Assembly (NCBI GenBank): GCA_000826855.1
Contig: JTLS01000006.1
Coordinates: forward strand, 1 to 60,574
Source: Basidioascus undulatus
Lineage: Eukaryota
DNA: 60,574 bases
Direction of reading: 5' to 3'
The translations under genes and the position numbers were made by a program. Positions 1 through 60,574 of the stretch are shown here, in pieces. The number at the start of each line of letters is the position of its first letter. The stretch's first letter is position 1. Below the pieces are notes generated by a model. The model saw only the letters and a list, made by a program, of their open reading frames with translations, was not told where the DNA came from and ran no database searches.

Positions 1-25
1 TCTAGCCCCTTCCCTTTGACCAACC

Positions 26-754
26 ATCCCCAAATATACCTCTCCCTCCTCCCAACCCTCCACCCCAAAATCCCTACAACTCCTCTCCCTCTCGCAACTC
101 CTCTCCTCCCTGACCTCCCCAACCCCCTCCGCCGCCGCCGCCCCGCACACCGCGATCCTCGCCGTCTCCACCGGGGGCCACTTGCTAGGTTACCACTCCG
201 TCCCGCCGCCCAGCTCCTCTCCACGGGGGGAGAAGCGCGTGCGCATGCTCGTGGGCGTATCGGCGGCGCTGTGGCGCGAGGAGTGGGCGCGGAGGGGCGA
301 GGAGGTGCTTGATACGGGAGAGGCGGAGGAGGAGGAGGTGGGGTTGATGGTGGAGTGCGAGCTCGGGCGCGTCCTCATCCAGCCTATCCGAGCGGCGCCT
401 CTGCACCCACGAACACAAAGCCGGCCACCGCCTACCCCGCCAGACTCCCCGCCGCTCTCACCATCCCCCGCGTCGCTCCCCGACCCCCCGCCGTTCCTCG
501 CGATCCTCAACTCGACGGACAGCTGCCCGTGGGGGATCTTGCACGCCAAGGTTCGATCTGCCTTCTTTCTTTCTGCACTAGGAGCAGGCGGACTGATGGA
601 TTGTGGGACGTGACGCCAGGCGAAGGCCTTGACCACCCACCTCCAGCACCTCCTCTTCGAAGTGGACCACTCGCTCCTCGCCCTCCCCTCCTCCACCTCG
701 TCCACTACCCGCGCTCCAACGCCCGCAGCCGCATCCAAACCCCTCCCCACCTGA
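26..754 (+). CDS. Ragulator LAMTOR2/Lam2-like Roadblock-domain protein (start codon unresolved, no in-frame AUG before the domain)
   Basis: Frame-2 translation SLQLLSLSQLLSSL..PHTAILAVSTGGHLLGYHS..RMLVGVSAALW..GLMVECELGRVLIQPI..LAILNSTDSCPWGILHAK, then intron 551-619 (GTTCG..CCAG), then AKALTTHLQHLL..*. This parallels LAMTOR2 (GSLLAYS, MDCMEGRV, GFGMLKAKAQAL). TGA at 752-754. Confidence 0.7.
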
Positions 755-2342
755 TTAACCTCTTCCCCTCCCCCTTCTCCTTCCGCCACCTACAAACCCC
801 ACTTTACGATCTACGACCCCACCCCGGACCGGATGTACACGTCTCCCGGATGCCCATCTCTTTCGAGTCTTAACGAACAAGCATTTTTGTATCAATCACT
901 GCATTTCTCCCCCGGGTATCGCTTCATCCACAACTCGCACCATAATGTATTATTACCGCATCTGCACCATTCCGCGCTACTGCTCCAAGGGAGTTCGACT
1001 TGAATGACGGCAGTACTGTCCCGTAAAGGCAGTCCGACCCCCTGACCCATTTGCGTTGGGAGTGTCCGCCCTGACTCCATCGGCCGGCACGGCGGTTTGC
1101 CTCTGGAAGGGCGTACGCGAGATCCTGGCAGCTGGACAGCGATGGTTGCTCTGGATACACGATAAAATCGTGCTGGACAGCTTGGCCTCGCCAGCTGCGT
1201 TATTCAGCTCGTGGGCTTTTCGATCGACGCATTCACATCATACCGTCCGACATGATCCAACAACCAGTTTGTTCACAAGAAAAGTAACAGCAGGGGTGGA
1301 GCTGTTCTCTCAGTGCTGCCAGGGCGGGCTTGACATTCGATGTAGCTCTCTGCTTGTTCCGCTCGCAGCCGTAAGAAACCCTGGTTGTGGAACTTGCCAA
1401 CTCCTCCCACGGCCCATGCTGGACCCTGACAGCGTTCCCACCTTTCACGTAGTAGGTTATTTCAAGGGGGCGTACACATTCTCTTCGAAATCAGTAGTGC
1501 CGAGCAGTCAGTCTTGACGGGCGGCCTTCCTGCTTCTAGTCAGGCTTTCGGCACTTACGCTGAGTATTTTTCTGTGCCTGTAGAGACACTACAGCACAAA
1601 ATCTTTAAACTATCCGATCCAAACTCTATCTGCACCTCCAGCGACTGGCGTCATCGGCAGGCCCCGACCTAGGTGTTGCGATCGCGTTTCGAAGTGTGCA
1701 CATCGACGCTCGTACGTCCCTATGCCTACTTCTCGGTGTGGCGCATCTGGCCCAGGGTCGACGGGCAGTAGAGATGTCGTGTAGATAATTCCTGAGTGAG
1801 AAATTAGCTTGCTTCCCTTCTTGTTGGCGATCTTGGTGGCGTTCACGTTTGCAAAGCGTTCGGGTCCTGTCGTGTCGTCCCTTCAGCGGGTCTCCCAGCT
1901 GCACTTCGTCTATACATACAGCAGACAGCAGTTGGCCGACGTGTGCATTACCTGCTGCCATATCGAAAGGTGTTTGTTCCGAAGGCTTGATATGCTGGAC
2001 AGCGCAATGGACAGCCGAAATTTCCGCTGAGAGCTGGCGGAATAGAGGCACTGGTCGACCCTGCTTCTGACGACTATGCTGGGCGGCTGGCTCTACATCT
2101 AACCAACTGTACATTATTCCTATTAATTCTTCCGCATCCAGTCCTTACTCTTTACACCACAAAACACTCGGTTGAGGCCAGTCTACAACTCGCAACAGCC
2201 GGCGGCAATTTCGCCCTGTGCCTGATGAAGCACGTGCTCCTTATCTGTCCTCAAGGCCAGCGTTCGAGGAGCGTCTTCTCTTGGTCTTCTCTCTTCCTAT
2301 CACCATCCATTCCAGCCCACCGTCTTCCCCAGGACCAACGCG

Positions 2343-2742
2343 ATGCCTCCCCGCTCCCGCAAAGCGCCCAAGCCATCGGCGCCCAAGAAGCCCGTCGCCG
2401 CGCCTGCGGCCCAGGCTCCCGCTGCTGGTCCGTCTGCGTTATACCGATCCCGAGAGGGCGGGACAGACGCTGAGATGCAGAGGATTGTTGGGCGCGGACA
2501 GCGACGAAGCAGGAGCCTGAGGGACCGAAGCTTACTCCTCTCTCTGGTGTACTGGCCATCAGCGCCGCGGGCGGCGTGATAGTTGGGATTCTGTCCCTGT
2601 GCGTCTCTTCCCTCCTCTCCTTCCTCACAATCTCGCACTCACCCTCCCCCACAGCTACATCCCCTACCTCCTCACCCTCCTGCGCTCCCCCTCCGCTCCC
2701 CTTCTCCCTCGCCCATTCCATGCTGCTTTCTCCCCCGCCTGA
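2343..2742 (+). CDS. Short or truncated ORF with basic N-terminus and one hydrophobic segment; probably the 5' remnant of a membrane-protein gene
   Basis: ATG 2343, introns 2428-2480 and 2599-2654 give MPPRSRKAPK..EDCWART..LSGVLAISAAGGVIVGILSLYIPYLLTLLRSP..*; TGA at 2740-2742. Confidence 0.4.
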
Positions 2743-2768
2743 CACATCCCAACCCCCTCCTCTCACAG

Positions 2769-3611
2769 CGCCCAACTCCGACCTCCTCCGTCGGTACGGG
2801 CACGTCGACTACCTCCCCTCCTCGTCGGACCCCGAGTTTCTCGGCAACCAGCACGACCTCGTCGAAGTCCGGGCGGACTTGCTGCTGGCGCATGCGATGC
2901 CGGGGAAGAGCGAGGAGGAGCGCGAGGAGCGAGTGGAGTTTCTGCTTGATGAGGCAGGGGATGAGTGGGTCTCTTCCTTCTTCTCCTCCTTGCCCTCCTT
3001 CCACTTCCTCTTTCTTCTTCTTCCTCCTCAACTTTTTTCCGCTTCGCCGAGCTGATGAGTCCACCCGCGCAGTACATTCACCCTCACCCACCCCGAGCCC
3101 CTCCCGGAGCTGCTGCTCATCGCAGCACAGACCTTCCTCCTCCCGCCCGCGGCATTCCAAAAATCCCGGGGCAAGTCCAAGCTCCCCAAGCCCGTGCTGG
3201 ATGCGCCCGCCGCGCGCGTGCTGCGCGACGTCCTGCAGGCGCGGCTGGGAGAGTACGCGACTGCGCTTGAGGTCCGTCTCCTTCCCCCTCACCCCCTTCC
3301 TTTTCTCTGGGCCAGGCATTGATGATTTCTGGGATGCGGGCAATCAGGATGATCTCAACGCGCTCGAAGCTGGCCCCCCGCCCGTGCACAGCGGGAACCA
3401 GAACAAGTGGAACGCCCTCGTCGTGCGCGTGGGGGAGAAGCGGATCCTTCGCCGCGCGTTGGAGGAGGTGCGTGAGGCACTGGAGGAGCTGGAGGCGGAG
3501 GAGGTGGAGAAGGGGAAGGATGGGGATGGGGATGGAAAGAAGGGCGGGAAGAGGAAGGGCGAGAAATGGGGGGCTGGAGGAGGGGTAGGGAAGAAGACGA
3601 GGGTGTCGTAG
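2769..3611 (+). pseudogene. 3' half of an RKM4/SETD6-type N-lysine methyltransferase (end of SET plus Rubisco-LSMT substrate-binding region), SET core missing
   Basis: Spliced exons read PNSDLLRRYGHVD..GNQHDLVEVRADL..KSKLPKP..RLGEYATALEDDL..NALVVRVGEKRIL..KKTRVS*, typical of the fungal SETD6/Rkm4 C-terminus. No upstream SET exons are visible. Confidence 0.65.
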
Positions 3612-4919
3612 ATGGACGTGGAAGGGCGCAATGGATGGCGCTCTTACCAGTGCATGCCGTTTTATTTGACCACGGACCGTGCGGCTCTTGCGTATGCTCG
3701 AAGCCAGTTTCTCGCGCTGCCGGATCAGCTTTGTGCCTGTTGAGTGCCCCGCGTCGTAAAGTGAGACAGTTTTACTGGACCACAACCCTTTGATATGGGA
3801 TTGACTGCGGGGGTAAAGGTCAAGAAGACCTGCTTCGTCGAGACGTGGACATGCAATGCAAAGTTCTGATTCATCGCACGACGCCGCTGCCAGGCCGCGT
3901 CTTTCCGGTGTCTGGCCAGCAGGCGTTCCCACGGGGTTGGGGTGCGTGTACAACAAGGAGGCGAGCTTAGGTCATGCCTGAGGCACAAAGAGAATTCCCT
4001 TTTTCCCCAAACCGCTAGGATCTTGAACAAAATATTACATCCCTGAGCGTGGAACGCGTCGGCCGCGAGGAGGGTACAGCTGCAGGAGGTTGCGTCGGAG
4101 AAAATAATCTGCCGTCTCCCGTCCCCCAGAGGGGGTTCGAAAATACGAATTTTCCAGGTTCATATTTGTGTTATCGGCCGTGACTTTGCAAGATGAGGCA
4201 GCTGGTCCAGTCAAATCCAGTGGCTCGAAGGTACTATGCCGCTAAGGCGAAACGATGCAAGAAAGCACTGCTGCGACACCCGAAGCTGGAACACGACCAG
4301 AGGACTTGCTGGCGTGTTGCTCACACCATAAAAAAGGAACAAACCATATCTTGTTATTTGAAGTATCTGAAATCTGACAGGCTGCCCGTAACGGTCCACA
4401 ATTGGCGATTTCTGACTGCGACCATTGTGGACCTTCCCTAAGAGTCTGCGAGTCATATACTTTGAGATACGTACTGAAAGCTGAGTTTGCAACCCAAGTC
4501 TGCATTGCTCTGTATCAAGACAACACAACGGTCCGCCCAGGTAAGCGACTGCAGTCTGCACTATGTTGACTGCATCCAGCTGCCGCCGAGCACCCCAATT
4601 GCCGGAGCTTTCACGTCGTGAGTGAACTACAGCCACAGATGTTGATAGGTTAGTAATTTCAAGCTTTGGCCCAGCAAACCTCTTCTCGAGCAAACGAAAT
4701 TCTCGATCAATCTCAGCAAGCGTCCACTTGAACAGGTGCTGCAGCCTAGTCTTCCCGAGCCTCCGCCTCGTTCCCACCCCCCTCCAGGTGCCCTTTCTTC
4801 CCGCCCTTCTTCTTCTTCGCCTTCTTTTTCTTCTTCTTTTTGGCTCCGCCTCGTCCGACATGTCCTCGCTTCTTCCGCTCCTCCTCAATTGGTCCAGGCT
4901 CCTGCCTTTCAGCAGTCCC

Positions 4920-5855
4920 TCACGGCTTCCACTTGTTATTCCCCTCCTCCAGACTCTTCTCCACAGCCACGATCCCCTCGAGCGCGACCTCTGCAAGCTC
5001 TATACCGCACGGCCCCGCAATCCTCCCCGGCGTTGAGCGCAGCCTAAGTCGACAATGTAGGCGTTGAACGCGCTCGCAGAGCGCGTCGATGTGCGCGCGG
5101 CTCGAGCCGGATCGCTTAGGCGACGCGGCGGGGACGCCCACGTAGGACGTGCGAGCTTCGCACTGCTCGAGGAGCGGCAGCGAGCGCGAAAAGAGATCGA
5201 GATGGTAGGCTCGGTGACGGCGGAGCTGCTCTCGGACGGTGCCGAGTTTTTCTTGGACGTCGGCCAGCTCCTGTTTCAGCGCGACGCGATGCTTGTCGAC
5301 CACGCGTAAAGGTCAGCATTCCGCACTCAAAGTTTTTTGAGGACGTGTGCGCGATAGACGATTTTGAACAAGGAAGGAAAGTCGTGGTCCAGGCAGTCGA
5401 GAACGGCGTCGCGGACTTCAGCGGATGCGCCATTCTCCGGCGTCATTTGTTCGATCTGCAAATTGGTACGTCTTGGATTGGTAGGGAAGAAAAGTCAAAA
5501 AAGGGTATGAAGAGCGCACCGCGCGGCTGGCCGTCTTCCTCATTATTGGCTCGCATTTAGGCAAGACGTCGTCAAACGCCTCGTGGAACCCCTCAACGAC
5601 CCGAGCGACTTGAGATAGACGTCGTCTCTCGCGGGCTTGTTGACAGTGGCCAGCGTAGGCAGCGTCGGGACTGACGTCCCAATGCCATTTCGAGGAGGGC
5701 GATCACAGTTTCCTCGGTGGCGGGTTTGAAGCAAAGCATGTGGAGCGCCTTGATGTCTGGACTGCGCCCCCTTTGGAAAGACAGCTTAGCAACATAACAT
5801 CAACATTTGGACTGTAACTCACTAGCTCGGGGAAGGATCGCTCGTAGGCCTGCAT
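4920..5855 (-). pseudogene. Degenerate hypothetical protein gene (helical/coiled-coil)
   Basis: Exon-like blocks MQAYERSFPEL / PDIKALHMLCFKPATEETVIALLEMAL / VVEGFHEAFDDVLPKCEPIMRK / IEQMTPENG..LDHDFPSLFKIVY / VDKHRVALKQELADVQEKL, with some plausible splice sites. Frame changes are needed near 5600-5680; the 3' end is uncertain. Confidence 0.3.
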
Positions 5856-6378
5856 AGGTAACGTAGGGATGGCGGAGTGAGAGCAGCGAGGGCGTGTGGG
5901 GAGGGAAGAAGGGGCATAGACGAGTCGGGAATGAGTGAACTGTCGCAGCCGGAAAGTTTGGGAAGCTGAGGGAGCAACCGCCGTCAACTATGGATTGGTG
6001 CCTGGCAATCTCAATCCAAATAAATACTGCGACAGATACAAATGCGGAAGACACAAACAAATTAATGTATGAGCCCGCATTTGTCTAAAATGGCCGTACT
6101 AGTGGATGTCTGATCTACCAGAAAGACCTTTCATGCCATGGTACTGGAAGTGGCCTACTTGAGATATTAGTTGCGAGCATTCACTATCCGCAAGCATAGG
6201 ACAAGCAAACATGAATTCCGGTCCGTTCAGCAGTTTCACATGGGTATCAATTGAGATGCGACTTTGTGGACGATGCGAGGAGAAATGCAGAAGGAGCGAA
6301 ATGACAATGAGCGATGAGACGAGCGTCCGTAGATGTGTAGGATCAAACAATAAACAAGAAAGTAAAAAAAAGAAAGGC

Positions 6379-8879
6379 CTATGTGCAGACTTGTGGATCG
6401 CCGCCCCTCCCCAGCTTGGATAGGGCTAGAACGGTTGAGAGGACGAGGACAAGCGCGCCGAAGCCGGCGCACGCCCAGGCGAGGAGCTTCTGGCGAGTAT
6501 GCCATGGCCCACCGGCGAGCTTGAGATAGCACGCGGCGGGAAAGATGAACGCTAGGGCGGTGGCGGAACAGCCGCCGGTGATCTGCGGGAGGGCCTAGTG
6601 TTAAGAAGAGGGAGGAAAGATGGTCAGAAGGGGCGAGTATACGTGCCTCGAGCACGACGCCAAGGTCGCAGGTAATTATGGAGACTGCGGAGTCACGAAG
6701 TAAGTAAATGGACGTGGAAGCCATATTCAATTAGGAACGGACTGATCATCGCCGACACGACCAGCGCAGTCGTGAAGAGGAGATGTCGTTGAGGCGAGAA
6801 GGCTTCGTGTGAGAAGTAGAACGTCTCGATGACCTGTCACCCAGCCCGTCAGCTCCATTCAGGCTTCACTTCGTAGGCCTGACGTGACTCACCTCTCGAC
6901 AAACGAACAGCTCCAGCGGCAGCGTGGCGAACCTGTTGGGAAAAAGCTGGTCAGCTGTGGTTCACTTTGTCGGATGAGAGGCACTAACATGTTGAACCCG
7001 AAGCAGAGGCGCGCAATGTTGATGAAAAAGTCGTCGCGCGGGAAGCTGTTGAGGATGTTGCCTTGAGTCTGCAGTTGGGTGTCTGTCAGAAATCGGGCTG
7101 CGATTAATGAGGAGGAAACGTCAGTCGCACCTTGTCCGTGAAAACAAGATAGCCGCTGAGCGACATGACGAGGCATGCTACAAGGGAGAGGCCCGTCGAG
7201 AAGTGCGTGACGATGGAAAAACGGTCCAGCGTAGGCGTCTGCAGAGAACCGTAAAGTAGGAGCACGTTGTGATGCTGCAATCAAGCTGCAAGGTCAGCGG
7301 TGCCTCGTTGAAGCCGAAGCCAGAATGCAGAATGACTGACGCAGACGAAAGCGAACGAGATGACGCCTGTGGCCTCAAAGACGCCTGGCTTAATGATCGA
7401 CCAGCGCTCGCTCGGGTCGCCCTTGAGGTCAGACGACACCTTCGCGCCCTCCCATACAACGGCCGTAACGATGATGATCATGCCGACGACGGCGAGGCTC
7501 GAGGCGCGCGCGAGCTTCTCGATGTCGCGGTAAAGCGAGAGGGGGTACGAGATGCCCAGCGTGCAGATGAAAATTACGAATTGGCGGTCGGTGAGGAGGG
7601 AAAGCACGGGCGTGGTGCGAACGGAGGGGAAGAGAGAGCCGAGCACTTTGGGAATGGTATCGCCGATGATCACTGGATGAGGGCGCGTCGTGAACAGCCG
7701 GCAAGCAATAAGATTGAAAAGGAAGTGACCTGCCACCAAACGCGCACATGCCTTGTCCGGGAAAAAGCAGTCAGTCGCTGACTTGAGCACGAGCACTGAA
7801 ACATTCACTCACCTCCGAACGCGAACGCAAATTGGAAGATGGAGACTGCCGCCCGACCCACAGGACCAAAGCACAGGCTCATGATCTCGATGTAGCTGCT
7901 CCGACCGCTGAGCTTGGCGTTGATGGCTGGGGGATGGGGTCGAGGTGAGGCACGACCCGGTGAGGATTCAAAGAAGCAGAAGTACCGATCAACCGGATGG
8001 TCCAGTCTGTAGCTGCGCAGATCACGACGAGCAGCACAATGCCGGTGACGAGTCCGGCCTGATTCAACGCATAGGGAAGACCTTGAATGGCATGGCGGGT
8101 TCAGAATCGACCTTCGGCAAACGGAGATGGGGAGGACAAGTACCAATGATTCCTGAGTGATGTACATGACTCCCTCCCGCATGAGCCCCTGCCAACCACA
8201 TCCATAGCCCACACTCCACGACCCAGAGTCAAGACGTACCGGCGCCCAATATCGAGTTGGCCATGTTCATCGCGGCCGCCCACAGCGTGCCTCCCTTCTG
8301 CCCCCAGTTCGGCTCCTCACCCTCCCCGCCGCCGTCCATGCGCCGCAGCTCCGCCGCATCCACGCTTGTCCACCGTGCTGATGACTCAAAAAGCCCGACG
8401 AGCAGAGGCATCCTCTGCTCGGTATCCCCTCGATGCAGCCCCTGCGTGCCGAGGTCGGGCGCGTGGTCGTCCAGCTCATCGTCGTCCAGGTCATACGCTG
8501 GCGAATGAACCTCATGTGAAGAGCCAGGCACAAAGGAGCTTGATATACAGGGAAGCGCACCTGCTTCACGACTCGATATGGTGGAGCGCATGGGAAGTGT
8601 AGCGTAGACATCGAGCCGGCTGTGCGAGGAAGACCTCGACAGGTCAGGCGACGAGCCGCCGTCGTGTACGCCGTTCGCCTGCGCCGAGCGTCGCTTAGAA
8701 GCCATGCCAGTGTACCTCGAGAGAGGCGCGTCATCGTCTTCTTCGGCGAAGTCGAACAGCGGCAAGTCTGGTTGTCGGGTCACGGATCTCGAGAGGGGAG
8801 ATGGGGACCTGCTCGAGCTCGAGGGTGCTGGCGCTACTGGAGGGTCCGCATCTCGATAAGGTGGCGGATCGGAAGGCAT
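6379..8879 (-). CDS. AVT2: Vacuolar amino acid transporter, Aa_trans/AAAP family (Avt2/SLC38A11-like), multi-exon
   Basis: Motifs AAMNMANSILGAG, LPYA..QAG, TDWTIRLI..NAKLSGR.SY, FQFAFAFGGMCAF, IIGDTIP, SYPLSLYRDIEKL, GVISFAFVC, QGNILNSFP, CDLGVVLE. ATG at 8879, TAG at 6379-6381. Confidence 0.9.
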
Positions 8880-9125
8880 TCCGCTGTCCGTGAGAATCCC
8901 CAGGAACTTGAATAATAGGACTGGGAATAATGGAGGCAGCTGCCAATAACGGAGCCGTAAGCGGGAGTAGAGACTGACGAGCGGAGGAGACAAGCCGGAG
9001 CAAGCTGCGATACCAGCCGACACTCGCCCGGTTCCTCACTTCTCCTTGACTTCACACCACTCCGTTCCTATCCCTCGCGTCTTTAGTCTCCAACTGACCC
9101 GGTATTCGCCCATTTCGAGGCTTGG

Positions 9126-12100
9126 ATGAAGTCTCTTCTTCATTCATCCCCATCGTGGTTTCGTCGGCGTCCTGCCCTCGCGTACCCGAAGCGCCGCCGC
9201 GACGGTCGGTCAACGCGTCTCGTTCGGCTTTCAGTCACTTCATGCAGAGACTGACAACCGCCGCTCGCATTCTCATTTTATTCGAACAGGCCAGATCGCT
9301 CTCGTCTGCGCTGCTGGCGTTTCCGCGGCGTCGTTTGGTTTCTTCGCTCGTTCCGCCCCGAAAGTTCACTGCGACTCGAGGCCTTCCTCGAAGGTGAAAA
9401 CTCTGACTGCATTGCTCAGCGCACAATGCACTTACTCGGAGAACTCACAGGACGGTGTTCAAGCTGAGAGTGGCGAGGATCTCGGAACGCTCGACGTCAT
9501 CAAATCGACTATTGGCGTCGACGCCGTAGCCAATTGGGCTTCAGACTGGGGCCAGTCTCTCGCGTTATTTCAAGAGTCGGCCAGCACTCTTTGGAATGAG
9601 ATTAACGGGTAACTTACTAATCACTTACCTACATCTTTACTCCATACACGCTGATTCAGCCTGCTTTTTCAGAGGCGAAGGCAGCCTGTTCGACCAGATC
9701 GTCAACGATCCGCCCGACACCGCGCTGCACCCCGAGCTCGCCTGGGACGCGCATGTCCGCCTAGGTGGAAATGAAGAGTTGTGTTTTGCCGAGAATGCGT
9801 TCCTCCGCGACCGGCGGCGGCGGATGGTCAAGGCGTTCGCATATTACCTCGACGTGCCGGAGAGCGAGATGGACGAGCGGGACTTGCCCGTCATCTCCAT
9901 CGCCAGTAGCGGAGGAGGTGAGCTGCTTTGACGCTGCACTAATATCTGCATACCTGACGCAGATCGGTTCGCAGGCTATCGGGCGATGACGAGTACGCTG
10001 GGCGCTCTGCAAGGCGTGCAAAGCTCGGGTCTCCTCGACTGTAGTGCGTGCCTCGTGCCGACGCGTTTCCAGTACATCACTGACATAGCAGTGTAGCAAC
10101 GTACTTAGCCGGTCTCTCGGGATCTTCATGGGCCCTTACAAGCCTGTACGGGGTCGGACACGGCGACGTCGACCGAACCGTCAAGCACATCCGCGACCGG
10201 ATTGTCACGCCTTTCCTCCATCCTTCTTCTCTCGACATTCTCACCTCACCCCCGACCAACAAGGTAGGATTGACTATACGAAGCCAAAGCCAACATCCCG
10301 AACTGAATAATGGACGCAGTACCTGCTCGAAGGCGTCATCCGCAAGGCGACCAGTCCCGGTGCCGAGCTGTCCATGACGGACTTGTACGGAACTTTGGTT
10401 TCTACGCGCATTTTCGTCCCCAAAAATCCGTACGACCTCGACCCGCGCGACCTCAAGCTTTCGCACCATCGCATCCACGTCGACAACGCCTCACTCCCGC
10501 TCCCCATCTACACTTGCGTCCGACACCATATCCCGGAGGAACTCGAGAGCGAGCTCGACGACGTCCGGCGTGAGAAACGGAACGCGTTCATCTCCAACGC
10601 GAGGAGAGACGACCTAGAGACCAAGGCGGAGGGGATCGTCAGCGCCGGTCACTACCAGTGGTTCGAGCAGACGCCGTACGAGTTTGGGTGTGACGAGCTG
10701 GGCGGTGAGTGCCTCATTTGCTTCTGTGCAGTTGTAGTGGCTCATCTGATTCTGGTGGGAACGCAGCTTGGATTCCCACTTGGGCGCTTGGCCGGCGCTT
10801 CGACAAAGGTAGCAGCACATGCCGAGTGGTAGGGACAATGCCCCGTTCCCAACGAAATGCCCTTTGCTGCAAAGGCTGACTACTGTGTGCAACTTTGCAG
10901 CCGGAACTTTCGCTCACGATCCTTGTCGGGTAAGCATTGATGATTCCACTTTGACGATCACAGTCTCTGCTGAAAGTGGCGCTCTCGCAGCATCTACGGG
11001 TATGCTTGTGTAGTGCTCGTTCCCAAAATTATGCAGCTAACGAGTTGAGCTGCAGATCCGCATTCTGCTCTTCGCTATTCAACTACATCCGCGAACTACA
11101 GCCCTTCATCTCGTCGATGCCTTTCTCGGACACGCTCCAGAAGCTCATCTCCGAGCGCGAGAAGAACCTGCAAATCATCCACCCGGTCGCTCCGAATGAG
11201 ATTCCCTCGTTCGTCCGCGGCCTGGAAGACTCGCAGCTACGTCAAGGAGCACCGGCGGGTATGGGAAAGAAGGAGACGCTCGGGCTGATGGTGAGCTAAT
11301 TCGGTGCACTTCGCTCCTGCAGTTGCTGACCTTTCGGGGCATGTTTAGGATGCTGGCGGTACGTGAAGAATGCGTCGGCGGCAGTTTTCCGTGCTGAGTC
11401 TTCACCCGTATCGCAGCTGTTCTCAACATCCCCTATTTCCCGTTGATGCGGAGAAACGTCGACATGATCGTTGCTCTCGACAACTCGGCTGATTCTCACG
11501 TACGTGTCTCACTCGACTCCGACGCGCGTAATTCGAGTCGCTGATTGCTTACTCACTTCAGGAACTGTGGTTTACTCGCGCTGAAGGTGCGAACGCACGA
11601 GTGGCAGTGTCGCTGTCGCGCTGAAATACTGAAAACCCGACTTTCACAGAGCTCGCGGCCAAGCGCGGACTCAAGACGTGGCCTCGGGGCGCCCGCTGGC
11701 CAAAGCAAGTCACAGAAGCTGGCGAGGCTGAGCCGCTGTCCTACCCTGCAAGCTGCCTTCCCTGGATTCCGTCCGCTAAGGGGTCCGCCTCTCCGCCCGC
11801 GAAGTCTTCTCCCGAGGACGCCAACCGCCGGTTGGCCGCGGCGCAGGAGAGCGATGTCCTCGCACAAGCCGAGCGCCAGCGCGAACTCACAAACGGCGAT
11901 GGGCCCGAACCATCGATCTCGCCACCACCGTCGCCCGCATCTTCGAGCCCTGCGCCTTATCCTATGTCTATCTGGATTGGCTCGAGCCAGGAGTCCGAGG
12001 AGTCCAGCGAGGTTGACCCGGACAACATAGACGAAACGCACGCTGCTGTTTCTTCTCTTCGCCGCCCAGAGTGCCCACTGACTGCGTTTCATCCTCAGGG

Positions 12101-12446
12101 AGCTTGCCAAACGGGACGGAATCGCGGTCGTCTATTTACCGCTCGTTGCAAATGAAGCCGCCGTGCCGGACTTTGACCCGGTCGAAGCCTGGTCCACCTG
12201 GCGGTCGGTCTGCCCATCTCTAGCTTCGAATTGACGGAACCTCTCGGGCTGACTCCGCTCTTTGGCAGGTTCGACTACAAGCCGGAGGAGACCGATAAGC
12301 TGCTCAAGCTGTGCGAGGAGAACGTCAAATTCGCAGACCCCAAATTGAAGCGCGTCACGAAGGCCATCTGGAGACGCAAGCGCGATGCACGTTTGGCTAA
12401 GGAGAGGAAGGATAAGATCGCGCACCACAGCGAAGCTTCTTTGTAG
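9126..12446 (+). CDS. Lysophospholipase / cytosolic phospholipase A2-like protein (PLA2_B catalytic domain), multi-exon
   Basis: PVISIASSGGG-YRAM, TYLAGLSGSSW (nucleophile GxSGS), DLYGTLV, LPLPIYTCVRH, QWFEQTPYEFG, LMDAG, NIPYFPLMRRNVDMIVALD. Stop at 12444-12446. Confidence 0.88.
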
Positions 12447-12761
12447 TCTACCGTTATTGAATACACGAGTCACGCACACACGATTGAAGTCAATTGTTCA
12501 ATTTAATTAACAGCGGACTTTCGCGCGCGTAAATAATGATGAAGAGGCGGCTGGATGCTTTGTGTGGCAAAGTGAGCAAAAAGAGTCCTCAAGGGTTACA
12601 GGCGGAAGGGGAATGAAGCGAGAAGGGTTTGCGAAACAAAACAATAATAAGGCGCAAAATGGAATCACAGGAGATAAGCGCGGGAATGAAGCACAATCAA
12701 ACCACAATGCAATAACGAGACCTCCCTTCGGTCCTCTCGTCCGTTTTCCGGCGACCCCCCC

Positions 12762-15519
12762 TCAGCGCTGCTGCTCCGCTTCCGACCCGTTCCTCGGCAC
12801 GCTCGCGTACGAGTACCCCCAGCGGTTGTCCTCCGCGGAGCCCACGTGTGCCGACGGGGCCGACGTGTCGCTCGCGGTGCGCGTGTGGTACGGGATGAAC
12901 CCGCCGCCGCCCTGGTGCGGCGAGTAGAATGTCGGGCTCGGCGTGTGCGCGGACATATCCGGGCTCGCGCCGACCGCGCCGCTGCCCGCGCCGTAGTCGC
13001 CCGAGGACGGGTTGAGGCCGACGGGACGCGAGAGGCCGGGCATCGACGGCGGGCCGCTGTGCGCTGAGTAGGAGCCGTACGACGGGCCCGCCGAGCTGCC
13101 CATCGACGGCGAGTTCAGGCCGGAGTTGTGAAAGAACTCGCCAAAGTCGAAGGACGGGTCGGCCTTGATCGGCGGGCCGCCTGGCGGGGGAGGGCCATGC
13201 GAGAGCGGGGGTGGCGCCGGGAGAGAGGGTTGCGACGTCGGCGGGCCATAGCTGGTTCCGGGGTTGTCAGAGAAACTGGGTGTGGAGCCGCTGTAGGGGG
13301 ATGCAGGAGAGTTGATGGGAGGAGAGAGGACGGTAGGGTGTTGGGGCGGGCCGGGGGAGGCAGGAGCGTTGCCGGGAGGAGGGAGCGAAGGGGGAGGGGG
13401 ACCGGTGTAGCCAGGGTAGTTGGCGGACTGCGGGTGGATCGAGAAGATCAGTCGTCGTCATATAAAAGGAAACGAAAGCCCGAGGCGCACGTATTTGCCG
13501 ATGATCTTCTTCAACGCGTTCGTCATGATGGCCCAGGGGAAGACCTTGACGTCCTTCTCGATGTTGCGTGGCTTCGGGTTCGGGAAACTCATGATGAGTT
13601 TGAAGAAGTCCTCGCTCTCGGGCTTGGCCTTGGAGACGGTCATCGGGCGGAAGCCCTCGAGGTTGCGGCGGATGCGGTTCTTCTCCTCGACGCTGAAGCG
13701 GACGCCGACGAGCGCCTCGAGGAGGTAGATCGCGTCTACGGACGTGACGAAGCACTCGTTGCGGTCCTCGCGGAATATACACGAGATGACGATCGAGTTC
13801 GGCACGTACTCCTGTTGCGAGATCGGGCGGAACGTCGCGTGGATCACCGGCCCGTCCTGCCGACGCCAGAACTGGACGAGGCGACGGCGTGCGTTCCACT
13901 CCTCCTGGGTCCTGTATAGCGAAGCGAGGGAGAATTTTAGCAAGGACCGCATGGAATAGCGAGCGACAAAGGAAGGAACGGACCATTGCACCGCCATGTC
14001 CTGGAGGTTGCCATGCAGCTGCAAGCTCGCCTTGTTGGTGATCGCCGTATACGGGTTGTACGGCGCGCCGGGCGGGCCCTGGATCTGGCTCGTGCGGATG
14101 AGCTGCGGCTGCTGGCCGCCGGGCGGCACTGGCGCAGGTGCGGGCGGCGTCGCGGCTGACGATCCAGGAGGCGGCGTGAGGCCGCCATTAGATGAAGGGG
14201 TCGTCTTGCTAGATGTGGGTAGGCCGGACCCCGACGCGGACGCGTACGAGGACGACTGGGTATCGGGCAGGTCGAGGCGAGATGCGGAGGGAGAGATGGT
14301 GGGGACGGAGGTGAAGGGAGATGCTGCGAGGTATTCCCCGACCACAGTTAGGACTGCCGAAACCACAATGGAAGCACCGCCACGTACAAGCAGATGCCGG
14401 CAAGCCGCTGGACGTGGGATTCTCGTTGACTGTGGGCATGAACGCGTGGAAGCTGGCGCTAGGTGCTGAGCGTTCGGCGGCGTCTGCAAGGTAAGATGGA
14501 CACAGGTGATTGAGTCAAGTCAGTCTTATGTGTAAAAAGCCAGGTCGACTGCGGCGAGCAAACCGAGAGGTGCGGGAGAGGCAAGACGTACCCCGCAGCT
14601 GCGGCTGGCTCGTCGCTTTGCGCAGGTTGAGCTGCACCGAGGGGCTCGCGCGATCTGAATACAGCGGATCGCCCGACCGCTTGGTACTCAAGCGTGGCGA
14701 GGGAGCTAGAATACGCACAGCGCCGTTAGCTTCGTCCTCGCCCAGCAAAGCCGAATGCGGCAAACAAGAGGTAGACTCACGAACGCCCCAGTATGTAAAG
14801 CTTCCAAACTCGACCGACTCGACCACCCTCCCCGCATCATCAAGCGCCTGCACGAACAGTGCGACGCGAGTGTTGGTCCACTGCGTCTGCGCGAATGGCG
14901 GCGCGGCGGCGGAGAGGAGGAGCGCGCCCTGCGTGACGCCACCCTCCGAGCGATTGACGCGCGTCGCGACGGGCGCGGTGCCGAACAGGATGCGGAGCTG
15001 CTTGCCCGTGCTGGGCTGAGGGAGGCGCGTCGGCGCGGCGGGACTCGGCGGATTGGAGGCAGTCGAGAGGAAGACATCGGCCCAGACGCGAAGCATAACG
15101 CCCTCCTCGCCCTGCGCCGGCGAGTACGAGTAGGTCTGGAGCGTGCCCGAATGACCGCTCGCGCTCGGGAGAGCCTCGACCGGGGTCGCGTGCTGGAACG
15201 AGGCCGAGGTAGCAGACGAAGGGGCGGATGGGTCGGAGGGTAGGGTGTCCGTGGTCGTCGAAGGGGAGAGGATGGGGTAGCCGATTGCGGTCAACTTGGT
15301 TGAGACGTCGGACGCGGTCGCTGTGCCGGCGGGACCGCCCATGGTCGTGGCATGCGGCATGACAGGGCTGCTCGTGGCGCTGTAGTACCCCGACCTCGGA
15401 GGAGGTGGTGGGGCGGGGGGCGCGCCATTGTTGGAGCCGAAGGACGAGAAGCGCTGGTGGCCGGGAACGAAGGCCGCGCCGGAGGTGCTCGAGGTGGGGG
15501 AGGGGGCGCCGCCGCTCAT
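12762..15519 (-). CDS. medA: MedA (medusa)-family developmental transcription regulator
   Basis: Conserved block KASLQLHGNLQDM..W..EEWNARRRLVQFWR..ISCIFREDRNECFVTSVDAIYLLEALV..FSVEEKNRIRRNLEGFRPMTVSKAKPESEDFFKLIMSFPNPKPRNIEKDVKVFPW..ALKKIIGKY, flanked by Ser/Pro-rich low-complexity sequence. Confidence 0.85.
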
Positions 15520-16891
15520 GTCGAAAAGGAGAAAAGGAGGGGTAAAGAGTAATAACGTTAAGACGTCGAAGGATGGGTAATAGAATAGATATCCGGGAGA
15601 GGACGAGCAGCGGTTGGGCGTGCGGCCGTCTGAGGGTGGGCGAGGGAAAGTCAGGGGAAGGAGGAGTCAGTGAATTGCAAGACCGGAGGGTGCGAGAGGA
15701 GATGCAGATGAGAAGGTGCAGATGAGTCGGTGCTCGGACAGAGGCTTCTCTGATAACCCATGCCCTAGCGCCGCGGACGCGCGAGCGGGGGTTATAGCGG
15801 GTCGTGTTGAGAACACTAGTCCGAGTGAGTCTACCGCGCTATAGACGTGTCCCGCAGCCTCCGACACGACCATCGAGAGCGGGACATTCGATGTCCCAAA
15901 CTGACCGGCAACCTGGAGGCAGTGGACCGTCCTCCATTGATTCTCTAGTTGCAAAAGGCCATCCCTTTGCCAGCCGAGGGATGCCGAGCACTGCCCAATC
16001 GCACGAAACCTCCACAGACGAGACGGGCAGACTCACCTCTGTAAGGTGACACGCGGCGGGATCGGGCGGGGCGGGTAGGTGAATGAGGCGAGTCGGAGGT
16101 GAAGACAGGGACGGGCGAAGGCGCAGCGTCGGTGTCGGTGTCAAAGACCGAGGATACGAGACAGTGTCGACGCAGATGGCGGGGAGAAGCAAGGGGGAAA
16201 GAGATGGTCAAGCGGATTGTCGCTGAGATGAGACAATGTGTCGGGTCAGCCCCATCGTCTTGCGCACCGTACGCGCCGAATAAGAGCAAGATGCTGCGTA
16301 CAAGTTAATGACCGCGATAGCGACGCACTATCAGCGTCGATGCCAGACTCCTTCGCGAAAGTAGGTGGGAAGGTCCAACCCGCCCAGAGCTTCGCGGCCG
16401 AGCTCGATGGGCACGATGCGTCTGTGCCTTGGACTGCGCGCCCTTCGAACGGGGCCCGAACGCAGAGCCTACAGAGGCGGTCTCGGGTGCGGGTCTTTGG
16501 CAGGCGCGCCGGGCCGGGCGTGCCAGTCGGAAGGGTGTGCGAGGGGGGAGGGGTAAGGGTAGGGTGCGTCCGAGTGGATGAGCCGCGTCACGCGTAATGA
16601 GAGCCCGCGTCGGCGCTGTTGGCGATGGTGAGCGTAAAAGAGTGAACGGCGCGTACGAGTATGGGGGGTGAGGTGTGTAGGACGGATATTAGGCCGTGCC
16701 CGGGCGAGGACACGACGGGGGACGATGGAGGCAGGCGAGAAGAGGGCGCGCGATGAAGTCGAAAGCAAGACCTTGCGCTTGCCGAACAGCGGCCAGACAC
16801 GCCGACAGGGCGGCGCTTCTTCGAACCATACTCGCACATTTTGCTCCCTTTCATTACCACCCAGCTGGAGGCTCCATAAAAGCCTCATCTA

Positions 16892-17742
16892 ATGTCCCGC
16901 TGCCACGACCAGAGAGTAAGAACTCCCATATTCACTTGGCCATAACATTGAAAGCACCGCCCAGCAGTAGCGGGCCCAAGAAGGCCCGCCAAAGCCAGGA
17001 TGCAGATCAGCGGGCTGATTATCGTCATAAATACTTCCACTACATTCTGCGTTAGGTCTTGTTGTCTCTCTGCGAGGCCTTGGTTTGTCCCGATGTCTAC
17101 TTGCCAATTTACCCCCGAGTCGTCTTGATGATTGTTGTAGAGGATGCGTCCGTCGTGAACGCTGAAGCAGGCCTGCACCGCTTACAGGCACCATCACGAG
17201 GCGACGTCCGGCGAACCGTCTAAACTTCGGTGCCTTGCACGAGCATTGCACTTTCTCGGTTGGAGTGTTGCTCGTCTGCAGCCTCTTCTCAGCTGGTACC
17301 GTCCTTAAAGATGCTGTGAATCGCGCATGGTCCCAGAAGACTGAAAAATCGATGCGAAAGTTGCAATACCTTTGTGAGCCGTTGACAGACCGTTTGCAGA
17401 CTGCGTCGGGCGCCGGTGCCGAGCGGCGGGCCTAGTGGATTTCTACGCCGCGTCGCGACCGCAAAAAGCAACTCCGTGTTCTTTACATAATGAGAATAAT
17501 GCAGTGACGATATTTGCAAGCGTCTTCCGCTTCCGAGGCTCGATGGAGCTTCTGCGGCGCAATGGACATGCAAAATGCCGAGGCTGCCAAGGAGACCCAG
17601 AATGTTAAAGAGTGACGGCAGCGGCTGCATCGGTACGGCAAGTTCAGAGGTACACCTTTATACCGAAGAGGAGGAAGAGAATAATGGCCTGAAGAGCGAA
17701 CACCTGCTGCTCAGGCACTTGCGAGCCACCAAACGCTCATGA
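16892..17742 (+). pseudogene. Possible decayed hypothetical gene
   Basis: Exon-like blocks (PKKARQSQDADQRADYRHKYFHYIL; GTVLKDAVNRAWSQKTEKSMRKLQYL; E*RQRLHRYGKFRGTPYTEEEEEN) with GTAAG/GTGAG donors and in-frame stops. Family not recognised. Confidence 0.2.
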
Positions 17743-19211
17743 CAACGCTGCTGGTCCCCGTTTGTTCTCTAACACACTGATCCTTCAAGAAAGAGAGATG
17801 GGTAGATTGACAACGCTGACCCTCCATGGGGAGACTAACCTGTGAACGAGGCTCGCAGAATCGCAAGGCCCAGCACAGTATCATGGCGTTGCAAGCTTTC
17901 TACGCCAGGCGCCGGGGCCCGTCATCCCCTATTTTATTATTCTCTGTCTTCCTTCGAGCCCAGACGAGAAGACGGAAAGTTCGAGGGAAGGATCACTGCG
18001 CCTGGGCGGTTGAGGCTTGCGCCTTGCCGCCCCCACCTGGCCCCCACCGTCATGGATGCCCACTGTGATTACTCGCAAGTCGGCATTGAAAAAGCTTGAC
18101 TGTAACTATGCGGTACAATCAAAACACAAGAAGGCTGGTGATGGTACCGGGACCTTTCCCATGTCAACAAAGACGGTGTTCGTGATCAAACCCAGCAAGC
18201 AAAGCAAAAGCAAACATTCAGCATCGGAGTCCGGACCTTCAGGTGGCGTCGCAATGCCACCTGCCTGGCGGCGCACCGGTTTGCTCATGAAAACATCATC
18301 GGCACCATTTCATCTTGCCTTTCATTTCACCGATCCCTGGATAACTATGTCCGCATGGCCACGCGCTCGAGCTGTCTCGCAGCATGAGCGCACGTTGCTG
18401 ATATATAACGGACGGTGCGAACGGTGTGGACGCCTCGAAGCGCTTGGGTCGTCGGTACCCGAGTCGCGTGTGAAACAAACGCATTATGGTAAACCTTGCT
18501 GATCATCGCGTGTGCGTGGGAAACATGAAATGAAGAACATCTTGTTGCACTCAGTTGTTACATCTTGCTCGGTCATTTGTTTCCATCGTCTTGGACGACT
18601 GCTGAATGCAATTGCAAAGAATTGTCATGGGCCTGACCAGGAAGACTTCTTCGCGAAGATTTATGGCATTCGCGGCCTGCAAAAGCCACGTCTGGATCAC
18701 AAGAACAATGGTGTTCTCGGCGAAGAAACTCATAAGGTACTGTATTTCCAAATTACCGCAATCCAGCTGACCGCTTGCAACGGCAGTTTCCAAGCGCTGG
18801 CGGTTCAATGGGCCAGTGCCCAAGGAGCAGGCCAAAGTGTGCTCAATGGATATAGGGCCGGTCATGTTGCAACACCCATGACCATGTCTGACTGAGAGCG
18901 GCTGTGAGACGAAGGGAACGCGAGAGCCCATGCTTTGATGCTTAGCAATTCTGAGAGCAGCTTTGCGGTAAAGGTTCCAAATTTGTGCAGCGCGCACATG
19001 TGTAGGTGCTGTCTTAGGCTGTCGGTGATCTGGTTTAGCTCAGCAGCGCCGTAGTTCGAAGCTGGAGCTACCCGATCAACAGATTCGAGCTGTCGAGACC
19101 GCGACACCAGTTCAGTTCCGACGGACGTGCCCCCAATCAGAACATCTATATACATTATCTCCCCCGCATAGGACCAGCCTCGTCCCGTCCTGTAGTCCTC
19201 ATTGCAGCCCT

Positions 19212-20307
19212 TCACTCGGAAACCATCGCCTTGATATGCAGGGGGACCTGCACTTGGCAGTCCGGAGCGGACACCGGGGCACATACGACCTCTTTGACTG
19301 GAAGGGAGCCGAACCAATACTTTCCGATCACGGAAGCGTCATTGAGGTCCTGCTCAGACGGGATACGTGAGGTGAGCGCTGTGCCAGCTCGACAATGGCT
19401 TTACCAGAGAAGAAAGGAACACACGGATGGCGGGTTTGTACTGATGACTCCAGAGCAAGGGGTATCGTCTGTGTATTTTTTCCCACTGTGTCCCTCGCTC
19501 CACAGTATTAGCCATCGCATGACCATGATGGGACTACCACCACCCCACACACCTGGCACTGTTGACTCTGAGCCGACAAACCCACGTCCTCCCAAGCTCT
19601 TCTTCGTTCATAACTCGACTCGCATCCCACATCCCTGGGACAGCCCGTTCCGTAATAAGTCGCAGCGCTGCGGTGCGCCCGGCCTTGTCGTCAGACGCGA
19701 AGGGGAGCACAGTGCAGTGCAACGTCGCGGATACATAGTGGAGAGAGGAGTTGTATGGAGTGAGAGCGATATAGTATCTGCAAGGCAGGGTATTTAGCAC
19801 TTGGTTTCATATATCCAGCTAGAACAAAGAGAGGAAGGAAGCGGGCGGGAATACCCTTGTACTTCGGAGGCCGAAACGCACACAGGCGTTCCGGCATCGC
19901 ATGTAGCTTCGGCGAAGCGGGTGTCGACAGCAGCTGCGTTATTTTGAAGGTCAGGTCAGAGACAGTACACGAGAAGGAAATGCCCAAGACACACAGTGCG
20001 CGTAGACGAAAACCCCCTCGTCCCCCTTGTCTTCCAGCGCACCGATCATGGGTACGACGACGGGTACGCCCTCGTCAGGGTCTACGAATCCGAAGTTAAG
20101 GAGCTTGGCTTTCTCCTATAGTATGTGTGGATGTGTGCAAGGGGAGGCCCCAAGGCTCAGGAACCGCAAGAACGGGACAATAAAGGAAGTACGCACGACA
20201 ACGCCATGGATAAACGCTTTGTCGTACTTCCCCTTGTCCTTGCGGCGAGGAGTGCTCAGTGAGGTACGATCGTAGATTCGTTCGATTGCTGCTCGTGGGC
20301 AGGACAT
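19212..20307 (-). CDS. Flavin-nucleotide-binding split-barrel protein (Pyridox_ox_2 / NimA-like), six exons, apparently intact
   Basis: Spliced: MSCPRAAIERIYDRTSLSTPRRKDKGKYDKAFIHGVV-EKAKLLNFGFVDPDEGVPVVVPMIGAL..VYAHSAVDTRF..TPVCVSASEVQGYYIALTPYNSSLHYVSA..AALRLITERAVPGMWDASR..ELGRTWVCRLRVNSASGK..DLNDASVIGKYWFGSLPV..VPLHIKAMVSE*. This follows the family pattern R..YD..IH / P.V.P / Y.HG / PVCV / S..Y.S / PG.W..R / SAS.K / W.G..P. Confidence 0.8.
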
Positions 20308-21618
20308 GGTTGAACGGAGATAGGTGAGGAAGTCGGATGCAAGGAACTGAAGCTGAGCCGGTGCTCGTCGCGCTGAAAAGACGTTTTTATGGCCGAATGT
20401 CGCGCTCCGAGTCACAGCCCAATTACGTACGCTGTTTCTTAGAAGACAATCCGAGTCATGGGTGGCCAAGGGGTGGCGAACATTGAAAGCAACAAGATAC
20501 TGTAAGCGTCGGCAGTGGGTTCAGGCTGTTCTCCAACGGTGATCCGCCAATTTAGGCGCGGCTCACTACGTGCGGTATAGGCTTGCTCGCTCGTTGTGAG
20601 GTGTAAAAGTTGTTATGCGTGCAAGGTCTCATCCACTTGCATCGAACTGGCTTAAAAAGCATATCCCAAACCCCAGTGGGCCCGTGAAACCCGATCAAAG
20701 GGCTGTAGTCACGAAGGCTGTAGTCACGGTCTGGAAATACAGGCACCAGCACTCTGTCGGCATGCTGCATGGCAAGGCGGCAGGAGACCAGATAAGTGCT
20801 GGTCCTGTAAGTAGAACCAATACTGTAGCCGAATTCAAATACTCTACAGAAGCAAGCGTGTGCATGGGTGCTGGGAGTGGAGAGCAGCGCAGTTGCATTG
20901 AGAAGGTCCAAAATCAATGAGTTGGCACGGTATGCATGAGATAATTCCCATGGCGTCAAGGCGGACGAAATAAAAGGCTATCTATACACTAAGTTGCATT
21001 TCCTCTAAAGGTGGAGAGTTTGCATTGCGCCTAGATGGTGGTGTTTGAAACACACGATTCTACCTGCCACTTGTGAAACCTCCAGACCTCTGCAGACAAT
21101 GCCGCGAGTGCTGGCAACGGTTACGGGTAGTGGAGATAAATTCAAAGGGTCATGCTTTATAGGAAGCTCTGTATTCCGGACTGTGGCAATGTGCAGCGGT
21201 TTAAGGCCGCTGACAGAAGGGGGCAACAATGACAGCGTGTTTGCGTCCCCCTTCAAGTACCGTTGCGTGCCCGACGGAAGTGGCAAGTCAAGAACATACT
21301 CGCGTAAAGCCACCCTGTCTCTCTTTCTCCACCCCCACTCTCTCGGCAGGGAACAAGACTGCTTGCGACAGCTCGGCTTCGGGCTCCCCATTCAACCTTC
21401 GCCCGAGGCAACTCATTCACTCGTCCGCAACCGTGTTTGTGACAATCTTCGTCCCCAGCTCCGCCTTTCGTTCGGTGTTCGGTGTGGACGAGGTCCGAGG
21501 TTGGTCAGTCATTATAAAGGGCTTTCTGGTGGACTTTATACCCCTGGAAATTGATGTTCAAGCTCATACGCTCAACGACCAAAAACTTGTTCCCTCAATT
21601 CACAGCTCTTGCCCCGCA

Positions 21619-22693
21619 ATGCACGCGATCGTGTGGGCTGAATTTCTCTTGGAAGGGTGTGGAGACACCGCTACTGACCACCTTCTCATCCTTGGCCCAG
21701 CTTCGGTGCCAGTCGCGGTTGTGGCTACCATGCTGCGGTGGAGCTCCTCTCCTCCGGCTGGACTTGCACACTCCTACTCCGCAGACCTGGCATCATCTCA
21801 TGCGACCCAGCCTTCTCAACCTACATCACGGAAGGCAGAGCTCGTCTGGTCAAGGGCGATGCGTTCACCGTCGGAGACGTCCGCGGGCTGTTTCAAGGGG
21901 ATGAGAAGGTGGACTTGGTCATCTCTTCCATCGGTAAGATGACTCTTGGACTCTTCAGAGGCTCATAATTTTTCACTCACAATGCTGACTCGTTTCCACT
22001 TCTTTTTTGTCAAGGCGGCAACCCGTCCGAGGGTAAGTTCAGCCTACGCAAAGGCCTGCAGCTTCCCAACCCCGACATCACGACCCGCGCCTCCCTCGTC
22101 CTCCTCTCCGTTCTCGAGTCTCTTCCATACGCTGCACCCCGTTTGATTGTCGTATCCAGCACGGGACTGGGTAAGTCGCACTCCGAGCTCCCTCTCCTTT
22201 TGCAGGTGCGCCCCCGAACTACACGTCCACTTCACATTCCGCGCCGACCTTTCCTTCGCGTTTCTGTTTTCCTCTTCAGCCCCTGTATGGCTGGATCCTT
22301 GCTGGTCCGCATGAAGATAAGGTTGGGCTCGAGGTAAGTGGACCTACAAAGCTTCCAGTTCTTCCCACCTGAACTTACCGTCATGTCTCCCACCAACAGT
22401 ACTCCGTCATCTACGCCTCCCGCTCCATGATCTGGCCGGCCGACGAGCCGCCTCCGAAGCCGGAGATCCTGCCTGCTGGAACGCTAAACAGCATCAAGCC
22501 CAACTTCCTCCCCGAGCTCATCATCGTGCGCCCCGCACTGCTCACCGACGGCAAGGCCACCGGAACGTACAGGACGGATGAGCATCTCACCGCTTACACC
22601 ATCTCTCGCGCGGATATCGGCCGCTTCATTGCGACTCAGTGCGTGCCCGGCAGGGAGGAGTGGGTGAATAAGGCCGTGGCCGTGGGTTATTGA
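21619..22693 (+). CDS. NAD(P)H-binding atypical SDR, flavin reductase/biliverdin reductase B-like (NAD_binding_10)
   Basis: MHAIVFGASRGCG (Rossmann), LVKGDAF, VDLVISSIGG, RLIVVSSTGLG, PLYGWILAGPHEDKVGLE, IIVRPALLTDG, YTISRADIGRFI, WVNKAVAVGY*. Confidence 0.88.
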
Positions 22694-23264
22694 GGTGTCG
22701 TGAGATCGGTGCAATGAGTTCATTTCAATGCAGCTTGGCCAGATCAGACCAATTGAAAGGGAATCTGAATTTACTTGTGTTCTGTGCACACCCTTCCGCG
22801 TGCTACCTGGCCCACATTCCTTCCTTCCTCCCCCTACCGCCGAGCATCTGACGCAGTGACGCAGCGCTACGCGCCGCCCTCCGCAGACTGCAATCCAGAT
22901 GGGTTGAGAATGCCCAATGACTTATAAGAAGCCCAGCTTAACAATTTTGATTCACGTATCATGCTTGGAGAACGGGGCTGTGCCTCGCTACCGCAGTGCA
23001 GCAAGTCTGTTGTCATCTATGACCCGCTACTGTATATTTTCCCAAGTCAATTCCCAAGCATAGAGGCACAAGGAGGCTTGAAAATGTTCGTGATCCTAGA
23101 GTTTGAGTCAGCGCTATCTGACACCGGAGTGCTTGAAGGACCGCATCTCGAGTTGCTGTTGTGTGTGACTGACTGTGCCGTCTCTTCTCTTCAACACCCT
23201 CTCATTTAGGAATACCGAGCCATATTTCAGTCTTTAACTGTACGTATAGCGCAGAAAACGCGAA

Positions 23265-23943
23265 TTACAACGACGCACCTGTCACCTGCTTCCATCTTCC
23301 GCCTTCTCCACTGCTCGGCTTCCTTCTTCGCTCCCCTGGATTCAGACGGTAGGTGAGCCGCGCGACTTTTGGCATGGCTGGTCTTTTTCGGCCTGCTCTA
23401 GGTGGGTTGGAGGTGCGACTTTGGCGAACGGCTTGTTCCTCTTGGCCTCCTCGGGACATAGAAGGTGGGTCGGAAGTGCGATGCTGGGAAAGGGTTCGCG
23501 CTCGGCGCTCGACATGTCTGGGGCACTTGAAATGTTTGAAAGGGTAACGGAGTTCAGGAATATGGGAAGGATTCAATCTTGTGCTTGTGTGTTGAGGTTG
23601 AGTGCGAACCGATTCGGAAGTGGATGCTGCTTACTCCCCTTTGCTTCCGCTTGATCATTTCTGACTTTTTCGCTAATCCAAGCTGATCGGCGGCAAGTGG
23701 TTCTTTCACTGCAAGTGACTTCTTGGCGGATAACTTTTCTTCCACTCACCTTTTAGGGAGCATCTCTACCGAGCGACAAAGGGGTTCCGCCCATCCTGGT
23801 CCATGGTCTATGTTTGCCGTTGTTGTCGAGCTTGCCCGCCATCGAGACTTTTTCGCTCCGAAAGTATCTGATCTCAAGCTCATATATGTGTTCTGTGCTG
23901 CCTGAAGCTTAGCCTCGGGAGGCATGATAGCATAGTCTTTCAT
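23265..23943 (-). pseudogene. Possible decayed ORF (abutting same-frame ORFs split by single stops)
   Basis: ORFs 23746-23943 and 23554-23745 abut in one frame, and the frame continues with sparse stops. No recognisable family. Confidence 0.2.
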
Positions 23944-24109
23944 TCAGTGTAATTCACCAGTCATCGTCAAGAGCCTCAGTACTGCAACAGCTACAGTCTT
24001 TCCCACAACAGCCCCTTGAAGTGACATCTACCAACGCGAAATGTCGTGGGACTACCGCTTAGAACACGCGCTGAAACAACGGAGCAGATGTTAACCACAG
24101 ATTTGGCTC

Positions 24110-25412
24110 TTATGAAATAGCACTCACGAAATGGTGCTTCTTGCCAACGGTCGAGATGTCCTCGATCTCCTCGGGTTTGACCTTTGCGAGCGACCCCACC
24201 TGCAAGTACTCCTCCAAGCGAGACCGCTTCGAGCTGGTTCTGTACCGCCTACTCTGTGTCAGCAAAAGTGATTCCATGAGCCAGCTACAATGAAAACTGC
24301 AATGTCCTGCGAGCGGACCCAGGAGCACCTGCCCCTCTGTACGGAAGGCTCCCTTGTGAGTACTCGGGAGTATGTCTTGGCACTCTAGCAGCAGAACATA
24401 CCGTTGATGCTATAGCTTGAAGCGATCTTCTTCAGTGTGGCGTTCAGGTGCCTAGTGATGGGGGTGAGGGGTCCGTATGACTGATGGGAAGTCAGGTCGG
24501 CAATAGACAAGGTGGTTCTGCACATGTCAAACGTCAAATGGACTGCTCTCCTCTAGGACGATGTTGTGCACCTTCGCGAAGTTCTGCACTGCCTCGGCTT
24601 GATCGAGGATGAGTGGGTGGTACTCGATCTGAAACAAAGAAACACCCCTAGTCAGCGGTCTGCAGCAGCCAGGAAGGCAAAGGGAGACGCACTTGATTGA
24701 TAGCGGGCTTTATGCGAGCAGCTCCTCCAGATCGGGGACCTTGAAGTTGCTGACGCCGATGGACTTGGCACATCCTTGCTCCTGCGGTCGCTGCAAATGA
24801 GCTTGCGGCATTGCGACGTTCAACTACAACCCGTAAACGCACCTTGAAGTCCTCGAGCTGGTTCCAGACCTTGTCCAGTCCGCCGCCCTCCTTGGCGAAC
24901 TTGGGTTGGTGGATCAGGTAAAGGTCGACATACGAGAGTCCCAACTGTGCATCGGGGTAAGCCTATGAGTGTCGCAACGCTCCCATCACACCAGAGTGCC
25001 TTACCTTCCGCAGGCTCGCTTCAAAGCTCTCCTTCACATCCCCACCGCCGTACTTGGTCGTGACGTAAAGCTGCTCGCGAGAAATGCCGCTTTCCTTGAT
25101 CGCCTGTCCGACGGATTCCTCGTTGCCGTACTGTAACAGCAGACTGCATCAGTCAACGGAAGAACTACGGAAAGCCGAAGGGTCGCCAACGCACGACTTG
25201 GGCGGCATCGATGTGGCGGAAGCCAGCCTTAAGCGCAGTAAGGACTTGCTCTTCGGCGTCCTTGTTGTACAGGGCAGTACCGGTGCCGAAGGCACTGCAT
25301 GAATGACCGGGTTAATGCATCCTGAGGCTGAGGGGTAGCACGGGACGACGCACGGAGAAGGTATCTCATTGCCATCCAAGAGCTTGTACGAGCCGTAGAG
25401 CGCCTTGACCAT
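24110..25412 (-). pseudogene. Aldo-keto reductase, tandem paralog with frameshifts
   Basis: FGTGTALY, FRHIDAAQ, YVTTKY, VDLYLIHQP, SIGVSNF. LEELL is followed by GCA TAA while IKPAINQ continues in another frame (about 24710-24716). A second shift lies at about 24320 (QVLL/WVRSQDI). The 3' end is uncertain. Confidence 0.8.
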
Positions 25413-25868
25413 GATGGGCAGATGATCAGTGGAGTGAGATATTCGAATGCAGAAGTGGAAGAATTGATGGTGGGCAGAGAGCGGCTCGCAACTTGGTTGA
25501 TAAAGGCCTGCAAGCAGATTGCATCATTCCATCTCGTTATCGAGTAAGCACGATCGATGGTGCGGTAAGCAACGACAGTGGTCCGCAGCAAGAACGACAT
25601 CAGTACGCGATGGCACGATGCTAACAGAGCCTCACGACAGTATACCCAGCATCAGATAGTGTTGGTAAGCTCACGTAAAAACACGTACGAAGAACGCCGG
25701 TGTGGGAGATTGCTGAAATGTCCCGAGATGCAGCATAAATATGATGGAATATTGTTTTGAAAGCGATCCATAGGAGAGCATCCAAGCGTCAAAGCCGAAC
25801 AACTTCTCCATGATGTTCATGTCAAGCTCAGAAATGCAACCATGTCCCTCTTTTCTAGCCGCCAGCTC

Positions 25869-27429
25869 CTACTGGTCCATGTCTGAAGAAAACGGTGATC
25901 AGCATTCCGGCAGTCTGAGATGAGTAATGAACAGTCGAATGAACAGTCGACGTACGGTCCATGAAGTTGCGGTAGTGGTACTTCTTGCCAATGTCGGATA
26001 TCTCCTTGATCTCGGTCGCCTCGAGGTTGGGCAGCTCCGCCACCCTCAAGTACTCCTCCAGACGCTCCTGCTTGGAGCTCGTACTGTTGCGCGCTTCTCA
26101 ATCTCGGACGGTTGCAAGGTACTGAGAAAGGAGATATGACGAACGTGACCACTACGATGTTCTGCGAGCGCACCCAATTGAGAAGCGCCTGGCCCTCTGG
26201 GGAGGTGGCATACGAGGGTAAGCAAACGAATCAACAAACTAAGACACAGCTGCGTGGAGACAAAAAGGAGGCTTTACCAGTGCCGCCGTACTTCTTCGCA
26301 ATCTTCTTGACAGCCTCGTCAAGTTCCGGCTCAGACTTGCGAATCAGGGGGCTCAGAGGGCCGTAGGCCTGTATAAAATCAAGCAGTGTTAACGTGCTGA
26401 AGCTGAAGGCTGAGCAGGCAGAATTTGAAGCGCACCTCAAGGATGATACCGTGCTTCCCTGCCAACTTTTGGATGCCCTCAGCCTTGTCAAGTACGAAAG
26501 CGTGGTATTCAATCTACGGAGACAGAATAATCAGAATAGGCATTTCCGAAGCGGACGAGAACGGGAGGATTTACGCACCTGGTTCACGGCTGGCTTGACC
26601 TTGGCCGTCTTCAGAAGCTCCTCCAAGTCCTTGACGCGGTAGTTGGACACGCCGATCGACCTGCGATGCGGCCAGAGTCAGTTTATTTGCCTAGTTCAAT
26701 TCGATCATTGAAGTAAACGCACTTGACATGGCCTTGCGCCTGACAGGCAAGGAAGTGCACAACAGCCACATGGGGTCGTCACTGGCGCTTGACGCACCTG
26801 CAGCTCCTCCAGAATCTTCCAAGACCCAGCAATGCCGCCCTGGTCCTTGACGAGCTCAGGACTGTGGATGAGGTACAGGTCGACCCAATCCAGGCCAAGC
26901 TGTTGGAGCGGATCCACGTCAGTCAACGAAGACGCTGCAGTGACTGAGGTACTTATACTTTTTTCAGGCTCGTGTTGAAGCTCTCCTTGATGTCACCGCC
27001 TCCGTACTTCGTCGTCTGTTAACACAATGCGATTGCGTGAGCAGAGCACGTTCGAGCGTGTATTGTAAGAGCGCGACGTACAACGTAGAGCTGGTCGCGA
27101 GGGATGCCGCTCTCCTTGATAGCAGCACCGACGGACTCCTCGTTCGCGTACTGTTCGTCCCAGAAGTTCAGCTACCATTCCAAGTGTAGATTCCGCGAGA
27201 CGAACCATCTGAGCCGCGTCGATGTGGCGAAAGCCAGTCTTGAGAGCGAGGAGGACCTGGTCCTTCGCGTCCTTGGAGTAGAGCGCCGTGCCCGTACCGA
27301 AGGCTCTGGACAACAGGACCACCTCGCATAAGCAAGCCCGTAAGAGGCGTGTTCGAGGAACTGCACGAACGGCGAAGGGATCTGAGTCCCGTTGTTGAGC
27401 TTGATGGGCGCGTAAGTGGAGTGGACCAT
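25869..27429 (-). CDS. Aldo-keto reductase (YDL124W / conjugated polyketone reductase-like), multi-exon
   Basis: MVHSTYAPIKLNNGTQIPSP-AFGTGTALY, GFRHIDAAQMY, TKYGG, WVDLYLIHSP, SIGVSNY, KPAVNQ, AYGPLSP, QALLNWVRSQNIVVVT, RLEEYL. Catalytic D/Y/K/H present. Confidence 0.92.
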
Positions 27430-27638
27430 GGTGCGATGGATGGTTAGAGCGGGGTATGTGAAGGGTATGCGAGATCTATGAGCGGTATGAGATAGGAGAT
27501 GCTTTGTTGCAGGTAGAGGGGAGAGTCGGATGGCAAGCATGGTCCTGGGGGCGACTCGTGGAGCTTCGTTACGTCAAGAGTGCGGCGATTATGTGGAAGG
27601 CCCGAAGGTGGAGGGTCCTAAATACCTAGTACTATTGT

Positions 27639-27654
27639 TCGGACGTAAGTCCGA
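27639..27654. promoter_or_regulatory. Inverted repeat TCGGAC-N4-GTCCGA (CGG-N8-CCG), candidate Zn2Cys6 site upstream of the AKR gene
   Basis: Perfect 6-bp arms about 210 nt upstream of the AKR ATG. A TTACGTCA CRE-like site lies at about 27569. Confidence 0.25.
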
Positions 27655-30600
27655 TAACATCGACATGTGGTCCTTCAGATTCATATTTTCTGATGTTGCA
27701 GGTGAGAAGAGAACAGTCAGTAGCAAAGCAGTACCAGCTTCGTTTGATTGTCGGACTGCAGTATCAGCAATGAGTGAGTCTGGATCTTCGTGGCCAGTTG
27801 TGCCTGATTGCGCCGACCGCCATGGCCTTCGAGATGAAATGCCTACGATGAGGGGCAATGAGGTCGAGCTACTAATATTCCGAAGTTTTGGAACTATGGC
27901 AACGTACACCTCGGCAGCAAGGGCGGTGGAGCTGCGTAGTGCAGCGGGCCATGAAAGGCGTTGCTCTAGTTAAAGTGTTTGGCCTGCTTTCCAGCCATGG
28001 CACGCGCGAAATGGATAAACATGCACCGGAATATGTCCATTTATGCGAGATGCCCCAATAGTGACCGACACTTCAAAGCCCACGGTACGAATGAGGGCGT
28101 TGCAGGAGCTGTCGGGCGGGATTGCGCTGGCACTGCCCACCTCCATATGTCGATCGAAAGTTGCCAGTCTGGTCTGAAGGGTAGAATATACTGGAAATGA
28201 GATTATTTCAGGAATTCAAAAGACTGTTTGGATGAAGTTGAAGGGCTGCCTTCCCGCCCAACGCTCCGGTGCAACAACGTGCGCCCTCTTGTCCTGGGTT
28301 TGAATCCCGTATTGGTGCACCTTCCGTCGATGCATGAGATGGCGACTCCAATGCCACCCCCATTGGTCTGACTTTCGAGCAGAATCTGCATCTCTCACTG
28401 ATAAGGGCCTGGAATGTGGCTGCACAGTGAAACAACGTTGAGCCTCCCAGCGCCTGCAGCCATTGAGTGTTGCCAGCCATGTGCAAGACTGGACAGCATC
28501 AGTGATTGTTGAGTTCCCAGGACGCAGCTCCTCGGCATGGTTACTGTTGTTCAACAAAGCACGGTCCTACGTTGTGAATTCTGCAGAAGACCGGCGTTGC
28601 TCGATCATGTGCAGGTCGCTGCTGTGGCCTGTCCCGCACAGACTTCCATATCCGATTCCCGAAGACAAAAAAAAAGAGAGGCTCTTCCATGCACAACTGT
28701 GTGTAACTTCGGCACATACAGAGGAGAGCGTTCGCGTTACCGATTGACCATCGACGTCGACTGCTTCCGGCATCCCCTCGCGCAACTCCTTTCAACTTTG
28801 CACAGCGCAGTCTGTACTCACGGCCGCACACCTTGTGTCCTCGAGGAACGGCTGAACGTTGTCCTGACCAATGACGAAGGACTCCAATGCCAAAGCACGT
28901 TTGGCAGCGATGAAATGGGAGATCCTGCTCTCGGGTTACGCAGAATGATGGGCTGCGCAGTGGTGCGGGCCTCGGCCTGCCTGCCACGGCAAGCTGATGG
29001 AGCAAGCGGACGAGCTGCCAGCAGTCGCAGACGTCGGCAGCTTAAGGGGAGTCGTTCTCGATGCATGTAGGTAGCCTTTTTCACAGAGGCTTTGCCGTTG
29101 CAGTGAAGTTTTGTACGACAAACACAGAAAGGAAAGAAGTCCTCGAGGCGACTCGGCGACTCGAAAGCCTTGGATGAGGGGCACCACTCACTACTGATCT
29201 GCAACGGCGATCATGTCCGTGCGCTAGTGAGCGTCCTGTTCGGCCCGGTCTGAACCTCAGAAGGCGATGCACGTCTTCGTCCTGGTTCGTGTGCACTGAT
29301 CACAGAGACCTTTCAGATGGTCGTCGTCGGCTCTGAAGTCCATGTAAACTGGAAAAGAAAAAGTAGGATATAAGAAGAAGAAGAAGCAGCCGAAACGGGA
29401 AACGGCGCTTCGGACGAGGCTTCGCAAAAAGCGCCTCGTGGCAGGAAGCTGTGACCGAAAATCTGCTTCCGTTTGTAGAGGTGTGCTTGCAGAGATTTGT
29501 ATTGGGTCCTCCGCTTGCTATAGTCAGCAGCACTTGCCAAGTTGCGTCAAGCGCAGGAGAGGCCTGTGCTGGTTCCTTGCCCTCCGCCCTCCACCTTCTC
29601 CGAACCCCTCGTCCTCCTCATACTGCACGGCCAGCTACGACCCAGCAACGATTGTTCGCGACACTCCGACGGACGCGTGCCAGTCGCGCAAGCGAGTAGA
29701 CCGGGAAAAGGGTTCAACACTGCTCGCTCTTGCTCGCTCTGCCCCTGGCCTGCCCTGGTGCGTTTCACCCTCGCAGCTTCCCTGGCCTCCTCCTTCTCGA
29801 CCCAAGCCCCGCACGGCGCTGACCCCCGGCCTGCCCACCGCTGCACCTCTTGACCCTCTGACCCGATATTCTGTGTCTGGCTACACACCCGCCCTCCTGC
29901 ACCATCATTCTCCTTGCGACCCGGTCACCGCCCGCCGTTTCAGCCCTGTAACTCGCAAGCAGCCCTCGGAGCCTTTGCACGCTCTCGACTGCACCTCGAG
30001 CACCGCAGGCTTCGACCGCACGCCCCTCGAGCTTCCGCCGCCGCTCACGCCCTCACTGATCAGCACGGCACAACACTTTCCTCCACCGTCCCCCGGCCCA
30101 TCCCTATCACTCACACTCGCTCCCCCTCTCGGCCTCGCCTAACGCGACGATATCCGCCCGCTCTCGCACCTGATACCTGATACCTCTCCGCGACCGCTCC
30201 TTCGTCTCTCTTTCGTGTGCCCATCGCATTCCATTCCAAAAGGGTCCTCGCTGGTCTTGGCCCATCCCAGCTGCACGGGTTTCTCTCGACACCAGGTGAG
30301 CCAGTTTCTCGGTCGCTGCGAAGGGTCGTCGTGGGCAACTCTCGCTAGTCGGGCTTGCGGGACGCGGGGGTTCGTGCGCCTCTTTCCTTGTGCTATCACC
30401 GAGTGCACGGGCTCAGGGCACGCTGCCTTACCTGGTCTACGACGGTCATGCCTTGCGCCGTTGAGAGGGAGTATTACGTTGCTCAGGGGTTGCGTTTCGG
30501 CAGTCGTCCTCAATGAGGACTCGTCTCTGATTTACATATCTCCGCAACTCACTCCCGCACCCGTTAATGAATCCGTCTGCCGTGCAATGCGCTCATCACT

Positions 30601-30733
30601 CTTCACCTTTGCACCCTTAGACAGCTGCGCTCAAGCCCCCCGACGCTGCGAGCTCGACGTCCCCGCACCTGTCCGGCAGCGCCCGACTCCTCCCTCGCCG
30701 TCGTCTCCGGACGCACCGCACTGCTCCGCCAAG

Positions 30734-33700
30734 CTGGAGTCTTTTGATCAGCCTTCGTCTGGCGACTGCTACCCCCTGCCGGCCGGGGCGGCGCATTCTC
30801 CTTCGCACTCGCACCCTTACCCACCTCTGCATTCTCTTCCACCCTCCCCGCCCACATACCTGCCTCTCTCGCCCGATAGAACCTCAACTTCCTCCGGCGC
30901 TCCGTTTTCTACCCCTCCTACAACCTACTACTCCGACCAGTCGTATCCCTATTACCCGACGCCGCCGCACGAGTCTGCAGCGCAACACCCGCAGCAGCAC
31001 ATCGACGACGTCTTCTCCTACGAATCCGCCAACATAGACGACCAATCTTCCTTCGACCCAGGGCCTGCGCCGTCAGGCGGCGCAGACCAGGCTCCCGCCG
31101 GCGGGCGCAGCCGCTCCGACTCGTACTCGCTCTCCTACGACCCTTCCGCACCTCCCTCCGCCTCCATCGGCCCTCTCGACTCGCCCGCATACCCTCCTCT
31201 CCAACAAGAAGCGCTCGCGCAGGCCTTAGGGCTGCAGCAGTCCAACCCCGCGAGCCCCGCCTCCCCCGTCAACTTCTCCGCCGTAGAGTCGCCCGCGTTC
31301 TCGCGCCGGACGTCCGCCGCGTCCCAGTTCTTCGGCAGCGTCGCTGGCGATGCGCCCACGCCTGCCTCGACGCACGGCTTCGGGCGGCCGCCGAGCGTCC
31401 CCGCCCTCGACGGGCAGTCCGTTGCAGAGTACGGCCAGTCGGCGTCCGAGGTCGTCTCGCCGTCGACGTCGGCCGCTCTCGCGCTGTCCCTTGCGCCTAG
31501 TCCCGTCATCGAGCAGCCGGGATACTTCCCGACTCAACAACAAGCACAGCCCCGGCGGCATTCACAGCCGGAAGCGGCGGACCAGGACGGCCGGCCAAGC
31601 GGCGTCTCCACCCCGACGGGCAACTCGGCGGACATTGCTGGTCGTGTCAGCCAGATCCTCGAAGGGTGCGATTCTTCACAGCGATCTTCTCGAAATCTCC
31701 AAGCCGTTTCACTGACGCCGTTGCTCCTTCAGCATGGTATACAACGCCCACTCCGCTCGCGACGCCTTCCTCCACGGACGCGACGCCGATGCGCACGCGC
31801 GCCTCGGCGACCTCAGCAAGGGCCTCGAGCTGGTCGGCGACCTCGCCGGACTGGGTCCTGCGACCGCGCCAAGCGGAGGAAGCAGCGCGAACCCGAACAC
31901 GCCCACGGTGGGGCCGTCGCAGCCTCCGCAGGCAGTCGAGATGTCTGGCCCGCCAAGCCTGTCAAGCGGCGGCGTCGAGAGCAGCCCGTCGGACACGTCC
32001 TCGAACCCGATGAAGCGCTCCGCACCTCCTTCGCCCGTGTTCGACTCGCATCCGCTCCCTCCGGCCAAGCTCTCGCGGCTGTCCGAGCCCGCCGAGTCGC
32101 CGCCGCGCCAGCCGCCGCTCCTGCAACACTCGCATTCGACTCCAATCGTGACGCGCTTGACGGCGCAGGTTCCAACCTCCGCTCAATCGGCGGTACCGCT
32201 GCCTGCCGCCCACGCTATCCCGCCTCCCGGGTTCGTCCCCGGCTTCCCCGCGCCCCCCGCGTCGGCCCCGCCCTTCAGCCACGTCCCGTACCAGCCTTCA
32301 CCGCTCGCGATCTCCTCCACACCCGTCAGTCCGGTAATCGCGCCCCAGATGCAATCACAGGCCGTCCCGAACGAGCAGCCCCTCCCGGCCGGACAGCCCG
32401 GCGCGCCATCGGCGGCGGCGGTACCAGCGTGGCCGCCTCCGGCTCTGGCTCCGTACGCGCGGAGCGGACTCGATCTCGGCGTCGGGATGAGCCAGACCGC
32501 GTTCCCCGGCGCGAACGTTGCGCACGGCGGCCTCGCGGGCGTGCCCATCGCCGACACGCGCAAGACGCGGTCCGCGAGTCTGTCGCACGCTCTCCAGCGC
32601 CCGGGTCCGTTCCCGCCCTTCGTCGACGACCCGCTCCGCCGCATGTCGCGCACGCCGAGCGTCGGGTCCGCCCCGCTCACGGCGGACTACGCTGCTACCC
32701 CAAGTCCCATGCCGGGCTTCGTCATGGAGGGTGCGACGTCGACTCCGCCACCCAAGATGCCCGTCACGCGCCGCCGCGCGCAGACGTTCTCTCACGAGGT
32801 GCCCAAGGGCGACTTTGCCATCGGCTCGTCGTCCAACCCTCCACCCGGCTTCGTTTCTGAGCAGTTGCCGACGGGTCCGCCGTTCGAGCCTGCGCTCAAG
32901 GCCAAGCTCGACAAGCTCTTCCTCGCGTTCCTCAACCGCATCTGCTCCGATCGTATGTTATCGCCGGTCCCTCACTTTCATCCGCGAACGAAGATTCTAA
33001 TCTTGTCTGCTTTGGCTCTGCAGTCGAGGCGACCGATTCGAAGGGCGAGCCGATTCATCAGACGCTCATGGCCAAGAAGATGCAGCGCCTGGACGAGTCG
33101 ACCGACTTCCGGCCGTTCAAGTTCCGGATCCAGGCGTTCACCATGGCTTACTACGAAGATGTGCGTTGCTTGTGTCGACCTTTGTAAAGTTCCCTGTGTG
33201 TTGACAACATCCGGGTGTTCCCACAGCTGCAACGGCAAGGCCTCGGCGACGACATCATGCCCGTCAAGCGCGTCAAGCAGTATCTCTGGACCTCGCCGTA
33301 CATCGCGCGCTTCAACGAGGACGGCAAGAAGGCCAAGTCCAAGGGCAACCACATCTGGAACATCTCGGCACGGAAAAAGCCAGATGGCGGCTGGGAGTTC
33401 ATGGAGTTTGTGCGTCCTCCCCTTAGGTTGCCTGTGGGTTTGATCGAGGCTTACCTGGTTGTCGTGGTTGTCTTAGACGCGCAAAATCTCTGGGCAGCCG
33501 CCGTCGGTCGCGTACGTCGGCCTCCGCTGGACATGGACGCCCCGCCTGTGGGACCCGCAGAGCTCCGTCGCGAACGTGAAAGCGCACTTCTCGTCCCCGG
33601 CGCTGCCGTACTGGCTCGGCTGGGACCACGAGAACAACACGCTGTCGGGCGTGCCGGACGCGAGTGCGAGGAGTACGGAGATCGTGGTCGAGGCGAGGGT

Positions 33701-34316
33701 ACCGTCAGCTTCCCTTACGGCAGGTCTTCCTATACTTACGTGACGCGCTCCACAGTACTCCCACAACGGCACCGACCACCATCTGCGCACGTCCTTCATT
33801 CTCAACATCGCCCCCTCCAGCGTCGGTTCCAGCTCCCGTCCGTCCATGGTCGGCTACAGCGCAGCGGTGCCCGGCATGCAGCTGCCATCCGCCCAGCCGC
33901 CGCCGCAGCTGCCTCCGAGCGCCTACGCCAACGCCGAGACCGTTCCTCCCCCGGGGCACATCCCTCCCACCGTCACATACCCGCCGCCGCTGCCGTCCGC
34001 GACGCCGTACACCACCGAGCAAGCCCGGGCGCAGTTCCAGCAGCTGCACCTCGCGCCCGCGCAAGTCGCTGCTCCGCCGACGTCTCTGCTGCAGGAGGCG
34101 CCGCTGCCTGCGCCCGTGGGCCTTGGCGCCCCTTCTCTCGCGATGCAGCAGGCGGGCGTCGGCCCTTCCTTTTCCGGCACGTCACTGCCCTCGCTCGACA
34201 CCGCCGCTTCCGCGATGTCCCCGGCGCCCGCAGCGGCAGAAAGCCAGGGCGGATCGACGGACTCTATGGTCAACGCCCTGATGCAGAACGCGGCGCCGCC
34301 TGCGCCGGCGCCATGA
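30734..34316 (+). CDS. Uncharacterised fungal protein: long Ser/Pro-rich N-terminus, ordered core (..KSKGNHIW..) and C-terminal Ig-like/He_PIG-type domain; start uncertain (CTG 30734, ATG 30587 or ATG 31734)
   Basis: The open frame 30621-31665 splices in frame (intron 31666-31732) to MVYNAHS... Core reads LDKLFLAFLNRICSDLEATDSKGEPIHQTLMAKKMQRLDESTDFRPFKFRIQAFT..YLWTSPYIARFNEDGKKAKSKGNHIWNISARK..AYVGLRWTWTPRLWDPQ..SSPALPYWLGWDHENNTLSGVP. TGA at 34314-34316. Confidence 0.8.
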
Positions 34317-34741
34317 TCGTTGTCCAAGAACGCTTTCCTTCTTCTGATCTCGCCTCATCGTCTCTTCACGCACATTGCACACTCTTTTGGTTTCTCACCT
34401 CGCACATTTGCTATCGCAGTCGTCCTTGAAATCTGCATTATCGACTTCACACAATTGGGCCTTCTGCAGTCGTTTCGCATCACCCTGTACCTTTAGCCTT
34501 GTCGCTCCTTGCTGTGCACTTTTCCCACTTCTCCCGTTTCTTTTTGTCGCAGTTCCTCCTGGCCACGTCGCGCTGGCCGCCTCACTCGCTTCACTTTCTT
34601 AACGCTCGCGGACGCTCTTTTCGTCTCCCTTCTTCACCTTGTTCGACCTTCGCGTCTTTGTACAACAGTGAAACAGCTGCCTTGAGGCGCTGAAAGTAGA
34701 GAATACACGCTTGCCAGAACGTTCCTGGTCAAATGTACCGT

Positions 34742-37132
34742 CTACTTCAATATAAGCCGTACATTCCCGAGCTGTCCTGGCGCACTCGCTGCTCCCGCAA
34801 AGTCCTTCACGCCGCCGACAACAGCCAAGATACGCTCAAGATCCGACCAGCCACGCGCGTACTTGACGCAGAGCTCATCATCGTGATGCGTGCCATCGAG
34901 CATAGCGAGCAAGCTGGGCGGATAGCCGAGCTGCACGGCGAGCGGTGGTCCACGGCCAGTTTGCCCGCTGTCAGTCCGGGCGCGATGGCGAGCAGCCGGG
35001 GCGATATCGAGCGGCGGCAGGGAAGTGTGGAGCGCCTTCGGAGACTGCCCAGGTGCACTCCGCTGAAGGAGCTGCTGCTGCTGCTGGAACGAAGACGAGA
35101 GGAGCGATTTACGAGTGTCGAGCGGCGACCCTGACGCGGCGCCGACCGTGCGCGATAACGAGGAAGAGAAACCGCCGGTCGCGGTGTGGTCTGACCGCAT
35201 GGTGAAGCCAGAAGCGCTCGCGTGCCGATCCGACGAGCGGTTGGTGAATCCGGACGTATTGACGCCATCAGAGGGCGAGGAGCCGCCTCGAGTCGAGAAC
35301 GTTCGCCCGCGCTGCGGATCGTTCGGCCTCGCACCGGGGACGATCGTCGCTGCGGAGCGACGGCGGTCGAGAAGGATCGGCCAGCGGTGGACCCGGCGCA
35401 AGAAACCCTTGATGACGCCGAATGTGACGAACCGCCGCGCGTCGATGCCATGCACGGTGTCGGCGGAAGTAGACACTAGCCAGTCGTGCACGGTCGTGTT
35501 CGGTACGACGAGTTTGGCGTAGAGCTGGAGGAGGATGGGGAAGGCAGGTAGAGGATAATCTAGAGGGTGTCTTTGCGTCAGCTGCGAATACAGTGCGAAG
35601 ATGACTGTAGCGGTTTACCCGTCCTCGTAACGTATAGAGCGCATTCTTCTTGAACCGACGGGTCGTCCACCAGATGTGCGACTGCGGGGTTCCAGGCGTA
35701 CAGGTTGGAGAAAGAGAAAATGTCGATCATGAGGATCGCTTGCTGTGGCAGGGCACGTCAGCACCGCGGCGACGGTCGATGGTCAGACAAGTCTGCTTAC
35801 ATAGTACCTGGAGGCCGGCGGGAAATTGAACAGACGTTCTAAGCGCGAGGGCATTACTTCACGTACAGTAGATGCTCCAGAGCGGAGCGTGTCAAAGCAG
35901 GATCGGCGTCCGCGAGTTCAGCTATTCGGCGGACATGGTTGATGCCATCGATGAACGGGATAACCTACTTAGCTGCGTCAGTTGCCCGGCATCTTTCAGC
36001 TGCAAGTTCAAGTCGGCTCACTTTTGATAGAGTCATGTCCCACGCGTCGTCCGTCAGTTTCTCGAGGTTAATGAGGCATATCGGTACCCTGCGACACCAC
36101 GAGAATCAGTATTCAGCGTCGCTGGAAAGGAACGGGAACTTACATCCAATCCTCGACCTGTGGCGGATTCGGAAGATGTGGAAATACCTTGAGGTTGAGT
36201 TGCGTATCCTTGATCGGTATCGAGACCCTACGTGGCCGTTAGTCATGAGAGGTGCGCGCCTATTGAGAGATGTACGTACTCGCCAAGGCTACTCAGGTCC
36301 TCGTACATTATCTCAAGAATCTCGGGTATCTGGGAAGCCGTCTCCGGAGAAGACAGGAAGGCCGTGCTCTCCTGTTACGGGCCGAACTGTATCAGTCTCG
36401 ACGGTATCACGGCTAGCGCGAGCGTAAGAGCCGGACCTCCAGCTCTTGTAGGACTCGTGCACATTTCCGTACGACAGGCTCGTAACAGCTTACGTCCGCT
36501 TGCGCCTCAAAGACGAAGCAGACGTTGTAGTAGAATGCATTGCGCTCGTAACGATCGTCGTTGATAACGACTGGGAAACCGATAATCTTGTATCGGCGGG
36601 CTGTGCATGTGACTAGGCGTCCGCAGAGCTCAATACGATAGAGCGTCAGCAGCGCAGAAGGAGGGAGGGCCCCGTGCCAAAGAAACACACCGCTCGTTGG
36701 GGAATGACATAGTCAGAGATGGAATCGAAGCTGAACAGGTGAGGGTTCTCTTCGGAAAGCGGCTCAACCTGACCGCTTTCCATGCTGGAGATGCGCGACA
36801 TCCGAGTGGGCGATACGCTGGACGTTCGCGAACCGCCCGACCCGCGGCCGGCGCGCTGCTGGTAATGATGAATGTGTCGCGGGTCGAACGAGAACACAGA
36901 CGAGGACGGGCTGAGGAGGCGCGGCGTCGGCGCCGACTTCGCGGCGATCGCGCCTTCCGGCACTTGGTGTACTATGCGCGAGCCTTGGGCCGCATCGAAT
37001 GTCGCGTAGAAGAGAGCGGCAATGCACGGAAGAAACGATTCGGATGAGTTGGGCGTGGCAGAGCCCACCCTGCGGAGGTTCGAGCGAGTGAGCTTCTCTC
37101 GAATGAGACTGATCGAAAGTGATGGCTAACAT
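34742..37132 (-). CDS. NPR2: Nitrogen permease regulator 2 (GATOR1/SEACIT subunit)
   Basis: IAALFYATFDAAQGSRIVHQVPEG, FDSISDYVIP, LCGRLVT, KIIGFPV, YERNAF.YN.CFVF, YEPVVRK.ARVL..LE, WDMTL, PFIDGINHV, IDIFSFSN.Y, IDARRFVTFGVIKGFLRRVH, LDGTHHDDELC. Confidence 0.93.
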
Positions 37133-37503
37133 GATGAGTAAATAGCCTTGTTAGTAGGAAGGGATGATGTAGATGATGGGAAGTGGAAGTGAAAGGGATC
37201 GCAGCGTTCCGCGACCAAGTCCCGTTCGACCCGGCCCTGAAGCAGGAGCCCATAGGCACGAGGACTTCGCCATTCTACTTTACTATTCCTCCTTCCTCTT
37301 CACTATCTTCCTACCAATCCTCCCTCTAACTATTCATTACAGTCTCAATTTGAACCCATCGTCGAGTCCATACCTCGATCATCATCTTCAATCAGAGGGC
37401 GTTCCTCTGCGTGCGGGCTGCCGAACCCGCGCACCCGCGTCCGTCTTCTCGCATGACTGCGCCTCAAACTTCGCATCTTACACTATTCCATTATTCAGGA
37501 GCA

Positions 37504-39793
<2,290 letters not shown>

Positions 39794-40075
39794 GAGGGGC
39801 GGTCGGGAGATACACCACTTTGGACTTTCCTATGTGAGCGCAGGCGCGCTTCGTGGTGCATTCGATATCGGATTGGCAGGCACGTGCAGATAGCTCGAGA
39901 GTACAGTGCGCTTGGCATGAGGTACATACAATGTGCGGAGACGTGAAATGGGACGATGCAAGGAAACAAAAGGGGAAGAGATGCTGGGAATGAAACGTGA
40001 GAGCGATGCAAGAGTGAGGAGTGCACATCCGGACGTAGAGAGGAAGAGAAGAAACAGAAAAACGCGACGCAAGCC

Positions 40076-41582
40076 CTACTTCTCGTCAAGGAATTCTCGC
40101 AAGTCCCACTTCGGCATGACCTGCACACGCCTTCTGCGTCAGCATGCGATGCTACCCGTTTTTACGCAAGAGGATGAGAAGCGCACCTGGATCGTCTTCT
40201 TCCCGCCATGAGTCGTCACCTCCTTGCCGTACGACGCGTATCCTTGCTCGCCTAGCCGCTCGAGGAGGAACGACGGCGGGACTTCGGGCACGGGCACCTG
40301 GTTCTCGTGCAGGACGGCGAAGACGAAGGAGGTTTGTCGTACGAGGCTCTCGAGAACTGGAATGGGTGGGTGGTTTGTTTGGACTGTGATGGGAGGGAAA
40401 GGTCAGTTGGTCTCCCGCAAAGCACAAGACAAGCAGCAAGAGTGAGCGAAGCGAAACGCACGCATGATGGCGTTGTTGACCTGCGTCGCGAGCCCATCTC
40501 TGCGCTCCTGCGACAGGTACACCTTGACGGGCGACGTCTCGGGGGTCGTGTAGGCCATGAGCGCGCTGACGCTGTCGAGCTCCTTCAGGTAGACCGGCCT
40601 GTCCGCGACGGGGAGCTGGTTCGCGGCCGCGTACAGCGCCTGCAGGCTCATGAGCATCGCATTCACCTGGCTCGTCGACAGACTCGTCGTGCTCCCCGTC
40701 GAGCTCGTCGCGGGACTCGGCGGGTCCTCAGGGGCCCCGGCTCCGCCCGCGGGTAGCGGTGTGGACCGCACGGACTCGATCCACGCTTGGATCTGGAGGT
40801 TGAGGGAGATGTGCGCGGGCTCGGCAGAGTGCGGGAAGGCGTGCACGGAGGGGTTCGTTCGTCGGGAGGACTTGCGGGTCGGGGGAGTGGGGCGGGAGGA
40901 CTTCCCGCCGGAAGAGGGGTTGAGAACGGTCGGAAAGTGCGCGTTCAGGAGGGTGACCGCGGCGGGGATTTGGCCGGAGGTGATGTTGGTAATAATTTCT
41001 GCGCCCGACCATGCCTTGAGCCTTCAAATGACATATATCATCCTGAGTTTGCTACTCACCTTTCCGAGCAAGGATATCGCGCAAGTCAGCCTGGCTGAGC
41101 TCGACGCGCTCGTCCCCATTGCCATCCACCTCCAGCGCGAGCTCGTCGTCCTTGATCTCCTCATCCTGCGACGCGCCCACCCCATTCCCATTCGTCGACC
41201 CCGCATGCTTCGTGCCCGCTCCATTGGTCCCATGCCCGTTCGTAAGCGGCGCGTCGTCCGCGACACGCTCGTCGCGCATCTCCACGTCGCCGCCGCCGCC
41301 GACACTCGCGTCCTCTCGCGCCTTCCCCTTCGGTTCGCCGCGGACGCCAGCGAACGCCCTGACGGTCTCGACATAGCAGTGGTGCGTCAGGTATCCGAGC
41401 ACGAGTTCGCGCTGATAGCGAGCACAGAGGGTCAGCTCTGCACAGCCAAAGCACGCGATATGGTGACGTACGAGCTGCTGAGGCGATGGATCGAACAGCG
41501 GATGCTGCACTTTCGGCGCATCTTTGGCTGGCAGAAACAGTCGCGACTGAGAGGGCTGTGAAAACGTAGGCGGACGTGACAT
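40076..41582 (-). CDS. LisH-CTLH-CRA domain protein (GID/CTLH E3 ligase-type subunit)
   Basis: RELVLGYLTHHCYVETVRAF (LisH), EIITNITSGQIPAAVTLLNAHFPTVL (CTLH), LNLQIQAWIESVR, SALMAYTTPETSPVKVYLSQERRDGLATQVNNAI (CRA); ends WDLREFLDEK*. Confidence 0.85.
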
Positions 41583-42097
41583 TCGGTACGTGAATCAGAG
41601 GGTACAGCTATGGTGGCGGTCGAAAGGGAGCAGCGAGGGGGTGTCGAGAGGGGCAGCCGACCCGGCAAGCGGCGCGCGCTTCGACCGGTGCGCGGGTGTG
41701 AACGCAGGCCGCCAGCCAGCCTTTCACCAACTTTCGCAACGCCCTTTTGTTGAACGACGATTTGCTGTAGATTGAAAACAAAATATGTATAATGTACAGC
41801 CCGCAATAATTGTGGTAGAAAGACTGGTTCTGAGGATCGGATGGCGCCGCTGCTTCGCAGGCCGTTTGAGTTTGCACTGCGACTGCCGCTCGACGTCTAC
41901 AATGGGCTTACATGGTACAGTGCTATTCAGTTGCCATCCAAACATATTTTCATGTATCCTTGAGCCAGGGTAGTTCCTAGCCCGCTGCATGCGCCTGCAT
42001 TCTGCATTAATCGCTTCGCACACACAACAGTGAGCACACGTCCACAAGATTTATCATCTGTGCATTGCGCACTTCATAAATCAATGTTCATCAATAT

Positions 42098-43133
42098 TCA
42101 TCGCCGCGTCAGGAAGGCCCAAGTGGCAGCGACCCCAACTATTGCACCGAGCAGCGGCGGCCCAGCGACGCTCGACAGCGAGGCCAACGAATCCACCACC
42201 CTATTGAGCGTCTTCACAGACGCCCGTCCTCCCATCACCTCCTCGTAGCTCGGTACCGTCCCCTTCTCCCAGCCCTCCAGAACCCTGAGCGCCGCCTCGT
42301 CGTCCAGCTGCGCCAGCTCCTCCAGGTTCCAGTCCTCGCACACCTTGATCATCCACCTCATCCTCCGCTGCCCCAGCTCGCCGCCCACACCCGGCGCGCG
42401 CTTCCGCAGCTCGCGCCGCAATGCCCCGATGCGCTCGATCGCTTGCGCCACGGCGGGAGGGAGCGCATCCTCGATGCGCCGCCGGATGATGTTCGCGATC
42501 TTCGGACCCTGCCCGCCGGTCGAGACCATCACTTGCAGGGGTCCGCGGCGGATTTGGGAGCCGAAGTAGAAGTCGCATTGAGGACTGCCCCTCACACCGA
42601 ACCCATGAGCATCCGATATCCCAATGTCGCTGGGGTGTATATGAAGGAGATAGGGAAAGGAATACTCACGGGACATCAGCTATGTTGACGGGAATGCGGC
42701 GCTCGCGAGCCATGCGGCAGATATCCTCCGACAACGCATTGTCGTCGATGGCGGTGAGGACCATGTCGGCGCCCTCGAGATCAGACGCGCCTGCGAAGGG
42801 TCGGTCGTGGTACGTGTCGACGAATTTCTCGACGAAGATGCGGTGCTCGACCTCGGGGGAGAGACCTTCACGAGGGCTGATGAGGGTGACGACTGTGACG
42901 TGATACGGGAATATCAAAGAGTGCGGGAGGGTGAGGAGTGTGTATGAGTGGCAAGATAGCATAGAAATGAGAGGAGGTTCAAGGGACAGACCTGCATCTG
43001 CCTCGAGGACGTTCACCAAGCGGCCAGCTGCAACGGCCCCCCCACCGACGAGCACCACACGCTTGCCCCGGAGCTGCCAGGCCAGAAGAAGGCTCCCTCC
43101 GCGGTGCAGTTCTGGATACTCGCTCGAGCTCAT
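42098..43133 (-). CDS. MET8: Siroheme synthase Met8 (precorrin-2 dehydrogenase / sirohydrochlorin ferrochelatase)
   Basis: GGSLLLAWQLRGKRVVLVGGGAVAAGR, DMVLTAIDD, IPVNIADVPPQCDFYFGS, GPLQVMVSTGGQGPKIA, RMRWMIKVCEDW, plus a hydrophobic C-terminal tail. Confidence 0.93.
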
Positions 43134-43664
43134 GGTGAATGATACAAAGAGAAAAGGAGTGAAGATGAAGACTGGGGAAGATGGAGACTGGGAGGCGGCT
43201 CGCTCGTGAGGAACGCTTGGTCAGCTCGAGCTATTCAAGTCGAACATAATGAGGCTTGTTGTAGAGGTTGCTTGTCGTGTTTTTCAGTGCATCAACAGTC
43301 TTGAACAAACTATTCAGTTTCAGATCAGATCGAGGGCAGGCGTCCGAAAGAGTTGTCTGCGAGTAATCGTTGCCTCGCCATCGTGCGTTTAGCCGTCACG
43401 GTATCCTGTCACGGTGCCTTGCTTCTGAACACCGAGAGGACAGAAACTAAAAGTAACTATTGTGCGGCTAAAAACTTTAACCAAACAAAACTTAATAGAA
43501 TGTCTACGTTAGGTCGAGGTTTCGCGGCGGCGGTACCGGCACCCCTGCGATGCCAGCGACCATTTTCACGTCGAGCTTTCATTAATCGACTGTCTTTCAA
43601 CGAAGACCATACAAGACGGGTATCTCATGCGTCTATTGAAGAATGAGCTTACTTTCGTTGAAGT

Positions 43665-45015
43665 TCAAGGGTTCCCGCTCAGCACAAGCAGCCTCCCGCC
43701 GTCGGTCTTGAGCACCTGCCCGTTGATGTACGCGCCAGCCTTGCTGCCCAGCAGCAGCGCGGGCCCAGAAATGTCCTCCGCATCTCCAGCGCGACCTGTT
43801 CACGTTCGATATTAGTACGCCTTCGTGGCGACAAAGACCTCAACTGCGTACCAGCAGGAAGCGCCTGGAAATGCACTTTGTGCGTCTCACGGATCGCTTC
43901 GCGGTTGGGCTCGGTCATCTCACTGCGGTAGAGACCGGGCGCAATTCCCTGTACACAGAGCAGAAATGAGCGCTGGAAGGGTGGAAGGACATAGAAGAGG
44001 CGCGACCCACGTTGACGCGGATTTTGAAGGGGAGGAAACGAGCTGCGAGGTTCTCAGTGCTGCACGATCATGCATGTCAGCATGCCGCATCAGCTCTTCG
44101 ACCGACTGCGCATCACGTACAGGTAGGAAGTTGCAGCCTTGCTTGCTTGGTAGGCCGGGTGACCGTGCCTGTGTAATGGAGCAGGTTCAGCCGCGTCTTC
44201 AGGAAGCGCTTGTAGCGACGTACGGCGAGATGTGGTGACCCGCGATGGATGTCACGTTGACGATGTTGGGATCGCCATGAGGCGCCTTGCGCAGGAGCGG
44301 CACGAAGGCGGCGGAAGTGAAGAACACAGCCGTCGTGTTGACCTGGTAGGTGTTCTGCCAGTCCTCCCTGATCGGCGCACGCGTGTCAGCCTCAATCGCT
44401 TCCCCGTAATGCCACAGGAGGCAACGGACCAGCTGCTCTCAAACAGGGACTTCTGGTACTTGTCCGCTGTAACACAGAGTCAGCTTGTTCTCTTGAGCTG
44501 AAAATGGGAGGGGCTTACGGTTCTCGAAGTCCTTGGGAACGGACTGCTTAGGCAGGATCCCGGCGTTGTTGAAGAGCGTGTCGAGTCCGTTGGGCTCGAG
44601 AGCTGTGAAGTCGGCAACGAGCTTGGCGATCCCCTCCTTCGAGCTGATATCGCCCTGGATACTGGAGCACCACGAAAATGAACCAGATCGGCAGTCGAGG
44701 TACTTCGGCGGTGCTACGTACGCGGTGATCTGTCCGCCTCCAGCAGTCTTGTTCGACTCCCAGTTGGCGACGACAGCCTTCAGGCTCTCGAGACGACGTC
44801 CGGTAATGTAGACCTGGGACACACAGCTTATCAGCTTCCCTGCAGCCGTCACTATGGCTGCTAACATCCAGCCTACTGACCTTCGCCCCGTTGGCGGCAT
44901 AGGCGGTCGCGATGTAGCTGCCGAGTCCGCTCCCACCGCCGGTCACAAGAACCACATGGTCTTTAATGGAGAAGAGCGACGAGGCGGTGAGAGATGCGGG
45001 GTTGGTGGAGCTCAT
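43665..45015 (-). CDS. Classical short-chain dehydrogenase/reductase
   Basis: VLVTGGGSGLG, ANGAKVYITGRR, LFNNAG, NVTSIAG, YQASKAA (YxxxK), KIRVNGIAPG, YINGQVLKTDGG. Confidence 0.92.
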
Positions 45016-45404
45016 TGTGGTCGCGAGGCCTATCGCTGTGAATAGGGATGGCAAATGAGTTACAGACGGGTCGTGGTCTGTCGACAGCAGCGGCGTGCTG
45101 GCGCGCCAGGATGACAACTGCGGCCCGGTGGTGTGAGGACGCGGTTATGGGCGGCAAGAATCCACTTGGAACACTATACCGAACTGGCTCGCTCATTGCT
45201 ACTTCAAGCGTGCAAAAGCGTATCCTATACGTAATGCAAACATATAATCAGAAGACCGTATACTCAGAACATAGCAAGTGGTACACCATGCGTGCGCTCT
45301 GCGGCGGTGTGTCCAGTGGTCGCGGGCATGAACGCCGTTGAGGTCTGAAGGATGAGCAGTGCTACACCCGCCCGGCCCCTTTCCAACTCTGCGAGCATTT
45401 TCCT

Positions 45405-46032
45405 TCAGTTAGTAAGCAAACACATGCCATACCGGACACAGCCGTTGCAGTGCGCTCCGTTACTCTGCGCTGCTTCAAATGTCTCCTTGAGCCCAGCCGC
45501 AGTCTCCGTTCCGCAGACATTCCGCATATAATTCCCAAGCCTTCTCGAGCGACAGAAGCTTGTACGATTCCGGGTCGCATCGCGGCGGCTCGATGGAAAC
45601 CGGCCGCACCATGATCTTGAGCGCTTCGCGGTTGCAGTTCGACATGTCGACATGGAGACGCAAGGCCGGGGAGGCCGCTCCGCTCATGGTGCCTGTGTGG
45701 GCCTGATACCATATGCGCAGAGCGGTGATGATCATGCCCGAGCTCGCCTCCGCCGGCGGAATATCGACAAGCTCCGGCGTGTTGCGATACCAGCGGCAAG
45801 GGTGCTTGTGCCGCGGCCAGTCGTCCCGCTGACACTCCTTTGAACAGTACCGTACTGACCATGGTTTCATGCCTCAGAGGAGGGCTTAACGTTAAGAAAA
45901 ATTGGAGGGGAAGAGTGCGCACCTTCTCCGCAAGCACTGCAGACTCGGCGGTTTTGGCCGCTGGGGGGTCTCGCATTCGGCGCAGAAGCCCTGGGTACGC
46001 GAAAGGCTGACGCGCTTGTGAATGAACAACAT
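45405..46032 (-). pseudogene. MYND-type zinc-finger protein, frameshifted
   Basis: Removing one base of the 6-nt run at 45963-45968 gives CAEC..NRRVCSACGE-(intron)-VRYCSKECQRDDWPRHKHPC, a complete MYND finger. A further frame change seems needed near 45490. Confidence 0.7.
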
Positions 46033-46939
46033 TGTGCAAGTCGAGGGGCTGTAAATGGATAATAAATCGAGAGTGCATATGATCAGGGTAAATGGTCGAG
46101 AGGGACGGCTCGATTCGGCCTGGGGTGATGCACCGGACAGCTCCAGCTCCATATCCGCAGGCCTGGGCAGCGTGAACATATCGTCTATAGGAGACGGGCC
46201 GCTGCTGCCATGTGGACCACATAGACTAAGTTCTTTTTTCCCCATATTATTGCAAAAACCTGCCTTCCTATTGTGCAATGTCGGTCCAACATAAACCACT
46301 GGCCACGTTTCCCCAAAGTCCACCCTCTACAATGGACCAACAAAGGCTGCGTTTCGAGATTGATCAAGATCTCCAACCTGTGCGGACCGGCGTTGCGTCC
46401 ACGTCTGACCGACGCAGCGTCCGACCTGGGTCAAGCTCTGGGCCCATGTCGGGGCAATGTGGATTTCCCCTGACTGTGTATTCATTTGTACCAAATTTAT
46501 CTCGCTATAAAGTTTTCAAAAAATGTAGGCACGCTCCTGTCAGTGATAAAGCAAGTCAGTGCTGTGTCGGACGTCCGATCGGACGCAGTGGTCCCCAGGT
46601 TCCGGGTCTGCTAAGTGTAGCAAGAAAGGCAACAAGTGGCTGCCGAATCCGATCGACGATCGACGAATGGACTCGAAAAGTTCTGGTCAGTTCGGCCCAT
46701 CCTAGCGCGAGGGCGAAGGAGGATGAGTTGAGAGTGTCATTCGAAGGTCGACAGGACACCGATCGAAGATCAGCGTGACATCGTCAGCGTGAGCATCGAA
46801 GGTCAGCATGAGTATCGACCTCCTCCAGAAATAGGCAACGGCACCCGACCATCTTGCAGCGAGCCCGAGAAGCACATGCGCCAACCCGAGATCGTCTATC
46901 GCACACCCCTTTCCATTCCCCCTGCCGCAAGGGCACAGA

Positions 46940-47563
46940 TTACTCCTGAATGAACTGGAGGCGGGAGAGACTGTGAGTGAGGAGCTGGGAAGGGAGGACA
47001 AGCGATAGGGACGCACCTTCGCGCGGATGTCCTTCCACTGCTTCTGTTTGCGGAGAAGCCCCAGTGTGTAGAGAAAGAGTGAATGAGAAAGCGAGGGTCG
47101 AGCGGGATGTGAGTCGGTAGGCGAGGCCGAGGCGGGTGACGGACGACGAGTTGGGCGCGATGCGTGACGGAACAGGTATTGGTTTTCGTAACGGAGAAAA
47201 TTGAGCGGGTGAAAGAGGGGGAGGAGGAAGGTGGATCGTCAGCATCCTGTTCTCGAGCTCCATTGTGCCGTCCGTTGCGTCTTCCCCTGCTCTCCCAACC
47301 TGACCCTACTTCCGCCCGCCGTCTCCCTCCCTGCGCTGCTCCGGACTACGCTCGACTGACCCCCTTGTTGTGGTTGTCCCAGTAGGCAGAAGTCGCGAGG
47401 TCGAAGCCGATGCCGAACGCAAACGCGCCGGCAAAGATGGAGGCGACGTAGACGCTGTTGCGCTTGAAGAGCGTGTTGTTGAGGGCCGCAGCGAGCTATG
47501 CAGCATGTTTTCTGTGAGTGTGCGCAGCGAAATGCGGGCCGGACGTGGAGCACGTACAGACAT
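46940..47563 (-). CDS. QCR9: Cytochrome b-c1 complex subunit 9
   Basis: Four exons: MS / LAAALNNTLFKRNSVYVASIFAGAFAFGIGFDLATSAYWDNHNKG / KQWKDIRAK / FIQE*. Confidence 0.93.
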
Positions 47564-48062
47564 GGCGAAGGAGGACAATCGGGCGGTGGTGGTTCGCGGA
47601 CGAGCGCCGCCTCTTCGGCGCAAGCGAGTGAGCGGAGAAGGCGGACTTGGGCGGTGCGACCGGACCTGGTCCTGGTCACTCCCTCGCTCAAGTCGGGAAT
47701 CAGCTTCGCGGTTCTCACGTCTTTGCTTTTTTCCTCGTGCGCCCGTTTGCATCGCATCGCTGCTGTAGGTCGGCAGAGAAACTAGCGTCGAGCATATCTG
47801 ACCCTGCTTTGAACTCGCCAGTCCCTCAAAGAGACCAGCACCTCCTTCGATTGTCCCTGCTGGTCATCTTCGTCCTTCGTGCGCTCATCAATTGACCCGT
47901 ACTCACCGCTCGCATCTGCTCATTGTCGTCCCCGATACTTTCCATCAAAGTCACTTCCGAAGATCTCTACGTCTCACAAACTCGGTCATCTCGTCCGTCG
48001 AACCACTCAGGCTCTCAGTCTGACCGCTCACCCTTCCTCACACTTGTCACCCACCAGGCATC

Positions 48063-48675
48063 ATGTCCGCGCCCAACTCGACCCTCTCGCTCCTCCAGCG
48101 CGCCGACAGCCTAGCCCAAACGTTCAACAACCACCACCGCTCCTCCACCTCCCTAACATCGAACATTGCACAGCTGGCCTCGCAGCAGTCCTCCGTGCTC
48201 GCATACCCGCCGACACCCGACCCCGCACAGCAGCAGCACGTCCTCGCGGCGCTGCAGGAGTCGATCGAAGGCGCTCTCAGCGGCGTGCGCGACCACCTGC
48301 AGGCGATGGAGGGCGTCGTCGAGCAGCTCAAGCAGCTCTTGTTCGACGTCGACCTGTTCCTCTCCAACCCGGGCCAGTACGCCGGCGTGTCGTCGTTCGA
48401 CCCCCAACACGCGCTGGCCAAGATCTCCGATCTCTTCAACATGTACCAGACGGAGCTCATTTCCGTTCGTCTTGCACCCGTTTGAAGAGCGCTCCCTTGC
48501 GGCCGCTGACTGATTCTCCCCGGTGCCCTAGAAACGCGAGCTGCTTGCGGACTATACGTGCGAGGAGATGGACGCGAACGCGTTCGCGGCGGGTTGGGCC
48601 GAGATGCTGGAAGTGAATCGCTCTGCGGAGGAGGAGATCGGCGACCTGGCGGACATCCTTTCCAAGATGTCATGA
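48063..48675 (+). CDS. Hypothetical all-helical protein, two exons
   Basis: GC3-rich ORF 48063-48464, intron ending CCTAG at about 48530, then KRELLADYTCEEMDANAFAAGWAEMLEVNRSAEEEIGDLADILSKMS*. Confidence 0.7.
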
Positions 48676-48791
48676 ATGCCTTGCAGCGTTATTAACGCGG
48701 AAGCTGGAAGAGTCATGTAATTTGACAGTCTAGGGCACAACAACAACCCGAACATAGCTCAACCCCCGAACATCCTCCTCCCCCCAGCAGC

Positions 48792-50110
48792 TCACAGCGC
48801 GCCCCAAAGCTCAAGAACCATCGGGCAGTGGTCGGACGGCCCCCCAGATGTGCTGCCTGATCTCGCACGTCGTGACGCGGCTGCGCATCTCCTCATCCAC
48901 AACGAAGCTGTATCCTCGCCCTCTCGTCAGTTTCCGCGCCCGGCCCATCGTATATGCCAGTTCGCAATCTCTCGCACCTATGGAGCCTCCATCCCAGACC
49001 TGCTCCGTACCATGTCCCCTCAGCAATCGCCTACACGCAGCAGGTTGAACGAGGTACGCACCATTCGACCTCGCCCCCTGTGAGTTCCTGTAGAAAGTGT
49101 ATCCTTCCGCCTTTTCCCCGTGCAGCGTCCTCGAGGTATCCGCGTACAGCGCAAACCTCTCGTCGGGGCCAGGGTTGAGGCCGCCGAGCAGCGCGGCGAA
49201 CCGCGGCCGCTCCTGGTCCGTCTTGTACGACGATGTTCCACATCGCCGCGCTGGGGACGATGTCTATTCGAAGGGAGGCCGGTCAGGGCGGTGATTTTAG
49301 CTTAAGGTTAGAATTAGGGGTAGAAACAGATGCACCTTTCTTCGACAGAGCGACGCTGCGCAGGACACCCCTCAGCTCTTTGCAAAGCACGAGAGTATGA
49401 CGTGCCCGACGTGCTCCTCGCCGGGCCAGACGCCGTCGTCGATGCCGCACTGGCAAAGGAGAGGGCCCCAAGGTTATGGCGGCTGGGGATTGAGGGAATT
49501 GTCGGGGAAGCGACATGCCGTGCACATCAGCGGCTTCCGACGGGAGAGGATCGCAATGCCGGCTGTGTGGATCCGGCTCGAAGCTCAGCATGCGGCGTCG
49601 ACGCGACGCAGCAGAGGTCGTCTCACCCGTGCTGGTCCCCACCGAGAACCAGTACTGTTACTTGTAACGGTCCCTGTGATCCAGTGGTCAAGATTGGTAA
49701 GCCATCTAGCAGAGAGCTGGACAGCGGCGCGAGCACCTCATGAAGTGCGTCGGCTCCTGCACCGGCTTGGTCTGCACCGCAGCCAGCCCCCTATCCTGCA
49801 TCAGCTTGGCAGTCCCAGATCGACATTATTCGTAAAAGACCAGACGCACACCGTCTCGGTAAGTATCATCAAGTCGGCGTCCTCCCTCTCCAAGTACTCC
49901 TTGAATCCCCACTGGCGCCGGTTCGTCAATGAGTCAATCAGCAATCAGTCTGCCATCCGTGACAGCAGCCCAGGACAGACAGATCTTCTTAAACGCCGCA
50001 AAAAAAGTTCATCACGTTGTACGCGAGCAGCTTCTTCGTGCCCGATGTCTTGAGAGGCAAGGTGATGGGCAGGTCGATCGACGTGTTGTTGGGCAGCGAG
50101 GCCATCGAGG
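48792..50110 (-). pseudogene. Exonuclease III / APE1-family AP endonuclease pseudogene
   Basis: Collinear fragments LPNNTSIDLPITLP..KLLAYNV, WGFKEYLEREDADLMILTET, RYK*QYW, AGIAILSRRKPL, ERPRFAALL..YADTSRTLHG..GYTFY..ARSNG, SFVVDEEMRSRVTTCEIR..WG/SDHCPMVLEL. Premature TAA at 49658-49660 and frameshifts at 48840-48845 and 50000-50006. Confidence 0.85.
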
Positions 50111-50494
50111 CTGTGTTGTGAGACATGGGTTAGGAGCAGCAAGGCAGCTCAAATGCAGTGCGGATTTGAGATGAGAAAGCCTGAGCGCTGTGTGAGCGGA
50201 TGAGGGGAGACAATGAGGATCGATCAGTAATTGGTGATGGTCAGTCGACAAGAGAGCTGAGGACGCGTCCGCGACGCGCCTCGTCATTTCCGCGAACTCC
50301 TCGCGCGGCACCTATTAGTGGGTGTTTGTAGGGATCCGAGTCACTCATTTCAAGGCAAAATAACACTAGGCGACCGAAAGGTTGTCACAAGCAGCACGTC
50401 CACGACCAAGAGCACACCACCCCGAAAAGCACAACAGGAAATATATCGTCCCTGCAACTCCGGGTCGAGCGCAAGCACCTTCCACCCCCGACGC

Positions 50495-52574
50495 TCATAC
50501 AAGACCCTGCTTCCGCAGCTGCTCGTACGTCTTGCGGTCGTACACGTTCCCCTCCGCGTCCTCGACCTCCTCCATCGACTGCGACGCGGCAATCTCGGCC
50601 TTGCCTTCCGCTTTGAGCTTCTCAGCCACTGTACCGGACGAACAGGGGTTAGTCAGGGAGAGGGATCGAAAAGAAGAGAAGGGGAGGGGAGAGGAAGGGG
50701 AAGAGAGAGAGGGGAACGGGAAAGGGACGCACGCGCAAGCGCATCCTCGATCTTGGTGATCTCGTGGAAGTGCTTGGTGTTGGGCAGCCCGAGCGCCTTC
50801 ATACCGAAGGCGTGGCGAGCTTCCTGTTTCCCGGACATAAACAAGTTGAGCACGATCAGTCCCGAGGGGGCAAGAGGCGGACATGAAGGCTCTGCGAAGA
50901 AACGAACGAACCTGGAAGTGCCGCTCGAAGTTTTTCCTGTTTGGCACCCACCGCATCAGCGCCATGCCGCGCCAGAGAAGCCATGTCCCGCCGGACTCAC
51001 CGTCCATTGTACACATAATCCGAGCAGATCTCGCAACGATACTCGACGCCCAAGCCATGGAGCTTGTACAGCCAATACGGGATCGGCTTCCCATCCCAAC
51101 CCATAGGCAGCTTAAGCGGATTGTAGATCCTCCCTTCGTCCTCGTCCTCTCCGGGGGCGCCCTCCGCCGCCGGCTCGGGGAGGGGGACGACCTCCTCCTC
51201 CTCGAGCTCCTGCTCGCGCTCGCGCGAGGTCAGCGCGCTCCGGCGCTCCGCCTCCGACTTCGTGTCGCTCCGCACGGAGGCGAGCAGCGTCGTGAGCAGC
51301 CGGAGCAGCGCTTCTTGGGACGCCAGCAGGCGCTCTTTGGAGCGCCGCAGGGAGGCGACGTCGGATGAGGGGGCGGAGGTGGTGGGATCGGTAGGGGCGC
51401 CAGCGGCTTGTAGGCGCTTGAGCGCGTTTTGGTATTTTTTGGACTTCTTCACCGCGCTGTAGACGTTCTCGTTCGTGTAGAACTTCTGGGCTGTAAGCGT
51501 CCTCCCGTCCCTCAGCATCTTCCCATCTTCCAGAACCAAACCCGCCCCCGAACCTCGAAACCAAGAAGGAAACCTCCCAGGACGTACTGACAGGATCCCA
51601 GATGCCCTTGCCCTCCTCCTTGCCCTTGCCATTCGCCTTCGGCTCCTCCTTCGGCCAGCCCGCCGCAGTGCCCTCCTCCCACTGCTTGTCGAACGACTCG
51701 AGCGCCTCCTTCTCGAGCGCCTCGAGGTCTTGCAGCGGTCGTGAGCGTTTGAAGAAGGACTCGAGGTAGGAGACGAGCTCGGTGAGGTATCTTCAAAGTC
51801 GCGGGGCTCAGGATTAGTGGCTACAGGGGGGAAGAACGAGTAGACAGGAGGGGGACGCACTTGGCGTAGGCTTCGGACCGCTTGACCTCCTTCGGGAGCG
51901 CGTCGACGGCCTCGAACTCGTCGAGGTATTGGAGGTAGTTGAGTCGTCGGGGGATTCCCTTGAGGTTGATGTACGCCTCGTGGGAGAGGTGCAGATCGAG
52001 GAAGCGGCCCATGTTCTCCTCGCCCGAGAACAAGCTCGTTAGCACTGTCCCACACGTCCTCCCGTCAGCCTTCTCGTCCCATCCATCGCCTCCCCAAGAC
52101 CCCAAGAGAAAGAGAAGGAGCACGCACTGTCCCCCTCCGTCCCCTCCATCGGCTCGTCCTCCTCAAACGTGCGCAGCTCGGCGCGCAGGCCGTCGACCGG
52201 TGCGTCAGGGTTGCGACGGTGGTACTCCTTGACGCGCACGAGGCGGTCGTAGAACTCGTCAAGGTCGTCGGGCGCGCCGGAGCCAGAGAGCGCGGCGATC
52301 TCGGACGCGCGCGTGCCGTTTGCGTCGGCGTAGAGGGAGGAGAGGGTCGAGGTGCGGTCGAGCACGCGGGAGGCGATCTCGGAGAGTCGGTGCTGCTGCA
52401 GGAGGTTGGCTTTGTGCTGGGGGCCAGAAATTGAGGGGTTGAGTGGCAGTTGGATTTGGGATAGAGCGTTGTACTCACGCCCTTGACGTCCTTGAGGAAG
52501 AGGTCGACTGCGAGCGTCTCGTAGCGCTCGATGTCCTCGTGCAGACCGCGCTGCTGCTCGATCACGCTGTCCAT
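50495..52574 (-). CDS. PRP9: Splicing factor SF3a60/SF3A3
   Basis: [123 protein letters not shown]. Confidence 0.96.
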
Positions 52575-52903
52575 CGCGGGCAGATCTTAGGCGACAGCGA
52601 TGGGGTCGTTTGCGGGAATGGAAATACGAAAGAACACGTCCGAATTGTCAGTGAGCAGAGCAGAGACAGTGAGCGGCGAGGAAGCGAGCGTGGCGGTAAG
52701 AAGCCAAACAACGGGGGAAGGCGAGCGAGCAGGCAGCGCGCCCTCGACTAGCCTTCGGGCGGAGAATTCACTCAACTTTGCCTAGTTGCCCCTTCACACC
52801 GCGCCACTCTCTTGGTCGCCCTCTTGCCATCGTCTCGCCCTCGGACTCGGGCTTGCCTTCCACTCTTCACGCGTCTTTCTTCCTCACAGCACATATTCTC
52901 AGG

Positions 52904-54834
52904 ATGGCTTTCAACGCCGGTAACGATGCCAAGCTCACCTTCGAGGTGCGTACACCGCCCTGGAATGGCCGCGGAGCAGATGTTGATGGGATCGCGTCCC
53001 GCAGTCCTCGGAGGAGGTCAAGGTCGCGCCGACCTTCGACTCGTGCGTATTCCCATGCAAGTGTTGCGACCGAGGAGGATTTCTGAAGGACGGGAGAACA
53101 GCATGGGCCTGAAGGAGGACCTCATTCGCGGTATCTACGCCTACAGTGCGTCCATTGATCGCCTTGCCCCGGCCCTCCCGCGAGCTCAGTTGGACCCCGC
53201 ACCGTGCAGACTTCGAGAAGCCCTCGGCCATCCAGCAGCGCGCTATCCTTCCGATCATCAAGGGCCGCGACGTGATCGCCCAGGCCCAGTCGGGTACCGG
53301 CAAAACTGCGACGTGCGTGCAACCAAGCTGGCCTTGCGCGCTTGTGGCGCTTGTGGCGCGTTGGCGGGGTTGTGCTATGCGACAAGGGACTGATGGGAGG
53401 GCGACCCCAGCTTCTCCATCTCTATTCTGCAGTCGATCGACACGTCTGTGCGCGAGACGCAGGCGCTTGTGTACGTCGACTGAACCAGTACTCAACGGGC
53501 TCTTCCCGCCTGTGGCCGTCCCCTGACGACGCGATCACAGGCTGAGCCCGACCCGCGAACTGGGTAAGCATTCCCCTCTCCCTCTCCATTACCCCTCGTA
53601 TCGGCGCTGACACCTCCCGTCGCCGCCGCCTCCCACCTCGCTTCCGCTCCCAGCAACGCAAATCCAATCCGTCGTCCTCGCGCTGGGCGACTACCTCTCC
53701 GTGCAGTGCCACGCCTGCATCGGCGGCACCTCCATCGGCGAGGACATCCGCAAGCTCGACTACGGCCAGCACGTCGTGTCCGGCACGCCGGGGCGCGTGT
53801 ACGACATGATCCGGCGGCGGCACCTACGCACGCGCAACATCAAGATGCTCGTGCTCGACGAGGCGGACGAGATGTTGAATCAGGGGTTCCGCGAGCAGAT
53901 CTACGACATTTACCGTTACCTGCCGCCCGCCACGCAGGTCGTCCTCCTCTCCGCGACGCTCCCGCACGACGTCCTCGAGATGACGACCAAGTTCATGACG
54001 GACCCGATCCGCATCCTCGTCAAGCGTGACGAGATCACGCTCGAGGGCATCAAGCAGTTCTTCGTCGCTGTTGAGAAGGAGGACTGGAAGTTTGACACGC
54101 TTTGCGACCTCTACGACACCCTCACCATCACCCAGGCCGTCATATTCTGCAACACCCGCCGCAAGGTCGACTGGCTGACGGAGAAGATGCGCGAGGCCAA
54201 CTTTACCGTCTCGTGCGTCGTTTCCTCACTTGTCCCCATGTCCTTCCGAGCTGACCCACCAACTCTCGTCGCACCAGCTCGATGCACGGCGAGATGCAGC
54301 AGAAGGAGCGCGACGCGATCATGGCCGAGTTCCGCGGCGGCAACTCGCGCGTGCTCATCCCGACCGACGTCTGGGCGCGCGGCATCGACGTCCAGCAGGT
54401 CTCGCTCGTCATCAATTACGATCTGCCCACGTGCGCGCTCTCTTCTCCTTTCTGCCCGCGTTCTTGTCCGCTCTGTGGTACCTGATGCTTACGCTGCGGG
54501 TGGGGTGGACGCACAGGAACCGTGAGGCCTACATCCACCGCATCGGTCGCTCCGGCCGCTTCGGCCGCAAGGGCGTGGCGATTAACGTGAGTCCCTGCGC
54601 CCCTCCTACCTACTCACCCTTCCTCCCTTGAGCTCTTCACCGCCATACTGACACATCCGACCTCACCAGTTCGTCACCATCGAGGACGTCCGCATCCTCC
54701 GCGATATCGAACAGTTCTACAGGTTTGCCACATTCGCTTCACCCCATCCCTAACTTCATGAGCGCTGACGCGCTGGGCGCGTCAACAGCACCCAGATCGA
54801 CGAGATGCCGCTCAACCTGTCCGAGATGGTCTGA
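52904..54834 (+). CDS. FAL1: ATP-dependent RNA helicase eIF4A-III (exon junction complex core)
   Basis: [110 protein letters not shown]. Confidence 0.96.
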
Positions 54835-55240
54835 GTGCGGGGCGCGAGAACGTTGGGAACGGGGCACGCAAAGGGATGCGGGATGGGAATGGGGGTTGCT
54901 TGTTGTACATGTTTTTCTTTTGTTTGAGCGCTTCACGGAAAAAAAGATAGCGCCTGTGAGGACGTACGGTACTGCGCTCGGCTGTGGTGAAGTTTGCGTT
55001 GACGTGTGAGGTGTGCCACGGAAGTTGAGACACAGTTGGCATCAAGATATACTGGGACGGTTCTACTCAGCCAATTTGTGCGCCTTGAGGGGAATGCTGC
55101 AGGATATTGAATAACGGGCAGCTTTGCAACGGTGCATCGCAAACAAGCTGCGACGCGAGGGTGGGCGCGCCGCTCGCGCGAAACGCCGCGTGCTGAGCGC
55201 GAGCTCCTTTCCTCATACCGTCAGTCTTCTCGCTCTCACA

Positions 55241-56593
55241 ATGGCTTCGGCCGCACCGTCGCCTTCCCCAAGCTCGACGACATCCTCATTACCGTCAACC
55301 ATCTCATCAGCAAAGGCGCGGGCCAAGTTTGCCGAACTCCTCGCGCCCCGCGCTGGCCGCTCTTCCGACTTCGACATCGAGGAGCGACTCAAGAAGCTGC
55401 GACGACTGATTCTCGTCCATGGCATACCGGATGATCAGGTAGGGTCTGACTTCTGGGTGTGCGCATACGAGAGGGGGTACTGAAGGGATCATGACCGCCC
55501 AGCCACCATTCCGGCCGCTGGTCTGGAAGCTCCTCCTGCGCGTCCACTCTCTCCAAGCGAACGCGTACCTCTCGTTGGTAGCGAAGGGCCGCTCGGAGGT
55601 GTCTGATAAGATCCGGAACGATACGTTCCGCACACTGCGGAGCGACCAGAAGTTCAAGGCTCGGGTGGGGGAGGACATGCTGGTACGGTTGCTGGAAGCG
55701 TTCGCCTGGAGGAGTCTAGGTGAGTTGCGCTGTTCGTTCTTCTTCTGCCGGGATACAGAAGAGTCTTGACGTGGGATTGGGTTGCAAGAACATCTAGATA
55801 GTTCCACGCAATACGTGCAGGGCATGAACGTCCTTGCTGCCCCATTCCTCTATACGATGCCGTCCGAGGTGCGTTCTTGTTCTGGACCCCGCAACCCGTC
55901 CTTGCCCCGGCACAGCTCACGAGCGTGCTGGGTTATGCAGATCGAGGCATTCGCATGCTTCTCGAAGTTCATCGAGAAGACATGCCCTCTCTACGTCCTT
56001 CCCACGCTCGAGGGCGTGCATCGCGGTCTCAAGCTTCTCGACCGATGTTTGCAGATCGTCGACCCGAAGCTGTTCAACCACCTGCGGCGGCATAACCTCT
56101 CCGCTGAGATCTACGCCTTCCCTTGTGCGTGAAACCCCTCTTTCCGTGCGAAGATGGACTGACACAAGATATTTGTGAATCCCCAGCCGTCCTCACCCTC
56201 TCCGCCTGCACGCCTCCCCTCGCCCAAGTCCTCCAACTATGGGATTTCCTCCTCGCCTTCGGGCCGCACATGAACATCCTCTGCGTCATCGCTCAGGTCC
56301 TCCTGATGCGCGAAGAGATCATGAGCTCTCCAAGGTCCGTTCCTCCTTCCCCTCTTTCGCCCACCATCACCACATCCGCTGACGCAACATCCACAGTCCT
56401 ATGCGACTCCTCCGCACGTTCCCGCCGCTCGATGCCCAGCCCATCATCGGCATCGCCGTCACGCTCGTTCGGGATCTTCCAGAAGACGTGAGCCCGTCGT
56501 TCCTCTGTCCCGCGGTGAACGGCTCCTGATCCTTGACTACTGCAGGTGTACGACGACCTCGTGCGGCACCCGTTCGACCCCCGCGACCAGTAG
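55241..56593 (+). CDS. BUB2: Bub2/Cdc16 TBC-domain GAP of the mitotic exit / septation initiation network
   Basis: LKKLRRLILVHGIP, RPLVWKLLL, KIRNDTFRTL, YVQGMNVLAAPFLY, CPLYV.PTLEGVHRGLKLLDRCL, SAEIYAFP, LWDFLLAFGPHMNILCVIAQ. Confidence 0.93.
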
Positions 56594-57273
56594 ATACCCC
56601 GCCTTTAAGATACCCATTATTTGACTTCTTTCTGCACATGCTTTCGTTCGCGCACGTACCAGGCCCGCTTATGGACTATGGACTCTTGCGTGCTTGTTTT
56701 CCACGTACTCGCATCTCGCATCGCATCTCAGTCTTGCATCTACTTTGGCCAACGGAGGCATGCATGAAGATCAGTCTGCATATGTCTACAGAATACCGCC
56801 GTGCTTAGGGGTAAGGGTCAGCTGGGCCACGATTCCCTCAGTTCAAGTAAGTTGTGCTGAAGGCAGGCCGCGGACTTAGCCTAGTGTCGCGTTGTATTAG
56901 CGACCTTCAGCATCCTTCACCGCGTCGACGCCGTACCGCGCGGGTAACCTTCACTGCGGCAATCTTTATCAAAGGGTTTGTGTAAGCTTGAAGTTGCTTC
57001 GAGGCCCGAGGTCACGCCCACCGGCTTTTCGCCCTGCAAACGCCGCCGCAGCGGCAGTAAGCGTCGCTTCTTTCACCCATCTCGCGCAGTGCCGCTCTTC
57101 CGTCCCGCCGGGCGTCTTATCTCGCAGGTATGATCCACATTGGTCCCTTAAAGATATGATCATGTGAGAGTGCAACGAGAAGACCGCTTTAAGAGAGTCG
57201 TTAAGGGAGTCGAGCTGTTCGCACGCCGTGCGCGTACGCTCTTCATCCCCCGATACCCTACAATCGAAGAGAC

Positions 57274-59918
57274 ATGCTCGAAAAATCACCCGAATTCGAG
57301 GATAAATATAAAACCGACTTCCAGTCCCGTGTCGTCGCTACCACCTCAATACCCTGTGATTTCAACGACGCGGACGCAGCCGCTCTCGCTCGAACGGGGA
57401 AGCAGCAGCAGCTGAAGCGCAAGTTCTCAATATGGTCTTTGTTAGCCATGAGCCTTACGGTCACTGCGTAAACGGTCTGATCTCTCTGGTTCGATGTACG
57501 GCGCTCTGACGATCTAGGATGGATGAAGGACGTGGACGGGTCTTGCGTCGGCCTCGTCAAGTGCTCTCATCTCCGGCGGTGGAGTTGCGATGATTTATGG
57601 TTTCCTCTATGTCGGTGAGTTACAGAATCCTACATCTCTTGAAGTAGATGCAGGGACTGAAGCGGGGTCGTTGCCAGCTGCGAGCGGATACTGCGTAGCA
57701 GGCTCGTTGGGAGAGCTATGCAGCATCTGGCCTACATCTGGAGCGCAGGTTTGTCTTGACTTGCATTCGCCTTGTATTTGATGGTGAAATCACCGGAAGA
57801 AACAATTGCAGTATCATTGGGCCGCAATGTGTGCTTCTCCCAAGTACTCAGCGCTGGTGTCGTGGTACACTGGCTGGTTCAGCCTTGCTGGACAGATCGC
57901 TTTCACAGCCTCGGTTCGTTTCTCTCACTCATCCAAAGCTATGCTTTCAAGGCTTACCAACAACGATGGCTCTAGGTAGGATACGTAGGAGGTATGCTTG
58001 GTGTCCTGTCCTCAACGAACAACGAGGCTGCCTCGATGCCGGATCTGAACCTTAACACTCCACCGCTCCAGCTCAACTGATCATGGCGCTCGCCATAATG
58101 TACCACCCAGCCTTCGATCTGCAACCCTGGCAGCAATATCTCGTCTACGTTCTTCTCCTCACTTTCGCCCTATTCTACAATCTGTTCCTATCGCGGGGTC
58201 TTCCGGCCATCAACCACCTAGGACGTGAGTTTGCTCGAGGGAGCTGGCTTATGATTAATCGGCGCTGACGCGAAAACACTTTTTGGACTGCGAAGTGTTT
58301 GTTCTTTTTGCCGGATGGATCGTCACTCTCGTCACTCTGCTGGCGAAGACCCCGCAAAAAGCAAGCGCACGCTTCGTGTTTGCAGACTTTGAAAATGCCA
58401 CTGGGTACGCCTGTTTTCCGTGCCAACCGGGGCCTTTCATGGCTGTCCTACGACTATTGTTGATTACCTGTCCTCTATAGCTGGCCTGACGGTTTCGCCT
58501 GGCTGCAAGGCCTCTTGACTCTGGCGTACTCAATGACCTGCTTCGATTCAGCTGCGCACGTACGCACTTTTTCGCACTGCACAGTGTTGTGAATGCCCCG
58601 TTGACCTGCTCTCATCGGGTTGCAGGTCGTTGAGGAGGTATTTTTAGACTTTTTCATGGCGTTTCATGGCCTGTGCAGGCACGCAACTCATATCGAGACT
58701 CCCCAGATGAAAAACGCAAGCACCAACGCTCCCCGAGCGATGACGGCCTCAGTCTTTGGCGGCGTCGTCACCGGTTTGCCACTGGCCATAGCCCTAATTT
58801 TTTGCATTCGTGGGTGCATTCCCTTCCGCAGTTCAAATCATCCACGCTAACTGCCAAGCATGCAGAGGATCTGCCAGGCGCACTGGCGACGTCTTTGGGG
58901 TAAGAGCACCTTGCAACCTACCCTCCCATTGCATCCAATCGAACACCCCAATGTGTTCCTCTATCAGGGTGCCTCTCGTGCAGATCTATTACGATGCCGT
59001 TGGACTGCACGCTGCCGGCGCCCTGACCAGCTTTATCGTTCGTGCGTTGCCCCTCACCTGCTGTCGCTGAGCACCTGTGATTTGTCACTGACATATACAG
59101 CCGTTATTACATCCCAATATTACAGTGGCTGCAATTACATCTTCCGTACCTCTACTCGCCAGCAACAGCCGTACGGCGTGGTCCTGTGCCAGAGATGGCA
59201 TGCTCCCTCCCGTGCTCGCGAAGGTGCACAAGGGCTTCGACGCGCCCATCAACGCCATCGTGTTCTGCTACATCTGCCAGGTCCTTCTCGGACTGCTTAG
59301 TATTGGGTCCTCGGCAGGTACGCTACTCCTCAATCTGCCACAATATTCGATCTCCTCCGAGAGAGAAACTGAAGCTCGGGCTGCTGCTTGTTTTAACAGC
59401 TTTCCAGGCTGTGCTATCCATTGCTCTGATCGGGCTCAATATTTCCTACGCCATCGTGATTTCTTGCGTGCTCATCACAGGCCGCAAGAACCTGCCGCCC
59501 CGAGAGTGGGGATACGGCGTAAAGTCCGGCTACGCAGTGAACATGTACGATTTCCGTTCTCAGCCCCGACTTACGTGTTCTCCCGTACGACATACCCTTC
59601 TATTGCAGTGTTGCAGTAGTCTATTGCATCTTGGTGAGCGTACTGTTCCTGTTCCCGGCGTCGGTACCCGTTACGGCAACCTCAATGAGCAAGTTTTCCA
59701 GTCCGCTCCCATTCCACCTCTCCATCGTAGCTTACCAAGTCTCTTCTAGATTATTCAAGCTGTGTTGTCGCGCTTGTCTTCGTCTCCGCCACTGTGTACT
59801 GGTTCGCGAGGGGACGCACGACTTACAGTAAGTTACGAAGCCTGCAAGCACCCGACTGTCCGACGCTTGCTGACGTTGGGCTACAGAGGGGCCTGTCGTC
59901 GATTTGCAAGAAGATTGA
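57274..59918 (+). CDS. APC-superfamily amino acid/choline permease (Hnm1/Uga4-like ACT family), many exons
   Basis: LKRKFSIWS, GGGVAMIYG, SLGELCSIWPTSGAQYHW, SWYTGW, FENATGWPDGFAWLQG, FDSAAH..EE, NAPRAM, SRTAWSCARDGMLP, PINA, SMNYSS, GRTTY.GP. Confidence 0.9.
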
Positions 59919-60378
59919 AGCCACTGTCCTCGTGTTTACTTTGTGTCTGATTCAATATTCATTTCATTGGATTGGAAAAGATGGAAAGCCTTGGACAAGC
60001 CAGGATGCCGGCGTTTGCGAGGGGGGGCAGCGAGGACTGTTCCCGAGCCTGAAAAAGCACTTTCAGCTTGGGAAACGACAGCGTCCGACCAGCGACGATC
60101 GATGCTATCTCCGGTCTCAGACGTTTCCGTCTGATACGTCGCTTATGGTAGTCAGTCTCCCTTCTTCAATCTTCAAGAGCTTAATACATAAGGTCGTTAT
60201 CAGCCTTGCTTATTTGCGACCAACAATTCCTCTTTCTGTCTGTCCTGATGGACGCCCCAAATTCATCGGCCGCAGGCATGACGACCTTCTTGTGTGTGCG
60301 TGAGGCAAGGACAAGTCAAAAGTTAAGCATCCGCCAAGACGCAAACACCAGCATCAGCGAAAGATGCCTTGATGCGCA

Positions 60379-60574
60379 TCAAAGCGAGACGAGCCAGTCC
60401 TTAAGCTCCGCGACGCCCTCCTCATCCCCGTTGCTCGAGACCCATGTGCCGACCCAATCTACCTGGACGTCCCCGTCCCTCTCCAGCGCCTCCCACGAGA
60501 ACCCGTCCTTTGGATCGCCTCCCAACCCATCCCCGCCCCACCCATCCTCCTCCTCCTCCTCCTCCTCCCCACCC
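60379..60574 (-). CDS. 3' end of a gene running off the window, probably signal recognition particle receptor beta subunit
   Basis: GGEEEEEEEDGWGGDGLGGDPKDGFSWEALERDGDVQVDWVGTWV..EEGVAELKDWLVSL* resembles the acidic-loop / F.W / G..EL..WL ending of fungal SRbeta. Fragment only. Confidence 0.45.
   Translation of the reverse strand, partial: GGEEEEEEEDGWGGDGLGGDPKDGFSWEALERDGDVQVDWVGTWVSSNGDEEGVAELKDWLVSL
60545..60568. repeat. (TCC)8 trinucleotide microsatellite encoding an acidic run on the minus strand
   Basis: Read directly from the sequence. Confidence 0.9.

Follow-up and report, generated by a model that had tools for sequence, protein, structure and literature searches.

The stretch analysed here (the window) comprises positions 1 to 60,574 of the forward strand of Basidioascus undulatus contig JTLS01000006.1 (GCA_000826855.1). 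It raises the question of where translation of a long protein begins, as a first-pass annotation of positions 29345 to 31734 described a candidate CUG-initiated gene, with a Met-less N-terminal extension encoded behind an AUG-free, intron-containing leader.

Gene model and protein family

An ordinary conserved basidiomycete gene has its 5′ end at this locus; it comprises seven exons, six of them coding, and about 1100 codons. The body of the gene is arranged as follows.

30621–31665, + strand: exon B, a Met-free, Lys-poor, disordered N-terminal region in frame 2, with coding signal from about 30650
31666–31732, + strand: 67-nt intron (GTGCGA ... CTGAC ... CAG), verified by homology across the junction
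31733–34316, + strand: remaining gene, placed by the open frame after joining, by homologs and by invariant columns
31733–32952 (exon C), 33024–33160, 33227–33409, 33477–33698 and 33756–34316, + strand: exons of the remaining gene, separated by introns of 71, 66, 67 and 57 nt, with the stop at 34314–34316
31734–31736, + strand: Met codon within conserved helix 1, internal to the full protein and not its start, as judged from its alignment column

With the exon at 33227–33409 as query, a search returned 181 proteins with E values up to 0.001; the top match reached 4e-22 at 75% identity. No conserved block is interrupted in the spliced product, which contains the invariant core motifs in the expected domain order, wherein a helical hairpin is followed by an alpha/beta plus Ig-like domain, with weak similarity to He_PIG and dystroglycan. 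The gene belongs to an unnamed basidiomycete family of ‘hypothetical proteins’. The invariant core, a disordered Lys-poor N-region and an AUG-free leader are common to it and relatives such as Malassezia nana MNAN1_002450 and Coprinopsis cinerea CC1G_01185. The present gene differs in that its own N-region lacks any Met and has no detectable similarity beyond the helix, and in that the relatives examined begin at ordinary AUGs.

The N-terminal region is translated

A helix conserved in 77 homologs spans the 31665/31733 junction, beginning some 13–20 residues upstream of Met 31734. The column holding this Met in the 78-row jackhmmer alignment contains I in 61 rows, L in 10, M in 4, and Q, A and a gap in one row each. 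When the spliced product was compared by BLASTP with two Kwoniella homologs, the matches began at its own residues 326 and 335 (E values of 9e-9 and 1e-8), both ahead of the junction at residue 347. Met 31734 is an internal residue in the middle of the helix. Homologs carry 27–520 residues ahead of the helix, mostly 120–360, and as Met 31734 is internal and the N-regions of its relatives are long, translation must start upstream of 31734.

In frame 2, codon log-odds are above zero from about 30650 to 31640, with negative values in both other frames, and the frame-2 codon bias over this interval scores 154.8, comparable to the 207.6 obtained for exon C. These statistics bear out the earlier description of a stop-free, Met-free, coding-like frame that runs to 31665 and is joined in frame (GG/C) to ATG 31734. 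What did not stand is the term ‘N-terminal extension’, a misnomer because 30621–31665 is the normal disordered N-terminal region of the family, and it is translated.

Met is found in 0/347 of the residues encoded by this region, compared to 20/774 in the remaining protein (Fisher P = 0.00056) and 8/405 in exon C (P = 0.0069), and none of 72 homolog N-regions is Met-free. Arg and Cys together make up 8/48 of the residues encoded by 30590–30733 but only 11/310 downstream (Fisher P = 0.0014); the former value resembles that of the non-coding frame-2 translation further upstream (23/148), and family N-regions contain at most 1.8% Cys and 6.9% Arg. The shift to the Lys-, Cys- and Arg-poor family type occurs at about 30734, with the sole Lys codon of exon B at AAG 30731. 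Sequence searches with exon B recovered 0 relatives, and tests for N-terminal motifs gave no significant result (P = 0.067 and P = 0.60).

ATG depletion of the leader

The following features lie upstream of Met 31734.

29345–30447, + strand: ATG-free stretch, taken as a long 5′ leader with a presumed transcription start
30296–30620, + strand: candidate 325-nt leader intron, donor CAG/GTGAGC and acceptor TTAG/
30448–30516, + strand: uORF1, 22 codons, frame 1, present only if the leader is unspliced
30513–30530, + strand: uORF2, 5 codons, its ATG overlapping the uORF1 stop (ATGA), present only if the leader is unspliced
30567–30620, + strand: uORF3, 17 codons, out of frame and overlapping ATG 30587, present only if the leader is unspliced
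30587–30589, + strand: in-frame ATG with G at −3 and C at +4, candidate ordinary start giving 1133 aa
30734–30736, + strand: in-frame CTG with A at −3 and G at +4, best near-cognate candidate, giving 1084 aa
31350–31352, + strand: out-of-frame ATG, the first AUG if the mRNA is spliced, whose ORF spans at least 194 codons and continues past ATG 31734

The last upstream ATG on the + strand is at 29342 (ATG-TAA), followed by those at 30448, 30513, 30567, 30587, 31350 and 31734. This agrees with the first-pass claims that 29345–30295 and 30621–31349 are devoid of ATGs and that four of them (30448 to 30587) fall between donor 30296 and acceptor 30620. No ATG-free gap on the + strand of the window is longer than those from 29342 to 30448 (1106 nt) and from 30587 to 31350 (763 nt); the next longest measures 646 nt, and the minus-strand maximum is 589 nt. 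The ATG count is 20 in 28345–29344 and 0 in 29345–30447, a drop in density from 20 per kb to 0 at 29345, and a TATA-like ATATAAG lies at 29368–29374, in the 5′ leader. Against 2000 dinucleotide shuffles per segment, the absence of ATGs is significant for 29345–30295 (shuffle mean 5.75, P = 0.0015) and for 29345–30447 (shuffle mean 6.20, P = 0.0005), whereas the putative intron is unremarkable, with 4 against a mean of 2.75. For 30621–31349 there are 0 against a mean of 1.46, and nucleotide-level depletion is not significant (P = 0.20).

An ATG-free gap, 238–621 nt long, runs exactly up to an ordinary start ATG at 22 of 26 homologous loci; the start ATGs in this comparison match residue 1–4 of the annotated homologs. 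The gene has a long AUG-depleted leader, like its relatives. The start type at these loci, a normal ATG, goes against the near-cognate reading of the first pass.

The candidate leader intron

The interval 30296–30620 had been called a well-formed intron. Its donor and acceptor hold up, but the GCTCAT proposed as a branch-like site is not of the CTRAY type. PWMs were trained on 24 introns of the window, which are 40–215 nt long with branch distances of 9–62 nt. They score the donor at 4.4, the acceptor at 6.0 and the branch site at 5.3, the last at a distance of 90 nt; the sum of 15.6 lies at about the 70th percentile of the training introns, and donor and acceptor are within or above their range. 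An acceptor score of at least 6.0 is seen at one site in 3.55 kb of the gene's sense leader and exons, and in 158/5000 shuffles of the relevant interval. The acceptor is preceded by an AG-free tract of 102 nt that is 67% pyrimidine, equalled in 86/5000 shuffles. In base composition the interval matches five confirmed introns and not its C-rich flanks, and the best composition change point is 30295, on a flat likelihood surface. Alternative usable donors are found at 29758 (GTGCGT) and 30374 (GTGCGC).

A CTRAY-type branch site is present in 15 of the 24 window introns. No such motif lies within 60 nt of acceptor 30620; the nearest good match is CTGAT at 30526–30530, 90 nt ahead, and the length of 325 nt exceeds that of every training intron. 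The predicted intron signals are better than chance. Leader introns are reported for 887 Cryptococcus genes, in which they are longer than coding-region introns, at 118 vs 63 nt (PMC7049704).

Frame 2 is stop-free from 30143, and ATG 30587 lies in this frame with no stop before exon B, in keeping with the earlier statement that it is in frame with the N-terminal coding region. Consequently, a coding frame lacking an in-frame AUG upstream of the first mRNA AUG exists only if 30296–30620 is spliced out; otherwise the genomic ATG 30587 precedes it.

Candidate starts of the full-length protein

The reading we favour, with a probability of roughly 0.4, is that translation of the full-length protein begins in frame at AUG 30587, with 30296–30620 retained in the mRNA. 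Three short uORFs (30448, 30513 and 30567) would then precede this AUG, the last overlapping it out of frame, and as this layout recalls the uORF control of GCN4, cpc-1 and ATF4, leaky scanning and reinitiation would determine how much protein is made. The leader would have contributed the 49 residues encoded by 30587–30733 as an addition specific to this lineage, CTG 30734 in its strong context might be what remains of an earlier start, and the splice-like signals would be fortuitous, or active in only a minority of transcripts. Major proteoforms that rely only on a non-AUG start are rare, and this reading also agrees with the start type that prevails among the homologous loci. In addition, codons 30650–30733 score as mildly coding (+5 over 28 codons), so that a start is needed upstream of CTG 30734. 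Codon usage just after ATG 30587 is poor, at −0.34 per codon with third-position A in 6/21 codons, but about 10 plausible starts in the window span a range that includes this value (mean about −0.06; two lower). In Cryptococcus, more than one gene in three has upstream AUGs (Wallace et al. 2020, PMC7049704). Against AUG 30587 stand the stronger-than-chance acceptor, the AG-free tract and the intron-like composition, as well as the Arg- and Cys-rich, non-coding-like residues of 30590–30733. Three upstream AUGs also crowd the last 140 nt of a leader otherwise purged of ATGs over 1.1 kb, and the absence of Met from 347 residues is unexplained by this model. Use of the ordinary AUG would make the locus a routine gene with uORFs, and the lasting results would then be the corrected gene model with Met 31734 internal, and the long AUG-free leaders and Lys-poor N-terminal regions found family-wide.

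A tenable alternative, to which we give somewhat guarded credence, is that the leader is spliced at acceptor 30620 (from donor 30296, 29758 or 30374) and that translation starts at a near-cognate codon, with CUG 30734 best placed. Splicing would remove all four ATGs, leaving a mature mRNA with no AUG before 31350. Little protein would be made, in an amount sensitive to start-codon stringency, and AUG 31350, rightly described at first as out of frame, would capture ribosomes scanning past and shield AUG 31734. The strong context and frame claimed for CTG 30734 are confirmed, and it alone of the six in-frame near-cognate codons up to 30734 has both A at −3 and G at +4. Splicing finds support in the acceptor, tract and composition described above, in the three usable donors, in the Cryptococcus leader introns (PMC7049704), and in the contrast between both presumed exons (0 ATGs vs about 7 expected) and the neutral density inside the intron. 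The lack of Met, compared to 2.6% elsewhere in the protein and to homolog N-regions of which none is Met-free, also favours this alternative, as does the turn to family-type composition at about 30734, next to the only Lys codon of the exon; moreover, fungal cases are documented, including Basidiomycota homologs of cpc-1 (PMC5487733). It is weakened by the excessive intron length, the absence of a nearby CTRAY motif, the family preference for ordinary AUGs, and the open in-frame ATG situated 34 nt inside the ‘intron’. The mildly coding codons 30650–30733 are also at odds with it, since no near-cognate codon occurs from 30621 to 30730. A stable hairpin after the CTG is absent (z +1.27), most scanning ribosomes would be wasted at AUG 31350, and the prior for a major proteoform dependent only on a non-AUG start is low.

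Other in-frame candidates in exon 1 are GTG 30217, ATC 30223, AGG 30241 and CTG 30271.

In its fullest form, which we regard as doubtful, near-cognate initiation would make this a conserved regulator-like gene with no AUG for its full-length protein. The 325-nt intron would take out the only in-frame AUG together with three upstream AUGs, the mature 5′ sequence would stay AUG-free over about 1.6 kb, and CUG 30734, whose context is optimal, would initiate a Met-free, Lys-free N-terminal domain of 310 aa. AUG 31350, the first in the mRNA, would act as an out-of-frame sink keeping ribosomes off the internal AUG 31734, and retaining the intron would turn the gene over to an AUG start. With a spliced leader, a CUG start would be the sole basis of a major proteoform of more than 1000 residues. 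The locus would then be a clear natural test case for the control of start-codon stringency in basidiomycetes, and a warning to annotators, because AUG-only pipelines would cut off 347 conserved-frame codons or put the start inside an intron.

It is improbable that both mRNA forms occur in meaningful amounts as a splicing switch, wherein the intron-retaining mRNA would yield the AUG-30587 protein under uORF control and the spliced mRNA little protein or a CUG-initiated one. Both sets of signals needed are present, namely a credible acceptor and an in-frame ATG that is open through it, and translationally repressed Cryptococcus genes with uORFs and alternatively spliced 5′ introns are described by Wallace et al. 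2020 (PMC7049704); however, the open frame from 30587 to 30620 is just 11 codons and could be due to chance.

We consider it very unlikely that another 5′ structure supplies an ordinary AUG, by a mini-exon from ATG 30448 or 30567 with a short intron, or by an upstream micro-exon. There are 40 frame-compatible ATG/GT/AG combinations, and one of these (ATG 30567, donor GTGCAA 30582, acceptor GAG 30652, 71 nt) ends at the onset of codon signal (30650). The combinations nevertheless suffer from poor donors or a GAG acceptor, the stronger AGs 30620 and 30624 lie inside the 71-nt span, and, read by eye, the upstream ATGs 29213, 29267 and 29317 are out of frame with acceptor 30620.

Finally, a start at AUG 31734, which would be the first in-frame AUG of a spliced mRNA (G at −3 and G at +4), is hardly credible, as the frame-2 codon bias contradicts an untranslated leader at 30621–31665, the conserved helix already begins upstream, and long N-regions are found in all homologs checked.

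Comparison with known systems

GCN4 and ATF4 mRNAs are uORF-controlled. An unspliced leader here would be similar to theirs in being long and otherwise AUG-free, with a short uORF and then one overlapping the main start out of frame. It differs in that just 20 nt separate the main AUG from the preceding AUG of the overlapping uORF, so that uORF3 and AUG 30587 are too close for classical delayed reinitiation.

For cpc-1 of Neurospora crassa and its homologs, Ivanov et al. (2017, mBio, PMC5487733) describe a leader of more than 700 nt with uORFs and a frame that is free of in-frame AUGs over a long distance ahead of the main AUG. Isoforms with a longer N-terminus are initiated there at near-cognate codons whose context is good (A at −3, G at +4), and the paper covers homologs from Basidiomycota. 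The long leader and the near-cognate codon context have counterparts in the gene studied here, as would the uORFs if its leader is unspliced, or the upstream frame lacking an AUG if it is spliced. However, this gene is not a cpc-1 homolog and has no bZIP domain, it possesses the in-frame ATG 30587 unless the candidate intron is removed, and its equivalent of the main AUG, 31734, is within a conserved helix.

Leaky non-AUG initiation with an extra N-terminal segment as its result has precedents in basidiomycetes and other fungi, such as ACG in LeuRS, AUU in ArgRS and an upstream CUG in eIF5 of Cryptococcus (Wallace et al. 2020, PMC7049704), as well as the non-AUG peroxisomal isoforms of 6-phosphogluconate dehydrogenase (PMC7214817). 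As described, those cases concern short targeting peptides beside an AUG-initiated main form, whereas the segment in the present gene is at least 310 aa long, with codon bias equal to that of the remaining gene.

Gene structure and protein family

The gene lies on the plus strand of the window, a GC-rich segment of fungal chromosome. Its exons form one open frame once joined.

Features of the gene (positions in the window)
30296-30620, + strand, candidate leader intron, with ATGs at 30448, 30513, 30567 and 30587
30621-31665, + strand, Met-free exon in frame 2 (exon B), followed by an intron of 67 nt
31733-32952, + strand, exon C, followed by an intron of 71 nt
33024-33160, + strand, exon, followed by an intron of 66 nt
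33227-33409, + strand, exon of 61 residues, followed by an intron of 67 nt
33477-33698, + strand, exon, followed by an intron of 57 nt
33756-34316, + strand, last exon, with the stop codon at 34314-34316

Used as a query, the 61-residue exon 33227-33409 drew 188 candidates, of which 181 proteins reached E<=0.001, with 120 listed. Among the matches listed, the closest is 75% identical and all named homologs are basidiomycete 'hypothetical proteins'. Pfam searches with pieces of the gene gave no family over its threshold, and the protein atlas holds only unnamed clusters for the protein. For the homolog P0002, a model built from a 43-sequence alignment confidently predicts a helical hairpin (residues 82-138) and a domain at about 322-550, with the remainder predicted to be disordered; fold and sequence searches returned only Ig-like, dystroglycan-type matches. 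Because the family consensus has disordered stretches rich in P, S and Q, and a patch of basic residues (RKR), our guess is a nuclear regulatory role.

Coding status of the N-terminal region

When the downstream exons served as the training set for codon log-odds, frame 2 scored positive from about 30650 to 31640 and the other frames negative, and no frame of the C-rich leader, which has similar composition, carries such a signal. Between one stop codon and the next, frame 2 stays open over 905 codons (30143-32860, +), about 400 of which fall in exon C, where another frame is the coding one; since long chance ORFs are common at the composition of the window, open frames alone mean little. When the spliced product was compared by BLASTP with the 120 listed homologs, two alignments began before the junction of exons B and C: the one with Kwoniella P0111 starts at residue 326 of the spliced product (E 9e-9) and the one with P0118 at residue 335 of the product (E 1e-8). 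An iterated profile of 67 residues around the junction recovered the motif in 77 homologs, where 27-520 residues, mostly 120-360, precede it. Met 31734 falls in a column of the 78-row alignment with I in 61 rows, L in 10, M in 4, Q in 1, A in 1 and a gap in 1; a conserved Leu encoded in exon B stands three positions before it. These results confirm intron 31666-31732 and show that the exon upstream of it is translated and that Met 31734 is an internal residue. What the first-pass annotation called an N-terminal extension is better described as the ordinary N-terminus of the family than as an add-on. The disordered N-regions of 72 homologs are Lys-poor (mean 0.7%), and here we see 0/310 Lys residues (30734-31663) vs 3.0% in the rest of the protein; such regions could be a 'lysine desert'.

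The ATG-free leader

After 29342, the next plus-strand ATGs lie at 30448, 30513, 30567, 30587, 31350 and 31734. Two gaps, of 1106 and 763 nt, result; they are longer than any other ATG-free gap on this strand (next, 646 nt) or on the opposite one (at most 589 nt). There are 20 ATGs in the 1000 nt before 29345 and none from there to 30447, and a TATA-like ATATAAG (29368-29374) follows shortly after this drop. In 2000 dinucleotide-preserving shuffles, ATG absence was significant for 29345-30295 (0 vs 5.75 expected, P=0.0015) and for 29345-30447 (0 vs 6.20, P=0.0005), but not for 30621-31349 (0 vs 1.46, P=0.20); the candidate intron has 4 ATGs against 2.75 expected. A tRNA scan and an Rfam scan of 26-32 kb gave no match. 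All the sequence details reported at first pass (ATG gaps, splice sites, frame, context of the CTG at 30734 and the ATG at 31350) were found again in the window. Their interpretation, that the leader is spliced and translation begins at a near-cognate codon such as CUG 30734, is partly supported.

Between the leader and an upstream minus-strand gene, which by eye resembles an aldo-keto reductase (two short exon pieces had no Pfam match), some 1.8 kb (27500-29340) has no clear coding signal on either strand, an unusually long gap for this gene-dense window.

Starts in homologous loci

Metagenome loci of the family containing the conserved exon were fetched (76, best identity 78%), none of them close enough for a leader alignment. 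Of the 76, those examined were 26 whose upstream flank spans the full 6 kb, after near-identical duplicates had been set aside (L020, L028, L030, L032, L036, L039, L045 and L047 among them). In 22 of the 26, the start ATG directly closes the longest ATG-free gap upstream (238-621 nt) and opens an ORF of 211-292 codons; this ORF matches annotated homologs at residue 1-4, or the fused model P0099 at residue 308.

Metagenome loci with an ATG-free gap ending at the start ATG (about 3.0-3.7 kb in each)
L011, L016, L018, L019, L023, L024, L029, L035, L037, L043, L044
L049, L050, L052, L053, L056, L062, L066, L067, L068, L070, L072

The pattern was not seen in the other four (L002, L008, L074, L075). 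From the 22 loci, a long leader free of upstream AUGs that runs directly into an ordinary AUG looks like a family trait.

Where translation begins

The reading we tentatively prefer, at a rough probability of 0.42, is that the protein starts at AUG 30587 on an unspliced leader. This AUG is in frame and open into exon B, and three uORFs (22, 5 and 17 codons) would precede it, the last overlapping the start. The predicted protein would have 1133 residues from AUG 30587, against 1084 from CUG 30734 and 773 from AUG 31734. Proteins made only from non-AUG starts are rare a priori, and this rarity, with the family habit of an ordinary AUG, supports AUG 30587. The mildly coding score of 30650-30733 also fits, because no in-frame near-cognate codon occurs between 30621 and 30730. 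Poor codon usage in the first 21 codons was considered as an argument against this start and rejected after a control, in which about 10 plausible (predicted) starts in the window had a mean of about -0.06 per codon and two fell below the -0.34 of AUG 30587.

A spliced leader with a near-cognate start, as first proposed, is somewhat the less probable of the two main readings. Its splice signals were scored with PWMs from 24 window introns predicted by coding-frame chaining; among these 24, GTGCGT is the commonest donor (8/24), then GTGAGT (4), and 15/24 have a CTGAC or CTGAT branch motif 9-44 nt before the acceptor. The candidate intron scores 4.4 for the donor, 6.0 for the acceptor and 5.3 for the best branch motif (at 90 nt), together 15.6, or roughly the 70th percentile among the training introns. 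The donor carries no weight as evidence, because sites of its strength turn up 2.5 times per kb; upstream of the acceptor, usable donors are found at 29758, 30296 and 30374. The acceptor at 30620 is rarer in strength, with 43 as good in 121 kb (both strands), 1 in 3.55 kb of the gene's own sense leader and exons, and 158/5000 in shuffles of the relevant 144-nt interval. It is preceded by a 102-nt AG-free tract of 67% pyrimidine (86/5000 shuffles). The composition of 30296-30620 equals that of five confirmed introns and is unlike both C-rich flanks, the best change point being 30295 on a flat likelihood surface. Against splicing, the putative intron exceeds the length range of the training set (40-215 nt), has no CTRAY motif in the 60 nt before its acceptor, and contains an open in-frame ATG.

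Residue composition also favours the near-cognate start. Exon B has no Met among its 347 residues, a deficit relative both to the rest of the protein (20/774, P=0.00056) and to exon C (8/405, P=0.0069). All 72 homolog N-regions contain Met (mean 3.1%, minimum 0.6%). The 310 residues after the CTG match the Lys-, Cys- and Arg-poor N-regions of the family; their R+C count (11/310) differs from that of 30590-30733 (8/48, P=0.0014), which is like the non-coding upstream frame-2 translation (23/148). Among in-frame near-cognate codons, the CTG at 30734 alone has both A at -3 and G at +4. However, no hairpin follows it, shuffled sequences being the more stable (z +1.27 and +0.70), and the first AUG of the spliced mRNA (31350) would begin an out-of-frame ORF that runs across AUG 31734 and is at least 194 codons long.

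A variant of initiation at AUG 30587 is that this in-frame ATG may have arisen in the leader, after which the original start at 30734 degenerated to CTG. This would leave the first 49 residues non-coding-like and a relic Kozak context at 30734, and it explains several of the oddities, but not the acceptor, the upstream AUG cluster or the lack of Met.

If translation begins at AUG 30587, the features that speak against it would have to be coincidences; the near-cognate start has a low prior and requires a single coincidence, namely the in-frame ATG. By a rough tally of likelihoods the two readings differ by no more than a factor of about two, and the weights were shrunk towards the ordinary reading because many features were defined after looking. 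A splicing switch that puts both forms to use is improbable. Other 5' structures are more improbable still; alternative ATG-plus-intron models were enumerated and none was convincing. Initiation solely at AUG 31734, a position where most homologs have Ile, is very unlikely.

With the exon-B protein (P0001), a word-index search of longer proteins scored 0 of 7998 candidates, exhaustive phmmer against 1.84 billion representatives gave 0 matches, and a metagenome scan gave 188 pattern matches with 0 confirmed. Run against the 120 listed family members, phmmer also yielded 0 matches, the bias filter having discarded every one. Neither a profile of the 72 N-regions nor a Malassezia-clade profile found N-terminal homology that could anchor the start. 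N-terminal local alignments reached 50 vs a shuffle maximum of 49.5, the best domain of a 50-residue profile (15.4 bits) was matched by 67/1000 shuffles, and a motif PSSM had its top match at 30731, but with P=0.60. A 'FAPL' match to P0002 was rejected as an anchor, not being conserved in the clade of P0002.

Comparison with known systems and gene neighbourhood

The closest system is cpc-1 of Neurospora and its homologs (PMC5487733). These have a long leader with uORFs, a reading frame that extends upstream in frame without any AUG, and near-cognate starts in a favourable context. PMC7049704 gives basidiomycete precedents for near-cognate starts in Cryptococcus, and reports leader introns in 887 genes, with a mean of 118 nt vs 63 nt in coding regions. 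The B. undulatus gene is not a homolog of cpc-1 or of the cited Cryptococcus genes, and by the first defining feature of the 'non-AUG extension' class it would count as a member only if 30296-30620 is spliced out, because the genomic sequence carries an ATG in frame. Under either main reading the locus is of an already known kind, uORF-controlled or near-cognate-initiated.

Downstream and convergent with the gene lies a homolog of NPR2, nitrogen permease regulator 2 (34766-35605, -; Pfam PF06218, E 2e-11). Further neighbours in the window are methionyl-tRNA synthetase (38.8-39.8 kb), a CTLH protein, sirohaem synthase, SF3a60/Prp9, a DEAD-box helicase and a DUF7082 protein.
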